Source: the human T2T-CHM13v2.0 reference genome, Homo sapiens. Taken from it: 64,000 nucleotides of DNA. Of the stretch, positions 1 through 64,000 are shown piece after piece (position 1 is the stretch's first letter; the number at the start of each line of letters is the position of its first letter). The notes beneath the pieces were generated by a model. The model had not been told where the DNA came from and did no database searches. It saw only the letters and a list, made by a program, of their open reading frames with translations. The position numbers and the translations under genes are program-made. The DNA lies in assembly GCF_009914755.1 (NCBI RefSeq), contig NC_060947.1; one strand, given 5' to 3'.

Positions 1-715
1 GAAAACAATAAAAACAAAACCCAATTAAAAAATGGGCAAAGGACCTGAATAGACATTTTTTCTATAGAAGACATACAAATAGTCAAAAGATATATGTTAA
101 GATGCTCAACATCACTAATCATCAGGAAAATGCAAATAAAAACCACAATGAAATATCCCCTCACATGTGTTAAGATGGCTATTAAAAAATAAACTATTTT
201 TGTAAAAAATATGATAAATGTTGGTGAGGATGTGGAGGTATTAGAACCGTTGTACACTGTTGGTGGAAATGTAAAGTGGTGCAATTGTTATGGAAAACAG
301 TATAGAGATTTCCCAAAAAATATTAAAAACAAAAGTACTATATGATGCATCAATCCCACCTTTATGTATATTTTCAAAAATTTGAAATTAGGATCTTAAA
401 GACATGTGTGTACTCTCACATCCATTGCAAATTTATTCACCATAGCCAAGATATGGAAACAAACTAAATGTCTATCAAGGGATAAATGGATAAAGAATAT
501 ATGGTGTGTGTGTATATATATATGTGTGTGTGTATATATATATATATACATTAAAATATATATGTATTTGGAGGTTGAATAATATTCCATGATATATATG
601 GCATATTTATATCATGGAATATTATGTATAGCATATATATGCCATGTATAATGGAATATTTTATATACTATATATGGCATATATATGTATATCATAGAAT
701 ATTATTCAATTTTAA

Positions 716-757
<42 letters not shown>
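716..757. repeat. (CA)n microsatellite within TA/CA low-complexity sequence
   Basis: About 20 CA units are directly visible. Confidence 0.95.
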
Positions 758-758
<1 letters not shown>

Positions 759-1136
759 ATATCCTGGCTATGGTGAAATTTATTCACCATAGCCAAGATA
801 TGGAAACAACCTAAATGTCTATCAAGGGATAAGTGGATAAAGAATATATGGTATTATACATATGTATTTTTTGAATACATATATATTTGAAGGTTAAATA
901 ATATTCCGTGATATACATATATATATGGAATATTATTTAACCTTCAAAAAGACGAAAATTCTCCCATATGTGATAACATGAAACCTAGAGGACATTATGC
1001 TAAATGAAATAAACCAGACACAAAAACACAAGTACTGCATGATCTCACTTATAAGTGGAATCTTAAAAAATTAAACTCATAGAAGCAAAGAATAGACTAG
1101 TGATTGCCAGGGGTTGTGGGGAGGGGGAAATGAGGA

Positions 1137-1568
1137 TGTAAAAGAAATAGCCTGTGGCATGGCAAGTGTAATGCCATATTGAAGTGAAACCACCATGATG
1201 ACCCTTGTTTGACTCTGGCATACCAAGGTGTTTTGCAGCAAGTTCTTTAGACAATGCCTGTGGCATAGATAACATCTCATAAAGATGCTTATCTAACTTC
1301 CTTAGTTGTCATCAGTTTTCGCAAGAAAGTCTGGGATGTGATCAGCTGCACGTGTCTTTACCCTAAAAGCTTGCTGTATAAAAGATACTTTCTGGAGAGT
1401 AGGTGCTGGGATTCACTGTGTTGCAGCCATCCAAGGCAACACTTCTGTTCTTAAGTCCCTATTAAACATTTCTTTCTGAGAAACTGGATTTGTCAGCCTC
1501 TTTCTTGGACCTCTCATCTCCCTTGGCTGTTGGGGGTAGATCTGCATATACCTGCTCACCTTGGAACA
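1137..1568 (+). mobile_element. Solo ERV LTR (family uncertain) inserted in the L1 3'UTR
   Basis: TG...CA termini (tgtaaaag...ttggaaca), a TATA-like tataaa and an ATTAAA signal. It splits the L1 motif ggggaaatgagga|gggaagttgctg. Confidence 0.7.
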
Positions 1569-1646
1569 GGGAAGTTGCTGTTCAGTGGGTACAAAGTTTC
1601 AATTATGCCAGATGAATAAGTTCTAGGGATCTATTTAATATTATAC

Positions 1647-2109
1647 TGTAGGAGATGGGTGAGAGTGGTGGGAGAAGCTATAGGGAAAGGAGCAGGCCTT
1701 CTGAAAGGTCAGAAGGCTCTGCATAGCTTCAAGGGAGAATAAGCTGAAGGCAGCTGTTCTCTGAAACTGAGGCAGAGGGCAAGGAGTAGGTACAAGGAAG
1801 TGTAGGGGAATTTATCTTAAATAGGCTTGTTTACTTACCTTGTCTGGAAACCGACCTTTGATCATCAGCGCACAAGACTGCTCCCTGAATGGGGGAACAA
1901 TAATATTAATTACCCACAGATCGTGTTGGCTCCAGGCTTTTGGCATTATGTCTGTACTGAATAAAATCAAGCAGCTCCAGCTTATCGAGACTGCTCTTTC
2001 TTTGGCCCTTAGTGCCGGGCAGTCCCCTAGCTGCTCTTACACTGCATACCTGTGTCTAAGTACTCCTTTCATCTGTCACTCAGCCAGCATCTGCAGGACA
2101 GAACCAGCA
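1647..2109 (+). mobile_element. Solo LTR22-family (HERV-K HML-5) LTR
   Basis: Starts tgtaggagatgggtgagagtggtgggagaagctataggg and ends ggacagaaccagca. Contains AATAAA. Near-perfect 6-bp TSD ttatac/ttgtac. Confidence 0.8.
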
Positions 2110-2583
2110 TTGTACAACATTGTGCCTATGGTTAATATTGTATTGTGCATTTAAAACATTTAAGAGTAGATCTTACAATGTTTTCTTACCACAAAAACTA
2201 ACAAAACACAAATGAGCACAAAGAAGCTTTTGGGAGTGATGAATATGTTTATTACCTTGATTGTGATGATGGTTTCACAGGTGCATGCCTATGTTCAAAC
2301 TCACAGAATTGTATAATTAAATATGTGCTGTATTTTGTATATCATCTATACCTTAATGAGTTAGTTATAAAAAGAAAAGGAAATGTCTGTCATTTCAAGC
2401 AGATATTATTTCAATCTAGGATATCCAAAAGGATAAATTGAAAGTGAGTAGAAATCATATATCTGTAAGTTTAAAATTTTTCCAATTATAATATAAATTT
2501 TTAGAAAATAGCTTTTTCAGATACCAAAAATATGATGAGGCAAGGTCTGGACCATAACAGTACCAACAACAAAACTTTCTTCA

Positions 2584-2912
<329 letters not shown>

Positions 2913-3161
2913 GAAATATTTTCTTAAGATAAATTCCAAGAAGTGAGATTATTTCATCAATGTATTTAAATGTTATGGCCATTTATAAACAATCAACAAA
3001 TGTTAAAAAAGAATTATAAACAATAGTAGTAACAATGTGCTTTAAGATTAAATTACTTTTTCTTCCTTTCCAAGTTTTTTTGAGATTTTTTTATGCAATA
3101 AATAACAGTAAAAAATGCATTAATTACTGTTGTAGCACAATTTTTCATTAACAGTCTTTAG

Positions 3162-3443
<282 letters not shown>

Positions 3444-3806
3444 GTCTTTTTTTCCCCTTCTTTCCCATTCAATTTATCTGAACAATTTTTCTCAGTGCTC
3501 TGAAATGCTTTCTTAATTTACCATCTGGCTTTTGTGGGATAAAGCAGACTCATTTGAATGCACATATTTATACTACATTGCCTATAGTAGATATATGCCC
3601 ATTCTATGTGTGCATATATACAAATTTATATCTGTGTATATTTCATTTTTGAAGAGATGGAGGACATGAAACTCTAGAAAAATAATTTAAAATAAATACA
3701 CTGTAGACAATCTTCCAAAATATTAAAAATATAGTAACTTTCAAAGACCACTGTATAAAATGAAGTTCAAGATAATACATTCCATTTAAAACAAAATTTT
3801 GAAGAA

Positions 3807-3807
<1 letters not shown>

Positions 3808-3839
<32 letters not shown>

Positions 3840-3970
3840 TAGACGGTGTTTCACTCTTGTTGCCTAGGCTGCAGTGCAATGGCGTGGATCTTGGCTCACT
3901 GCAACCTCTGCCTCTTGGGTTCAAGCGATTCTCCTGCCTCAGCCTCCTGAGTAGCTGAGATTACAGGCAT
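3808..3970 (-). mobile_element. Alu right arm only, with (ATT)n-derived tail
   Basis: (tta)n tail then agacggtgtttcactcttgttgcc...ttacaggcat. No left arm. Confidence 0.9.
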
Positions 3971-4171
3971 AAAACCATCTGCTACTGAGAGAAAATCCCT
4001 GAATACTGAACCCCTCATTTATAAACATTCAAATGAAAGTTTAATTGGTAATTATAGCATCAAAAACAAACTTAAAGCAGTAAGTTCTGGTTTGATCTCT
4101 AGGACTTAGTAAGCAATTCTCAAGCTATTTATTTGTAAATAGTGATAGCTTCCATTAGAAAGTAATGCACT

Positions 4172-4779
<608 letters not shown>

Positions 4780-4789
4780 GTAATACACA

Positions 4790-5230
4790 GCACGCTCGAG
4801 GACTCACAAGATGACGGCAACCGGTGGGGAGACGGGCTCGAGAACTCGCGAGATGACGGTGGCCATTGAGGAGCTGGGCTTGAGGACTCGCGAGATGACT
4901 GCGGCCAATGGGGAGCCAGGCTTGAGGACTCGCGAGATGACACCTGCCGGTGGGACGCGGGCTTGAGGACTCACGAGGCGATGGCGGCTGGTGGGGAGCA
5001 TGGCGGCCCTTGCTAGGGGCGTTCTACAGTGCGACTGAGGAGGCCCAGGGTGTCCCGTTTGTTTCATCACCAGCAAGAGGCAGGCAGTGGTGCTGTCCGC
5101 GGTGGCATTCTTGGAGTGACTGGCGACAGAATACGTTCGTGACGGAACCGGGGTCTGAGGAGAGCTCTCCGCCTGCAGAAATGAGTGAACAGACTGCTGC
5201 ATTAGATACCTCGTCGCCACGCAATAAGGC
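4790..5230 (+). promoter_or_regulatory. Small CpG-island-like candidate promoter/5'UTR of the SIAH1 copy
   Basis: Most conspicuous CpG-rich tract outside transposons. Three intact CTCGCGAGA motifs and ATGGCGGC YY1-like cores. Activity is inferred, not shown. Confidence 0.55.
4794..5002 (+). repeat. CpG-rich tandem array of five ~42-bp units
   Basis: Units start at 4794, 4836, 4878, 4920 and 4961 with consensus GCT(C/T)GAGGACTCGCGAGATGAC...GG. Confidence 0.92.
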
Positions 5231-6014
5231 GCCTGCCCGTTCTGACAGGACTGTATCCAACAATGACTTGGCAAGTATCTTCCAGTGTCCGGTCTGCTTA
5301 GACTATGCGTTACCACCAATTCTTCAGTGTGAGAGAGGCCATCTTGTTTGTAGAAGCTGTCACTCAAAGCTCACATCTTGTCCAACTTGCCGCGGCCCCT
5401 TGGGATTGATTCGCAACTTGGCTATGGAGAAAGTGGCTAAGTTTGTACTTTTCCCGTGTAGATATGCCTGTTTGGGATGTGAAATCACTCTGCCACACAC
5501 AGAAAAAGCAGATCACGAAGAAGTCTGTGAGTTTAGGCTTTATTCCTGCCCGTGCCCTGGTACTGTCTGTAAATGGCAAGGCACCATGGATGCTATAATG
5601 CCTCATCTGACTAAAATGCATGAGTACATTACAACAATAGAGGGAGAGGATATAATTTTCCTTGCTACCAGCATTAATCTTGTTGGCGCTTACGATTGGG
5701 TGATGATACAGTCCTGTTTTGGCGTTCGCTTCATGTTAGTCTTGCAGAAACAGGAAGATCACAATGGCGGCCAGCAGTTCTTCGCAGTCGTACAGCTGCT
5801 GGGAGCAAGCAAGGAAGCTGAAAATTTTGCTTACCAACTTGAGCTAAAGGGTAATCGGCGACGACTGACTTGGGAAGCGACTCCTCTACCTATTCATGAG
5901 GACATAGCAAAAGCCATTAAGAATAGAGACTGCTTAATCTTTGACGCCAACACTGCGCTGCTTTTTGCAGAAAATGACGATTTAAGCATCAATGTAGTTA
6001 TTAGTAAGCGTTGA
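5181..6014 (+). CDS. SIAH1P1: SIAH1-like RING E3 ubiquitin ligase, intact 277-aa ORF; retrocopy probably annotated as a pseudogene
   Basis: MSEQTAA...SNNDLASIFQCPVCLDY...CERGHLVCRSC...CPTC (C3HC4 RING), two Sina zinc fingers and a TRAF-like substrate-binding domain (RRRLTWEATP). About 73% identical to my recalled human SIAH1 sequence by hand alignment, with no indels after SNNDLAS. The locus symbol is recalled, not verified. Confidence 0.85.
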   Translation: MSEQTAALDTSSPRNKAPARSDRTVSNNDLASIFQCPVCLDYALPPILQCERGHLVCRSCHSKLTSCPTCRGPLGLIRNLAMEKVAKFVLFPCRYACLGCEITLPHTEKADHEEVCEFRLYSCPCPGTVCKWQGTMDAIMPHLTKMHEYITTIEGEDIIFLATSINLVGAYDWVMIQSCFGVRFMLVLQKQEDHNGGQQFFAVVQLLGASKEAENFAYQLELKGNRRRLTWEATPLPIHEDIAKAIKNRDCLIFDANTALLFAENDDLSINVVISKR

Positions 6015-6276
6015 AATGGCAGTGGAACATTTTCTAGCCAGTGTTTAAAACTGTTTAATTTCACAGAAAATAAGCCACCCATCTGCCTGCCAACCTGAAA
6101 CTCTTCACAAGTATAAGCTCAACAAATAGAGATAAAAAGAAAGACTGTTGAATACAGGAAACAGTTGTGTGTAGTAACATTAGTATATATAAAGATGAGC
6201 ATATTTTGCATTAAGAAAGCATTATAAAATAATTTTGAATTTTGTGTTGTAGATTGATTGTATTGTTGAAAAATAA

Positions 6277-6623
<347 letters not shown>

Positions 6624-6929
6624 GTTTTTTTTTTTTTTTTTTCCTTTAACTGACAAGCCATTTTGAGTGGTCATGGACCACTGCTTTTCCGCTTTGTGAG
6701 TCAATACGTAGTGCTACTATGTGGGGTTTTTTTGTGTGTATTTGCTAGTTTTTTCTTCTAGTTTTTCATTAAATAGATTTGACTTTCTGTTCTGTAATTC
6801 AGGTTGCATCTCACTGTTTTGTACCGTTTTAAAGTTAGTGTCTTTTGATATGCATAATTGTTTATGGTAAAATTTATAACATGTGTTCCATACATGTTCT
6901 CTTTTCCCCCATTAATTGGTTCATTGGAA

Positions 6930-7227
6930 ATTTTTTTTTTTTTTTTGGACAGAGACTCTGTCGCCCAGGCTGGAGTGCAGTGGCGAGATTTTGGCTCACT
7001 GCAACCTCCGCCTCCTGGCTGGGTTCAAGCAATTCTCCTGTCTCAGCATCCCAAGTAGCTGGGACTACAGGCGCCCGCTACCACACCTGGCTAATTTTTG
7101 TATTTTTAGTAAAGACGGGGTTTCACCATATTGGTCAGGCTGGTCTTGAACTCCTGATCTCAGGTGGTCCACCCTCCTCGGCTTCCTAAAGTACTGGGAT
7201 TACAGGTGTGAGCCACCATGCCCGGCC
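6930..7227 (-). mobile_element. AluS inside the SIAH1 copy 3'UTR
   Basis: Full Alu with degenerate TSD gaaattttt/gaaatatttt. Confidence 0.93.
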
Positions 7228-7702
7228 AGAAATATTTTAAAATCAGCTGTTTTGTGAAGATAGGAGTTCCAGAAAGTAAAGGTGACATCGGAAAAATTAC
7301 CAAAAGCTATTTAAAACATCTATAAGATGGTCTTCCCATCTTTCTCTCTTCTACAGATGAGTCATGTCTTTGAGATTAATTTTTGAAAGCTTAGAGAATA
7401 AATAGATGTTTACAAATACTGAAAATCATTCCTTTTACAAGTATCTTGGACAAATTACGTTTAAAATTTGTTCTTGTGTTTATTGATTGTAAAGGCATTG
7501 TCATGCACAGAACTTAATTAAAAGCAAATCATTTGTTTAAAAAGGCACTTTGCAAAAACTGTTTTGGTCTTTCATAATTCTCATTAAAAGAATATATGGC
7601 AAATTAAAAAAGAAAGTAAAGAGAATAAATGTTGTAGCTTGGCTCAGTAAACGGCTCTAGCAGCAATGCTGGACTCGTCTTTAAGAAGTGTATAAAATAC
7701 AC

Positions 7703-8936
7703 ATTTTATTTATCCAGTCTATCATTGATGGGCATTTGAACTCATTCCATGTCTTTGCTATTGTGAATAGTGCTGCAATGAACATATACATACATGTATC
7801 TTTATAATAGAATGATATATATTCCTTTGGGTATATATCCAGTAATAGGATTGCTGGGTCAAATGGTATTTCTGCTTCTAGATCTTTGAGGAATCGCCAC
7901 ACTGTCTTCCACAATGGTTGAACTAATTTGCATTCACACCAACATTGTAAAAGCATTCCTTTTTCTCCACAACCTGGTCAGGATCTGTTTCTTGACTTTT
8001 CAATAATTGCCATTCTGACTGGTGTGAGATGGTATCTCATTGTGGTTTTGATTTGCATTTCTCTAATGATCAGTGATGTTGAGCTTTTTTTTCATATGCT
8101 TGTTGGCTGCATGAATGTCTTTTGAGAAGTGTCTGTTCATGTTGTCCTTTGCCCACTTTTTAATGGGGTTTTTTTTTCTTCTAAATTTGTTTACGTTTCT
8201 TACAGATGCTGGATATTAGACCTCTGTCAGATGGGTAGATTGCAAAAATTTCCTCTCATTCTGTAGGTTGTCTGTTCACGCTGATGATAGTTTCTTTTGC
8301 TGTGCGGAAGCTCTTTAGATTAATTAGATCCCATTTGTCAATTTTGGCTTTTGTTGTTAATTGCTTTTGGTGCTTTTATCATGAAATCTTTGTCCATGCC
8401 TATGTCCTGAATGGTATTGCCTAGATTTTCTTCTAGGGTTTTTATCATTTTGGGTTTTGCAGTTAAGTCTTTAATCCATCTTGAGTTAATTTTTGTATAA
8501 GGTGAAAGGAAGGGGTCCAGTTTCAGTTTTCTGCATATGACTAGCCAGTTCTCCCAGCACCATTTATTGAACAGGGAATATGCAGCCATAAAAAGGAATG
8601 AGATCATATCCATTGCAGGGACAGGGATGGAGCTGGAAGCCATTATCCTCAGCAAACTAATGCAGGAACAGAAAACCAAACACAGCATATTCCATAAGTG
8701 GAAGCTGAACGATGAGAGCACATGGACACCTGGGGGGAACAACACACACTGGGGCCTGTTAGGGAGGTGGGAGAAGGGAGAGCATCAGGAAGAATAGCTA
8801 ATGGATACTGGACTTAATACCCAGGTGGCAGGATGATCTGTGCAGCAAACCACCATGGCACATGTTTACCTATGTAACAAACCTGCACATCCTGCATATG
8901 TGCCCCAGAACTTAAAATAAAAGTTGATGAAAAAAC
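7703..8936 (+). mobile_element. 5'-inverted (twin-primed) truncated L1PA, older L1PA10-13-like
   Basis: Minus-strand ORF2 end at 7703-~8577 fused to plus-strand 3'UTR at ~8578-8936. TSD agtgtataaa(a/g)tacac at 7687 and 8937. Confidence 0.9.
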
Positions 8937-9451
8937 AGTGTATAAAGTACACATTTTAAAAAGAAAAGCACCAATGCAGGGAAAGGCATGAAAAGTGGTA
9001 AATGAGAGGTACAATTTGTAAGTAATGCAGCTCAGGGGAAAAAAACAAAACCCTCATTTGGACAATCCTAACAAAGAAACTGAGACTTGGAGCATTCATC
9101 TTTAGGTGAGAGATTCATAACCAAAGTCTTGTAGCTGGTAAGTTGTATCACAGTATAATTTGTTTTTTTTAAAAATTTCAGTGATACGTGATTATTTACT
9201 TTCATAACTTAAAAAAGTTACAAACCAGTTAGAGAAAAGCAATATTTGGATAAACCTACACATGTCACACAAGATTTGTGGACTTTATAATAAGGAAGCC
9301 TAATCACTAATTCAAATACTATGACATGCTTGCAAGAATTAAAAGTGCATATCTTCCATTCTCTTTTAATTCTAGTCAGTTTTATATCTAGCATATAATT
9401 AGTCATTGGTTCCTTTCTCCAACTCACCTGTTTAATTGGTATTGCATTTTT

Positions 9452-12400
9452 TTTTATTTTATTATACTTTAAGTTCTGGGATACATGTGCAGAATGTGCA
9501 GTTTTGTTACATAGGTATACATGTGCCATGCTGATTTGCTGCACCCATCAACCCATCATCTACATTAGGTATTTTTCCTAATGCTTTCCCTCTCCTAGGC
9601 CCCCACCCCCCGACAGGCCCTGCTGTGTGATGTTCCCTTCCCTGTGTCCATGTTCTCATTGTTCAACTCCCATTTATGAGTGAGAACATGCGGTGTTTGG
9701 TTTTCTGTTCCTGTTATTTTGCTGAGAACAATGGCTTCCAGCTTCATACATGTCCCTGCGAAGGACATGAACTCAACCTTTTTTATGGCTGCACAGTATT
9801 CCATGGTGTATATGTGCCACATTTTCTTTATCCAGTCTGTCATTGATGGGCATTTGGATTGGTTCCAAGTCTTTGTTCTTGTGAATAGGGCTGCAATAAA
9901 CATACGTGTGCATGTGTCTTTATAGTAGAATGATTTATAGTCCTTTGGGTATATACCCAGTAATGGGATTGCTGGGTCAAATGGTATTTCTGGTTCTAGA
10001 TCCTTGAGGAATCACCACACTGTCTTCCACAATGGTTGAACTAATTTACACTCCCACCAACAGTGTAAATGCATTCCTATTTCTCTATATCCTCTCCAGC
10101 ATCTGTTGTTTCCTGACTTTTTAATGATCGCCATTCTAACTGGTGCAAAATGGTATCTTGTTGTGGTTTTGATTTGCATTTCTCTAATGACCAGTGATGA
10201 TGAGCGTTTTCTCATATGCTTATTGGCCACATAAGTATCTTCTTTTGAGAAGTGTCTGTTCTTATCCTTTGCCCACTTTTTGATGAGATTGTTTGTTTTT
10301 TTTTTTCTTGTAAATTTGTTTAAGTTCCTTGTAGATTCTGGATATTAGCCCTTTGTCAGATGGATAGATTGCAAAAATTTTCTCCCATTCTGTAGGTTGC
10401 CTGTTCACTCTGATGATAGTTTCTTTTGCGGAAGCTCTTTAGTTTAATTAGATCCCATTTGTCAATTTTGGCTTTTGTTGCCATTGCTTTTGGTGTTTTA
10501 GTCATGAAGTCTTTGCCCATGCCTGTGTCCTCAATGGTATTGCCTAGGGCTTCTTCTAGGGTTTTTATGGTTTTAAGTCTTACGCTTAAGTCTTTAATGC
10601 ATCTTGAGTTAATTTTTCTATAAGGTGTAAGGAAGGGGTCCAGTTTCAGTTTTCTGCATATGGCTGGCCAGTTTTCCCAACACCGTTTATTAAATAGGGA
10701 ATCCTTTCCCCATTGCTTGTTTTTGTCAGGTTTGTCAAAGATCAGATGGTTGTAGATGTGCGGCATTATTTCTGAGGCATCTGTTCTGTTCCATTGGTCT
10801 ATATATCTGTTTTGGTATCAGTACCATGCTCTTTTGGTTACTGTAGCCTTGTAGTTTAGTTTGAAGTCAGGTAGTGTGATGCCTCCAGCTTTGTTCTTTT
10901 TGCTTAGTATTGTCTTGGCTATACGGGCTCTTTTTTGGTTCCATATGAAATTTAAAGTAGTTTATTCTAATTCTCTGAAGAAAGTCAATGGTAGATTGAT
11001 GGGGATAGCATTGAATCTATAAATTACTTTGGGCAGTATGGCCAGTTCCATGATACTGGTCCTTCCTATCCATAAGCATGGAATATTTTTCCATTTGTTT
11101 GTGTCCTCCCTTATTTCCTTGAGCAGTGGTTTATAATTCTCCTTGAAGAGGTCCTTCACATCCCTTGTAAGTTGTATTCCTAGGTATTTTATTCTGTTTG
11201 TAGCAATTGTGAATGGGAGTTCATTCATGATTTGGCTCTCTGTCTATTATTCGTGTATAGGAATGCTTGTGATTTTTGCACATTGGTTTTTTATCCTGAG
11301 ACTTTGCTGAAGTTGCTTATTAGCTTAAGGATATTTTGGGCTGAGACGATGGGGTTTTCTAAGTATAGAATCATGTCATCTGCAAACAGAGATGATTTGA
11401 CTTCCTCTCTTCCTATTCGAATACCCTTTATTTCTTTCTCTTGCCTGATTGCCCTGGCCAGAACTTCCAATACTGTCTTGAATACGAGTGGTGAGAGAGA
11501 GTATCCTTGTCTTGTGCCAGTTTTCAAAGGGAATGCTTCCAGCTTTTGCCCATTCAGTATGATACTGGCTGTGGGTTTGTCATAAACAGCTCTTATTATT
11601 TTGAGATACGTTCCATCAATACCTAGTTTATTAAGAGTTTATAGCATGAAGTGGTGGGATTTGATAAAATCCAAAGGCCTTTCCTGCATCTATTGAGATA
11701 ATAATATGGTTTTTGTAATTGGTTCTGTTAATGTCATGGATTACATTTATTGATTTGCATATGTTGAACTAGCCTTGCATCCCAGGGATGAAGCTGACTT
11801 GATCGTAGTGGATAAGCTTTTTGCTGTGCTGCTGGATTCGGTTTGCCAGTATTTTATTGAGGATTTTCACATTGATATTCATCAGGGATATTGGCCTGAA
11901 ATTTTCTTTTTTTGTTGTGTCTCTGCCAGGTTTTGGTATCAGGATGATGCTGGCCTCATAAAATGAGTTAGGGAGGAGTCCCTCTTTTTCTATTGTTTGG
12001 AATTGTTTCAGAAGGAATGGTACCAGCTCCTCTTTGTACCTCTGGTAGAATTCAGCTGTGAATTCATCTGATCCTGGGCTTTTTTTGGTTCGCAGGCTAT
12101 GAATTACTGCCTCAATTTCAGAACTTGTTATTGGTCTATTCAGGAATTCGACTTCTTCCGAGTTCAGCCTTGGGAGGGTGTATGTGTCTAGGAATTTGTC
12201 CATTTCTTCTATATTTTCTAGGTTATTTGCATAGAGGTGTTTATAATATTCTCTGATGGTAGTTTGTATTTCTGTGGGATCAGTGGTGATATCCCCTATA
12301 TCATTTTTTATTGTGCCTATTTGATTATTCTCTCTTTACTTCTTTGTTAGTCTGGCTAGCAGTCTATCTATTTTATTAATCTTTTCAAAAAAACAGCTGC

Positions 12401-15400
12401 TGGATTCATTGATTTTTTTGAAATGTTTTTTGTGTCCCTATCTCCTTCAGTTCTGCTCTGATCTTAGTTATTTCTTGTCTTCTGCTAGCTTTTGAATGTG
12501 TTTGCTCTTGCTTCTCTAGTTCTTTTAATTGTGATGTTAGGATGTCGATTTTAGATCTTTCCCGCTTTTTTCTGTGGGCATTTAGTGCTATCAATTTCCC
12601 TCTAAACACTGCTTTAGCTGTGTCCCAGAGATTCTGGTATGTTGTGTCTTTGTTCTCATCGGTTTCAAAGAATTTATTTATTTCTGCCTTAATTTTGTTA
12701 TTTACCCAGTAGTTATTCAGGAGCAGGTTGTTCAGTTTCCAGGTAGTTGTGTGGTTTTTAGTGAGTTTCTTAATCCTGAGTTCTAGTTAGATTGCACTGT
12801 GGTCTGAGAGACTGTTATGATTTCCGTTCTTTTGCATTTGCTGAGTAGTGTTTTACTTCCAATTATGTGTTCAATTTTAGAATAAGTGGGACAGGGTGCT
12901 GAGTAGAATGTATATTCTATTGATTTGGGGTGGAGAGTTCTGTAAATGTCTATTAGGTCCTCTAGGTCCAGAGCTGAGTTCAAGTTCTGAATATACTTGT
13001 TAATTTTCTGTCTCATTGATCTGTTTAATATTGACAGTGGGGTGTTAAAATCTCCCACTGTTATTGTATGGGAGTCTAAGTCTCTTTGTAGGTCTCTAAG
13101 AACTTGCTTTACGAATCTGGGTGCTCCTGTATTGGGTGCATATATATTTAGGATAGTTAGCTCTTCTTGTTGCATTGATCCCTTTATCATTATGTAATGC
13201 CCTTCTTTGTCTTTTTTGATCTTTGTTGGTTTAAAGTCTGCTTTATCAGAGACTAGGATTGCAACCCCTGCTCTTTTTTTGCTCTCCATTTGCTTGGTAA
13301 ATATTTGTCCATCCCTTTATTTTGAGCCTATGTGTGTCTTTGCACGTGAGATGGTTCTCCTGAATATAGCACACTGATGGGTCTTGACTCTATCCAATTT
13401 GCCAGTCTGTGTCTTTTAATTGGGGTAGTTAGCCCACTTACATTTAATATTGTTATGCATAAATTTGATCCTGTCATTATGATGCTAGCCAGTTATTTTG
13501 CCCATTAGTTGATGCAGTTTCTTCATACAATTTGGTATGTTTTTACAGTGGCTTGTACCGGTTTTTCCTTTCCATATTTAGTGCTTCCTTCAGGAGGTCT
13601 TGTAAGGGAGGCCTGGTGGTGGCAAAATCTCTCAACATTTGCTTGTCTGTAAATGATTTTATTTCTCCTTCGCTTATGAAGCTTAGTTTGGCTGGATATG
13701 AAATTCTGGGTTGGAAATTATTTTCTCTAAGAGTGTTGAATATTGGCCCCCACTCTCTTCTGGCTTGTATGGTTTCTGCAGAGATCCGCTGTTAGTCTGA
13801 TGGGCTTCCCTTTGTGGGTAACCCGACCTTTCTTTCTGGCTGCCCTTAACATTTTTCCTTCATTTCAACCTTGGTGAATCTGACGATTATGTGTCTTGGG
13901 GTTGCTCTTCTCGAGGACTATCTTTGTGGTGTTCTCTGGATTTCCTGAATTTGAATGTTGGCCTGTCTTGCTAGGTTGGGAAGTTCTCCTGGATAATATC
14001 CTGCAGAGTGTTTTCCAACTTGGTTCCATTCTCCCCGTCACTTTCAGGTACACCAATCAAACGTAGGTTTGGTCTTTTCTCATAGGTTTGGTCTTTTCTC
14101 ATTGTCCCATATTTCTTGGAGGCTTGTTTGTTCCTTTTCATTCTTTTTTATCTAATCTTGTCTTCACACTTTATTCCATTAAGTTGATCTTCAATCTCTG
14201 ACATCCTTCCGCTTGATTGATTAGGCTATTGATACTTGTGTAAGCTTCACAAAGTTCTTGTGCTGTGTTTTTCAGTTCCATCGGGTCATTTATGTCCTTC
14301 TCTAAACTGGTTATTCTAGTTAGCAATTCCTCTAACCTTTTTTCAAGGTTCTTAGCTTCCTTGTATTGGGTTAGAACATGCTCCTTTAGCTCAGAGGAAT
14401 TTATTATTACCCACCTTCTGAAGCCTACTTCTGTCAATTTATCAAACTCATTCTCTGTCCAGTTTTGTTCCCTTGCTGGCAAGGAGTTGTGATCCTTTGG
14501 AGGAGAAGAGGTATTCTGGTTTTCAGAATTTTCAGCCTTTTTGCTCTGGTTTTTCCTTATCTTTGTGGATTTATCTATCTTTGGTCTTTGATGCTGGTGA
14601 CTTTTGGATGGGGTTTGTATGGACATCCTTTTTGTTGATGTTGCCCCTATTCCTTTGTGTTTGTTAGTTTTCCTTCTAACAGTCAGGCCTCTCTGCTGCA
14701 GGTCTGCTGGAGTTTGCTGGAGGTCCACTCCAAAGCCTGTTTGCCTGGGTATCATCAGTGGAGGCTGCAGAACAGCAAAGACTGCTGCCTATTCCTTCCT
14801 CTGGAAGCTTTATCCCAGAGGGTCGCCTACCAGATGCCAGCCGGAGATTTCCTGTATGAGGTGTCTGTCGACCCCTGCTAGGAGGTGTCTCCCAGTCAGG
14901 AGGCATGAGGGTCAGGGTCCCACTTGAGGAGGCAGTCTGTCCCTTAGCAGAGCTCGAGTGCTGCGCTGGGAGATCCGTTGCTGTCTTCAGAACCAGCAGG
15001 CAGGAACCTTTAAGTCCACTGAAGCTGTGCCCACGGCCGCCCCTTCTCCCGCTTGCTGTGTCCCAGGGAGATGGGAGTTTTATCTATAAGCCCCTGACTT
15101 TCTTTCAGAGATGCCCTGCTCAGAGAGGAGGAATCTAGAGAGGCAGTCTGGCTACACTGGCTTTGCCAAGCTGCGGTGGGCTCCACCCAGTTCGAACTTC
15201 CCGGTGGCTTTGTTCACACTTTGAGGGAAAAACCACCTACTCAAGCCTCAGTAATGGCAGACGCCCCTCCCTGCACCAAGCTTGAGCGTCCCAGGTCGAC
15301 TTCAGACTGCTGTGCTGGCAGCAAGAATTTCAAGCCAGTGGATCTTAACTTGCTGGGCTCTGTGGGGGTGGAATCCACTGAACTAGACCACTTGAGTCCC

Positions 15401-15888
15401 TGGTTTCAGCCCCCTTTCCAGGGGAGTGAACGGTTCTGTCTCACTGGCATTCCAGGCACCACTGGGGTATGAAAAAAAACTCCTGCAGCTAGCTCCATGT
15501 CTGCCCAAATGGCCGCCCAGTTTTGTGCTTGAAACCCAGGGCTCTGGTGGTGTAGGTTCCTGAGGGAATCTCCTGGTCTGTGGGTTGCAAAGACCGTGGG
15601 AAAAGCATAGTATCTGGGCCGGAATGCAGCATTCCTCACTGCACAGTCCCTCACAGCTTCCCTTGGCTAGGGGAGGGAGTTCCCCGACCCCTTGTGCTTC
15701 CCAGGTGATGCGACACCCCACCCTGCTTTGGCTCACCCTCCATGGGCTGCACCCACTGTCTAACCAGTCCCAATGAGATGAGCTGGGAACCTCAGTTGGA
15801 AATGCAGAAATCACCTGCCTTCTGCGTTGATCTCACTGGGAGCTGCAGACCAGAGCTGTTCCTATTCGGCCATCTTGCCAGCCACTCC
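9452..15888 (-). mobile_element. Full-length (~6.4 kb) L1PA7-like LINE-1 with disrupted ORF1 and ORF2
   Basis: 5' end ggagtggctggcaagatggccgaatagg with YY1 site. ORF track fragments match ORF1p (14171-14755), endonuclease (12783-13289) and RT (11769-12203, 11291-11527 with FADDMI). 14-bp TSD ggtattgcattttt at 9438 and 15889. Confidence 0.95.
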
Positions 15889-16937
15889 GGTATTGCATTT
15901 TTATCATCCCTAAGAAATAGAAATTGGATAAGCATTTGTAGAACACTTAAAAAGCCCTAGATGAGTATAACAAGACCATATATTGTAAATCTAAATGAGA
16001 AATTAGGCATTTATCTTTAAAAAATAAATGAATAAAGAGCTTCCATAGTTATGGAAGCAATTATATTTAGCAGCTTATATTTTAGTAAAACAAAAAGGTT
16101 TTAAACAATATATGTTCGAACTATGCCACTAATTTCTACATAATTTTTTTCCAATGAAAAACCTTTTTCTTGGCAATGTCATTTTAATTTTATTTCTAAA
16201 CAATTGCTCTTTTAATTGGATCTTTATTGGTTATTAAGTATTATGAAAGAGGCAGGTAGTCTGCTTCTTGTACAATTATTACAAAGAATAACAACAAACC
16301 CGGAAACCTGTCTGCAATGAACCTCAAACCAAATGTTGTGGTAATGATTATAAGAAGAAAACAATGTTCCTGAAAAATTATCAGTAATGTTTTTTCACAG
16401 GAGTGTAAATGTGATTACTTTAATCCCTGTATTCCACTACTCAGACCATGGGAATCTTACTCAAAAGGAAACGGAAATAAATAAAAACTTGGCTAGGGTG
16501 CTTAAGTTTTTCAGAGTCATGGAAAAATTCTGGAATGATTTGAAAAAGGCTTCTGTGTAACAGAATAATTGTAATAAGAGAATGTAAATCTCTTCTTTAA
16601 TTAAAGGAGATTTTTAGTCTATCTAAAGAGAGTGTTGGGGAAAAATCTAATAGGAATAGTAAATGTAGCTATTAAGATTTTCAGTAGCACGAGATTTTAT
16701 TTTGACAAATGAAGTATTTTTCTGCTAAACACTTTTTAAAGTAGTTTATTTTTTTAAAAACATACATATTTTTGAAACCAGGAAAAAAATTTCCCTAGTA
16801 AACAAATCATTTTTTTAAGTTAGAGATTGTTTTTCTCTTCTTTTCTCCTATTCCTTAAAATCTACATATAGACACAAGTTTAAGGCTGAGAAACATAATT
16901 TTACAATAGTCATTTTTCTATTAAATACAATTTTTAA

Positions 16938-17120
16938 AATATTTATTGAATGTTTGTCCTGTGCTAAGCATATGCTAAATACTTCCCATTCACCCTCTTA
17001 GTTTACACCTGCAATGAACATATGAGGTACTCATTAGACCCATTTTAAAGCTGAGCAATCTGAGGCTTAGAGAAGCTTTGGCTAACAGCCCAAATCATGC
17101 AGTTACTAAGTGGCCAAGGC
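16938..17120 (-). mobile_element. MIR
   Basis: atttattgaatg...cccattttaaagctgagcaatctgaggcttagagaag core. Confidence 0.7.
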
Positions 17121-18484
17121 GTATACCTTCCCCTGGCATAGAATATTAAAAAGGACATATTAAGTCATGTGCAAATATCACCAAATCTGCTGCAGAATAC
17201 ATAGGATTTTAATGGTAAAAATAGCAAAATAATTCAAAGGGTGCTCATTGGTCACCTAAACTACTTTATCTTTTAGAAAACCTTCAAAAGCCAGTTTCCT
17301 TGGGAACAGGAAAATCTGACAGTCTTTGCTATTATTGCACTTGTCCCCTCACACCCACCCTGCTTCCTCCACTGGCTTCATGCTTCTCCTCTCCCTATCA
17401 CTAAGGAGGAGTACTGTTAAGAAAAATCTCTGTGTGACTTCGATTTCATCAACTTGTCAATTTCATGGAAGCAGGTTAATTCTGTAGAGAAGTTTTTGTT
17501 GTTGCTGATGATAAGTATTTGGTCTATACACGTTATATTACACAGGATCAAATGAATTTTAATAAAGTTTTGTTTCTCTAATATCATACTACTCTGTAAA
17601 CTCTGAGTAGTGAGACTAAAGATGAAAGCCTGAAGGATCCTCCTAAGCCTCCTCTAATACTCCTACTCTTACCATTTTCCTACTTTCTTCCTTCTTTTCT
17701 CTCTTCATCTCCTTTTATCTATATTTTAACCTTATGTCTAAATCACTTTCTTACACTTTATCTACCCTCCAATAGGGGATCAAAAATAATGTGAAGAGAA
17801 GGAAATTGTATGGCTGATAGTGAACAGTGATAGTATAATCTAGTGTATTGGTAGGTTACATCTGCCTTTACTGTGCATAATACAACAATCATCCCCCACC
17901 AGTTTTAGGTTTATAATTTCTCCCCAAAATAGGGTAATCTTGAAAGTATGTCTTTGGGGTATTTTTACCACCCCTGAACAAAACTTGTATGCTACATATT
18001 TTATTTCCTAAGGGTCGTGTTTATTAAGCATCCTATAGTTAAAACCAACTAATAAACCAAAACTAAATTCATCTAATTTGGCTTTCTCGCAAGGATAGAA
18101 TCTCATGGGGTCTTTTCAACATCCTTGGAAGCACATGAGGTTCATGGCTATCTAGAATCCCAGGATCTAAGTACCTAAGATTGGCAGCCATAATTCTAGC
18201 TTTGTAAGTTAATTTTCTTCTTCCTTCTTTTTTTATTTTTTTAAAATATGTTGGTTGTACTCGTTGTTCTTTCTATACCACATTGTTAACATAAAATGAG
18301 CATAACAGAGATACCATGTATAACAAAAGATGATTATTAAAATCTACAGGATTCAGAATTGTGTTATAGAAAACAGTAATGTTTTAGTTTTAGGAACAAA
18401 TGCATGGGTTTGTTTTTTTTTTTCTGCAGCAAAATGTCAAAGCAGTGTTAGTTCAGGTCCCTATTAAAACTACATGCTCTTCCT

Positions 18485-19505
18485 GATCCATAGAAGAGAA
18501 AAAGATAAATTGGAATTCATCAAAATGTAAAAGTTCTCTTCAAAAAAACACAGTTAAGACCATGAAATAACAAGCCCTGAGCTGAGAGAAAATATTTGCA
18601 AAACATAGATCAAATAAATAAATTTTATCTTAAACATATAAAGAAACATCAAAACTCAACAATAAGAAAACAAAACCTCAGTTAAAGCTGGGAAAAATAG
18701 TTGAGTAGACATTTTACCAAAATATCTCTGTGAATAACAATCACATTAAAAGGTATTCAACATCATTATTCATTAAGAAAATGCAGATTACAATGTAGTA
18801 GTACTAGACGCTTATTAAAATGGTTGAAATTAAAATGACTAACCACACTATTTCCAAGGATGTAGAGGAGCTGGATTCCCATACACTGTTGGTAGGAATG
18901 AAAAATAGAACCGCTTTGGAAAATTGCCAGGCAGTTTCCTTAACAGTTAAACATACATATACCATCCATAGGATTTTACCCAAAAGATATGAAAGCATAT
19001 ATCTGTACAGAGATTTGTATGTTCATAACCATATGTACATAGCAGCTTTATTTGTAATTTATAAAAGTTGGAAACACCCCAATGTCTGTCAACAGGCAGA
19101 TCACTAAACAAATTTTGTTATACTGATACCATAGAATTCTACTCAGCAATAAAAGAAATGAACTATTGACACATGTGAATGAATCTCAAAATAATTATGT
19201 CAAATAAAAGAAGCTAGACCAAAGAGAGTACACACTGTATGTTTTCATTTATATAAAATTCTAGAAAGTGTATACTCTAGTGATAGAAAACAGATATTTC
19301 GTTGCCTGAGGAAATGGTAGATTGGCATGAAGGAAGCAGAAAGGGAAAGGTTTACAAATGAACACAAGGAAAATTTCCAGAGTGGTTGCTTTGATTTAGA
19401 CTGTTTTGATAGTTGCATGAGGCTATACAAATGTTAACACTTCTCACATTTTATACTTTAAATATGAGCGATTTAACGTATGTCAATTACACCTCAATAA
19501 TCCTG
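18485..19505 (+). mobile_element. Ancient L1M (MC/ME-type) ORF2 end and 3'UTR
   Basis: gaaaatatttgcaaaacat, aaatgcagattacaa, aatgaatctcaaaataattatg, tatgtcaattacacctcaataa. Confidence 0.75.
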
Positions 19506-21745
19506 CTACAAATCACTGTATGCTTCAGAGACTGTACTCACCATTCCCAGGGAAGTATTTCTCAGCAGGATAATGACGGTAGTTGAGAACTGTCACCCAA
19601 CATTGGAAGTACTGCACAAACAGGGTGTGTAAGTGGAGCTTACAACCACTTATAGATTTCTTTTGGGCACTGGCAATGCCAAGTGCAAGATAATTAATGC
19701 AGAATAATTAATGAAGCCTCTGTATTTCAATAATTAGAGAAGCTTTACATGGCTATCATCTGTCTCCATTCATCAACTTATCTTAGTTTTATCAATGTGC
19801 TTTAGTCAAGTATGTTTTACTGGTATCAAATGCAACTGTAATCACCTGCTTGGATGCACTGCACTATGAAGGTGGCTTCCTAAGTCTCCATGTAAAACCT
19901 TCGATTTTAAAGTTTTAGAATCGCTGAAGGATCTTCTAACCCTACAAATTTAAATAGGGTGTTTTATTCCTTATATATTAGAAAAGCATTTTTGAAGAGT
20001 ATTTGAATTTGAAAAGAAATTCTAAAAAATGTATGACGTTTGAATAAAATAGTTTTTTATAACAAACCCTTATATCTTAAATTCTTATCTAAATACTATA
20101 CATGAGAAAAGCCTACCAAATCATGTTTTCATTTGACTGTAAATAACCCCTCACAAGATATACAAATTATTTTTGATTTGCCAAGCAAGACACACACACA
20201 CACAAACACACACACGTGAGCACACACATGCACACAAACGAAGAGTTTTATCTTCTCAATATACATGCAAAATATATCCTGGTAGTTCTGAATTCAAATG
20301 TAAAGACTTTTACAGGTGGATTCATTAACCATTAGAGCCTTTCTTCCTAAAGCAACCTGAATTTATATTCAGTAGAGCGTCTACAGCCTGACTTATATTC
20401 CCAGGGAGAACTAAGTCTATAATACATAATCAAGAATTAAAAGTGAATGTTGTGCCAATTAAATATGGGCCTCATGGAAAATACTGGAGTTGTAGGAGTG
20501 TCTTTCCTTCAGCCTGACAGAATGTATGCCATTGTATGCTTTTCTTCAGGTTTCTAAGTCTTCCTTGATGGTTCTTATATATTTTATGTTTTATTATACT
20601 CCTGTTATTGCACTACTATGTTTTTAATATTTTAGAAACCATTTTATTTTTGAAATGCACTGTTTCTTCTCTTTAGTAATAGCTGGATACTTGCTGCTAT
20701 ATGCCAAGTATTAGTCTGGAGGCCAATTCTGGCATGAAAGTCAAAGGACAGATCATTTCATGTAATAACAGAAAATGTAGTATGTGTCATGATTCATTGA
20801 TGTATTAACACTAAAGAATTTATCTCTAGCCATTCATCTAAATTAGAATTGGGACTAGAATTAGTACGTATCTTGATTTGAGGATCAGGGTGCTGAAAGA
20901 AAAGGTCTAGTGCTCACGATTCCTGGAGGGTAACACCATGAAGGCAGCTAAAACTGGTATGAAACATCAGAGCCACCTTGGAAAGCAGAGATGGTAAAAG
21001 CAAAAAGGAGAGTTTTGAGGACCATGAAGGGATCTGAGAAAACCTAATCTACTCTCTTCATGGTAGATCAAAACCCTCATTTTGCACACCATTCCTCTCA
21101 CCTAAAAGATCATACAATGCTTTGTAGCAACCAAAACTTGTTTTGAAAGACAAGTAGCACCTGATTGTTTTTTATGCTTTTACAACTATGCAATAAACAA
21201 CACTGGTGATGGGAGCAAGCTAGCAAAATACAAATTAGATTTCAGTGAAACTTTTGGCATCATCCTTCCAGGCTTTCTAATGAAATGAGCTAGGAGAGGG
21301 TGGGAGACAAATGAAGTCCAAAATCCCTATATACCCATATCATGTTAAGAGAGTTATTTTTAAAGGGATGTATAATCATCTGGCCATCACTTCTAGGCAT
21401 TTGCCTGTTAACATAAGAAGAGAACAGTGGGAAGAAAGAGAAAATGGAAAAAGCAGTAATCTACATTGGATAATACTTTAACATTTCCTATGGTGGTATG
21501 GTCACTAAGTTTCTTTCAACATTAATAAGAGATGGTATGTTGGAAACAATCTGTCTGTCCACAGGCAAACATGTATGATTTCATTTATACTTGGAATGTA
21601 AAGTAGTCATATTTATAGAAGCAGTGAGTAGTAAGGTGGTGGCTAGGGGCTGTGGGAGAGGGAACGGGGAAGATGTTGGTCAAAGTATAGAAACTTGCAG
21701 TTATAAAGTGGGTAAGTTCTAGAGACCTCATAATAGCATGTTGAC

Positions 21746-23288
21746 TGTAGGTGGAGAAAGATGTGATACTTTTCCTTCTTGAGCATAAGGATCAGGGTCA
21801 ACGCTCATATAACAAAAGGCAGGTTAACAATAGGAAAGTATAACAAATTTATTTAATCAAATTTTTATATGACACAGGAGCCCTCAGAAATTGATAGTGA
21901 CAGGTGGCAGTCAAATGCCTAGGCAGATAGGGGCAGATCTCCTGTGAAACCCCACCTCCAAGAGGAAGACAGTTTAAAGCCTGAAAGCTAAGCTACAAGT
22001 TAAATCCTCACAGGATTGAGAATCTTCCCTTTTGGCAAGCCTTCCTGTGATTGATCCTCACCTTTCACCTATTTTACATATACCTACCCTTTCCTAATTG
22101 GTTTTCTACACTGTTGTGCCCACCTTTGAGTGGTATCTTCACTTTAACCTTTTTTGCGTACTCACAAACCAGCCAGCATACACTCCCCATTCTGAGTCTA
22201 TAAACAACCAGGGACCCAGCCACACAGGGAGAAACCACCTGACTGCGGGGGTGGGGGAACAACCCCGTGCCCCTACATCCCCTCTCCTCTGAGAGCTGTT
22301 CCATCACTCAATAAAATCCTCTGCTTTCATCACCCTTCGATCCTCAGCATGACCTTATTCTTCTTGGATGCTGGACAAGAGCTTGGGACCCACAGAGCAC
22401 GGGTACTCTGAAAGGCTGTTGCACTGGCCTTTTGCCCTCACTGGTGGATGGCAGAATCCCTGTATGATGGGGCAAGAGGCCAACTGAGCTGCTAACATGC
22501 CGCCATTCATCAAGCTGTGGATGGTGGAACTAAAAGAGCTAATTAACACAGTAACACCCCTTCTGGGGCTTCCGTATCATGTGCTCCCCTGCCTGGGTGC
22601 CGCTGCATTTCCCTCGATGTAACTTACACACCTGGTCTGGCTGTGGGCCCGGCACAGAGGTTGCTTCTGTGTTGGCACTTGGACTGGCCAGCTGAACCCC
22701 CGCACTCATTGCTCATGTGCTCCCTCCTGCAAGGGGCTGAGCATGGCTGGCCAAGTAGACAGGATGCCCCTGCTGCGTGTCTGGCAAAGGGGCCAAGAAA
22801 AATCATGCTTCAAAATGAACATCCAAAGACCCAGGGAAAACAGTCTGTTTTTATGCTTAGGTGCAATGAAGAATTAACAGCTGCATAGAAATGTAATTGT
22901 ACAAAAAGTATGATCTAGTGGTAATAGACTGAGGAAGGAAACCCAACAAGGCCTTTCCAAAATTTTCTTGGACACCCTGTGTGGCATTCCTTCCCCGAGG
23001 GTATGAGGCAGGACCCCTCTGAAATTAGGGTCTTCAAAGAGAAAGCAGAAGGGAGATAGTGACCTTTCTAGGTCTTATGTCTTGCTCTGGGAGAGAGCGG
23101 TTCTAGATCCTATGACCTGCCTTGAGGGTGAGGAATTATGTTTGGGAGAAGGAGACAGGGGAGCAGGAGAAAGTCAGAGAGACTTGTTTCTGAGACTGTA
23201 TCTGAAGCCTTCCAACCTCCTTTTCTTCAAATTACTCAGCATGCCAAAACCACCATACTTTGGGGTATTGTGTTCTCAGCTCCAACTG
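21746..23288 (-). mobile_element. ERV1 MER31/MER4-group-like solo LTR, interrupted by a younger LTR
   Basis: Flanked by a tgac-like duplication. Minus-strand polyA signal (tttattta). Collinear across the 21892-22812 insert. Confidence 0.6.
21892..22812 (+). mobile_element. MER50-like ERV1 solo LTR
   Basis: tgatagtgacaggtggcagtcaaatgcc...aaatcatgcttca. TATAAA and AATAAA present. 4-bp TSD aaat. Confidence 0.72.
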
Positions 23289-23509
23289 TGACTACAGTTA
23301 ATAATAATGTATTGTATACTTGAAATTTGCTAAGAGAGTAGATCTTAAGTGTTCTCACCTCACACAAAAAAGATGGATATGTTAACTAGCTTGATTGTGG
23401 TGATTATTTCACAATATATGGGTATATAAAAACATCAAATTGTATACCTTAAGTATATCCAGATTTTATTTGTCAATTATACCTCAATAAAGCTGAAAGA
23501 GAGAAAGAC

Positions 23510-23760
23510 AGACAGTAATGGCACAGAGATACATAACAAAGACTCTGGATACTTTGGTTCAACTCCCAGGTATACCACTGATTAGTTACATGAATGTCAA
23601 CAATTTACTTAAGTTCTTCATGCCTTAGTTTCTTCTCCTCTGTAAAACAGGAAAAATAACAGCATCTATATCAATCAGATGTTTTTGAGAATCAGAGAAA
23701 AAAATATATATATAGTGTTTGTAGTTACGATTAATAAAAGAGCCATGTGTTGCTCAGTAG
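23510..23760 (+). mobile_element. MIR
   Basis: ggttcaactcccagg...ccttagtttcttctcctctgtaaaacaggaaaaataac. Confidence 0.65.
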
Positions 23761-24064
23761 CTATTAGAAGACATAAAAATGAAACTGATAATCACAAGCA
23801 AAATTCTCATTAATCTCAAATACTATACATAGTTTTCTCAAAGATACAAGTAAGTGGTTGATTTTATATTTGTATATTCTAAACCAACTTCCAAATAGAT
23901 TTTTTTCTAAGGCTTGCTTTATTTACATATTAAAAGATAAAATTTAATTAACACTGTTGTTTGCATGCAAAGAATGTTCTTACATGATTTTTTCTAAATA
24001 GTTTTCTAATGTCAGCAGATAAAATGAGGTGAAAATTGAAGTCAGTGTATTAAAAAAGAGTGAT

Positions 24065-24235
24065 AAACATTATTGAGCACTTACTAGGCAAGCCCATTTC
24101 ATATATTTTTATTTAATACCTATAACCACCCTGAAGGGTTAAATATTATCTATATTTTACAAATAAGAAACCTGACATTTGGTAAGGTTAAGTAAATTAT
24201 CCAAGGTCACACAACCAGAGAATGACATAATTAAG
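24065..24235 (-). mobile_element. MIR interrupted by MER9
   Basis: attgagcacttact...attttacaaataagaaacctga...aaattatccaaggtcacacaa. Confidence 0.7.
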
Positions 24236-25504
<1,269 letters not shown>

Positions 25505-25989
25505 AAGAAGATCTCTCATGTATTTAGTGCCCTCTACATGTTCTGTTAGTGGCTTCACAGCACTACCACCCCTTGATAGCATAACAACTAGTAATGTTGG
25601 GAGTAATCATATTTTCATTCCATGCATAAGAAAATTGGGGGGTTGAATAACCAGACCGAGGTCCCAGAGGCGGGAGGTGTCTCAGAGTCTGTCTTGCACG
25701 TAATATGGATTATAAAAGCAATCATATGCTGATAATCGCCTTTGAGTTTTAAAAAGCTATATTTAAAAATAAAATATTACATATTTCTATTATACATAAA
25801 TTAAAATTAGATTTTGTGAAAAATGATACTAAGTTGTTACAATAATATTGTTGAAAATCTTGAAATAGCTGCACACCATTTAAGTGGCAAAAATCAAAGG
25901 ATGGCTTGCTCAGGATATAAAAAGTACCTTGGCTTATATTCAAGAACAAAGAAAAGTCTCAAAAAAGCTCTCATTAAAAAGAAAAGTAT

Positions 25990-26140
25990 TTTACACACAA
26001 AAATGGTAACTATGTTAGGTAATGGATATGCTGATTAGCTTGATTGTGGTAATTATTTCACTATAAATATATTAACACATCACATTTTACACACTAAATA
26101 TATACAATTTTGGTTAATCAGACCTCACTAAAGCTGGAGA
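25990..26140 (+). mobile_element. L1M 3' terminal fragment
   Basis: aaaatggtaactatgttaggtaatggatatgctgattagcttgattgtggt...aaagctgga. Confidence 0.7.
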
Positions 26141-27811
26141 AAATAGCATTTCTTGATTTCTTGATATTTTAAAAAATATTTAACATTTGTTTTGTAAAAG
26201 CAATAATAAAATTAGCCTATTTTAAAGGAATCGTATTTAAAAAAATAAACCTCATTCTCAAAGTTACTATTATGGTTATGGTATATTGCCTTAAGAAAAA
26301 GATTAATGGTAAAAATCAATTAAAATATGTAATATTGGCTTTACCTTGAAATGTTTCCAAGGGATATTTTAAGAAACCATTGAATATCAAATTGTTTGAC
26401 TTCTGAATATGTTTCTTTGAAACACAATAACAGTTAAATAGAAAGTTGAAAGGTATAAGACATGCAATTTTGCCATTACAATGTGGTGGAAAGCAGAAAT
26501 ATCCTGACCAAAGTTAAATGAAAATGCAAAATTAAATGGCAATACATTTGCTTGGCATCACTTTTTAAAAATAAATGGGGCAAGCAGTGCTTCTCCACAC
26601 ACATAATATTAGAAATCAAATTTTGGATTAAATTTTCCATTTTGAAGATGGCAATTGGCAACAAATATCTTTCTGAAAAGTATATCATTTCAGAGAGTGG
26701 CAGAATGATGACTATAAAAACTATTTTTATCTTGCTTTAATGTAGGCCTAACATAAGACCTTTATTGTGCTCACATTAAGCATTTTATTTAGACATTAAG
26801 CAGAAGTTTTCTAATATCGTATATTTACGAAAGTGGAATAAAAGCTTGTTTGCCAATTATTTGGATGAGGCTTTCTTGTGCCAATGTCATAATAGATCTT
26901 TTTCTAGTGTGCTAACTTCTGAATTGCAAATTTTTAGGAGGTGTCTTAGCTATAATTCACAGTTGTGCTGAACTAAATGAATACAGTCACTTTTCAGCAA
27001 GTAAAGCACTTACAGCTGCTATTGAACAAAAATACAAGGTATTGTTTGATTATGTTAAAATTGATCACTGTTACTTATTTTCTGGAGCTACCAGCTTAAA
27101 TGACTATTTGTTACTCTTAAGGGTCATGAATAATAAGAGAGAATTTCAGACTATTATGAATGTGCAGGGTAAAGACTAAATATACCGATACAAGTGGAAA
27201 CCACCTTTAACATGGGTTCTCAGCATTTTTTTTTAATGTGGAGTAAACAAAGTTAAAATCACCTTGGTAACTGCATGAATCTGAGTCCCTGCAGTGTTCT
27301 GTAATGTCTAATGACTTATTGCAAGTACATGCACATGAAAATATTTTTGTTGTGTGACGTTCAGAGATAATTTTAGGACATCAGGCCATGATCAGTATAT
27401 TAAATACTTATAACTTGAATTTTGTTCTTACATCTAAAGAAATCACAATTTAATAAATGATACTTATGGCATTTCCCTGTTGCACTTCAATCAACATCGT
27501 AGGCAACAGAAAGACAGTCTATTACTTGATGATCCTTCTTCAGTTTATATAATTTCTTGAGGGGTCACAAATAAAATGTCACTAGTGAACCAAGAGAATA
27601 ATTCAAAAATTAAAAGTTCGCAATGTTATCTAGAAGTCACTCATAAGAGATAATTATGATGTCTTATGTTTAAGTTAAATCCATGGCAGAAGTTCACAGT
27701 GAGGTAAATTTTGTTTAAAATAAGTTAGTGCCAGCCTTTTCTGGCAATATGCTGAAAAGGATGTTCAGAGAATCTTATCCCAGTTAAATATATCTGAAAA
27801 TTTTACATTCA

Positions 27812-27822
27812 ACACACATGCA

Positions 27823-27862
<40 letters not shown>
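27812..27862. repeat. Alternating purine-pyrimidine tract (CA/TG/CG)
   Basis: acacacatgcatgcgcgcgcgcacacacac... Confidence 0.9.
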
Positions 27863-27865
<3 letters not shown>

Positions 27866-28239
27866 CCACTTTTTAAAATGTAGGGAACTATAAAAGGGTG
27901 AATCCACAAAAGTCAGGGAGTACTAGAGTTGATATTTTCTTTGGTGTATCTGCAACTCTACCGTGGCCTGGATGGAGTCTTGATTTTTAAGGGCTACATG
28001 TGGGAATCATGAGACAAAGGTTAAGGTGAAAACCCTCATAACCCATGTGGGTCTGAGCCCACAATTCATATTATACCTGAGGCCTCAAAAACCCTACTGT
28101 AATTATTTAGTTGAAAGTGGTGCTAACAGCTCTGGCAGATACAAATGTAAATCTTGTCTGGAAGAAATTACATATGAGAATTTCTAATAATGACAAACTA
28201 TAAAAATTACAAATAAATGGCCTAGTCAGTCAGCAAATT

Positions 28240-28960
28240 AAAGACTATTGAAGAGAGACATAGTTAGAAAAAAGGAGCATTTGGAAAAAAAATCAGAATT
28301 CAACACAGAAACACAAAGAAATTAATAAATATAAAACAGAGATAAAAGACTTAAGGAGATAGACTAAAATGATCTAAATATATTTAATCTGGATTCCAAA
28401 GGAGGAAATAGAAAAATGGAGGAGTGATAATATCAAAAAGATAAAACGTGAGAAATTTCCAGAAACAGGGAAAGACACCAATTCTCAGATTCAATAGCCT
28501 AATTAATCCCAATTGTGTTTGTGAGTGTTTGTGCTTATATGTGTGTTTGGGAGTGAAACTGCAAAACACCAAAATCAAAGAGAAAATATTTTTTTTAAAC
28601 TATAAAGAAAATATGGAAAGAAAGAACAGTTAGATTGAAATCCAATAAAAGCCACAATGCAAACCAAAGAGCATTGGAATCATACTGCCAAAGATAAATT
28701 ATCAATTTCAAATTCTATATCCAGTGAGACTACATTTCAAGAACAAGGGTAAAATAAAAATATTTTCAGACAAACTAAAATAAAGACAATATGCCACCAA
28801 TATACCTTCACTAAAAGCACATTTAAAGAACATCCTCAATAAAGAAAGAAAAAGTGTGAAATTCAAAAACCATGTTGAGAAAAAAATTGGTGAACATGAT
28901 GCTTAATCTAGTCTAAACGAACATGAAATAAACAACAGAACCGATATGGAATTTGTACTA
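28240..28960 (+). mobile_element. Highly decayed L1M ORF1-region fragment
   Basis: A-rich strand bias with gagaaatttccagaa, aattctatatccag and aaatattttcagacaaac ORF1-like motifs. Confidence 0.5.
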
Positions 28961-30455
28961 TATATAAAGATGAAAGTAAAGCCATGGAAAATAAGAGTGT
29001 GTAAGTGGCAGGGGACTGATTCCCTCTTTACCAGATACCTGATAACAATACTCTATTTCCTGTGTTTCAAGATCTTCCTTCACAACTCCTTTGCCCCCAC
29101 TTTTATGTAGCATTCCTCTGCACATTGTCCCTCAGGTGTCTTACCACCCTCACAAATCCAAATAGCTGCTTGTTCCCTGTAGCTCCCAACCGAGATGTCT
29201 AGCTCAGTCTTCCACCCAGAATTTCAATTCAAGATTAACAAGTGATGGTTGGAAATTTTCTCAGCCAAAATATCAAATGGGGAACATTTCAAATCAAAGA
29301 CATATGGCCCTCCCAGTTATGTTTTTCTTTCTCATTTCCCTGCTTCTGTGTGCATTACAACAGCTTTCATATTTATCTGGTTTGGAAACATCAGTGAAAG
29401 CTTTGACTCTATGAACCAAATTCTGTACTCAAGTTTTGGTAATACGTGACACTGATCGTCACTTTACTTTTCATTGTTGAGACAGAACAATGACAGTAAT
29501 ATCCTAACTCCACTCATACTTCTTCCCCGTGCCTTACCCAATTACCACCTCTGCTTTAAGCCATCCTATTTACCACCAACAAAGTTATAAGACTAAACCA
29601 TTGCTTGGATCACGGCGGCATGCTATCAGAAAAGTATCAAAGCCTGAAAAACGTCTATGAATTAAAGTCTCAGGTTCTTGTTCTGGCATTTACATTCCTT
29701 TACCATTTGGCCTCGCTTACATTAAAGGGAGTGCCCTCAGGGAAAGGATTTCATTGAAGTGGACTGTGCAGCGGGGCCACTGCCCTGACTTGCCAATATC
29801 AAACTCACCACAGTTGTAGCTCCAGCAGAAGGCAATAGAGAAGGGCCAGCTGTGGGTTTTTAACCTAGTAGCCACGAACATCCAGAAGGCCAATGTATAG
29901 AATTTAAGGGGTTGGGAAAGGCTAAAGAATTGGATCAAAAAATAAAATTTGTGTTTTCACTAAATTCTAACTGAAATGCTTTATTTCCTTCAAATCTGAA
30001 TGTGGGCAATGAATCCCAAGAGTGGTAAGCATCAATGACTATGTCACCAGTAAACATCAGAAGTATTTTTATCATGTAACAGTAGTGTCATATGTATTGA
30101 GATATGCATTACTGTTTCAATATTGTAGAAATTATAAGACTTTTTACTGCATATTGTTTTCCAATGTGTTAAGGTGTGCATATATTCCTATGTCACACGT
30201 GCATTTCATTTTTATTTTGACATTATTTCAAAATTATTGGTTTCCTTTGCTATCTTATGTATTTTTATTTATATAAAAGTAGTTTATTAATATTCTGATA
30301 AACATATGTCTATAAATAGATAGATGGATATTTAGGCTGCGAAACAGGTCTGAGTCAGAAAATAGCTCAAAACTGCTACACTGTACCTAGTGTGCTATGG
30401 AAGTAGGTAACTGATAACACAGGAAAGTGGTTCTGGAGGTAGACCTACAAGTTTA

Positions 30456-30800
<345 letters not shown>

Positions 30801-31787
30801 TTGTTCTTTTTAAAGGTATATTATGCCCTTAGAGTAGCAGCTGGAGAACATCAGGCTGATTAGTGTGGCATCCTCCCATGGAATTTAAAATTCTCATGCC
30901 AGAGGCACACAATTTAGACATATGGGTTCCATCTAGATTATTAAAAAGCAACTAGAACAAATTATTAGAAAATGATATGCAGGTTATACCAAATTATACA
31001 AACTTTAATTCTTACATGTGCAAATTAATTTTCTTACTATTGCATTAGGAGTTTCTGTATTATAAACATCCATATTTTGTAACCTCTCTAAATTATGTTT
31101 ATGAATCATACTATGTTATTGCAATCAAACTAAATTTAAGAATTGTTGTTACTAATTTACAAGTTAATCAATTAGGCCTAATCATCTTCATGTAAATATT
31201 AGTCTTATGCAAAACAAACTTCTTCCTAAGCAAAATAAAAATGATTTTCCATATTTTACTACTTCATGTAAACTAAAGACCATAGTACTACATTTCTGCA
31301 GTTTGTTACACACTAATTTTGTAATAATCAACAGTCATATCTCTTCAAGTTATAATTTTTATGCAGATCAGAGAGGTCATTTTATGGTTATTAAGGAAAG
31401 AATCTTGACTTTCATTATGTCTTAAAGCACGACATCATTAACAAATTGTTTCTGCCATGGCCTTAAGAAAAATAGACTTCACACATAGTATGTTTCCTTG
31501 CTTGTTTTGTTTTGCTTCTTTTGTCAGTAATATAATGCTATATTTGTGAAATCGGAGTCCATAGTTTCATGTCTAGGTCATCTTATTTAATACTTTTTTT
31601 CATTTTGTGAAATATGTTGGCAAAAAAGACAATTTTAATCTCAAAATATAACTGGGTTTTTTTATCCTTGTTTTAATTCTCTTTAATTTAATGGTATCAC
31701 CTTCCTTACGATTGCTCAGTACTATTGCCATTTGTGCCTCTTTTTTCTCCTTCATCTCCTCATACCCAATCATCATTAAATGTACCT

Positions 31788-32220
31788 GTGATGGATATTG
31801 TCAGGCACCAACCAGGAACTATTCCCCCAGGGGCTGGGGTCTTGTGGGAACATGGCATTCAGCTGTCAACCTTCTCTCAGTGTTTCCTCAGCTCAGGAAC
31901 ACTGCCTCTCCCAAGATCATGAGTCCTCCCAAACCTAATCAACTTCCAATGACTGTCAGGGGTATAAAGGATTGACTCATTTGCCCCGACTCAGGATAAT
32001 TCTGAAGGGTCGTCTAGCTATAGCATTCCCCATAGGGTCAGCTGAGGTCTCTGTTAGGACTGCATCACAGCTCAACATCTCCCTTTCCCAATTGTATTTC
32101 ACCCTTCTCCCTGTCCCATCCATACACACGCTAGTTGATACTAATAGCAGTTCCTAATAAATATTTTGCTTGCTAAACTCCATCTTCGAGACTGCTCCCC
32201 AGGGAGCATAAAATGTGATA
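31788..32220 (+). mobile_element. LTR16-like ERVL solo LTR
   Basis: tgtgatgg start, gactcaggataattctgaaggg, ctaataaatattttgcttgctaaactccatct. Confidence 0.55.
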
Positions 32221-32299
32221 GAATGGTTCTACCTTTTTATTTCTCTTGAAACTGCCTACCTATTTTTTATTGGTGAAGTTTAGCCTACCATTAACTTTT

Positions 32300-32599
32300 T
32301 TCTTTTTTTTCTTTTTTTTTTTTTTTTTTGAGATGGTGTCTCTCTCTTGTCACCCAGGCCGGAGTGCAATGGCACAATCTCAGCTCACTGCAACCTCCAC
32401 CTCGCAGAATCGCTTGGGCTCAAGTGATTCTCGTACCTCAGCCTCCCAAGTAGCTGGGATTACAGGCACACGCCACCACACCCAGCTAATTTTTGTATTT
32501 TCAGTAGAGAGTTTTGCCAGGTTGGCCAGGCTAGTCTTGAACTCTTGACCTCAGGTGATCTGCCTGCCTCAGCCTCCCAAAGTGCTGGGATTACAGGTG
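32300..32599 (-). mobile_element. Slightly 5'-truncated Alu
   Basis: TSD ctaccattaacttt on both sides. Confidence 0.92.
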
Positions 32600-33066
32600 C
32601 TACCATTAACTTTCATTTCCACTGGCCATTCTTAACTTTCATTCCACGCCAAATGGGCTTTCAAATAAATGTTCCTCCTACAGACACATATGAATTTTGA
32701 TTGGCACTTCTTGAAAGCACACATTGCAACATCACCCTTTTTTTAAAATTTCCCCCACCTATCCAAATACCGTGATAATCACTAAAGCATATGCTGTTCA
32801 CAGCCTGTATCTCCTCCATAGATGATTAGATGATTCGCATGCTTACAAATGTTTTCTTGCATCTCTCTGCCTGAAGCTATTTTTTTTTTTTTTTGGTCAT
32901 GGGAGCATACTTAGCCTGTTGATACCAGAAATATGTGGAAGATATAATAAAGTGTGTCCTAAGATAACTTTCCAAATAAACTATTTGCACTAAAATTCTT
33001 GTGTCAGAGTGTACTTTATGGGGAACCCAAATTAAGGTGCTTACATTGATAACTGATGATCTAGAA

Positions 33067-33296
33067 CAGGGGTCAACGGGCCTGCGTGTCATGTCTGGCC
33101 TACCAACTTTTTTTTTTTTTTTTTTTTTTGGAAATCAAGTTTTATTGAAACAGGGCCACTCATGTTCATTTAGGTACTGTCTATGGCTGCTTTCATGCTA
33201 TGAAAGCACAGTTCAGTAGTTGTAACAGAGACCATATGGCTCACAAGCATAAAATATTTACCATCTGGACCTTTACCAAAAAATTATTGTTACCTG
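33067..33296. mobile_element. MER58A-like hAT-Charlie MITE
   Basis: caggggtc...cctg termini with degenerate 8-bp TSD atctagaa/atctaaat. Internal ctatggctgctttc...acagagaccatatggc. Confidence 0.75.
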
Positions 33297-33339
33297 ATCT
33301 AAATTATTACCAAAAGCGCCTAAATAATTTCCCAGATTT

Positions 33340-33900
33340 AGATGTCTTATCTCTCCCCACCCATCTGTTTTATATATTACCTCCAGATTTTTTCCCTAAA
33401 AATTGTTTGATCTATGCCTCTTGCTTCCTCAGAAATAGTCAATGACTCCCACTACAATAAAAAGTAAAAGAAAATTCTGCCCTGCAAAATCTGCCTGTAT
33501 TTCTAACCGTATGTCACTCTGCATTCCCCACCATATACACACACTCCAAACACACCCATCTATTCATTATTTACAGAAACTGTCTTCTCTGTGTTTTCGA
33601 TAAGGTTGTTTTCTCTGCCGAAATGTCCTCTCCAAGCATAATAACTTATAAATTCCAGCTCATCCTTCAAGGTCCAAATAAAACCAAATATCTCTTAGGA
33701 ATCCCTCTCAGACCCCTACTGTTGGCATTAATCTCCTCATCATGCTACCCAGCACCGTGTTCACATTTTTATTACATCAGAGTGTACCCTGTATTGAGAT
33801 AATTTATGAATATCTATTTCCACAACCAGATACAAACTCCTGGAAGGAAGGAGCCATATCATATCCATCTTTGTATCCAGAGGTAACACAAAATTAACAA
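33340..33900. mobile_element. L2 fragments
   Basis: ctcatccttcaaggtccaa and aaactcctggaaggaaggagccatatc motifs. Confidence 0.5.
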
Positions 33901-35374
33901 GCATAGATTAGAGCTCTCACTAATCGGAAAGACTGAGGTCCTGAGGCCTCCTGAGATATTAACCCTTTAGGTGCTGCTGGATTGTTTGGAGGCCCATGGA
34001 GTCCTTGGGGAAGGGTTGCAGTGGTTAGACTGGCAAAAGTTACACTATAGTAAAAACAACTATTACAATATTTTAACAAATAGAGCATAAATGTTTGAAT
34101 GCCAGCCTTATTAATAACTACTATGCTTTTCAAAGTTTTCCTAATTATACGCTTTCAGTAAATAATTGTTGTATATATGAGAATATAATTTAGAATGAAC
34201 ACCGTTTTCAGCGACACCACAGACACATACACATAAACATACACAAATGTGGAAATATAGATACACATCTTCGACCAGAACAAATAGGGAATTACATGAG
34301 TGAAAATTTTATAGTCTAGTTTTCCTTATTATTTCTGATTAGTTAACAGATTAAGCTGTAATTGTTAAAAAAAAACAATTACACTTACAGTGTTTTCAAA
34401 CATTGCACAAGTCTTCCTATAGTAATATCAATAAAAATGAAATTAGCCTTTCCTTGGCTAATTCAATTTTTCCAGAGCATAATGGCAACATTATTTCAAT
34501 TCTAAGGGACCACTCTGGACAGAGCTGTCATGATCATATCTTGCAAATATTTTGCAAATTAATGAGGCTTGCAAAACCTCTAATGTAAATGTAACCAGCA
34601 ACATTTACCCTAATCTACTCTCACTTTGCAATGCACCCTGACTTGCCCTTACTTCCCAAAATTTATTTTAAAATCTGCCATACAAAAATGGTTTAAAAGC
34701 ACTTATCTTATTGTAAATATGTCTTGAAATGCACGGTCTAACAAATGTTGAGAAAAACAATCCAAAAAAGTTTACACAGAAGAAAAGCTTATGAAATCTA
34801 ATTATTTTATTCTTCTGTTTATTTCAATGACTCCTGGTCCAGGAGCTTTTTTTAAGGTTGTCATAAGCATTCCTAATTTAACAATGTTCCACACTTCATT
34901 GTGCCTCTTATGGAATAAGCTTGCTAGAGCTAAAATCTACCAACTTTGTAAAGCAAAAATATTGAAAATAACTTGAAGATTTCAGAAGATTTTGTAACTA
35001 TTATGACATTTAAAGTCAAGCACAATAGAAGCTGAGGAGTGAGCTGGTGGGCTACTTCAATCACTGTAGGTTCTGTTATAGTGGCAATGAACAATGGAGT
35101 TAAGTAGAGCTTCAACTTTATGACAAGTTTATGCCTTTCTAAGGTTTTCTTTCTGCTTGCTATTAACATCTGGATTCAGTTTACTATGCACTTCCTTCTT
35201 TACTAAGGTTCTCTACACCTTTCATGCTAGGTATGGACCTTTCTGTCAAAGAATATTTGGTTCTCCCATTCAGTTCTCATTGAGAACCTATTCAGTTCCT
35301 CAATTCTCTAATATCTTCCAGCTCATCACATTCATCATGCCATATTTACTGTGTTCAACCTTACTCATCATATA

Positions 35375-36420
35375 TTCCTTGTCAAAGATCAGTTGGCTTT
35401 ATTTCCAGGTTCTCTATTCTGTTTCATTGGTCTACATGCCTTTTTGCATTTCAGTACCATGCTGTTTTGGTAGCTACAGCCTTGTAGTATAATTTGAAGT
35501 CAGGTAATGTGATGCCTCTAGATTTGTTCTTTGTGCTTAGTACTGCTTTAGCTCTATGGGACCTTTTTTTGATACCATATAAATTTTTGGATCATTCTTT
35601 CTAGTTCTGTGAAGAATGATGATATTTTGATGAGAATTGCCTTGAATCTTCAGATTGCTCTGGGCAGTATGGTCATTTTTGCAATATTGATTCTACCCAT
35701 CTATGAGCATGGGATGTGTTTCCATTTGTTTGTGTCATCTATAATTTCCTTCAACAATATGTTGTAGTTTTCCTTGTAGAGATCTTTCACCTCCTTGGCT
35801 AAGGATATGCCTGAGCATTTTATTATTTTTTGCAGCTGTTGTACAAGAGACCGAGTTCTTGATTTGAGTCTCATTTTGGTCGTTGTTGATGTACATTGAT
35901 TGTGTTCTGATACTTTACTGAATTTCATTTATCAAGTCTAGGAGTTTTTCGGATAAGTCTTTAGGGTTTTCTAGTTCTATGATCATATCATTGGCAAACA
36001 GCAACAGTTTGACTTCCTCTTTACCAATTTGAATGCCCTTTATTACTTTCTCTTGTCTGATTGCTCTGGCTAGGACTTCCAGAACTATGTTGAATAGAAG
36101 TGGTGAAAGTGGGCATTCTTGTTTTGTCCCAGTTCTCAGGGGGAATGCTAACATTTCCCCATTCAGTATGATGCTGGCTGTGAGTTCATCATAGATGGCT
36201 TTTATTAATTGGAGATGTATCTCTTCTATGCCAATTTGTTGAGGGTTTTTGTCATAAAGTGTTGCTGGATTTTATAAAATGCTTTTGCTGCATCTATCGA
36301 GATGATCATATGTTTTTAATTTTGTTTATGTGGTGTACCACATTTACTGACTTGCATATGTTAAACCATCCCTGCACCTCTGGTATAAAACCCAATTGAT
36401 CATGATGTATTATCTTTTTA
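35375..36420 (-). mobile_element. L1 ORF2 (RT region) fragment
   Basis: ORF track: [33 protein letters not shown]...FANDMI. Confidence 0.88.
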
Positions 36421-36539
36421 AAAGTTGCATATATCTTAATAAGTTGTTTTATTTATTGTTTCTAATAGCTTTGTCTGTTAGTCTTCTAAGCAAATATATA
36501 ATTTATGCTGCATAAAATATCGTTATAACAATTATGTTA

Positions 36540-39122
36540 CCATCCTATTTCAGTTTAAAGGACTCATTTTAATATTTGTATAGGACTCATCTAGTAGTGA
36601 TACATTCCTTCAGAATTTTTTGTTGGAGGGAGGGTCTGGAAAGTCTTTATCTCTCTTCATTTCTGAAGGATTTGCTACAGTGACAGATTGCTTTTACTTT
36701 TTCTTCAGCATCCTGAATATATCATCTCACTCCTTTTCAGTCTGTAAGATTTCTACTGAGAAGTCTACTGCCAGATGTATTGGATTTCCCATGTGTTATT
36801 TGTTTCTTCCTTTCATTGCTTTCAGGATCCTTTTTTTGTCTTTGAGTCATATTTTTGAGAGTATCACTATACCATGCCTTGGGGTATTCTTATTTGGGTT
36901 GAATCTAATTGGTGACCTTTGACTTCCCTATACCTGGATACTTATATCTTTCTCGAGGTTTAAAAAGTTTTCGGTTATTTCTTTGAATAAGCTTTCTATT
37001 CTCCTTTGTCTTTCTCAGTTCCCCCTTTAACTCCAGTTACCCAAATATTTGCTCTTTTGTTGTACAATAGATCCCATAAGCTCTGTTTCTTTCTTTTAAT
37101 TTTTCTTTCTTTATTCTTCTCTATGTATTTTCAAATATTCGATCTTTGAGTACAGTGATTTTTTCTTCTGTTTGATCAATTCTACTATTGATGCTGTCTA
37201 TTGCATTTTTATTACAGTCACTGTACTTTTCAGCTCCATGATTTGTTTTTTTAAATTACTTGAATCTCTCCACAATTAATAATTGAATTATTTAATTCTA
37301 TGATAAATTTCTGAATTTATTAAGAATGCTTTCTTGAAGTTCATTGAGCTTCCTTAAAACAGCTATTTTGAATTTTTTTTTATCTGAAATATTGCATATC
37401 TCCATCACTTTAGAGTTGCTCTCTGCCACCTTATTTTGTTTGGTGGTCATATTTCCTTGTATGTTCTTGATGCTTGTGGCCATGCAATGAAGTCTATGCA
37501 TTAAAGGATTAGGTGTTTAGTCATCACAGTCTGGCTTTGTTTGTGCCTATTTTTCTTCAGAGGGTCTTCCAGGGACTCAAAGCAGATTGATGAGTTCCTT
37601 GAGCCTGTGACTGCTATAGCCATCTCAGCATTAGAGGATACTCTGAGCCCAGGCTAATCACAATTCTCACAAGAACTCCATGGTTGACAAAGATTTTCAA
37701 CCCAGATGGACCTGGGGAAGGTCTAAGAAGGGCACTGGGGCTGTGTGGGAATGCTGGCCAGGGATATGAGTTCAAAAGAAACACAGTGGCCCAGACAAGG
37801 GTGCCTCCCAAAAGGTCTCTGCACAGGTAGAATTGGTCCCCAACTTCAGCAAGAGAGGCTTTAGTTGAGACTGGGACCTCTCAGGATCTGCTGTGAGAAG
37901 GAGGCTTGTGGACCTTTCTCATTGGCTCAGATGAGCTTGCATCACCCATCAGGTCTTTGCACAAGTGGGGTAGTTCTTCAACTGCAGCAGGTTGAGCCAG
38001 AGCTGAGACTTGTGCTCTTCAGAATCTACTGTAGGAAAGAGGTTGGTGTGCCTATCACTTTGGCTAAGATGGGTGCATGTCTCCCAGCAGGTCCCTGAAC
38101 AAATGAGATAGTTCTTTGACTGCAGCAAGAGAGGCCAATCCTAAGACTACCCTCCCTTGGGATCTTCTGTAGGGCAGAATCTGGAGAGCCCTATCTCATT
38201 GGTTAAGAGGGGCATGCATCTCCCAACGTGTCCTTGAGCAGAAGGGATAGTTTGCTGATTGCAGCAGGAAGGGCTAGAGCTAGTGTCTCTCAGGATCTGC
38301 TGTGGGTTGGAGGTTAGAAGAGCCCATCTTGCTGATCTAGGCAAGAACACATCTCCCAGCAGGTCTCAGGACAGACAAGATAGTTCCCCAATTGCAGTGA
38401 GGGGGCCAGAGCCGAGACTGGGACCCCTCAGGATCTGATGTGGAATGGGGAATGGAAAGCCAAGTCTTGTTGTCTCAGAGGGGCATGCATCTCCCAAGTG
38501 GACCCTGCACAAATGGGATAGGTCCCCAATTAAAGCAGGAGAAGCTGGGGCCAAGATTGTGTCCCCAAGGGATCTGCTGTGGGACAGAAGTTGGCAAGAT
38601 TATCAAGGAAGCTCAGACTCCAGAGCTGCGAGATATGGGAAAGTCTCCCTTTGTGTCCTTGTGTGAACCAGTCAAGTCTGACTGGGTACTTCAGCTGAGC
38701 GGGACTGAAGCTGAGCTATGGGTCAACTTTCAGGTTCGCTGCTGAGACCAATGTCAACAGACAGATAAGCCTTTCCACACACAAGGCATGAGTGTGCACA
38801 ATTCCATCTGAACATTTAGAAAATGGTTTTAGTTGCAGGCTCGAGACCAAACAGGTGATGTAGCCAAGCTTCTTGAAGGATTGGTACTTTTCTGGGCTTG
38901 AATCCTGGAGCAAAGTCAGTGGATCAGACACCTGTATATTGGTCTATACTCTCAACACAGCCCTCCAAGATTTTGGACTCCATGAAGGTTTCACAAACTC
39001 ATACCTGAAAATTGATGCTCCCACAGAGAGAATTTTGACTGTGGATGGGCATAGAATTCTTATTGTTGTGAGAAGATATGAGTGGATTAATGTCTACTCT
39101 GCCATCTTGGTGACATCACTCT
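36540..39122 (-). mobile_element. Old L1M 5'UTR plus decayed ORF1, with a ~138-bp tandem array in the 5'UTR
   Basis: Terminal gccatcttggtgacatcact (minus strand agtgatgtcaccaagatggc, YY1). ORF1-like KFKIAVLRKLNELQE. Confidence 0.75.
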
Positions 39123-40184
39123 AATACTTTACAATGTTAGCTATTACTTTAAGTGTTTTTTAAGTTTGTGTTTGGCTGTAGTAATGTGGTAATATGGACT
39201 TGTAGTAATGTGGTAATATGGATACTACACAAGCTTAATATATGGAATATGAAAACAAATTATTACTTTCTTAGTAATTTAAAAAAATGCTTCTTTTAGT
39301 CAAGTAGAGCTAAAAGTGGAACCCAGTCTTTTAATGCATATTCCTGTGTATTTTGTACCTTTTTCCATCCCAGCAACACCATCAGCAGAAAAATGGAGGG
39401 AAAGGTCAGCAGTAAAATGATGTGCATACTATGAACCACAACATAAAGACCAAAACCATCCTTCAACATGCATAAAAAGTCATAGGAACAAAGAGTGAAA
39501 AATAAGTAGAAAAATTTAGTGCCAATTAAGATGTTGAAAAACAAGTTCACAGATATAAATAGTTTCAGTATATTCAGTAGATAGAAATAATTCAAAATAA
39601 TGTAGGAGTACTCAATGTGTTAAATTAAAGGAAATGATTATGTAAATTTAAGTTTCCATAATCCCCAATTGAGCCAGATACATGAACAATTGTGCAATAT
39701 TCAGATATACAAATGGCACCTCAGACTTACTTTATAATTTTACTGAAGAATGGTATTTTACTATACTTATATGCATATACCAGGGTCTTACATCTGTAAT
39801 AACAATTTCTATACTGAACATTATGTTTCTGGATATTTTAATGTACGTGTTACATTTTGACTTAATTTTTTTCAGTTAGACTTTAATTTGCTTGGGATAC
39901 TGTCCTATACATGGCTCAATACTCCAATTTCCTATATCAGGTAACTTATAAGAATAGTTCAGGTTTCCTAGTACAGAGGAAGCATTCAGTAAATTGAACA
40001 GATTTCCTAAGTTTACTACTGCATTCAATTAATGAGGAAAAATAACTTTCACACATGATAGTCATAAAACTAACACATGATATAGATTCTCATATAATTA
40101 CACAATTTTAAACAATTTTCAAAATGTAAGACTGGATTTCCAAAAACTGTTAACAGTTTGTTTAAATTCTGCTGTCTCCTTGTA

Positions 40185-40375
40185 TTCTGAAAAATTGCTA
40201 GAAGTGTAGATTTTAAGTGTTCTTACCACAAAAAATGATAATTATATATGTAAAGTTATATATATATATTAATTAGCTTGATTTAGCCATTCCACAATGA
40301 ATACATTCTTCAAAACATGTTGTACATGATAAATATATAACATTTGTATTTGACAATTAAAATAAGTAAATTAGT
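40185..40375 (+). mobile_element. L1MA 3' terminal fragment
   Basis: aaattgctagaagtgtagattttaagtgttcttaccac...ttagcttgatttagccattccacaatg. Confidence 0.75.
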
Positions 40376-41134
40376 AAAAATGTTATCAAGTATATTCGAA
40401 TTTTAAAAATTCTATAATCTTCTTTGTTAGGAGCCTTACCTCCTCCTTTAGCTACCTCTACTTACACCTTTGCTATCTTCATGCTGACTCTACCTATGCT
40501 CATGGATAATATCTCATGCTCTGAGCTTTTTTGACTCTATTAAAGGTTACCAGACTTTGGTCTCAATTCCTAAGGCTTTTTCTAGATTATATATTCAATT
40601 ATTTATTTCATTACTCAAAGTAGTTAACCCACTAACCTTTCTGAATGCCAGCAATGCATTAATCCACATAAAAGACAGGCATTTTAAGATCTATTGAAGC
40701 CAGATGGAGATAGGCTTCTAGAAAGACACTTCAGCAACACTGACGTAACGCCATATAAGCAGCTATCTACTTAAAAGCAGCTGTAAAGATAATGGCTGGA
40801 AGGAAGAAATTTAGTCAATATTTCCACTGGCAATTTCCATTTAGGTACTGGAGCATGAGCATTCCTGAAAAACATTTGTTATATTTCTTTATTAAACTTT
40901 AAGATAAAAATTTGCAGCTATTATTGGAATATTCTGAGTCAGCTCAACCACTGATACTTGGGGGAAAACCACTCTGTAAAACTAAGACTAAGAGACAGTA
41001 AGTATATTATTTCAAATCATTTAACTCTCCAAAGTTAGTGCTTTAAAATCTTTACATTAAATCAAGTACAGCATAGTATTATTTCTCGTATGCTTAGGCC
41101 ATTTCTTTTTACTCGGATGAATTAATAATAACAG

Positions 41135-41325
41135 CAACAACGATAACAAATTTAATAATAATTTATCATATGCCGGAAACTGGCTTAAAGGTGTTAAACA
41201 TATCATCACACAGCCTTCATTGAACAATACCTGTCTCAAAATAAAGAAATTGAGGTCTAAAGTAATTAAATAACTCATCCTATGTGAGGAGGCTGATGAG
41301 CATTGGTGCTAGGGTTTGAATCTTT
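41135..41325 (-). mobile_element. MIR
   Basis: aaataaagaaattgaggtctaaagtaattaaataact...gggtttgaatc. Confidence 0.5.
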
Positions 41326-42695
41326 GCTTATTTATGCTATAGTTTACTCTCTGAGAAGCAAAAGGAAACTTCCTGCTGCCAGTTTTTATGAAGTTTTCTT
41401 CTTGTTTGCTCTCTCATTACATTATAAATATGATCCAAAGTTAAAATGAGAACAATTGCATTACTAATATTTCTACCTTATTAGGTTTCAGACATTAGGT
41501 TCAACTATATTTGAAATAAGTTATTTTGTTTTTTCATAAGGTCAAGATTAATTACCAGTTAATTTAAAAATTATTACTTTATCTACTTTTGTCAAGCAAA
41601 CTGTTATACCTATTGGGAGATACATGTACCATTTTTTTGGACATAATTGCAATTAAACAAGTTACCTTTAAGCAACATTCATGAGTATATTTTCAGTATA
41701 TTTTCCTGTATTCAATTTTGTCCAAATAGAGAAATATAGGAAACATTGAACATCAGTGCCACACTAAAATTCAGCTTTAATATGTGGATTTCATTTTGTA
41801 GAATACATTTTTGTTGTTACGAAATTTATCGTGCTATGGTATTGTCCTCTGTTCAAAAATGAGGTTTTTAGGGTTGCTTATTGCATAATGTATATTAATT
41901 CTTCATTCTAAAGTAAAATCACACAATGAGATCAAACGTTTTGAGTTCATAATATGCAATGAATAATTGTAAAATAAATCTATACTTTAGTATTAAGGCA
42001 AAACTAAATGTTTGCCACGAATGACTTAATACAAGGACATCTATGCATTGTGCATTTCTTAGCAACAAAGGCTATGAATGGGTAAAGGTAAAGTTTGAAT
42101 GTATCCCTATCATAACATGGGGAAAACTGTATGCAACTAGGCATGGGAGTGGATTCAGTAGATTCCCAAGATAGTGCTGAGAACAGCTGACGTTTACAGC
42201 TACAAATATCGCTGTGAGACTGCTAGCTTAAAACAAACATCACTTGGTTGTTGGAGAGGAGAGGGGTGTTTATAATCTGTAGTCTATATTTTAAAATGTG
42301 GGTTTCTAAAAAAGGATATGTGAGTGTCTGAATATCTTTTAAGATAAATAAGAAGGCAAGAAGTCATAAGGCTAAGCAGTGAGTAAAAAAAAAATTGGGA
42401 CAATGCAGGGTAGTCACAAGATATTAGGAAGAATCAATAGAAGTGGACACACTTGGTTTCAATTCTGGCACTGCCAATTATTTCCTACTTAGCCTTAAGC
42501 AAGTTTACTAAATCTCCGAGAGCCAGTTTCTTTCTGTGTAAAATGACATTAACAATTTCTTCATCTGGAGAAACCTAGGGATTAAATGAAATTTGAGAGA
42601 GAAAGGGAAAAAGAGAAAGACTTAAAAGACATGTCAAATAGACAAAACCTATCAATCTTATTTAGATCCTTATCCAAACAAAGATGCTTAGACAC

Positions 42696-42700
<5 letters not shown>

Positions 42701-42741
<41 letters not shown>
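42701..42741. repeat. (CA)n microsatellite
   Basis: About 20 AC units. Confidence 0.95.
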
Positions 42742-42745
<4 letters not shown>

Positions 42746-43091
42746 CAGAAAATCAGAGAAATATGAATACCACCTGAATATTTGATGATACTAAGGAATA
42801 ATTATAGAATATCTTTAATTTTGATGGTATCACGGCCTTGTCAAAATAAAAGGATGATTCTTTTTAGAGACAGTAAACAATGAATAAAACCATGTGATGA
42901 TTGGGATTCATATCAAAATAATCCTGATATTTGATTATTTTAGCCCTGTACCATTGAAGGTAGGTGAAGGGCATAGAGAGAATGATACTATAATTTTATC
43001 TCTGTGAGTGTATATACTTTATATCTTCCTAATGAAAAGGTTTAAAAATCTATATAATCATGGGAAATATTTCTTAATCCTTGATAATCCT

Positions 43092-43446
43092 TGTTATAGA
43101 CTGAATTATGTCCCCCCCAAAATATATATGTTGAACTTCTAACCTCCACTGCTTCAAAATATGACTGTATTTGGCAATAGCGCCTTTAAGGAGGTAACTA
43201 AGGTAAAATGAGGTCATATGAGTGAGCCCTAAACCAATATAAATGGTGTCCTTATAAAAAAAAAACAAAAAAAAAGGAGATTAGAGCACACAAAGGGAAG
43301 ACTGTCAGGACACAGCCTGAAGGTAGCCATCTTCAAGCCAAGGAAAGGGGCCTGAGAAAAAATCAAATCTGCCAACACTTTGAGTGGGTTTGAATTTCTA
43401 GCCTCCAGAATTGTGAGAAAATAAATTTTTGTTGTTTAAGTCACTC
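43092..43446 (+). mobile_element. MLT1 (MLT1A/B-like) MaLR LTR, 3'-truncated
   Basis: tgttatagactgaattatgtccccccc...gcctccagaattgtgagaaaataaatttttgttgtttaagtcac. Confidence 0.8.
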
Positions 43447-44479
43447 AAAAGTAAAGAAAACTATGCCACCAAGTCAGGGATGCTAACAACTGTCAAGCAA
43501 AGACAAATGTGGACTTAGGTAAAGAGAACATTTATTCAAGAAAAGTATCTTTCTCTCTATGCCCTTCACCTACCTTCAAAGGTACAGGGCTAAAATAATC
43601 AAATATCAGCATTATTTTGATATGAATCCCAATCATCACATGGTTTTATTCATAGTTTACTGTCTCTAAAACAAAAGAATCATCCTTTTATTTTGACAAG
43701 CAGTGAGTAAAAACATAAAAATTGGGACAAAAAAAGTATTTTAAAAGAGTATTAAAATCACTCCAAAGTAAGGAAAACTACCCACCAAGTCAGGGATGCT
43801 AACAACTGTCAAGCAAAAACAAATGTAGACTTAGGTAAACAGAAAACTTATTCAAGAAAAGTATTAAAATAAGGAGAATGTTCTGATGTTAAAATCTGCA
43901 TGCATCTAAATATCAGACTGAAAAATGCTTTTCTTTTATAGGAAGGAGTAAGCAGAGATAGCAGGAATTTAAGAAGGGAAATTGAGTGAATGAGTAGAAG
44001 CAAGCAGACAGCAGGATCAGGGCTGTCGGTTTCTCACTGTGGCGAGCCAATTCTCAGGATGAGCTTTTAACAGGCAGTGTTCTGCAGTGTTAACATTTGC
44101 TCAGATTTGGAGGCAAGCCAGAGTTCAGAAGCCTGTGTAAAGGAGAGAAATTTGACTAAAGGTTGGTCAAGTGAAGGCAGAGGATAAGTAATGGGCAATT
44201 GTGAACACCTGGTCACAATCTTATCAGGTAATACTGAATTTATTAAAGGTCTAATCTATATCTTAATAATGGAGATTAGAAATGATGCAGTGAGGACTAC
44301 ATGAGATAACATACATTAGGAACTTAATCCTTTGCCTAGCATTTACCAGGCACTTAAAAGATGCATTTAAATGGAGAGGGAACACTCTTTGAGAGCAGTT
44401 GATTGTGATCCCAAAGTTTCATGTGCATACAAATCACCTGGAGATCTTGTGAAAATGCAGATTTTTACTCAAGAGTTTA

Positions 44480-45137
44480 TGAAAGGAAATAGAATCTGGG
44501 GACTTCAAACTCACTATGCCTAAGGGAAAGTTAAGCTTGAGAAGTGAATCACACAACAAACTGCCTTCCTTTTGTTCCCAGATAGCTGTAATTTCACAAG
44601 CCTGTGTCATAGGCTCAAACCTAAGCCAGTTCCCCTCAATAATAGAAGGCCACTTATCTCCCCAGAAGGCTTCCCTCACAAAATTCAAGAGGAAATTACT
44701 TGTTGGCCCCTAAATCTTTCAGGAAAACTGAGTTCTGTTCAATCTCATCCTGACAATATTAATTACAAGCTAATCTTCACAGGTATGGGACAAGGATAAG
44801 GCCAGAAATATCCCTCTCTCTACCCCCAGACAAATGAATAATTGACTTTTTCTCTACTCCCTCTTTTCACATGTAAAATGTAGATTCACTGAGCGCTAAT
44901 CAGAGCCTCATGGCTTAAATGTAAACACTTGCCTCATGGCCTATCCTCCTACCTCTTTTTTCCTCCCCTTCTGCTTGCTCTTTCCCCTTTAAATATTGAA
45001 GTTCGAAAAATGCTCTTAAGTAAAACCACAGGTCACAGACCCTTCCGTGACTTCTGTTTCTTTTTCCTGGGTGCATCCTCAACCTTGGCTAAATAAACCT
45101 CTAATTGAGACCTACCTCAGTAATTTTTTGGTGTACA
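44480..45137 (+). mobile_element. MER4-group ERV1 solo LTR inserted in a MER5-like DNA element
   Basis: tgaaaggaaatagaatctggggac...aaataaacctc...gtgtaca. Flanks read aatcacctggagatcttgtgaaaatgcagatt and aggtctaggatggaaccc. Confidence 0.65.
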
Positions 45138-46515
45138 AGGTCTAGGATGGAACCCAGACTTGAGAAGACCAATAAAACTGAGGGCTAAAAATTTGGGGTT
45201 TAGTTACATAGTGTAGAATCTTTTCTTTTTTTTTAATCTAGCTAATGCAGGACATAATGGAGAATCTCACAACTGAATTGGATTTTGATAGGAATACAAA
45301 TAACTATCGGAAAACCAAAGGGGATAAATCCAGCTTTGAATTTGGAATTGTAGCTAGTTTGACAAGTCTCACAATATTAAAACAATATTAAATGCATGAT
45401 TGAGAAATTACTCCACAGATACCTTTGAGCACCCGATATATGTTTACATGGTAGATAAGTAAATATGCTAATTAATGTATATTTTAAAATATTAGAAATA
45501 CCTTATATAATAACTGAAATGACAGAAATTAAAAATTTAATAATGAAACAGTTATTTCCTATTATGAGGTCAATTTGTTTCTAGTTTTATCACCACTTTC
45601 AAAAAATTAAAATCTGTTTATTATACAATTCATTTGGTGTTTTTTCTAGGATAAACTTCCCTAGAATATTATTAAGATCCTCTGTTATCTTCTGTTCATG
45701 CGGAAAAATTAAACATGAAAAAGTTTGAACATTTTAAATTGGTTTTAATTAAAAGCCATATACTCCTAGAAATAAATAGTATAGTGCATAAGATTGTCAT
45801 ATAGTACTTGTTTCTAAACAGCTATGTACTCTGAAAAAATTTTGAAGCAAGCAATTTTAATTTGTTTTTGTTGTTTTACTAGAAATACATTGTAGAAACC
45901 AATAAAAAGATGAATTATTTTCCAAGATAATTAGAGGGCAAATATATCAGTTTAACAAACCAGAGACCGAACAAAACAAGATACAATTTTTTTGTTTCAT
46001 TTAAATTTCTTGGCATCCATATATTTGTTTAAAATTGAGTTGCTTCCTCCAAATGTAGTATTTATAAGGATTTGGGTGTGGTGAGTATAAGATTATTATT
46101 TTCGTCTTCTGTGTGGTGCCTGAATGAAACCTGAAATAGAGCTTGCCAACTCAATGCAAATGAATACAACCACATGGGAGTCAGTTTAAAGTAGTAAACT
46201 GCTATTTGGTAGAATATTGTGCTCTAATGTAAATTATAAACAACCTCCCAGCCATTGATTGGTGCATTTTTGTTAAAATATCAGGAACTAACCATTCAAT
46301 TCCATTTCATTTCATATTTTCACACAGATAGCATATTCTTTTGGACTCAGAAAAGCAACAGGCCGAGTACTTTGAACTGAAGAAGCAGCCTTAGAACCAG
46401 TCTTTCTGATCTCCTTCCCTCCCATCTCTTACCTCTCTTCCTCTCCGGAAGCACAGGCAGGGCCTTTCTCTGAAGTTTCTTTATCGAACTCAGGTAAATT
46501 CCTCCAGAAGGATTG

Positions 46516-46902
46516 TGATATGGTTAGGCTTTGTGTCACCACCCAAATCTCATCTTGAATTGTAATCCGCATAATCCCTATAATGCCCACATGTCAAGGG
46601 AGAGACCAGGTGGAGGTAATTAAATCATGGGGGCAGTTTCCCCCATGCTGTTCTTGCGATAGTGATGAGTTCTCACAAAATCTTATGGGTTTATAAGGGG
46701 CTCTTCCCTCTTTGCTGGGCACTTCTTTTTCCTGCCAGCTTGTGAAGAAGGTGCCTTGCTTTCCCTTCAACTTCCACCATGATTGTAAATTTCATGAGGC
46801 CTCCACAGCCATGTGGAACTGTGAGTCAGTTAAACCTTTTTCCTTTATAAATTACCCTGTCTTGGGCAGTTCTTCAGAGCAGTATGAAAACAGACGAATA
46901 CA
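46516..46902 (+). mobile_element. THE1D-like MaLR LTR nested in an older ERV1-like LTR (~46340-47290)
   Basis: tgatatggttaggctttgtgtcaccacccaaatctcatcttgaattgt...cagacgaataca. Confidence 0.85.
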
Positions 46903-47304
46903 CGTTGCAATTGTTTTGGGCCCCCTCCCAATAATCTCATCACACAGAGATGATTAACTCACATGAAAGAATATTTAGAGTGGACACCACATCCAGAACC
47001 CAGAGGAACTTTGTCTTAGGCTATTGCTTCTTTTTCCAGCCCATTTATCTCTCCCAAAAATCATTTATTCTTTCTCTAAAACTGTCTACATCTCCAAACT
47101 TTCCTCTTCCCTATGATGAAGGTATTTAAATTTCAACCATATGGCCCTTCTTTGTTTTTCATATTTTGTATGACTTCTCTGCACTTGCATGTTAATACAT
47201 TTATATGCCTTTTCTTCTGTTAATCTGTCTCTGTCAGTTTATTTCAGCAGACTGAATTGTTGAACCTTCAGAGGAAAATTTAAACTTTTCCACAATTATC
47301 ACTT

Positions 47305-48117
47305 CTTTTCTTTTTTCTTTCTTTCTTTTTTTTTTTTTTAAGAGACAGGCTTTTACTTTGTTGCCTGTAGGAGGTTGGTCAGGGTAGTGGGTAAAAGTTA
47401 TAGGGAAAGATGCAAACCTTCTTGGAAGGCTGAGAGGTTTTGCAAAAGCTTTGAAAGAGGATTTGGCTGAAGGCCCCCAAATTCTCTTATCTGGAGCCTG
47501 AGAGCAAAGGGTATATAACAAGGGAATGTAAAGGAGCTTATCTAGATAAATTTATTTAGTCCTGTCTCCAGAAACCAACTTTTGATCATTCGCATGCAGG
47601 ACTGCTCTCTACTCAGGGGTCAACAATGTTTATTACCCACAAATTGTGTTTGCTCCAAGCCTTTGTCATTAAATCTGTACTAAATAAATGTGAGCAGGGC
47701 TGGCTTATGGGGGCTGCACTCTCTCGGTGGCTGCAGCACTCTCGGCGGCGGTGCTGAGCCGTGAAGTCCCGTAGCCATGCTGTCAGGCAAAATACCTGTG
47801 TCAGTGTACTTCTTTCATCTGTCGCTCAGCCAGTCTGTGGGACAGACTCGGCAACTGCCCAAGCTGGAGTGCAGTGGTGTGATTATTGCTCACTACAACC
47901 TTGACCTTCTGTGCTCAGGTGATCTTTCCACCTCAATCTCCCTAGTAACTGGGACTACAGGCACTTGCCACAATACCCACCTAATTTCATACTTTCTGTA
48001 GAGATGAGGCTTCACTATGTTGCCCAAGCTGGTCTTGAACTCCAGGGCTCAAATGGTCTTCTCATCTCAGCCTCCCAAAGTGCTGTGATTACAGGTATGA
48101 TCCACTGTGCCCAGCCT
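47305..48117 (-). mobile_element. AluJ interrupted by an LTR22
   Basis: gagacaggcttttactttgttgcc | LTR | actgcccaagctggagtgcagtgg... Confidence 0.85.
47366..47853 (+). mobile_element. LTR22-family (HML-5) solo LTR
   Basis: tgtaggaggttggtcagggtagtggg...gggacagactcggca. Homologous to 1647-2109. Duplicated tgcc flanks. Confidence 0.8.
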
Positions 48118-48852
48118 CATTTTTTAAAAATATATTCAACTTTCATTTTCAGTGTATGTGTACATATATACTTAATATATTTGAAAATTATGCCTATTTT
48201 GCTTATGTAAAAAAATTAGGAGATCATTTTTTCTTGGAATAAAATCTGATCTAGTAAGGAATGGTAATTCAGGAAATGACCACTATGAAGTAGTGAAGCC
48301 CCTTTCCATACCAAATCTAAAGATTGTGACCAGGTAAATAAAATTCTCTGACCCATGACTGACACTTACCATTGTGAGGTATTCTAATAATCAATTCAAT
48401 GAGTTTCTTTCTGCTTCTGGTTTTACATTTTCCAGTAAGAATGCTTAAATGGAATTATATTTTTTAGAAAAATGACAAAGATGTTGTAAATTCTAAGAAA
48501 CCCTCCAAGAAAACATTTTATTCATTGTATGTCTAGTCAAATGCAATCCCCAATTGGAGAGTTGCATTTAACACTAGAAGAAGATTTGCTGTTAATGACT
48601 CAGAAAAAAAGAGAAATAAACATAATATTGGGAGAAAAAAACAAATCCCAACTCAGCCAGTAATTTGTTGGGTAACCTGGAACAAGTCAGGAATGCCTTC
48701 TAGATACATATATCTTGAATCATAAAACATGGCATTGACCTATACAGATAATCTTCATATTCACAATTTCTATTTATTTTCCTATCTTGAGCCTACATCT
48801 TGCCAGGTTTTGTAATTTATTTGTTTGAATTGACTGGACAATATTATATGAT

Positions 48853-49207
48853 TGTATTAGTTCATTTTCATGCTGCTGATAAAGACATACCTGAGACTGG
48901 GAAGAAAAAGAGGTTTAATTGTACTTACACTTTCACATGGCTGGGAGGCCTCAGAATCAAGGCGGAAGGTGAAAGGCACTTCTTACGTGGTGGCAGCAAG
49001 AGAAAATGAGGGAGATGCAAGAGTGCAAACCCCTGATAAAACCGTCAGATCTCGTGAGACTTACCCGCTGCCACGAGAACACGATGGGAGAAACCACCCC
49101 CATGATTCAAATTAACTCCCACTGGGTCCCTCCCACAACACGTGGAAATTATAGTAGCACAATTCAAGATGAGATTTGCATGGGGACACAGAGAAAAACC
49201 ATTATCA
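48853..49207 (-). mobile_element. THE1A/B MaLR LTR
   Basis: tgtattagttcattttcatgctgctgataaagacatacctgagactggg...ccattatca. Perfect 5-bp TSD atgat. Confidence 0.88.
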
Positions 49208-49649
49208 ATGATTTTGATGGCTAAACGGGCATATTTGAGCTAAAGTAAAATTACAAAATGTTAAATTTCATGGACTAGAGAGATCATTAATCATTGTAGA
49301 TTATTATTTGACTTTACCATAATTATAATGTGAACCTGATCAATAAGAATAATCACTTTTCTTTTTAGTTATGGTTTTGCATGGATCATTTGTAATAATT
49401 AAGTCAGAGAGATGAGCTGAAAGATTCAGTGAGGGTGAGAAGAAGGCTCGTAAAAAGATTTTTATGCCTACGCTGAAAAGTTCAGCCATCTTTAACACAT
49501 TCTTAACACAGTCTCAAGCATAAGCTTGAGAGATTATTCCAGATACAATTTGGGAGAGCAATATATACTATGGCATGAAATATAAATGGATTACTTAATA
49601 AACATATATGGTATGCTGTGTGACATCTTCTTGTTATGTATCAGGAAGT

Positions 49650-50250
49650 GTTACTTTCCACAGGTTCTTAGGGTCCCATGCAATAGAAATTGACATGAGG
49701 CCAAGTCATGTATTTGCTATTGTTTCCCATGCAAGACTTTACTAGAGGTTTATGTTTAAACACAAGAGAAACAGCACTAGAGGGAAGGTTCTTCTGCTGG
49801 CTTCCTGACAGGAGTGCATTGTGGTGCCTTGAGAATGACATGTATAAATCATGATGTAGGTGAGAGTCACTACATGTGTGAGGTGGAGTGCAGGGTGCAC
49901 AGGTGTAATAAGAAATCATGCTAACACATACATCACATGATCAGAAAATGGCAGATAAGCCCCTCCCTGGATGGGAAGTTTAGTGTTAAAATGAAGCAAG
50001 GAGCAAAGATCCGTCATTCTTCTAAGTCTTGTGCGCATACATGCAATAAAATTAACTTCCTTGAGTAAGATTTATTATAAGTTGAATGCTGCTTATCTTA
50101 GTTTAAGGTCCCGTGATCAGTGGGTATGGCGACTTGAGTAAGATTCATAGTTTCTTCAAGGTCTTGTGGTTAGTGGGTAAGAAAGAAAAAGAAACAAAAT
50201 GCATTAGTCGGGGGAGGGGGAGGGATGACTTCCATCCCTACTCTGTCTCA
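49650..50250 (-). mobile_element. Probable ERV solo LTR (family uncertain)
   Basis: LTR-like composition ending in ctactctgtctca (minus strand tgagacagagtag). Confidence 0.45.
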
Positions 50251-50320
50251 GAAGCTATGCCTAAACTTGAGAAGTTATTCTGACAGTGAAATTAACATTA
50301 TCTTCACCCCTTCATTACCC

Positions 50321-51190
<870 letters not shown>

Positions 51191-52404
51191 TTATCATATT
51201 TCTCAAGAGAAAGCTTTTATTTAAAAAACTGCTGCCAATTTACTCTGCGAGTAAATGAAAATTTGCTTCCCTTCAAGTGTAAATATGACCTAAACTGTCA
51301 TTATTAATAATATTGATCTTTACAAACAGTTTCATCTTTACAATTTTCTCTTCCACCTTCCTTCTTCTTTATCTTCTTTCCTCCATATCCAAAATCATCA
51401 CCTCATTTTTTGCCATTGACTCACATCTTTCTTGCTGTTTCTACTGTTAAAAATTAAACAGTGGTCCTTGTCATTCCTTACCAGAATTACAGAAAGAAAA
51501 TCACAGATAGAATAGAGTGGTGTTGTGTGACATTATGTAATAGAATGTGCGACCTTACTGGTCTGTCTTTCTGCCTCCAATTTCTGTCTCCGACCCCTAA
51601 ACTACTGTCTACTTTGGCTTCAGAATTACTTTCTAAAACGAAGATGGTATCAGAGAATGTCTACGATCAATACCTTCCATTGTGTTTCCGTGTTTAATAG
51701 TATTAGTAATAATAAAACTATGTTATACAACTTGAAACGTATTCCTCTCCAAAATCAGTCTGACTCATACATCCATCCCTCTGTCACTTTCCACAAACCA
51801 TTCTCAGATTCAGCCATTCAAAAGTCTGTGAATTTTTGTGCTTGGCTGTTTTCCTTATGTACTTAAAATCATTTCCCCAGCATACCTCTCCCTTCCCTAA
51901 CCTCTTTGTTTTATTGGCAAATTTCTACTCATCCTTCTTGACTAACTTCCTCTATTAATCAGTTATCTCTCTCTGCAATCATATAGAAATGCATTTTTCC
52001 CTCTATTCTAGAAATTGTCATGGTCTATCTGTGTTACAGAAATTAGTGGACAGATTTCAGGACACTGTGTACATTAGCAAAGACTACGCTTTGCAAAGTG
52101 TCATATAATTGAGGGCAAGGTTGTTCCAGCATAAGATTGCATCCACTGAAGGAAGGAATACATTATTATAATTTTTACCGTTGTGACATATGCTCAGTAA
52201 GGTTTTCTTATGCACATGAAGGGAGCACCTACTTCAAATTTACCGTCTCTGTGTGAGCTGGGCCAGCCCTATGCAATCTTGCTTCCTCCTCTGGAATGTG
52301 ATTCCCTTGAATGCAGAAATTAAACTGTGTTGGAGGACTGAATAGAATAAAACTGTAATTATGTTATTGAGAATTCACTTTAAAGGTGACAAAGTTTATG
52401 TATT

Positions 52405-53180
52405 CTTATTGCAGTAAAAATACATAAAGTGAGATCTACTCTCTTAACACATTTTAAATTAGACAGTACAATATTGTTAACTATAGACACAGTGTTATAT
52501 AGCAGATCTCTGGAGCTTTCTCAAATTGCATAATTAAAACTTTATACCCATTGAATAGCAGCTTCCCATTTCCCCCTCCTTGAGCCCCTGATTGTACTTT
52601 CTGCTTCTAGGAATTTGACTAGTTTACATACCTCATATAGATGGAGTAATACAATATTTGTCTTTCTGTGACTGGCTTATTTTCAGTAACAATAATATCC
52701 TCCAGGTTCAACCGTGTTGTCCCCTTGTTCACTGATAGTCTGAGGAAATGCACTGATTTTTATGTATTGATTTAGTGTTCTGCAACCTTATTGAATTTGT
52801 TCATTAGTTTAATTTTTGTGGTATCTTTAAGGTGTTTTACATATAACATCATGTTATCTGCAAACAGATAATTTTACTTCTTCCTTTTCTATTTGGATCC
52901 CTAAAAGGGATTTTTCTTTTTCTTGACAAATCATTCTGCCTAGGACTTCAGTACTGTGTTGAATAAAAGTGGCAAGAGTACGTAATCTTAGGATAAAATA
53001 TTTTAGTTTTTTACCATCAAGTATGATGTTAGCTTTTAGCTTTTCATATATGGCTTTCATTGTGTTAAGGTAATTTCCTTATATTCATAGTTTTTGTATC
53101 ATGAAAGGGTTTTTATATTTGGCACATGCTTTTTCTGCATCTATTGAGATGATCATGTGATTTTTTTTCATCCTTCATTC
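52405..53180 (-). mobile_element. L1MA/MB 3'UTR and ORF2 fragments
   Basis: atctactctcttaac...cagatctctggagct, and the ORF track KAIYEKLKANIILDGKKLK. Confidence 0.75.
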
Positions 53181-55573
53181 TGATAGTCTCTCTCCATATT
53201 CTACCTTTCGTTTTAAAAAGTGAGATGGTCCATAATGTTAACATGGATGTGGAAAAACATGAAATTACTCTTCAAATTACAGAAAAACAGTAATTACTTC
53301 CTTCGTCTATTACATGGTATTTGAGATGGTACCCTTGGTGCTAAAATGCTGGCACCCTTGGCATGTGGAATCTTTACAGGCTAACTGGTAATGCCATTGA
53401 TAAGGAACCCAGAGGAGACCTTTAAGAATACAAAGTTATCATTTTCCAATTTTCTTCTAATTATATCTCTTGAAAAAATTGCAGTGTTTATTGTAGGATA
53501 AAGGTTTCACAGTATTAGGAGAAAGAAGTGTGAGTAAAACTGGACAAGGCTCTGCAGTGTGTAAGGGGCTCAAATTATGTGTAACTTTATGAACATTTAC
53601 CATATTGATGGAGACTTCCGATTTCATACAACTCGCACCCGGTTTGCCAGTGGGCATCATGAGGTCAATACATGTTTCCAAATGTTCATGAAACAGATGG
53701 GTTTTCAACTTCTGTATGTGACCCAGGATATGAAGGGGTTTATGGGGAGGAGCTTAGCTATGAAAAAAAAAAGAGCAGTAATAACAAATTGAATTAAAGT
53801 CACAGGGCAAATGGAATGAGGCTATCATTAAAAATGATGAAGGAAAAAAGATAATAATACCCAATCTCTTCAGCTAAAAAAGAACTTTCATAAAACCCAA
53901 ATTAGTTGCCTAAATGTAAAATTACATTTACAAATTCAGCAAAATATAAAAGTTTAATTTTTCACTTTCATATTCAATAAAATTAAACAAAATATTATTT
54001 TTAAACACCACGTATTAATTATGATTAAATGGTTATACATTGATGGTTGAATATTTGGAAATATACATAATATATATTGCTAGCAGGATGTCTGCATTAG
54101 CAGAGACAAAAATCTCAAGAGACTAAGAGACGATGAAAGAAGTAACATTGCAAAGAATCAGTCTAGTGCCCTGGATTTTTTCATACAATTATATGGGAGA
54201 TGGCTAGAGTGACTTTCAATATATTTCACAACTGGTATGACATAGCTTCACATTAAATTGTTGTAGACAATAAATCAACAAGAAGGCCTTGCAGGGTCTT
54301 CTACTTGGGAATGAGCATGCTTGCCCTCCCGACTTTAGTTTGACATGGCAAGGCTGAAACTCCTTTTAGTATGTAGAGCTCTAGTGTGGGACTGGACAAA
54401 TTTGCATAAGTTATTCAGGGATACTAAATCACATCCTGGCTTTTTAAAGTCAGCAATTCCTGGACTATCATCTGAATTGCTTCTGACGTAGGTTTGCAGA
54501 CAGAAAAGGACAACAAAGGCCTGTAAGATGAATCGTCCAGAGGAAGAGGATATCTAAGTTGTCTCAATAAAAGTCTAAGGGTTGGTAGGGGAGGACTGAT
54601 TATATACTACACAAGTAGCTGCAACTAGAAGCCAATCTCAACCCAGCCCTAGATCAAAAGGTTTTACTTGATGCTCTTGCCTCCCCTATACAGATCAGCT
54701 CAGTAACATCTGCTGATTTCTTATGTGGGAACTCAGGAATATACATACCAGATGTTCACATGCTGGGTATCACAGTGAAGATAGAGCCCAGGGTTGTGTC
54801 AATACAGTGATGTGCACTTTACAGTGTTTATGTGCTTTGAATGGGGTCCAGTAACCTCTCCTTGCAGAAGGTGCATTTCCTCGGGGACTGAGTCATGATT
54901 CTGCTCCCCCATTCAATCTGCCACCATTCACATGAGAGCAGACACTTCTTTAGATTTCTGACATTTGATAGGATGTATTTTTAAGGCTTTTGTAGCTTTT
55001 CCCCTATTCTGAGAATTTCTATGAATCTTGCCATATTTTTAAAGAACTGTTTATATTTTCAAAGAGCTTTTACATAAAGCATTTCAATTTTACTTAAAAG
55101 TTCAAATGGAGCAGCCAAAATGAAACAACTAGTCTTTTCTTGATGGCAGTGTTAGTCAAATGTTTCGGTTTTATACATGTAAAGCTGCCAAATGGAGGCT
55201 TAATTACAGCATTCAACAGGTGATTCTTAATGGCAAATCAGGCCTCACACATTTAATTAAGAACAGCTGTCAACTAGGTGGCTTGACATTATCTATTGTG
55301 CATAATTGCATTTTTCAATATACTTGGAAATATAATTAAATGCACAGTTTAATTGATGCATTCCCCCATATAAATTATTGCAAACTGTGTAATCTATTAC
55401 ATTGAAGGCATTATTTCACATTTGACAGCAGTATAATTTCATGACTTTTGCTCTTTGCTAATACTTTTTCTTACAAAACAAAGTATATGTAAAAAAGTAG
55501 TGACTTAATAAATATGAATGATAGATTAAGTGCTGTTATATTTTGATTAATTGATATAAAAACTACAGAGTCA

Positions 55574-55845
55574 CAGAAATGGAAAACCAAACATCATATG
55601 TTCTCACTCATAAGTGGGAGCTAAACTATGAGTATGCAAAGGCATAAGAATGACACAATAGACTTTGGGGACTCAGAGGGAAAGGGTGGGAAGGGGCTCA
55701 GGGATAAAAGACTACAAATTAGGTTCAGTATATACTGCTCAGGTGACAGATGGACCAAAATCTCACAAATCACCACTAAAGAACTTACTCATATAACAAA
55801 ATACCACCTGTTCCCCAAAAACCCATGGAAGTAAAAAATTTTAAA
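55574..55845 (+). mobile_element. L1PB-like 3' terminal fragment
   Basis: accaaacatcatatgttctcactcataagtgggagc...cacctgttccccaaaaacc. TSD aaaaactacagagtca/aaaaactccacagtca. Confidence 0.82.
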
Positions 55846-56541
55846 AAACTCCACAGTCAAATATTAATATTCCAATAGTCCAATTCAAAGAATGAAATTT
55901 TCTTCCTTACTATGGTATTGAGAATTAAGCTTAGTATTTTTTTCTAAGGCTATAAATTAATATTACAAAGGGATTCAAAAGCTTTAGATCAAACTACTGT
56001 TCACATTATAATTACCAATTTTCACAAATTCAGAGGAATTAATTTAAATCAAACATTTCTTTAATGGAGAATAAAAAATATTTAGTATTAATGTAAAACA
56101 GCATTTTTCATGAGTGGTAATTTAAGTGTAAAATCAAACTCCACATATATAATATGATACAAGATTTTTCATGTACAAATGAACTCATAGACAACAGGTA
56201 AGTACAATACCTCTTTCAAGTTACTATTATTTCATTACACATGCATTTAAAATAGCGTAAATATATTTGATACATTTTAGTCTGTATCCTGTGCACCTTG
56301 TCAGATAAAAAAAATCAGTGCCTTTCTGAAAGAGAGTAACTCTATAAAACCTTCCTTTTAGAGTTGCTCTGTCCTCCATTGCTGTATTTGAAGAATCAAA
56401 CTGCCTTGAATCCCAAAGCCATAAGCAAATGAATTATTTTAACACGAAGGAGGTTGAAAGCAGATTCTTCCTTCCTTGAGCCTTTGAGAAGAACACAGCC
56501 CAGGTCAATCCCTTGATTGAAGAGTTATAAGATCTTAAGCA

Positions 56542-56851
56542 GGCCGGGTGCAGTTGCTCACGCCTGTAATCCCAGCACTTTGGGAGGCCGAGGTGGGTGG
56601 ATCACGAGGTCAGGAGTTCAAGACCAGCCTGGCCAAGATGATGAAACCCCATCTCTACTAAAAATACAAAAAAATTAGTCGGGCGTGCTGGCGGTGCCTG
56701 TAATCCCAGCTACTTCGGAGGCTGAGGCAGAGAATTGCTTGAACCTGGGAGGCGGAGGTTGCAGTGAGCCGAGATTGCGCACTGCACTCCAGCCTGGGCA
56801 ACAGAGCAAGAGTCTGTCTCAAAAAAACAAACAAACAAACAAACAAAAAAA
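56542..56851 (+). mobile_element. AluS inserted in an MLT1 LTR fragment (~56400-56985)
   Basis: TSD cttaagca. Flanks read cagattcttcc...acacagccc and gagataataaatgtgtattgtttgtagctgctaaattt. Confidence 0.92.
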
Positions 56852-57215
56852 CACCTTAAGCAGAGGATCCATTCCAGTTGTGTCCGCACTCCTGACCCAT
56901 GAAAACAGTGAGATAATAAATGTGTATTGTTTGTAGCTGCTAAATTTATGGTAATTTGTTATGCAATAATAGAAAACTAATATGCATAGGCTCCCAACAA
57001 AGCCAGGATGCCCACCCTTTGATATCATGGCACTTCTGGGTGTAGTCATAAAATTTGCTCACAGCTAGTGTAAGTCTTTGTTTATCTTTAAGGTTATGTT
57101 CTTTGTTTAGCAACTTGAGGACTGAGATTTTTATCTACATTTCTAGATTCTGTCAGAGTGCTTGGCACCGAATAGGTGCTCAATATTGTTTGCTGTCAGA
57201 TATTAACCGCTATAG

Positions 57216-57523
<308 letters not shown>

Positions 57524-57605
57524 TAGATTAACATTCTTACTGAGACCATCAGGACAGTGAAGTGATAGCAAGGTATTGAAAATACGGTCTATAAAAAAAG
57601 AAACA

Positions 57606-57900
57606 GGCTGAGCGAAGTGGCTCATGCCTGTAATCCCAGCACTTGGGAGGCTGAAGTGGGCAGATTACTTGAGCCCAGGAGTTCGAGACCAGCTTGGACC
57701 ACATGGCGAAAACTCTGTCTCTACAAAGAATAAAAAATTAGCTGGATGTGGTGATGTGCTACTTGGTGGGGGGCTGAAGTGGGAGGATCATTTGAGCCCA
57801 GGAGTTTGAGGCTGGAGTAAACAGTGATTATGCCCCTGCACTCCAGCCTGGGCAACAGAGAGAGACCTTGTCTCAAAACAAACAAACAAACAAAAAGGAG
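57606..57900 (+). mobile_element. AluJ
   Basis: ttgagcccaggagttcgagacc and ggaggatcatttgagcccagg. Confidence 0.9.
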
Positions 57901-58302
57901 CAAAAGAAAAATAAAAAGCAAAAAGAAATAAATTGGGGTCTGAAAAGGATAGTTGTCACCAATATACATCTTAGAATTTGGGTCTATTCTGTTGAACTGA
58001 AAAAAAACAAAACAAAACCAAAAAAAACACCAAAAAAAGAAAACCCAGCATCCATGTGCTAGATATTACTTCAACATGATGGGAATAATTATATAAACAC
58101 AACAGAAAATTTTAGTTTTATTGCTTTTTAGGCAACTTTTTGATATTCCACTGTAATGAGAAGAATGGAGAAAAATGAACAACTCTTCAGAATGTATATG
58201 AGGTTAAGTACAACTACATGAGACTGCAAAACAAAAAGCGGGGGATGGGGAGCCAGTTTATATTTACAGACACATCTTAAGTACCTTAAAATAACATGAA
58301 AT

Positions 58303-58862
58303 CTTTTTGTTGTGATAAAATACAGACAACTCAAAATGCATTTTTAAACCATTTTTAAGTCTACAATTCAGTGGCATTGAATACACTCAAAATGTTGTAC
58401 AACCACCACCACTATCTAGTTTTAGAACAGTTTTCTCACCCTTAAAATGAAACCCCATACTCATTAAGCGATCACTCACCATTGCCCTATGCCCCCAGTC
58501 TTTGGCAAACACTGATCTACAGGATGGATCAAGCTTGAAAACATCTTGTGAAGCAAAAGAAGCCAGACACAAAAGGCCACATATTATATGATTTCATTAA
58601 CATAAAATATCCAGAATGGGAAAATTTATAGGATCAAAAGCAAGTAAGTGTTTGCCAGGGATTTTGGGAGAGGGATTAATGAGGACTGACTAGTTAATGT
58701 TCACAGCGTTTCCTTCTAGGGTGATAAAACTTTTGGAACTAGGTAATGGTGATGACTGAACATTGAACAGCATTGTCAGTGTACTTAATGTCTCTGAATT
58801 GCACACTTTAAAATGGTTAAAATGTTGTTTTATATTATATGGATTTTATCACAATAAAAAGT
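58303..58862. mobile_element. Two L1MB-type 3' ends joined head-to-head
   Basis: Minus piece 58303-~58520 and plus piece ~58521-58862. Both end tattttatcacaa(c/t)aaaaag-like in their own sense. Confidence 0.7.
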
Positions 58863-59109
58863 TACAATGGAAATATGAATAAACTATGAACTTAATAATG
58901 TATCCATATTGGTTCATTAATTATAACAACTGTATCATCCTAATTAATGTCAGTTAATTAGTTAATATGAGAAACCGTGTGAAGGTGGGCATATGGAAAA
59001 GTTCTGTACTCTTTTCAATTTTTCTATTAATATAAAACTGTTCTATAAAATGAAGACTATTTGTTAAAAACTCCAAGGAAAGAAAACAAAAGGGTAAAGA
59101 ATATAGAAT

Positions 59110-59348
59110 CTTTTTTTTTTAATACTTTAAGTTCTGGTATTCATGTGCAGAATGTGCAGGTTTGTTACATAGGTATACACGTGCCATGATGGTTTTCTGC
59201 ACCCATCAACCCATCATCCACATTAGGTATTTCTCCTAATGCTATCCTTCCCCTAACCTCCAACCCCCGGCAGGCCCCGGTGTGTGATGTTCCCCTGCCT
59301 ATGTCCATGTGTTCTCATTGTCCAATTCCCACTTATGAGTGAGAACAT
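59110..59348 (-). mobile_element. L1PA7-like 3' terminal fragment
   Basis: Closely similar to 9452-9690 (tactttaagttctgg...catgtgcagaatgtgcag). Confidence 0.88.
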
Positions 59349-59578
59349 ATCAAAAAAATCCAGGTATGAATCATGTCTCAACCCTCACCAGCAGCAATGC
59401 CTATCTAGTATAAGTCATATGATATTTCCAATCCTTAGTTTTCCTACCAGCAACATGTTAATAATCCTACATCAATTAAAATTATTTCCTTGAAAGCAAT
59501 CAAAATAGTTGTTTTTCTTGAATTTATGTCCCTTCTACGAGGACTATATAAAAGCTAACCTTTGAATTATAAGATACA

Positions 59579-60056
59579 TGTTAGAGCTATAAGATTAAGG
59601 ACAGCCATAAGGCCCACCCTCGAGTATTGCAGGGCCTACCCTATGGGTCACTTAGCAGTGTGATGCAACCTGGCCCAGAATTTTTAAGAGACAAGGCCAC
59701 CTCAGCACATTTATAAACCTTAAAGCTCAACCTTACAAGAAAAGCTTAAACTTCCTTTATGGAAGAAAGACCTGGTAACTCACCAAGAATGAATGCAATT
59801 ATAAAGAAAGAGGGAAAGATTCCCCAAACTGAGAATAGTTTCCACACAGAGACCTTCCTGGTCATCTGGTTATCAGACCACCTGAGTATATCTGGCCCAT
59901 GACACCAACATGTTTCCTCTAACCGTCTTGTGAGAGCATTGTCAGAATAAACTGATTGAATACTCAGATGGTGTCTAAGACTCATCTTTAATGCAAATAA
60001 GGCTGAAAGGGAAAAGTTACTCCTGCAGAAGCTGATTAACTAGGACCAACCACAAC
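59579..60056 (+). mobile_element. Probable ERV solo LTR
   Basis: tgttagag...accacaaca termini with internal tataaa and aataaa. Confidence 0.5.
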
Positions 60057-61164
60057 ACCTGAATGTGACAAGCTGCAGCTTAAGATATTTGAATAATTAG
60101 AAACCCTAAGAGAAGTAAAGAAAGCTTTAGCCCTACTAGACTTCAATATGAATATAAACACTTCTTAAATGAATGTCCTTATGGCTTTGAGTGAAAGCAG
60201 TCTGACCATGTTATGACATAAAGAGTGTAAAATAAATCAGGATGGAGAATTGGCGTAAGTGATGAAAGAGACTTTTTTTTGAAAGGGAGGCGGAATTAGT
60301 CAGAAATAGAGAATGGGGTGAGACAAAGGGAAAAACAGAACTTTCAATCGGTGGTGTCTCAGTGTCATCAATGTTGTTAGCTTTCTTAATGTAACTGAGC
60401 CAAGTAGGGACAATCAAGGCTGGACTACTCACTTCTTGTGACTTGGAAATGAACACATGGTGCATTGTCTGAATTATGGCTGTTGTCTGCGCACTTCTAG
60501 ATGGGCTGCTAAGGGGGGATACTATTGGTAATAGAGTAGAATTCCACACTTCAAAAGACCTCCGGCTGCCTTCAAGTCACCTGTTCCTGGTTACTCCATT
60601 AAAGTGGCAGCCCATGCTGAAAGCACAAACCACAATTCTGTCCTCATCTTTTTATTGCCCTCTCCACAGTAGCACAGATGTCAAAGGGAAGAAAGTAGAG
60701 TTCCAGGCTTGAAGTTCCTTTCATTCCCAGGTAAAGAACACACACTGAGCAGGACTCTCTGATGAAAGTGGATTTAACTTCTGTCAAAACATGAAGCAAA
60801 GCTTGTTTGCATATCATTTTATAAATGCTGTTCAAATAAAGCAGCTGTTTCAGTTAGTGATTAACAGTTTGAGATACATTAAAACGTTCAATGCATTAGA
60901 ACACGATTGAAAATAATACATACATTATTTAATGAAATTACGGGTGACCCTAGCTCAAGTTGAATATAACAAAATGTATAATTATGACCTTCTATTAAAA
61001 ATTCCTTAATGGAGAATTTCATTACAAAGGGAACCTCACTACAGTTTAAAATTAACCTAGTTATACATAGCAAAGGAGTCACTTATGAGCCTCTAATTTT
61101 TTGTGAACTATGTAATAGTTCACATTACAAAGTCTAATGGGCAATTCAAACTGGAAATAAAAGA

Positions 61165-61482
61165 ATTTTATATACTCAAATATCTCTATATATTATATGT
61201 TATATATATTTATACGATATGTTATATACAAGTATATATTTTATATATTTATATATTTTTATATATTTTATATATATACTTATATATAGTTTATAAGTAC
61301 TTATATAATATATATAATACTTATATACCATTTATAAGTACTGTATAATACAGTATAATACTATAGTATAGCACTACAGTATAGTATTATATATAATACT
61401 ATACTATATACTATATTATATATACTATATAGTATGTATATTTTTATATATTGTTTATATTATATGTTTCATATAGATATAT
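61165..61482. repeat. AT-rich (TA)n low-complexity tract
   Basis: Directly visible. Confidence 0.9.
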
Positions 61483-61494
61483 TTTTCTTTTTGG

Positions 61495-61962
61495 TGGTCA
61501 TAAAACATGCCCAAAAATTTTTAAATATTGCCTTAAATTTGGTGACATAGTAGGTCAGTCTTAGTGACTTGATTCTAATCAATAGTACACTGGAAAGTGA
61601 AGTGGTGTGATTTTTCACACTAGTTCAGATACTGTAATGCAACTTCTGACAATTCTCTCTCCTTCTTAGCTCATCTGTCTTCCAGGAAGAAGCCTGGGCC
61701 ACGTGGAGAAGCCATGAGTAAGTGTCCATGCCAACAGCCCCAGCTGATGTCCTAAACAAAAGGCAACATTAACAGTCAGGCATGTGAGCGAGGAAGACTT
61801 TGAAATGACTCAAGCCCCAGCCTCCATCTGACCCTGAGCTAGAACCACCCAGCTAAGCCCAGTCACCCCAGAAGTGTGAGAGATAACCATCATTATTAAT
61901 TTGTGTTGTTTTATGCTAGTATATTTGGGGTGGTTTGTTCTGTAGCTCTGGATAACCAGAAC
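61495..61962 (+). mobile_element. MLT1 (older subfamily) MaLR LTR
   Basis: ggccacgtggagaagcc...acagccccagctga...ggataaccagaaca. Confidence 0.7.
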
Positions 61963-63404
61963 ATTCCTATATCCATTTTTTCTACTGATCATTATATCCG
62001 TCTTTTCTAGACGTATAGTTATTTCATAAAGTAAAGTAAATCTGTGCTCCCCTTACAATTCTAAACTTGGTGATACCTGTCCCTTAAATAAGTTTAAACA
62101 ATTTGGAATAAGCCAGAAGAGACATAAAGGCCGTATATCTAAACACATTCTCTGTACATTGGAGGGAACTAGACTCGGCAGTGACACGAGACATGTGCGA
62201 AGAGTCATCCAAAGGGTCATCGAGGGAAAAGGGTGAGGACCTACACTCCAGTCTCAAATCAGCCAGCAATCTCCAGGGCTTGCCATTCTGTCTATCCTCG
62301 TAACCATGCCTGTTTAATATTTCATTTCATATTATGCTTTGTGCATAAAACAATCAGACATGAAAACAAGTAAAAACTTTTATTGAGTACTCACAGATTT
62401 TTAAGGCATCTGTGGCATGGGAACAGCCCTGACCAGTGTCACATCCACTGCTACTCACACTGTCACAAGAAAATAGGAAAATAACATCAACACAAGCAAA
62501 ACTCAGAAACAATTATCTGTATTAGTTAAAACTTAGAGTCTTAAAAGTTATGGCTAACTACAATAGGATATGCAAAGACTACAAATGCATTTTATATATC
62601 ATCTGGCTTTCTATATTGTTTAATTTTTTTAAAAAAAAGAAAAATACAAAAAGGAAACTAACAGGCGTCCCTATTTCCACCACTCTTTTTCAAAAGTAGA
62701 TGATCTTCGTTTCGGACTAAATACGTATTATCTCCAAAAATGTTCTAGAACTTTCTTTCTTAAAAAATTATCTTCTATAAGCTGGTGTTTTCCACATTTG
62801 TTTATTTCTCATGAAGTTAGAAGGAAGCTTGGGCAACTGCATTGATTACATTTTTGAAAATTAATTTGCAGATGACAGTCTGAAGCAGCTAACTCCCTTG
62901 AAATATTCCCTGGTTTTCAGAATCCATCAACTCCAACCATATCCCTCTTGTCTTAGTATTTCTGATTGCTTTTCTCAACAAACTGTTAATTAATATTTGG
63001 TCTCTCAAACACAATTTACCTGACATTTTCTGAAAAACAAAACAAAACAAAACAAAAAACAGATTTGCCTACCTGGGCATCTGCTTTTGCCTGAAATCAG
63101 ATCTATTGACTATTTCCAAAAAATTATAGTCTTCTTTCTACAACATCCTCTCATTTTGTCCATTTGATTTTTATGAGCAATACCGTCTTTTTATACCACA
63201 CTCTTAAGAGGTCATATAGTCCATCTCACCATTTATTCTGTGCTTCTGGTTAACAATTTAGATAACTTTTTTTTTTTACAAAAGTAAAGATTACTTGATA
63301 TTTCAATGTATTTTGATGGTTCTATATACATCTTAAATTAAGACTATTGTGGAAATAATAGATATTTCATCATTTATGTAAGAGACCATTCCAAAGTGGA
63401 TAGA

Positions 63405-63585
63405 AGGAAGCAGAGTCTCCCTTAGTGCCTCCAGAAAGAAATGTGGCCCTGCCAGCACCTTGATTGTAGCCATGTGTGACCTGCATAAGACTTGCGACCC
63501 ACAGAAATGTAAGACAGTAATTTTTATTATTTTAAGCCACTAAATTTGAGGTAATGTGTTACAGCAGCAACAGGAATCTAATACA
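63405..63585 (+). mobile_element. MLT1 3' fragment
   Basis: gcctccagaaagaaatgtggccctgccagcaccttgatt...acagcagcaacaggaatctaataca. Confidence 0.75.
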
Positions 63586-63754
63586 GTCTCCAAACCTCGT
63601 TTTGCACAATACTTGCAATCTTCAGTCCTTCAGTCCCTTTTATCATAGTGTGTACAGAAACAGATTAATCTGAACTTCATCTCTATTACTTTTCTTTACC
63701 TGTTTTGTGGGAGGGTAGCTAATAAAAGTGAATAAATTTTTAAAAATTGTTTTA

Positions 63755-64000
63755 ACAGCAATAATAGAACAACCTGATTAAAAAATAGGCAAAAGACCTG
63801 AACAGACACCTCACCAAAGAAGATAACAAACAGTAAATAAATATGTGAAAAGATGCTCTAAATCATATGTCATTAGGGAAATGCAAATTAAAGCAACAAT
63901 GAGATACCACTATACACCTATTAGAATGGCCATAATTCTGAACACTGTCAAAAACAAATGCTAGCAAGGATATGGAGCAATAGAAATGCTAACACTTAGA
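63755..64000 (+). mobile_element. L1M ORF2 C-terminal fragment running off the window end
   Basis: aaaataggcaaaagacctgaacagacacctcaccaaagaagat...gagataccactatacacc. Confidence 0.82.

What the first reader, a model, noticed from the sequence alone, without database searches (positions are those of the whole stretch)
4794..5002. 42-bp tandem array multiplying CGCG-element (BANP/ZBTB33-type) and YY1-like motifs directly upstream of the SIAH1 copy
Seen: five units at 42,42,42,41-bp spacing. Units 2-4 keep ACTCGCGAGA (palindromic core CTCGCGAG). Units 1 and 5 carry CpG-decay-type variants (CTCACAAGA, CTCACGAGG). Each motif is followed by ATGAC or ATGGCGGC, resembling YY1 AAGATGGCGGC. Established: TCTCGCGAGA is a methylation-sensitive activating element of CpG-island promoters bound by BANP. 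Here the match is 9 of 10 bases. A 42-bp period is four helical turns, so the sites are in phase. CpG survival suggests germline hypomethylation. Inference: a tandem-repeat-built, methylation-gated promoter that could drive germline or cancer-testis-like expression of the retrogene.
Basis: partly seen in the sequence, partly recalled or inferred. Interest (0 to 1): 0.78.

Follow-up and report, generated by a model that had tools for sequence, protein, structure and literature searches.

The report
Amplified leader of intact SIAH1 retrogene
The repeat is the front end of a SIAH1 messenger-RNA copy, duplicated five times after two changes made it resemble a known activating promoter motif, and it likely serves as the promoter of a gene labelled a pseudogene that still has an intact, fast-changing reading frame in humans and its likely counterparts in other apes and monkeys.

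Summary
The array is real (five units, 4794-5002; three ACTCGCGAGA). It lies inside the retrocopy, not upstream of it: each unit is the first ~42 nt of parental SIAH1 exon 1, and the target-site duplication is 5' of it. The parent reads ACGCGCGAAA (7/10 to the CGCG consensus). Two changes shared by all five units gave the 9/10 motif before amplification. Three CTCGCGAG spaced 20-50 bp occur nowhere else in the genome. Array CpGs decayed like nearby Alus, the YY1 match is weak, and the 42-bp period comes from the parent, so those arguments fail. The larger result: the 'pseudogene' SIAH1P1 has an intact 277-aa ORF. It forms a 100/100 clade with full-length gibbon, colobine and New World monkey proteins, keeps 16 of 16 zinc ligands (P 2e-5), yet has diverged faster than its 3'UTR. 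Best reading: a functional simian X-linked SIAH1 retrogene whose promoter was likely built by amplifying its own 5' leader. Expression, methylation and BANP binding are untested.

The parts
4157..4165 (+). 5' copy of the retrocopy's target-site duplication (AGAAAGTAA, preceded by TT)
   Evidence: same 9-mer at 7611-7619 after the poly(A) remnant; TT/AGAA resembles an L1 endonuclease site (recalled)
4172..4758 (+). two tandem Alus inserted at the retrocopy's 5' junction after retroposition; their flanking duplication includes the target site plus the first, CpG-decayed cDNA bases (4157-4171 and ~4775-4789)
   Evidence: (308-bp period)
4784..4793 (+). inferred 5' end of the retroposed cDNA, a CpG-decayed version of the parental bases just before the repeat unit
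   Evidence: comparison with reverse-complemented L007; inference
4794..4835 (+). unit 1, motif decayed (4802-4811, 3 mismatches to consensus)
4836..4877 (+). unit 2, ACTCGCGAGA at 4844-4853
4878..4919 (+). unit 3, ACTCGCGAGA at 4886-4895; CCAAT at 4905
4920..4960 (+). unit 4 (41 bp), ACTCGCGAGA at 4928-4937
4961..5002 (+). unit 5, motif decayed (4969-4978); runs on into the rest of the exon-1 homolog; predicted TSS zone ~4957-5007 if the 20-70 nt rule of PMC6192621 applies
   Evidence: TSS is inferred
5003..5178 (+). rest of the SIAH1 exon-1 homolog (5' leader); with the array forms a 385-bp CpG-rich stretch (GC 0.64, CpG o/e 0.84), the densest in the window
5178..5179 (+). exon1/exon2 junction; the parent's 22,788-bp intron is absent
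5181..6014 (+). intact 277-aa SIAH1-like ORF (RING, two zinc fingers, substrate-binding domain); 196 of 277 residues identical to SIAH1; one in-frame 15-nt deletion
6015..7605 (+). 3'UTR homolog interrupted by two Alus (~6383-6622, ~6956-7227); ATTAAA at 7583
7606..7619 (+). poly(A) remnant and 3' copy of the target-site duplication (7611-7619)

Best explanation
The array is a five-fold tandem duplication of the first ~42 bases of the retroposed SIAH1 mRNA, and it likely acts, with the rest of the copied GC-rich leader, as the promoter of SIAH1P1, which has an intact reading frame and is likely a functional simian retrogene rather than a pseudogene. Shown: homology of every unit to SIAH1 exon 1; position inside the target-site duplication; four bases shared by all units and absent from the parent, two of which raise the motif from 7/10 to 9/10 of the CGCG consensus; an intact ORF; a simian clade of full-length proteins with all zinc ligands kept. 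Inferred: a SIAH1 mRNA was inserted on Xp in a simian ancestor; its leader acquired the CTCGCGAG palindrome in place of an E2F-like site; slippage at short G/C-rich microhomology copied it five times early on; where unmethylated, units 2-4 would recruit BANP or a like factor and start transcription tens of bases downstream, probably in germ cells, while methylation spreading from the two adjacent Alus would silence it elsewhere. The protein would be a SIAH-type E3 ligase with a retained VxP pocket and a fast-changing surface.
For: Window 4957-5173 matches chr16 SIAH1 exon 1 at E 1e-15 and nothing else in the genome; all five units align to the same parental stretch; target-site duplication and spliced junction. 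The parental state is ancestral: N-terminal extensions of other SIAH1 proteins read RAKRRR through this site in Tasmanian devil (P0014) and an unnamed record (P0013), whereas the retrocopy bases would give ARstop (read from protein, not DNA). Triple CTCGCGAG at 20-50 bp: 1 locus in 3.1 Gb; triple TCGCGA at 6-36 bp: 6 loci; ACTCGCGAGA: 139 copies, 3 here. PMC6192621 passages: one CGCG element drives a reporter, activity rises with copy number, SssI abolishes it, TSS lies 20-70 nt away. ORF: clade of human, gibbon, snub-nosed monkey, marmoset and capuchin proteins at 100/100 with species-tree topology and 22 shared derived features; 16 of 16 zinc ligands invariant versus 132 of 252 columns, P 2e-5; neutral simulations left the ORF intact in at most 3 of 150 runs per setting; pocket residues F165, L166, D177, W178 invariant, A175 kept in human. 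0-fold sites changed 70 of 493 versus 19 of 378 retrocopy-specific changes in the 3'UTR (p 4e-4 with the 6 ambiguous columns added). ORF holds 28 CpGs versus a simulated mean of 12-15 (max 26) under 10x CpG decay.
Against: No expression, TSS, chromatin, methylation or ChIP data were available. Array CpGs decayed about as fast as Alus (ratio 4.65 versus 4.52), and 2 of 5 motifs are lost. The ACT-flank variant is not among the variants named in the PMC6192621 passages or in its two readable supplements; CCT, AGG and ATG flanks lowered activity. The isolated BANP BEN domain bound methylated and unmethylated CGCG similarly in vitro (PMC10206803). Seven upstream ATGs lie in the array and leader. 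I could not see the array in any other species, so its conservation is unknown. Orthology rests on a tree, not synteny, and the protein database shows only intact copies. Fast protein change is not significant if all 4-fold or all 3'UTR divergence is put on the retrocopy branch (p 0.30 and 0.06); pairwise dN/dS to the parent is 0.67-0.94.
Confidence: 0.5

Rival explanations
1. The retrogene is functional, but the array is a neutral old minisatellite. Transcription comes from the rest of the inherited CpG-rich leader, from the adjacent Alus, or from a distant upstream exon; the CGCG likeness is an accident multiplied by duplication.
For: One founder suffices (about 2.5% of shuffles give one near-match); array CpG decay matches Alus; core retention not significant (p 0.07); PMC4772013 passages: about 86% of expressed retrocopies use novel promoters and about 3% inherit parental ones.
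Against: Two of the four pre-amplification changes hit the three mismatched motif positions with the right bases (post-hoc probability about 0.002); the three central units keep 6 of 6 core CpGs; this is the only CpG-dense stretch next to the ORF.
Confidence: 0.3
2. The gene and its promoter worked in ancestral simians but are now silent or decaying in humans, as the RefSeq pseudogene label implies.
For: RefSeq label (finding header); no paper under the gene name; edge motifs decayed; the human terminal branch since gibbon is long (0.082 changes per site).
Against: The human ORF keeps every zinc ligand and the pocket core despite that branch length.
Confidence: 0.13
3. An ordinary processed pseudogene with a chance-open frame and a chance minisatellite.
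For: Pairwise dN/dS near 1 at high kappa (0.94); database ascertainment towards intact copies.
Against: Five lineages with full-length proteins, about one amino-acid change per site summed over the clade, 16 of 16 zinc ligands kept; neutral ORF survival at most 2% on a single lineage.
Confidence: 0.05

Closest known systems
Retrogenes with an inherited parental promoter (PMC4772013, passages seen: about 3% of expressed retrocopies)
   Same: The candidate promoter is parent-derived sequence carried in on the mRNA and is CpG-rich.
   Different: Here the inherited piece is the parent's first transcribed bases, changed at a motif and then tandem-amplified, rather than an intact alternative promoter; no TSS has been shown.
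Multi-copy CGCG-element / BANP-motif promoters such as DENR (PMC6192621 passages and supplements; PMC9363121 passages)
   Same: Three CGCG-type motifs within about 100 bp in a GC-rich, TATA-less stretch.
   Different: ACT flank rather than TCT/TAT; motifs sit in a 42-bp tandem repeat of retroposed origin; half of the CpGs have decayed; the known examples are housekeeping genes.
HAPSTR2, an X-linked functional retrogene (PMC9834230, passages seen)
   Same: Into-X retrocopy with a preserved ORF and a nearby CpG island.
   Different: HAPSTR2's promoter does not align to its parent and it is mammal-wide; SIAH1P1 appears simian-specific, fast-evolving and labelled a pseudogene.
SIAH/SINA E3 ligases (SIAH1, SIAH2; PDB 8heo, 4i7b, 9g0l); mouse X-linked Siah1b (recalled)
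   Same: RING plus two zinc fingers plus substrate-binding domain, all ligands kept.
   Different: About 70% identical to SIAH1, which is otherwise nearly invariant in vertebrates; other mammalian SIAH1-like copies fall outside the simian clade. Siah1b was not in the tree; that it is a separate rodent copy is recalled.

Membership tests
CGCG element / BANP-motif promoter | TCTCGCGAGA consensus or a tolerated variant | tested here: inconclusive
   9/10 in three units; this flank variant was not found among those tested in the passages and two supplements read
CGCG element / BANP-motif promoter | lies in a CpG island | tested here: met
   385 bp, GC 0.64, o/e 0.84; meets the 200-bp definition but is short of the 500-bp one (thresholds recalled)
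CGCG element / BANP-motif promoter | unmethylated where active | tested here: inconclusive
   indirect only: array decay like Alus; ORF CpG excess over simulation
CGCG element / BANP-motif promoter | TSS 20-70 nt away, open chromatin, BANP bound, motif-dependent activity | not testable with these tools
   no functional genomics data available
   no match on either strand of 4781-5183; only ATGGCGGC at 4981 and 5000
Processed retrocopy | intron loss, poly(A) remnant, target-site duplication | tested here: met
Functional retrogene | intact ORF kept across species with signs of selection | tested here: met
   (orthology by tree, not synteny)
Functional retrogene | transcribed and translated | not testable with these tools
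   no RNA or proteomics data; P0001 and P0004 come from records whose type (RNA or DNA) is not shown
Retrogene with inherited parental promoter | sequence upstream of the TSS aligns to the parent | tested here: inconclusive
   alignment to the parent is shown; the TSS is unknown
SIAH E3 ligase | RING and zinc-finger ligands, VxP-binding pocket | tested here: met
   16 of 16 ligands; F165, L166, A175, D177, W178 kept in human; L158I, Q159E, V164I, V176Y changed

The most novel reading that the evidence does not exclude
Humans carry an unrecognised fourth SIAH ligase gene: a simian-specific, positively selected, X-linked retrogene that built its own methylation-gated promoter by converting an E2F-like site in its copied 5' leader into a BANP motif and amplifying it five-fold, giving the only triple-CTCGCGAG array of this spacing in the genome.
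Probability: 0.25. Interest if true: 0.85.

Novelty: new variant of a known kind. Interest (0 to 1): 0.62.

Why it matters
It would correct a pseudogene label on a likely protein-coding, fast-evolving E3 ligase of monkeys and apes; Siah1a is required for male meiosis I in mice (title of a reference seen). It would also show a route to promoter birth beyond the usual three (inheritance, piggy-backing, de novo): motif change plus tandem amplification of the retrocopy's own leader. Parent, copy and five datable units make this directly testable with a small reporter series.

Tried and rejected
Transposon or satellite origin of the unit: rejected, the only other genomic match is SIAH1 exon 1 (that search skips common words). 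Motif inherited unchanged from the parent: rejected. YY1 array and helical phasing: no support. Hypomethylation from array CpGs: not supported; only 15 Alu CpG columns were detected, which biases the Alu ratio low, so mild protection is not excluded. GC-biased conversion as the cause of fast protein change: first and second codon positions show 23 weak-to-strong versus 32 strong-to-weak changes, no sign of it (counted). Looking for the array in other primates through predicted proteins: only the window's own protein, a chimeric-looking record (P0004) and one near-identical antisense ORF with one change (P0121) were found. The first polarisation included non-homologous columns and was replaced. 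The fourth near-match at 49050 lies in an unrelated stretch. Literature: 0 papers for SIAH1P1; alias and topic searches gave nothing on this locus; PMC2198940 lists 'SIAH1L' in a table with no locus in its readable supplement. Supplements of PMC4772013 were unreadable and may list this retrocopy. The Nature 2021 BANP paper was not held and is cited through PMC9363121. Structure and complex prediction were not run: at 70% identity they would add little.

Full report
1. Observation. The array is as described: period 42, 4.9 copies at 4794-4999, five copies at spacings 42, 42, 42, 41. ACTCGCGAGA lies at 4844, 4886 and 4928; the window has 4 near-matches to TCTCGCGAGA against 0.19 expected. Units 1 and 5 are three mismatches from the consensus. 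Genome-wide, three CTCGCGAG spaced 20-50 bp occur at this locus only (control pattern: 7); three TCGCGA spaced 6-36 bp at 6 loci; the exact 10-mer 139 times. Since the copies share one founder, the fair chance figure is for one match: 49 of 2000 shuffles of 4794-5178.

2. Origin. A DNA search with 4785-5200 gave 2 of 2 candidates: itself and SIAH1 exon 1 on chr16 (69%, E 1e-15). All five units align to the same stretch at the start of that exon. The human parent has a longer GGC run; a translated Aotus SIAH1 retrocopy (P0056) suggests a shorter ancestral run that would give a 42-nt unit (my reading). The retrocopy's target-site duplication AGAAAGTAA lies at 4157-4165 and 7611-7619, and the exon1/exon2 junction at 5178/5179 lacks the 22,788-bp intron. 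So the array is inside the retroposed cDNA, which I infer starts at about 4784. Two Alus later entered the same target site. RefSeq starts the pseudogene at 4978 and so leaves four units out.

3. The motif is derived. The parent reads ACGCGCGAAA (7/10), which on the other strand matches the E2F-type pattern TTTSSCGC (pattern recalled; match). I found no paper tying this site to E2F. At four unit positions (11, 17, 21, 32) all five units differ from the parent; 11 and 17 make the CTCGCGAG palindrome. Protein extensions that read through this site give RAKRRR in Tasmanian devil (P0014) and in P0013, matching the parent, so the changes arose in the copy before amplification. The chance that two of four changes hit the three mismatched positions with the right bases is about 0.002, but this is post hoc and many motifs could have been noticed. 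Units differ from their consensus at 10 of 129 non-CpG positions (7.8%, CI 4-14%), comparable to the retrocopy branch of the 3'UTR (19 of 378, CI 3-8%), so amplification is old.

4. CpG survival: of 40 CpG positions in the array 18 are kept, 19 decayed and 3 changed otherwise; the decay to non-CpG ratio is 4.65 against 4.52 for 15 Alus (13 from the window, 2 from other loci; only 15 CpG columns detected, which biases the Alu figure low). Cores are kept 7 of 10 against 11 of 30 elsewhere, p 0.07. This is no evidence for hypomethylation. The ORF gives a modest sign the other way: 28 CpGs against 20 in the parent and a simulated mean of 12-15 with 10x decay, with 10 against 5 at codon positions 3-1; selection on the protein confounds this. 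YY1: no AANATGGC match. Phasing: 42/10.5 is 4.0, but the unit follows parental sequence with G/C-rich microhomology at its ends, and 6 of 31 periods from 30 to 60 would qualify.

5. What the literature says of the motif. PMC6192621 (passages and two supplements seen): one element drives bidirectional reporters, activity scales with copy number, SssI abolishes it, TSSs lie 20-70 nt away, CCT/AGG/ATG flanks lower activity, Kaiso (ZBTB33) binds only the methylated form; the ACT-flank variant and SIAH1 were not found there. PMC9363121 (passages) reports BANP as the methylation-dependent activator, citing a 2021 paper I could not open. PMC10206803 (passages) found the isolated BEN domain prefers TCTCG half-sites, which these motifs keep on the minus strand, and is nearly blind to methylation in vitro.

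6. The gene. 5181-6014 is an unbroken 277-aa ORF, 196 of 277 identical to SIAH1. Of 547 homologs (best 120 listed) I put 26 plus the two human proteins in a tree. Human SIAH1P1, gibbon (85%), snub-nosed monkey (82%), marmoset and capuchin (68-69%) form a 100/100 clade in species-tree order, share 22 derived features including a five-residue deletion, and exclude strepsirrhine, carnivore, bat and other SIAH1-like copies, while SIAH1 itself is nearly invariant. All 16 zinc ligands are invariant against 132 of 252 columns (P 2e-5); neutral simulations at 5-11% divergence kept an intact frame in 0-3 of 150 runs per setting (the kappa, CpG and indel parameters were my assumptions). The VxP pocket described in PMC10135883 (passages) keeps F165, L166, D177 and W178 in all five. 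The protein also changes fast: 70 of 493 0-fold sites differ, essentially all on the retrocopy branch, against about 5% in its 3'UTR when polarised with two older chr12 SIAH1 fragments (p 4e-4). Against this, the excess vanishes if all 4-fold divergence (14 of 75) is given to the retrocopy (p 0.30), is borderline against total 3'UTR divergence (p 0.06), and pairwise dN/dS is 0.67-0.94. Positive selection is likely but unproven. Orthology lacks a synteny check, and broken orthologs would not appear in a protein database.

7. Mechanism. A selected ORF needs transcription, and 4794-5178 is the densest CpG stretch in the window and directly abuts the ORF. I therefore favour it as the promoter, with the three CGCG motifs as likely activators and a start near unit 5, which would skip five of the seven upstream ATGs. 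Germline restriction is an inference from the into-X retrogene pattern (PMC4772013 abstract and passages: young retrogenes are often first expressed in testis) and from the adjacent Alus. My odds: origin from the SIAH1 leader 0.97; selected gene in simians 0.85; still active in humans 0.7; this stretch is the promoter 0.6; CGCG/BANP is the driver 0.35-0.4.

8. Novelty. Inherited retrogene promoters and multi-copy CGCG promoters are both known. I found no report of this locus, and I recall no case of a retrocopy promoter made by motif change plus amplification of its own leader, though I ran no search aimed at that mechanism. Most subscription papers and the supplements of PMC4772013 were out of reach, and NCBI already predicts the protein in other primates as 'SIAH1-like'. 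I rate it a new variant of a known kind, interest 0.62, more for the probably mislabelled fast-evolving ligase gene than for the unproven promoter.

Noticed in passing
G000:C12:91098932-91099413 (L010) and G000:C12:21432587-21433081 (L013): Two older SIAH1 3'UTR-only fragments (78% and 73% identity), used as outgroups; no coding match was found by the protein search.
   Followed up: partly
proteins P0032-P0048, P0054, P0056, P0061, P0091: Many mammals (strepsirrhines with two copies, carnivores, moles, bats, anteater, owl monkey) carry their own diverged full-length SIAH1-like copies outside the simian clade, suggesting repeated SIAH1 duplication; buffalo has an X-linked SIAH1-like gene in a semen-trait GWAS region (PMC10740893 passages).
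   Followed up: partly
window 4811-4966, 4981-5016, 5000-5038: Upstream ORFs made by CpG decay: a 51-aa repeat ORF through units 1-4 and two short ones with strong-looking start contexts; they could tune translation.
   Followed up: partly
window 4804-5316, minus strand: An antisense open frame of up to 170 codons spans the array and leader; a 99% identical record exists (P0121). Probably a by-product of the GC-rich repeat.
   Followed up: partly
G000:C19:57620463-57620543, C2:54252508-54252557, C18:2331723-2331806, C19:3469224-3469344, C8:9226180-9226238: The other five loci with three clustered TCGCGA; some look like short tandem repeats and could be comparable motif arrays.
   Followed up: no
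G000:C9:125232088-125286439: ACTCGCGAGA recurs at about 5.4-kb spacing at least 11 times, a large tandem array.
   Followed up: no
window 50443-50725: Young-looking Alu with 13 of 14 scored CpGs kept and a flanking duplication.
   Followed up: no
window 9437-14813: Repeat-masked stretch with L1-like ORF fragments on the minus strand (12783-13289 and 14171-14755; family recognised from memory).
   Followed up: no
P0004: An assembled record with the SIAH1P1 N-terminal half joined to the SIAH1 C-terminal half; most likely an assembly chimera at a shared stretch.
   Followed up: no

What the first reader, a model, noticed from the sequence alone, without database searches (positions are those of the whole stretch)
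5181..6014. Presumed SIAH1 pseudogene looks like a selected, intact retrogene encoding an extra SIAH E3 ligase
Seen: a 277-codon ORF with ATG and stop at the parental positions. Against my recalled SIAH1 sequence it has about 68 substitutions in ~252 core residues but no stop or frameshift, and many changes are conservative (I/V/L, E/Q, K/R). All 8 RING ligands and all 8 zinc-finger ligands are kept. The Cys/His lost within these domains are non-ligands: KLTCC becomes KLTSC and PHLMHQH becomes PHLTKMH. An AluS and an AluY in the 3'UTR show the copy is tens of Myr old, while the neighbouring L1PA7-like ORFs are broken repeatedly. Inference: purifying selection on the fold with relaxed or adaptive surface change, as in testis-expressed retrogenes.
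Basis: partly seen in the sequence, partly recalled or inferred. Interest (0 to 1): 0.85.

Follow-up and report, generated by a model that had tools for sequence, protein, structure and literature searches.

The report
Conserved intact SIAH1 retrogene on X
A copy of the ubiquitin-ligase gene SIAH1 on the human X chromosome, officially labelled a dead pseudogene, has kept a complete and structurally sound reading frame in humans and several monkeys and apes, so it has very probably been a working, fast-changing gene for tens of millions of years, though whether people still make the protein is untested.

Summary
Window 5181-6014 (+) is an intact 277-codon ORF, with start and stop at the SIAH1 positions. 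It differs from SIAH1 at 68 of 252 core residues, keeps all 16 zinc ligands, and passes all three Sina Pfam domains.

It is a full-length processed copy of SIAH1 mRNA: exon 1 is joined to exon 2, it ends at the parental poly(A) site, and two Alus were inserted later.

Neutral decay is rejected:
- The same gene is intact in gibbon, snub-nosed monkey, marmoset and capuchin models. These form one clade that follows the species tree. A titi monkey model lacks zinc finger 1.
- Changes avoid residues that are invariant across animal SIAH proteins (22/136 vs 46/115, p=3e-5). This holds on every branch, including the human one, where it is borderline (4/14, p=0.049).
- The CDS has 2 in-frame indels where about 19 are expected from the 3'UTR.
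- Neutral simulations keep the human ORF in 5 of 800 runs, and all five ORFs in 0 of 600.

The protein nevertheless evolves fast. Pairwise dN/dS is 0.57-0.75, and codon positions 1+2 are more diverged than the 3'UTR. That points to a constrained scaffold with relaxed or adaptive sites elsewhere.

Not shown: transcription, translation, great-ape ORF status, human null alleles. I judge it a new member of a known kind.

The parts
4794..4999 (+). 42-bp tandem array, 4.9 units, built from the first ~45 nt of the retro-copied SIAH1 5'UTR. Units 2-4 each carry a perfect CTCGCGAGA (4845, 4887, 4929).
   Evidence: TRF. Unit alignment (D2, D3). Homology of the units to the start of SIAH1 exon 1. Motif found 3 times against 0.01 expected.
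4781..5300 (+). CpG-island-like 5' region: 520 bp, GC 59.8%, CpG observed/expected 0.84. The window background is 0.225.
4957..5180 (+). Retro-copied SIAH1 exon-1 5'UTR, joined directly to the exon-2 coding sequence (intron removed).
   Evidence: 160/232 identical to G000:C16:54182482-54182694. That lies about 23 kb upstream of the SIAH1 coding exon found.
5181..6014 (+). Intact 277-codon ORF plus stop (annotated as SIAH1P1).
5286..5390 (+). Sina RING finger (residues 36-70); 8 of 8 ligands kept.
   Evidence: Pfam PF21362, 58.1 bits against cut-off 29.3. Ligand table.
5430..5660 (+). Sina dual zinc finger (residues 84-160); 8 of 8 ligands kept.
   Evidence: Pfam PF21361, 102.2 bits against cut-off 32. 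Ligand table.
5709..5996 (+). Sina TRAF-like substrate-binding domain (residues 177-272).
   Evidence: Pfam PF03145, 129.5 bits against cut-off 24.8. PDB SIAH1 chains match at E=1.4e-95 over residues 84-275.
6015..6344 (+). 3'UTR block 1, homologous to SIAH1 3'UTR 1-377.
   Evidence: 45 mismatches, 10 gap openings
6345..6635 (-). Alu insertion 1 (antisense, poly-T first); interrupts the parental 3'UTR.
6636..6936 (+). 3'UTR block 2, homologous to SIAH1 3'UTR 371-660.
   Evidence: 24 mismatches, 8 gap openings
6937..7227 (-). Alu insertion 2 (antisense).
7228..7611 (+). 3'UTR block 3, running to the parental poly(A) site. ATTAAA at 7583-7588 is kept, followed by an A-rich tail remnant.

Best explanation
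SIAH1P1 is a full-length processed retrocopy of SIAH1 mRNA. It landed on the X before the catarrhine/platyrrhine split and was recruited as a protein-coding retrogene.

It encodes a 277-aa SIAH-type E3 ubiquitin ligase with a RING finger, two zinc fingers and a TRAF-like substrate-binding domain. Selection has kept the frame, all 16 zinc ligands and most residues that are invariant across animal SIAH proteins. The remaining residues change at about the neutral rate or faster.

The VxP-degron pocket is largely kept (T156, F165, L166, A175, D177, W178) but its rim is altered (L158I, Q159E, V176Y). The likely activity is RING-dependent ubiquitination of a shifted set of degron-bearing substrates.

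Transcription would start in the CpG-rich 5' region. That region is made of the copied SIAH1 5'UTR, whose first ~42 nt were amplified into five tandem units carrying CGCG promoter-type motifs.

Shown here: retrocopy anatomy, orthology, and sequence signatures of constraint.
Inferred: E3 activity, promoter use, germline expression, and that the human copy is still in use.
For: 1. Anatomy. The 5'UTR matches SIAH1 exon 1, about 23 kb upstream of the coding exon, with no intron. The 3'UTR matches SIAH1 to the parental poly(A) site.

2. Orthologues. Five database clusters score 564-593 bits to the clade profile, against at most 507 bits for any canonical SIAH protein; a chimeric assembly, P0004, sits between at 538 bits. 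They are human, Hylobates 276 aa, Rhinopithecus 277 aa (cluster of 17 members), Callithrix 277 aa and Sapajus 263 aa. None is flagged low quality. They form one clade (SH-aLRT 99) with the species-tree topology. They share the N-terminal 5-codon gap and many derived residues.

3. Ligands. 16 of 16 zinc-ligand columns are intact in all 5 sequences. Neutral tree simulations gave a mean of 6-7 and a maximum of 12 (2 x 300 runs). All five ORFs stayed intact in 0/300 and 0/300 runs.

4. Site pattern. Human versus parent: 22/136 family-invariant core sites changed against 46/115 variable sites (Fisher p=3e-5). Sites never changed in the clade: 99/136 against 33/115 (p=3e-12). On every one of 9 branches, 23-43% of core changes fall on invariant sites against 54% expected; 5 of the 9 are individually below p=0.05. 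The human terminal branch is 4/14, p=0.049. As a negative control, a separate young Aotus copy flagged LOW QUALITY shows no such bias (11/136 vs 9/115, p=1.0).

5. Indels. There are 25 gap openings in 1103 3'UTR alignment columns, but only 2 in the CDS, both in frame (3 and 12 nt). P(<=2) is 4.6e-7 if 20 are expected, and 2.8e-3 if only 10.

6. Human-only simulation. The ORF stayed intact in 3/400 and 2/400 runs.

7. CpG. The 5' region has CpG o/e 0.84 over 520 bp. The CDS has 28 CpGs against 20 in the parent. Simulation with 10x CpG decay gives a mean of 11.4 (maximum 25); without decay it gives 31.9. CTCGCGAGA occurs 3 times against 0.01 expected.

8. Fold and family. Three Sina Pfam domains pass. 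SIAH1 PDB chains match at E=1.4e-95.
Against: - RefSeq curates the locus as a pseudogene (hub annotation), and no transcript is given.
- I found no paper naming SIAH1P1 (0 hits).
- No great-ape protein model appeared in either database search. The human cluster holds only 10 members, all on contigs of at most 1614 nt. ORF status in chimpanzee, gorilla and orangutan is therefore unknown.
- The titi monkey model (P0121, 250 aa) has a 27-residue gap that removes 4 zinc ligands (12/16). The gene is therefore dispensable in at least one lineage, or that model skips a lesion.
- Pairwise dN/dS is 0.57-0.75 and differences are spread almost evenly over codon positions (49/41/53). On their own these look neutral.
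- The human terminal branch has 18 amino-acid changes. Four are at family-invariant sites (K153E, F176Y, R215S, G271D), and the last residue also changes (C282R).
- The constraint signal on the human branch alone is borderline (p=0.049).
- Short upstream ORFs in the leader could dampen translation.
- Species with broken copies produce no protein records, so the orthologue sample is biased towards intact copies.
Confidence: 0.6

Rival explanations
1. The gene was a functional retrogene through most of anthropoid history, but it is now a relic in humans and perhaps in all great apes. Constraint was lost within the last several million years and the ORF simply has not been hit yet.
For: - RefSeq gives it pseudogene status.
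- No great-ape protein models are in the database.
- Loss is possible, as the titi monkey model suggests.
- The human branch carries 18 changes, including 4 at family-invariant sites and C282R.
- My rough estimate from recalled hominoid divergence is that the human terminal branch would carry only about 13-17 neutral substitutions and 2-3 indels in 831 nt. An undamaged ORF after recent relaxation is therefore not improbable.
Against: - Human-branch changes still avoid invariant sites at the same rate as the constrained branches: 4/14 = 29% against 32% clade-wide and 54% neutral (p=0.049).
- All 16 ligands, the start codon, the stop codon and the ATTAAA signal are kept.
- The 5' region and the CDS remain CpG-rich.
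Confidence: 0.3
2. The locus is an ordinary processed pseudogene that has drifted neutrally since insertion. The open frame is chance.
For: Pairwise dN/dS is 0.57-0.75 and differences are nearly even across codon positions (49/41/53). It is annotated as a pseudogene.
Against: - The ORF survives in 5/800 human-only simulations, and all five species' ORFs in 0/600.
- 16/16 ligand columns are intact against a simulated maximum of 12.
- Substitutions avoid family-invariant sites (p=3e-5 and 3e-12), while a truly young neutral copy (Aotus) shows no bias.
- Indels are about ten-fold depleted in the CDS relative to the 3'UTR, and both CDS indels are in frame.
- The neighbouring LINE is shattered.
Confidence: 0.02
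3. The selected function is at the RNA level, for example a decoy for regulators of the SIAH1 3'UTR. The ORF is incidental.
For: 3'UTR blocks 2-3 are less diverged from SIAH1 (59/663 = 8.9%) than codon positions 1+2 (90/554 = 16.2%). This could mean some constraint on the UTR.
Against: An RNA-only function does not explain the absence of frameshifts and stops, the retention of all 16 zinc ligands in five species, or the avoidance of protein-family-invariant residues. The 3'UTR itself carries 25 indels and two Alu insertions.
Confidence: 0.05

Closest known systems
SIAH1 (human chr16; the parent gene)
   Same: Same three-domain architecture, with Sina RING, dual zinc finger and TRAF-like substrate-binding domain all passing Pfam. 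It is 71% identical in protein. All 16 zinc ligands are kept. Six of nine residues named for the VxP pocket or groove are kept.
   Different: - Intronless and X-linked, with a 5-codon shorter N-terminal tail.
- 81/277 residues differ, whereas canonical SIAH1 is identical between human and marmoset.
- The groove rim is changed (L158I, Q159E, V176Y).
- The 149-154 segment and several surface positions change repeatedly among primates.
Mouse Siah1b (X-linked second Siah1 gene)
   Same: An extra SIAH1-type gene on the X chromosome. Its X-linkage next to Car5b is stated in PMC13358730 (passage seen).
   Different: From recall, not tested here: Siah1b is nearly identical in protein to Siah1a, and Car5b/CA5B lies in the Xp22 region, not at this Xp21 position. 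I therefore take it to be an independent event. No mouse sequence grouped with the primate clade in the searches.
SIAH3 (RING-less SIAH paralogue; name recalled)
   Same: A divergent extra SIAH-family member in the human genome. The chr13 match has 42% identity over residues 122-275.
   Different: The chr13 match covers only the C-terminal part. The X-linked ORF keeps the RING and is far closer to SIAH1.
Functional processed retrogenes of mammals (general class; examples recalled, such as PGK2)
   Same: Intronless copy of a multi-exon parent transcript, an ORF kept across species, and X/autosome gene traffic.
   Different: Here the move is autosome to X, the average protein rate is near or above neutral, and expression is undocumented.

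Membership tests
SIAH/Sina E3 ligase family | C3HC4 RING finger with 8 zinc ligands | tested here: met
   Pfam Sina_RING 58.1 bits against cut-off 29.3. Positions 41, 44, 55, 59, 62, 65, 72, 75 are kept in human and 4 orthologues.
SIAH/Sina E3 ligase family | Two zinc fingers (8 Cys/His ligands) preceding the substrate-binding domain | tested here: met
   Pfam Sina_ZnF 102.2 bits against cut-off 32. Positions 98, 105, 117, 121, 128, 135, 147, 152 are kept.
SIAH/Sina E3 ligase family | TRAF-like substrate-binding domain | tested here: met
   Pfam Sina_TRAF 129.5 bits against cut-off 24.8. phmmer to SIAH1 PDB chains gives E=1.4e-95 over residues 84-275. No structure was predicted.
SIAH/Sina E3 ligase family | VxP-degron pocket (F165, L166, A175, W178; T156, L158, Q159; V176/D177/W178 needed for binding, per PMC10135883 passages) | tested here: inconclusive
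   Human copy: T156, F165, L166, A175, D177, W178 are kept; L158I, Q159E, V176Y are changed. The effect on binding is unknown.
SIAH/Sina E3 ligase family | Ubiquitin-ligase activity and dimerisation | not testable with these tools
Processed retrocopy | Parental intron absent; exon 1 and exon 2 sequence contiguous | tested here: met
   Window 4957-5173 matches chr16 sequence about 23 kb upstream of the coding exon, and abuts the CDS.
Processed retrocopy | Ends at the parental poly(A) site with an A-rich tail | tested here: met
   The alignment ends at window 7611 in an A-run, with ATTAAA kept at 7583-7588.
Processed retrocopy | Target-site duplication | tested here: inconclusive
   No convincing flanking direct repeat was found. 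The 5' boundary is obscured by the 42-bp array.
Functional (selected) retrogene | ORF intact in orthologues across species | tested here: met
   5 of 6 anthropoid protein models are intact: human, gibbon, snub-nosed monkey, marmoset and capuchin. The titi monkey model lacks 27 residues. The sample is biased because broken copies give no protein record.
Functional (selected) retrogene | Non-neutral substitution pattern | tested here: met
   Substitutions avoid family-invariant sites (p=3e-5 and 3e-12). The share at invariant sites is below expectation on all 9 branches, 5 individually significant. The Aotus control is neutral. Classical pairwise dN/dS of 0.57-0.75 is not decisive by itself.
Functional (selected) retrogene | Transcribed and translated | not testable with these tools
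   No expression data are available here. SIAH1P1 gave 0 papers.
Non-functional processed pseudogene (current annotation) | Disabling mutation (frameshift, premature stop, lost start) or neutral substitution pattern | tested here: not met
   No disabling change in the human copy. The substitution pattern is non-neutral.

The most novel reading that the evidence does not exclude
SIAH1P1 may be a live, primate-specific, X-linked E3 ubiquitin ligase under recurrent adaptive change, with a shifted degron specificity.

It may also be one instance of a wider rule: SIAH1, whose own protein is frozen, repeatedly spawns long-lived, fast-evolving intronless paralogues in mammals. Independent clades appear in anthropoids, lorisiforms, caniform carnivores, talpid moles and cervids, and mouse has Siah1b. 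The same canonical-invariant positions (for example A133, R215, R241, and also C71) are replaced again and again.

This would point to a recurring selective demand. The male germline is plausible, because Siah1a is needed for meiosis I in mice.
Probability: 0.3. Interest if true: 0.8.

Novelty: new member of a known kind. Interest (0 to 1): 0.62.

Why it matters
If the human copy is expressed, the human genome holds a third RING-bearing SIAH ligase that is missing from protein catalogues, from substrate and inhibitor studies of SIAH1/2, and from proteomics search databases. Its high similarity to SIAH1 could also confound antibodies, siRNAs and read mapping.

In evolutionary terms it is a clear case where a plain dN/dS test looks neutral, yet frame, ligand and site-pattern tests show selection. 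It is therefore a useful warning for pseudogene curation.

The repeated retention of SIAH1-derived paralogues across mammals suggests a recurring and possibly germline-related selective pressure on this ligase family.

Tried and rejected
- The supplementary tables of Li et al. 2008 (PMC2198940) were closed. They might say which locus its 'SIAH1L' is. I therefore cannot confirm that the 'SIAH1L' listed among SIAH RING E3s in the main text is this X-linked locus. Another paper uses Siah1L for a SIAH1 splice variant (abstract seen).
- Literature searches found nothing describing this locus: 'SIAH1P1' 0 papers; 'SIAH1'+'pseudogene'+'X chromosome' 18 papers, none relevant by title or abstract; 'SIAH1'+'retrogene' 12 papers; 'SIAH1'+'retrocopy' 2 papers.
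- Rfam found no RNA family anywhere in the window at gathering thresholds.
- No convincing target-site duplication was found.
- CpG-island retention is not proof of germline hypomethylation. The homologous part of parental exon 1 has 40 CpGs in 218 nt, and the copy has 16 in 224 nt. Substantial decay has therefore occurred, and I use the CpG data only as supporting evidence.
- Codon-based dN/dS across primates could not be done, because no primate DNA other than the human assembly is reachable with these tools. Only protein models were available.
- I did not run structure prediction, fold search, complex prediction or the search of protein representatives.
- P0004 (354 aa, 80% identity) was rejected as an orthologue. 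Its N-terminal half is identical to the human X copy and its C-terminal half to canonical SIAH1, so it is a chimeric assembly.
- The lorisiform SIAH1-like proteins were considered as deeper orthologues, but they do not group with the anthropoid clade.
Full report
**What is there.**
Window 5181-6014 (+) is a 277-codon ORF with an ATG start and a stop. It passes all three Sina Pfam domains above their curated cut-offs: RING 58.1 bits, zinc finger 102.2 bits, TRAF-like domain 129.5 bits. It matches solved SIAH1 chains at E=1.4e-95 over residues 84-275.

A six-frame search of the window's own assembly found five matches: this locus, SIAH1 on contig 16 (71% identity), two pieces on contig 3 (SIAH2 by protein similarity), and a 42%-identical C-terminal match on contig 13 (14 candidates scored).

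Aligned to the 282-aa SIAH1 read from L002, start and stop are at the parental positions. The only length differences are two in-frame gaps (1 + 4 codons) in the N-terminal tail. 81/277 residues differ, and 68/252 in the core.

**It is a full-length processed retrocopy.**
- Window 4957-5173 aligns (160/232) to sequence about 23 kb upstream of the SIAH1 coding exon, which is SIAH1 exon 1. In the window it abuts the coding sequence with no intron.
- Downstream, three blocks (6015-6344, 6636-6936, 7228-7611) align to the SIAH1 3'UTR up to its poly(A) site. ATTAAA is kept at 7583-7588.
- Two antisense Alu elements fill the gaps between the blocks. I did not determine their subfamilies.
- At the 5' end, the first ~45 nt of the copied 5'UTR have been amplified into a 42-bp tandem array of 4.9 units (4794-4999).

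**Pairwise codon statistics alone look neutral.**
Against SIAH1, dN=0.174 and dS=0.275 by NG86 (omega 0.63). The core gives 0.57, and other estimators give up to 0.77 (LWL85; ML 0.75). Differences are spread 49/41/53 over codon positions.

The SIAH1 protein is frozen: it is identical in human and marmoset. All of dN therefore belongs to the copy, while dS is shared between the two lineages. A neutral copy would give about 0.5, so this test does not show purifying selection.

Codon positions 1+2 are also more diverged (90/554 = 16.2%) than the 3'UTR (104/978 = 10.6%, p=0.0018; blocks 2-3 59/663 = 8.9%, p=1e-4). On average the protein has changed at least as fast as the flanking non-coding sequence.

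**Every test that looks at where changes fall rejects neutrality.**

(a) Orthologues. The protein database holds intact models from four other species:
- Hylobates moloch: 276 aa, 85% identical.
- Rhinopithecus roxellana: 277 aa, 82% identical, in a cluster of 17 members.
- Callithrix jacchus: 277 aa.
- Sapajus apella: 263 aa.

None is flagged low quality. A profile of the five sequences separates them cleanly: 564-593 bits against at most 507 bits for any canonical SIAH protein, with only the chimeric P0004 (538 bits) in between. They share the N-terminal gap and dozens of derived residues. In a 23-row tree they form one clade (SH-aLRT 99) with the species topology ((marmoset, capuchin),(colobine,(human, gibbon))). 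P0004 was left out of the tree as a chimera, and P0121-P0135 were found later and not included. By species distribution the gene predates the catarrhine/platyrrhine split, which I recall as about 40+ million years ago.

(b) Ligands. All 16 zinc-ligand columns are intact in all five sequences. The Cys/His that did change are at positions that also vary in canonical SIAH proteins. The assignment of these 16 as ligands is recalled, not tested here.

(c) Site pattern. I picked 43 canonical SIAH1/SIAH2/Sina sequences by hand from the 120 listed (fetched). I dropped P0005 and P0067 for internal duplications, leaving 41. In these, 136 of 251 core positions are invariant.
- The human copy differs from SIAH1 at 22/136 invariant sites against 46/115 variable sites (p=3e-5).
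- Sites never changed in the clade: 99/136 against 33/115 (p=3e-12).
- On all nine branches the share of core changes at invariant sites is 23-43% against 54% expected; five of the nine are individually below p=0.05. The human terminal branch is 4/14 (p=0.049).
- As a control, a separate young Aotus copy flagged LOW QUALITY shows no bias (11/136 vs 9/115, p=1.0).

(d) Indels. The 3'UTR blocks contain 25 gap openings in 1103 columns. By my reading, about 6 of these are multiples of three. The 846-column CDS alignment has 2, both in frame. P(<=2) is 4.6e-7 for an expectation of 20, and 2.8e-3 if half the UTR indels are charged to the parent lineage.

(e) Simulation. Neutral mutation of the SIAH1 CDS was conditioned on the observed amino-acid divergence.
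- The human ORF was kept in 3/400 runs (10x CpG rate) and 2/400 runs (no CpG effect).
- All 16 ligands were kept in 2/400 and 1/400 runs.
- Along the five-species tree, all ORFs were kept in 0/300 and 0/300 runs. On average 6-7 ligand columns stayed intact, with a maximum of 12.
- The tree simulation slightly overshoots the human path (108 parsimony steps against 81 net differences), so I rely for the human-only figures.

(f) Local contrast. The neighbouring LINE on the minus strand is broken into frames of at most 205 aa.

**Rate heterogeneity.**
Parsimony puts 237 amino-acid changes on the tree: 59 on the stem, 18 on the human branch and 23 on the gibbon branch. Per-site counts in the core are over-dispersed: 132 sites with none, and 19 sites with three or more.

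Repeatedly hit positions include 149-154, next to the first strand of the substrate groove, and also 199, 208, 212, 222, 272, 276 and 280.

Human and gibbon differ at about 41 of 276 positions (85% identity; 18+23 parsimony changes). From recalled hominoid divergence this is more than neutral drift should give. I could not test it with codon models, because only protein models were available for other primates.

A constrained scaffold combined with sites that evolve at or above the neutral rate is what the data show. Whether the fast class is adaptive remains an inference.

**Likely mechanism.**
According to passages of PMC10135883:
- The SIAH1 VxP pocket is formed by F165, L166, A175 and W178.
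- T156, L158 and Q159 lie on strand beta-1.
- A V176A/D177A/W178A triple mutant abolishes binding.

The human copy keeps T156, F165, L166, A175, D177 and W178, but has L158I, Q159E and V176Y. Position 176 is F in the other four primates, and position 159 is K in platyrrhines. I therefore infer a RING-dependent E3 that still reads VxP-like degrons with altered flank preference. This is not shown.

**Possible promoter.**
- Region 4781-5300 meets CpG-island criteria: 520 bp, GC 59.8%, o/e 0.84, against a window background of 0.225.
- Three of the five tandem units carry a perfect CTCGCGAGA, found 3 times against 0.01 expected. The units are otherwise only 74-83% alike.
- The related TCTCGCGAGA element is described as a CGCG promoter motif bound by BANP or Kaiso (search listing and abstracts only).
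- The CDS holds 28 CpGs against 20 in the parent. This fits simulation without methylation-driven decay (mean 31.9) and not with it (mean 11.4, maximum 25).
- Against over-reading this: the copied exon-1 segment has fallen from 40 to 16 CpGs.
- Short upstream ORFs exist in the leader, including a 51-aa frame at 4811-4966.
- Germline expression is inferred only by analogy. Mouse Siah1a is needed for meiosis I (passages of PMC8947704).

**What argues for caution.**
- RefSeq curates the locus as a pseudogene.
- No paper names it.
- No great-ape protein model was found.
- The titi monkey model P0121 lacks 27 residues, including four ligands.
- The human branch carries changes at four family-invariant sites plus C282R.
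- The human-branch constraint signal is borderline.
- The orthologue sample is biased, because broken copies yield no protein records. Even so, five intact lineages are far beyond what the simulations allow.

**Known or new.**
The locus is annotated as SIAH1P1. A 2008 catalogue of human E3 ligases lists 'SIAH1L' beside SIAH1 and SIAH2 (PMC2198940, passage seen). NCBI names the monkey and gibbon orthologues 'SIAH1-like' or 'SIAH1B-like' proteins.

My searches found no description of its conservation or selection. I class it as a new member of a known kind: a retrogene-derived SIAH-family ligase.

**Verdict.**
- About 0.9 that selection kept the gene protein-coding through anthropoid history.
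- About 0.6 for the full claim, including that the human copy is still in use.
- About 0.3 that it is a recently relaxed relic in humans.

Noticed in passing
proteins P0032, P0035, P0054 (caniform carnivores); P0039, P0091 (talpid moles); P0040, P0041, P0047, P0061, P0122, P0132 (lorisiforms); P0123, P0128 (cervids); P0034, P0048 (bats); P0036 (shrew); P0037 (pocket mouse); P0043 (anteater): Many mammals carry divergent 'SIAH1-like' protein models of about 276-289 aa, while canonical SIAH1 is frozen. Talpids (SH-aLRT 100), caniforms (95) and lorisiforms (99, with at least two paralogues predating the loris/galago split) form their own clades. All keep 16/16 zinc ligands, and most avoid family-invariant sites. 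This suggests repeated long-term retention of SIAH1-derived paralogues. The cervid pair was not placed on a tree.
   Followed up: partly
SIAH1 positions 71, 133, 215, 241 (window codons for 71 and 241: TCT, CTA): Some positions that are invariant or nearly so in canonical SIAH proteins are replaced in many of the 13 mammalian copy lineages counted: A133 in 8, R215 in 7, R241 in 7 (L in anthropoids, lorisiform-a and cervids). C71, which is variable in the canonical set (identity 0.78), is replaced in 9. R215 (CGC) and R241 (CGA) are CpG codons, so mutational hot spots explain part of this. The lorisiform lineages may not be independent.
   Followed up: partly
protein P0121 (Plecturocebus cupreus, 250 aa): This model belongs to the anthropoid retrogene clade by its signature residues, but it has a 27-residue gap that removes zinc finger 1 (12/16 ligands). 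It also has several radical changes in the substrate-binding domain. It may be a lineage-specific loss, or a gene model that skips a lesion.
   Followed up: partly
protein P0056 (Aotus nancymaae, LOW QUALITY PROTEIN, 333 aa): This is a separate, much younger SIAH1 copy. Its few changes fall equally on invariant and variable sites (11/136 vs 9/115). It served as a neutral control.
   Followed up: yes
protein P0004 (354 aa; 6 contigs of at most 2160 nt, source 'lgn'): Public assembled contigs encode a chimera. The N-terminal half is identical to the X-linked copy, including 77 upstream in-frame codons, and the C-terminal half is identical to canonical SIAH1. This is most likely an assembly artefact where the two loci share sequence. 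It shows that the two genes can be confused in short-read data.
   Followed up: partly
window 4811-4966 (+), 4981-5016 (+), 5000-5038 (+): Upstream ATGs lie in the putative leader. One is a 51-aa frame running through the tandem array, and two are short frames of about 11-12 codons. All end before the main ATG at 5181. The main frame itself is open for 77 codons upstream without an in-frame ATG.
   Followed up: partly
window 4804-5202 (-): A 132-aa antisense ORF lies across the GC-rich tandem array and 5'UTR. No evidence for it was sought, and it is probably a by-product of GC-rich repeats.
   Followed up: no
window 7681-14788 (-): A decayed LINE lies on the minus strand. A reverse-transcriptase fragment (11769-12335) and an endonuclease fragment (12783-13316, below the Pfam cut-off) sit in separate short frames. 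The longest stop-to-stop frame is 205 aa.
   Followed up: partly
window 1-64000: No Rfam family reaches its gathering score anywhere in the window.
   Followed up: yes
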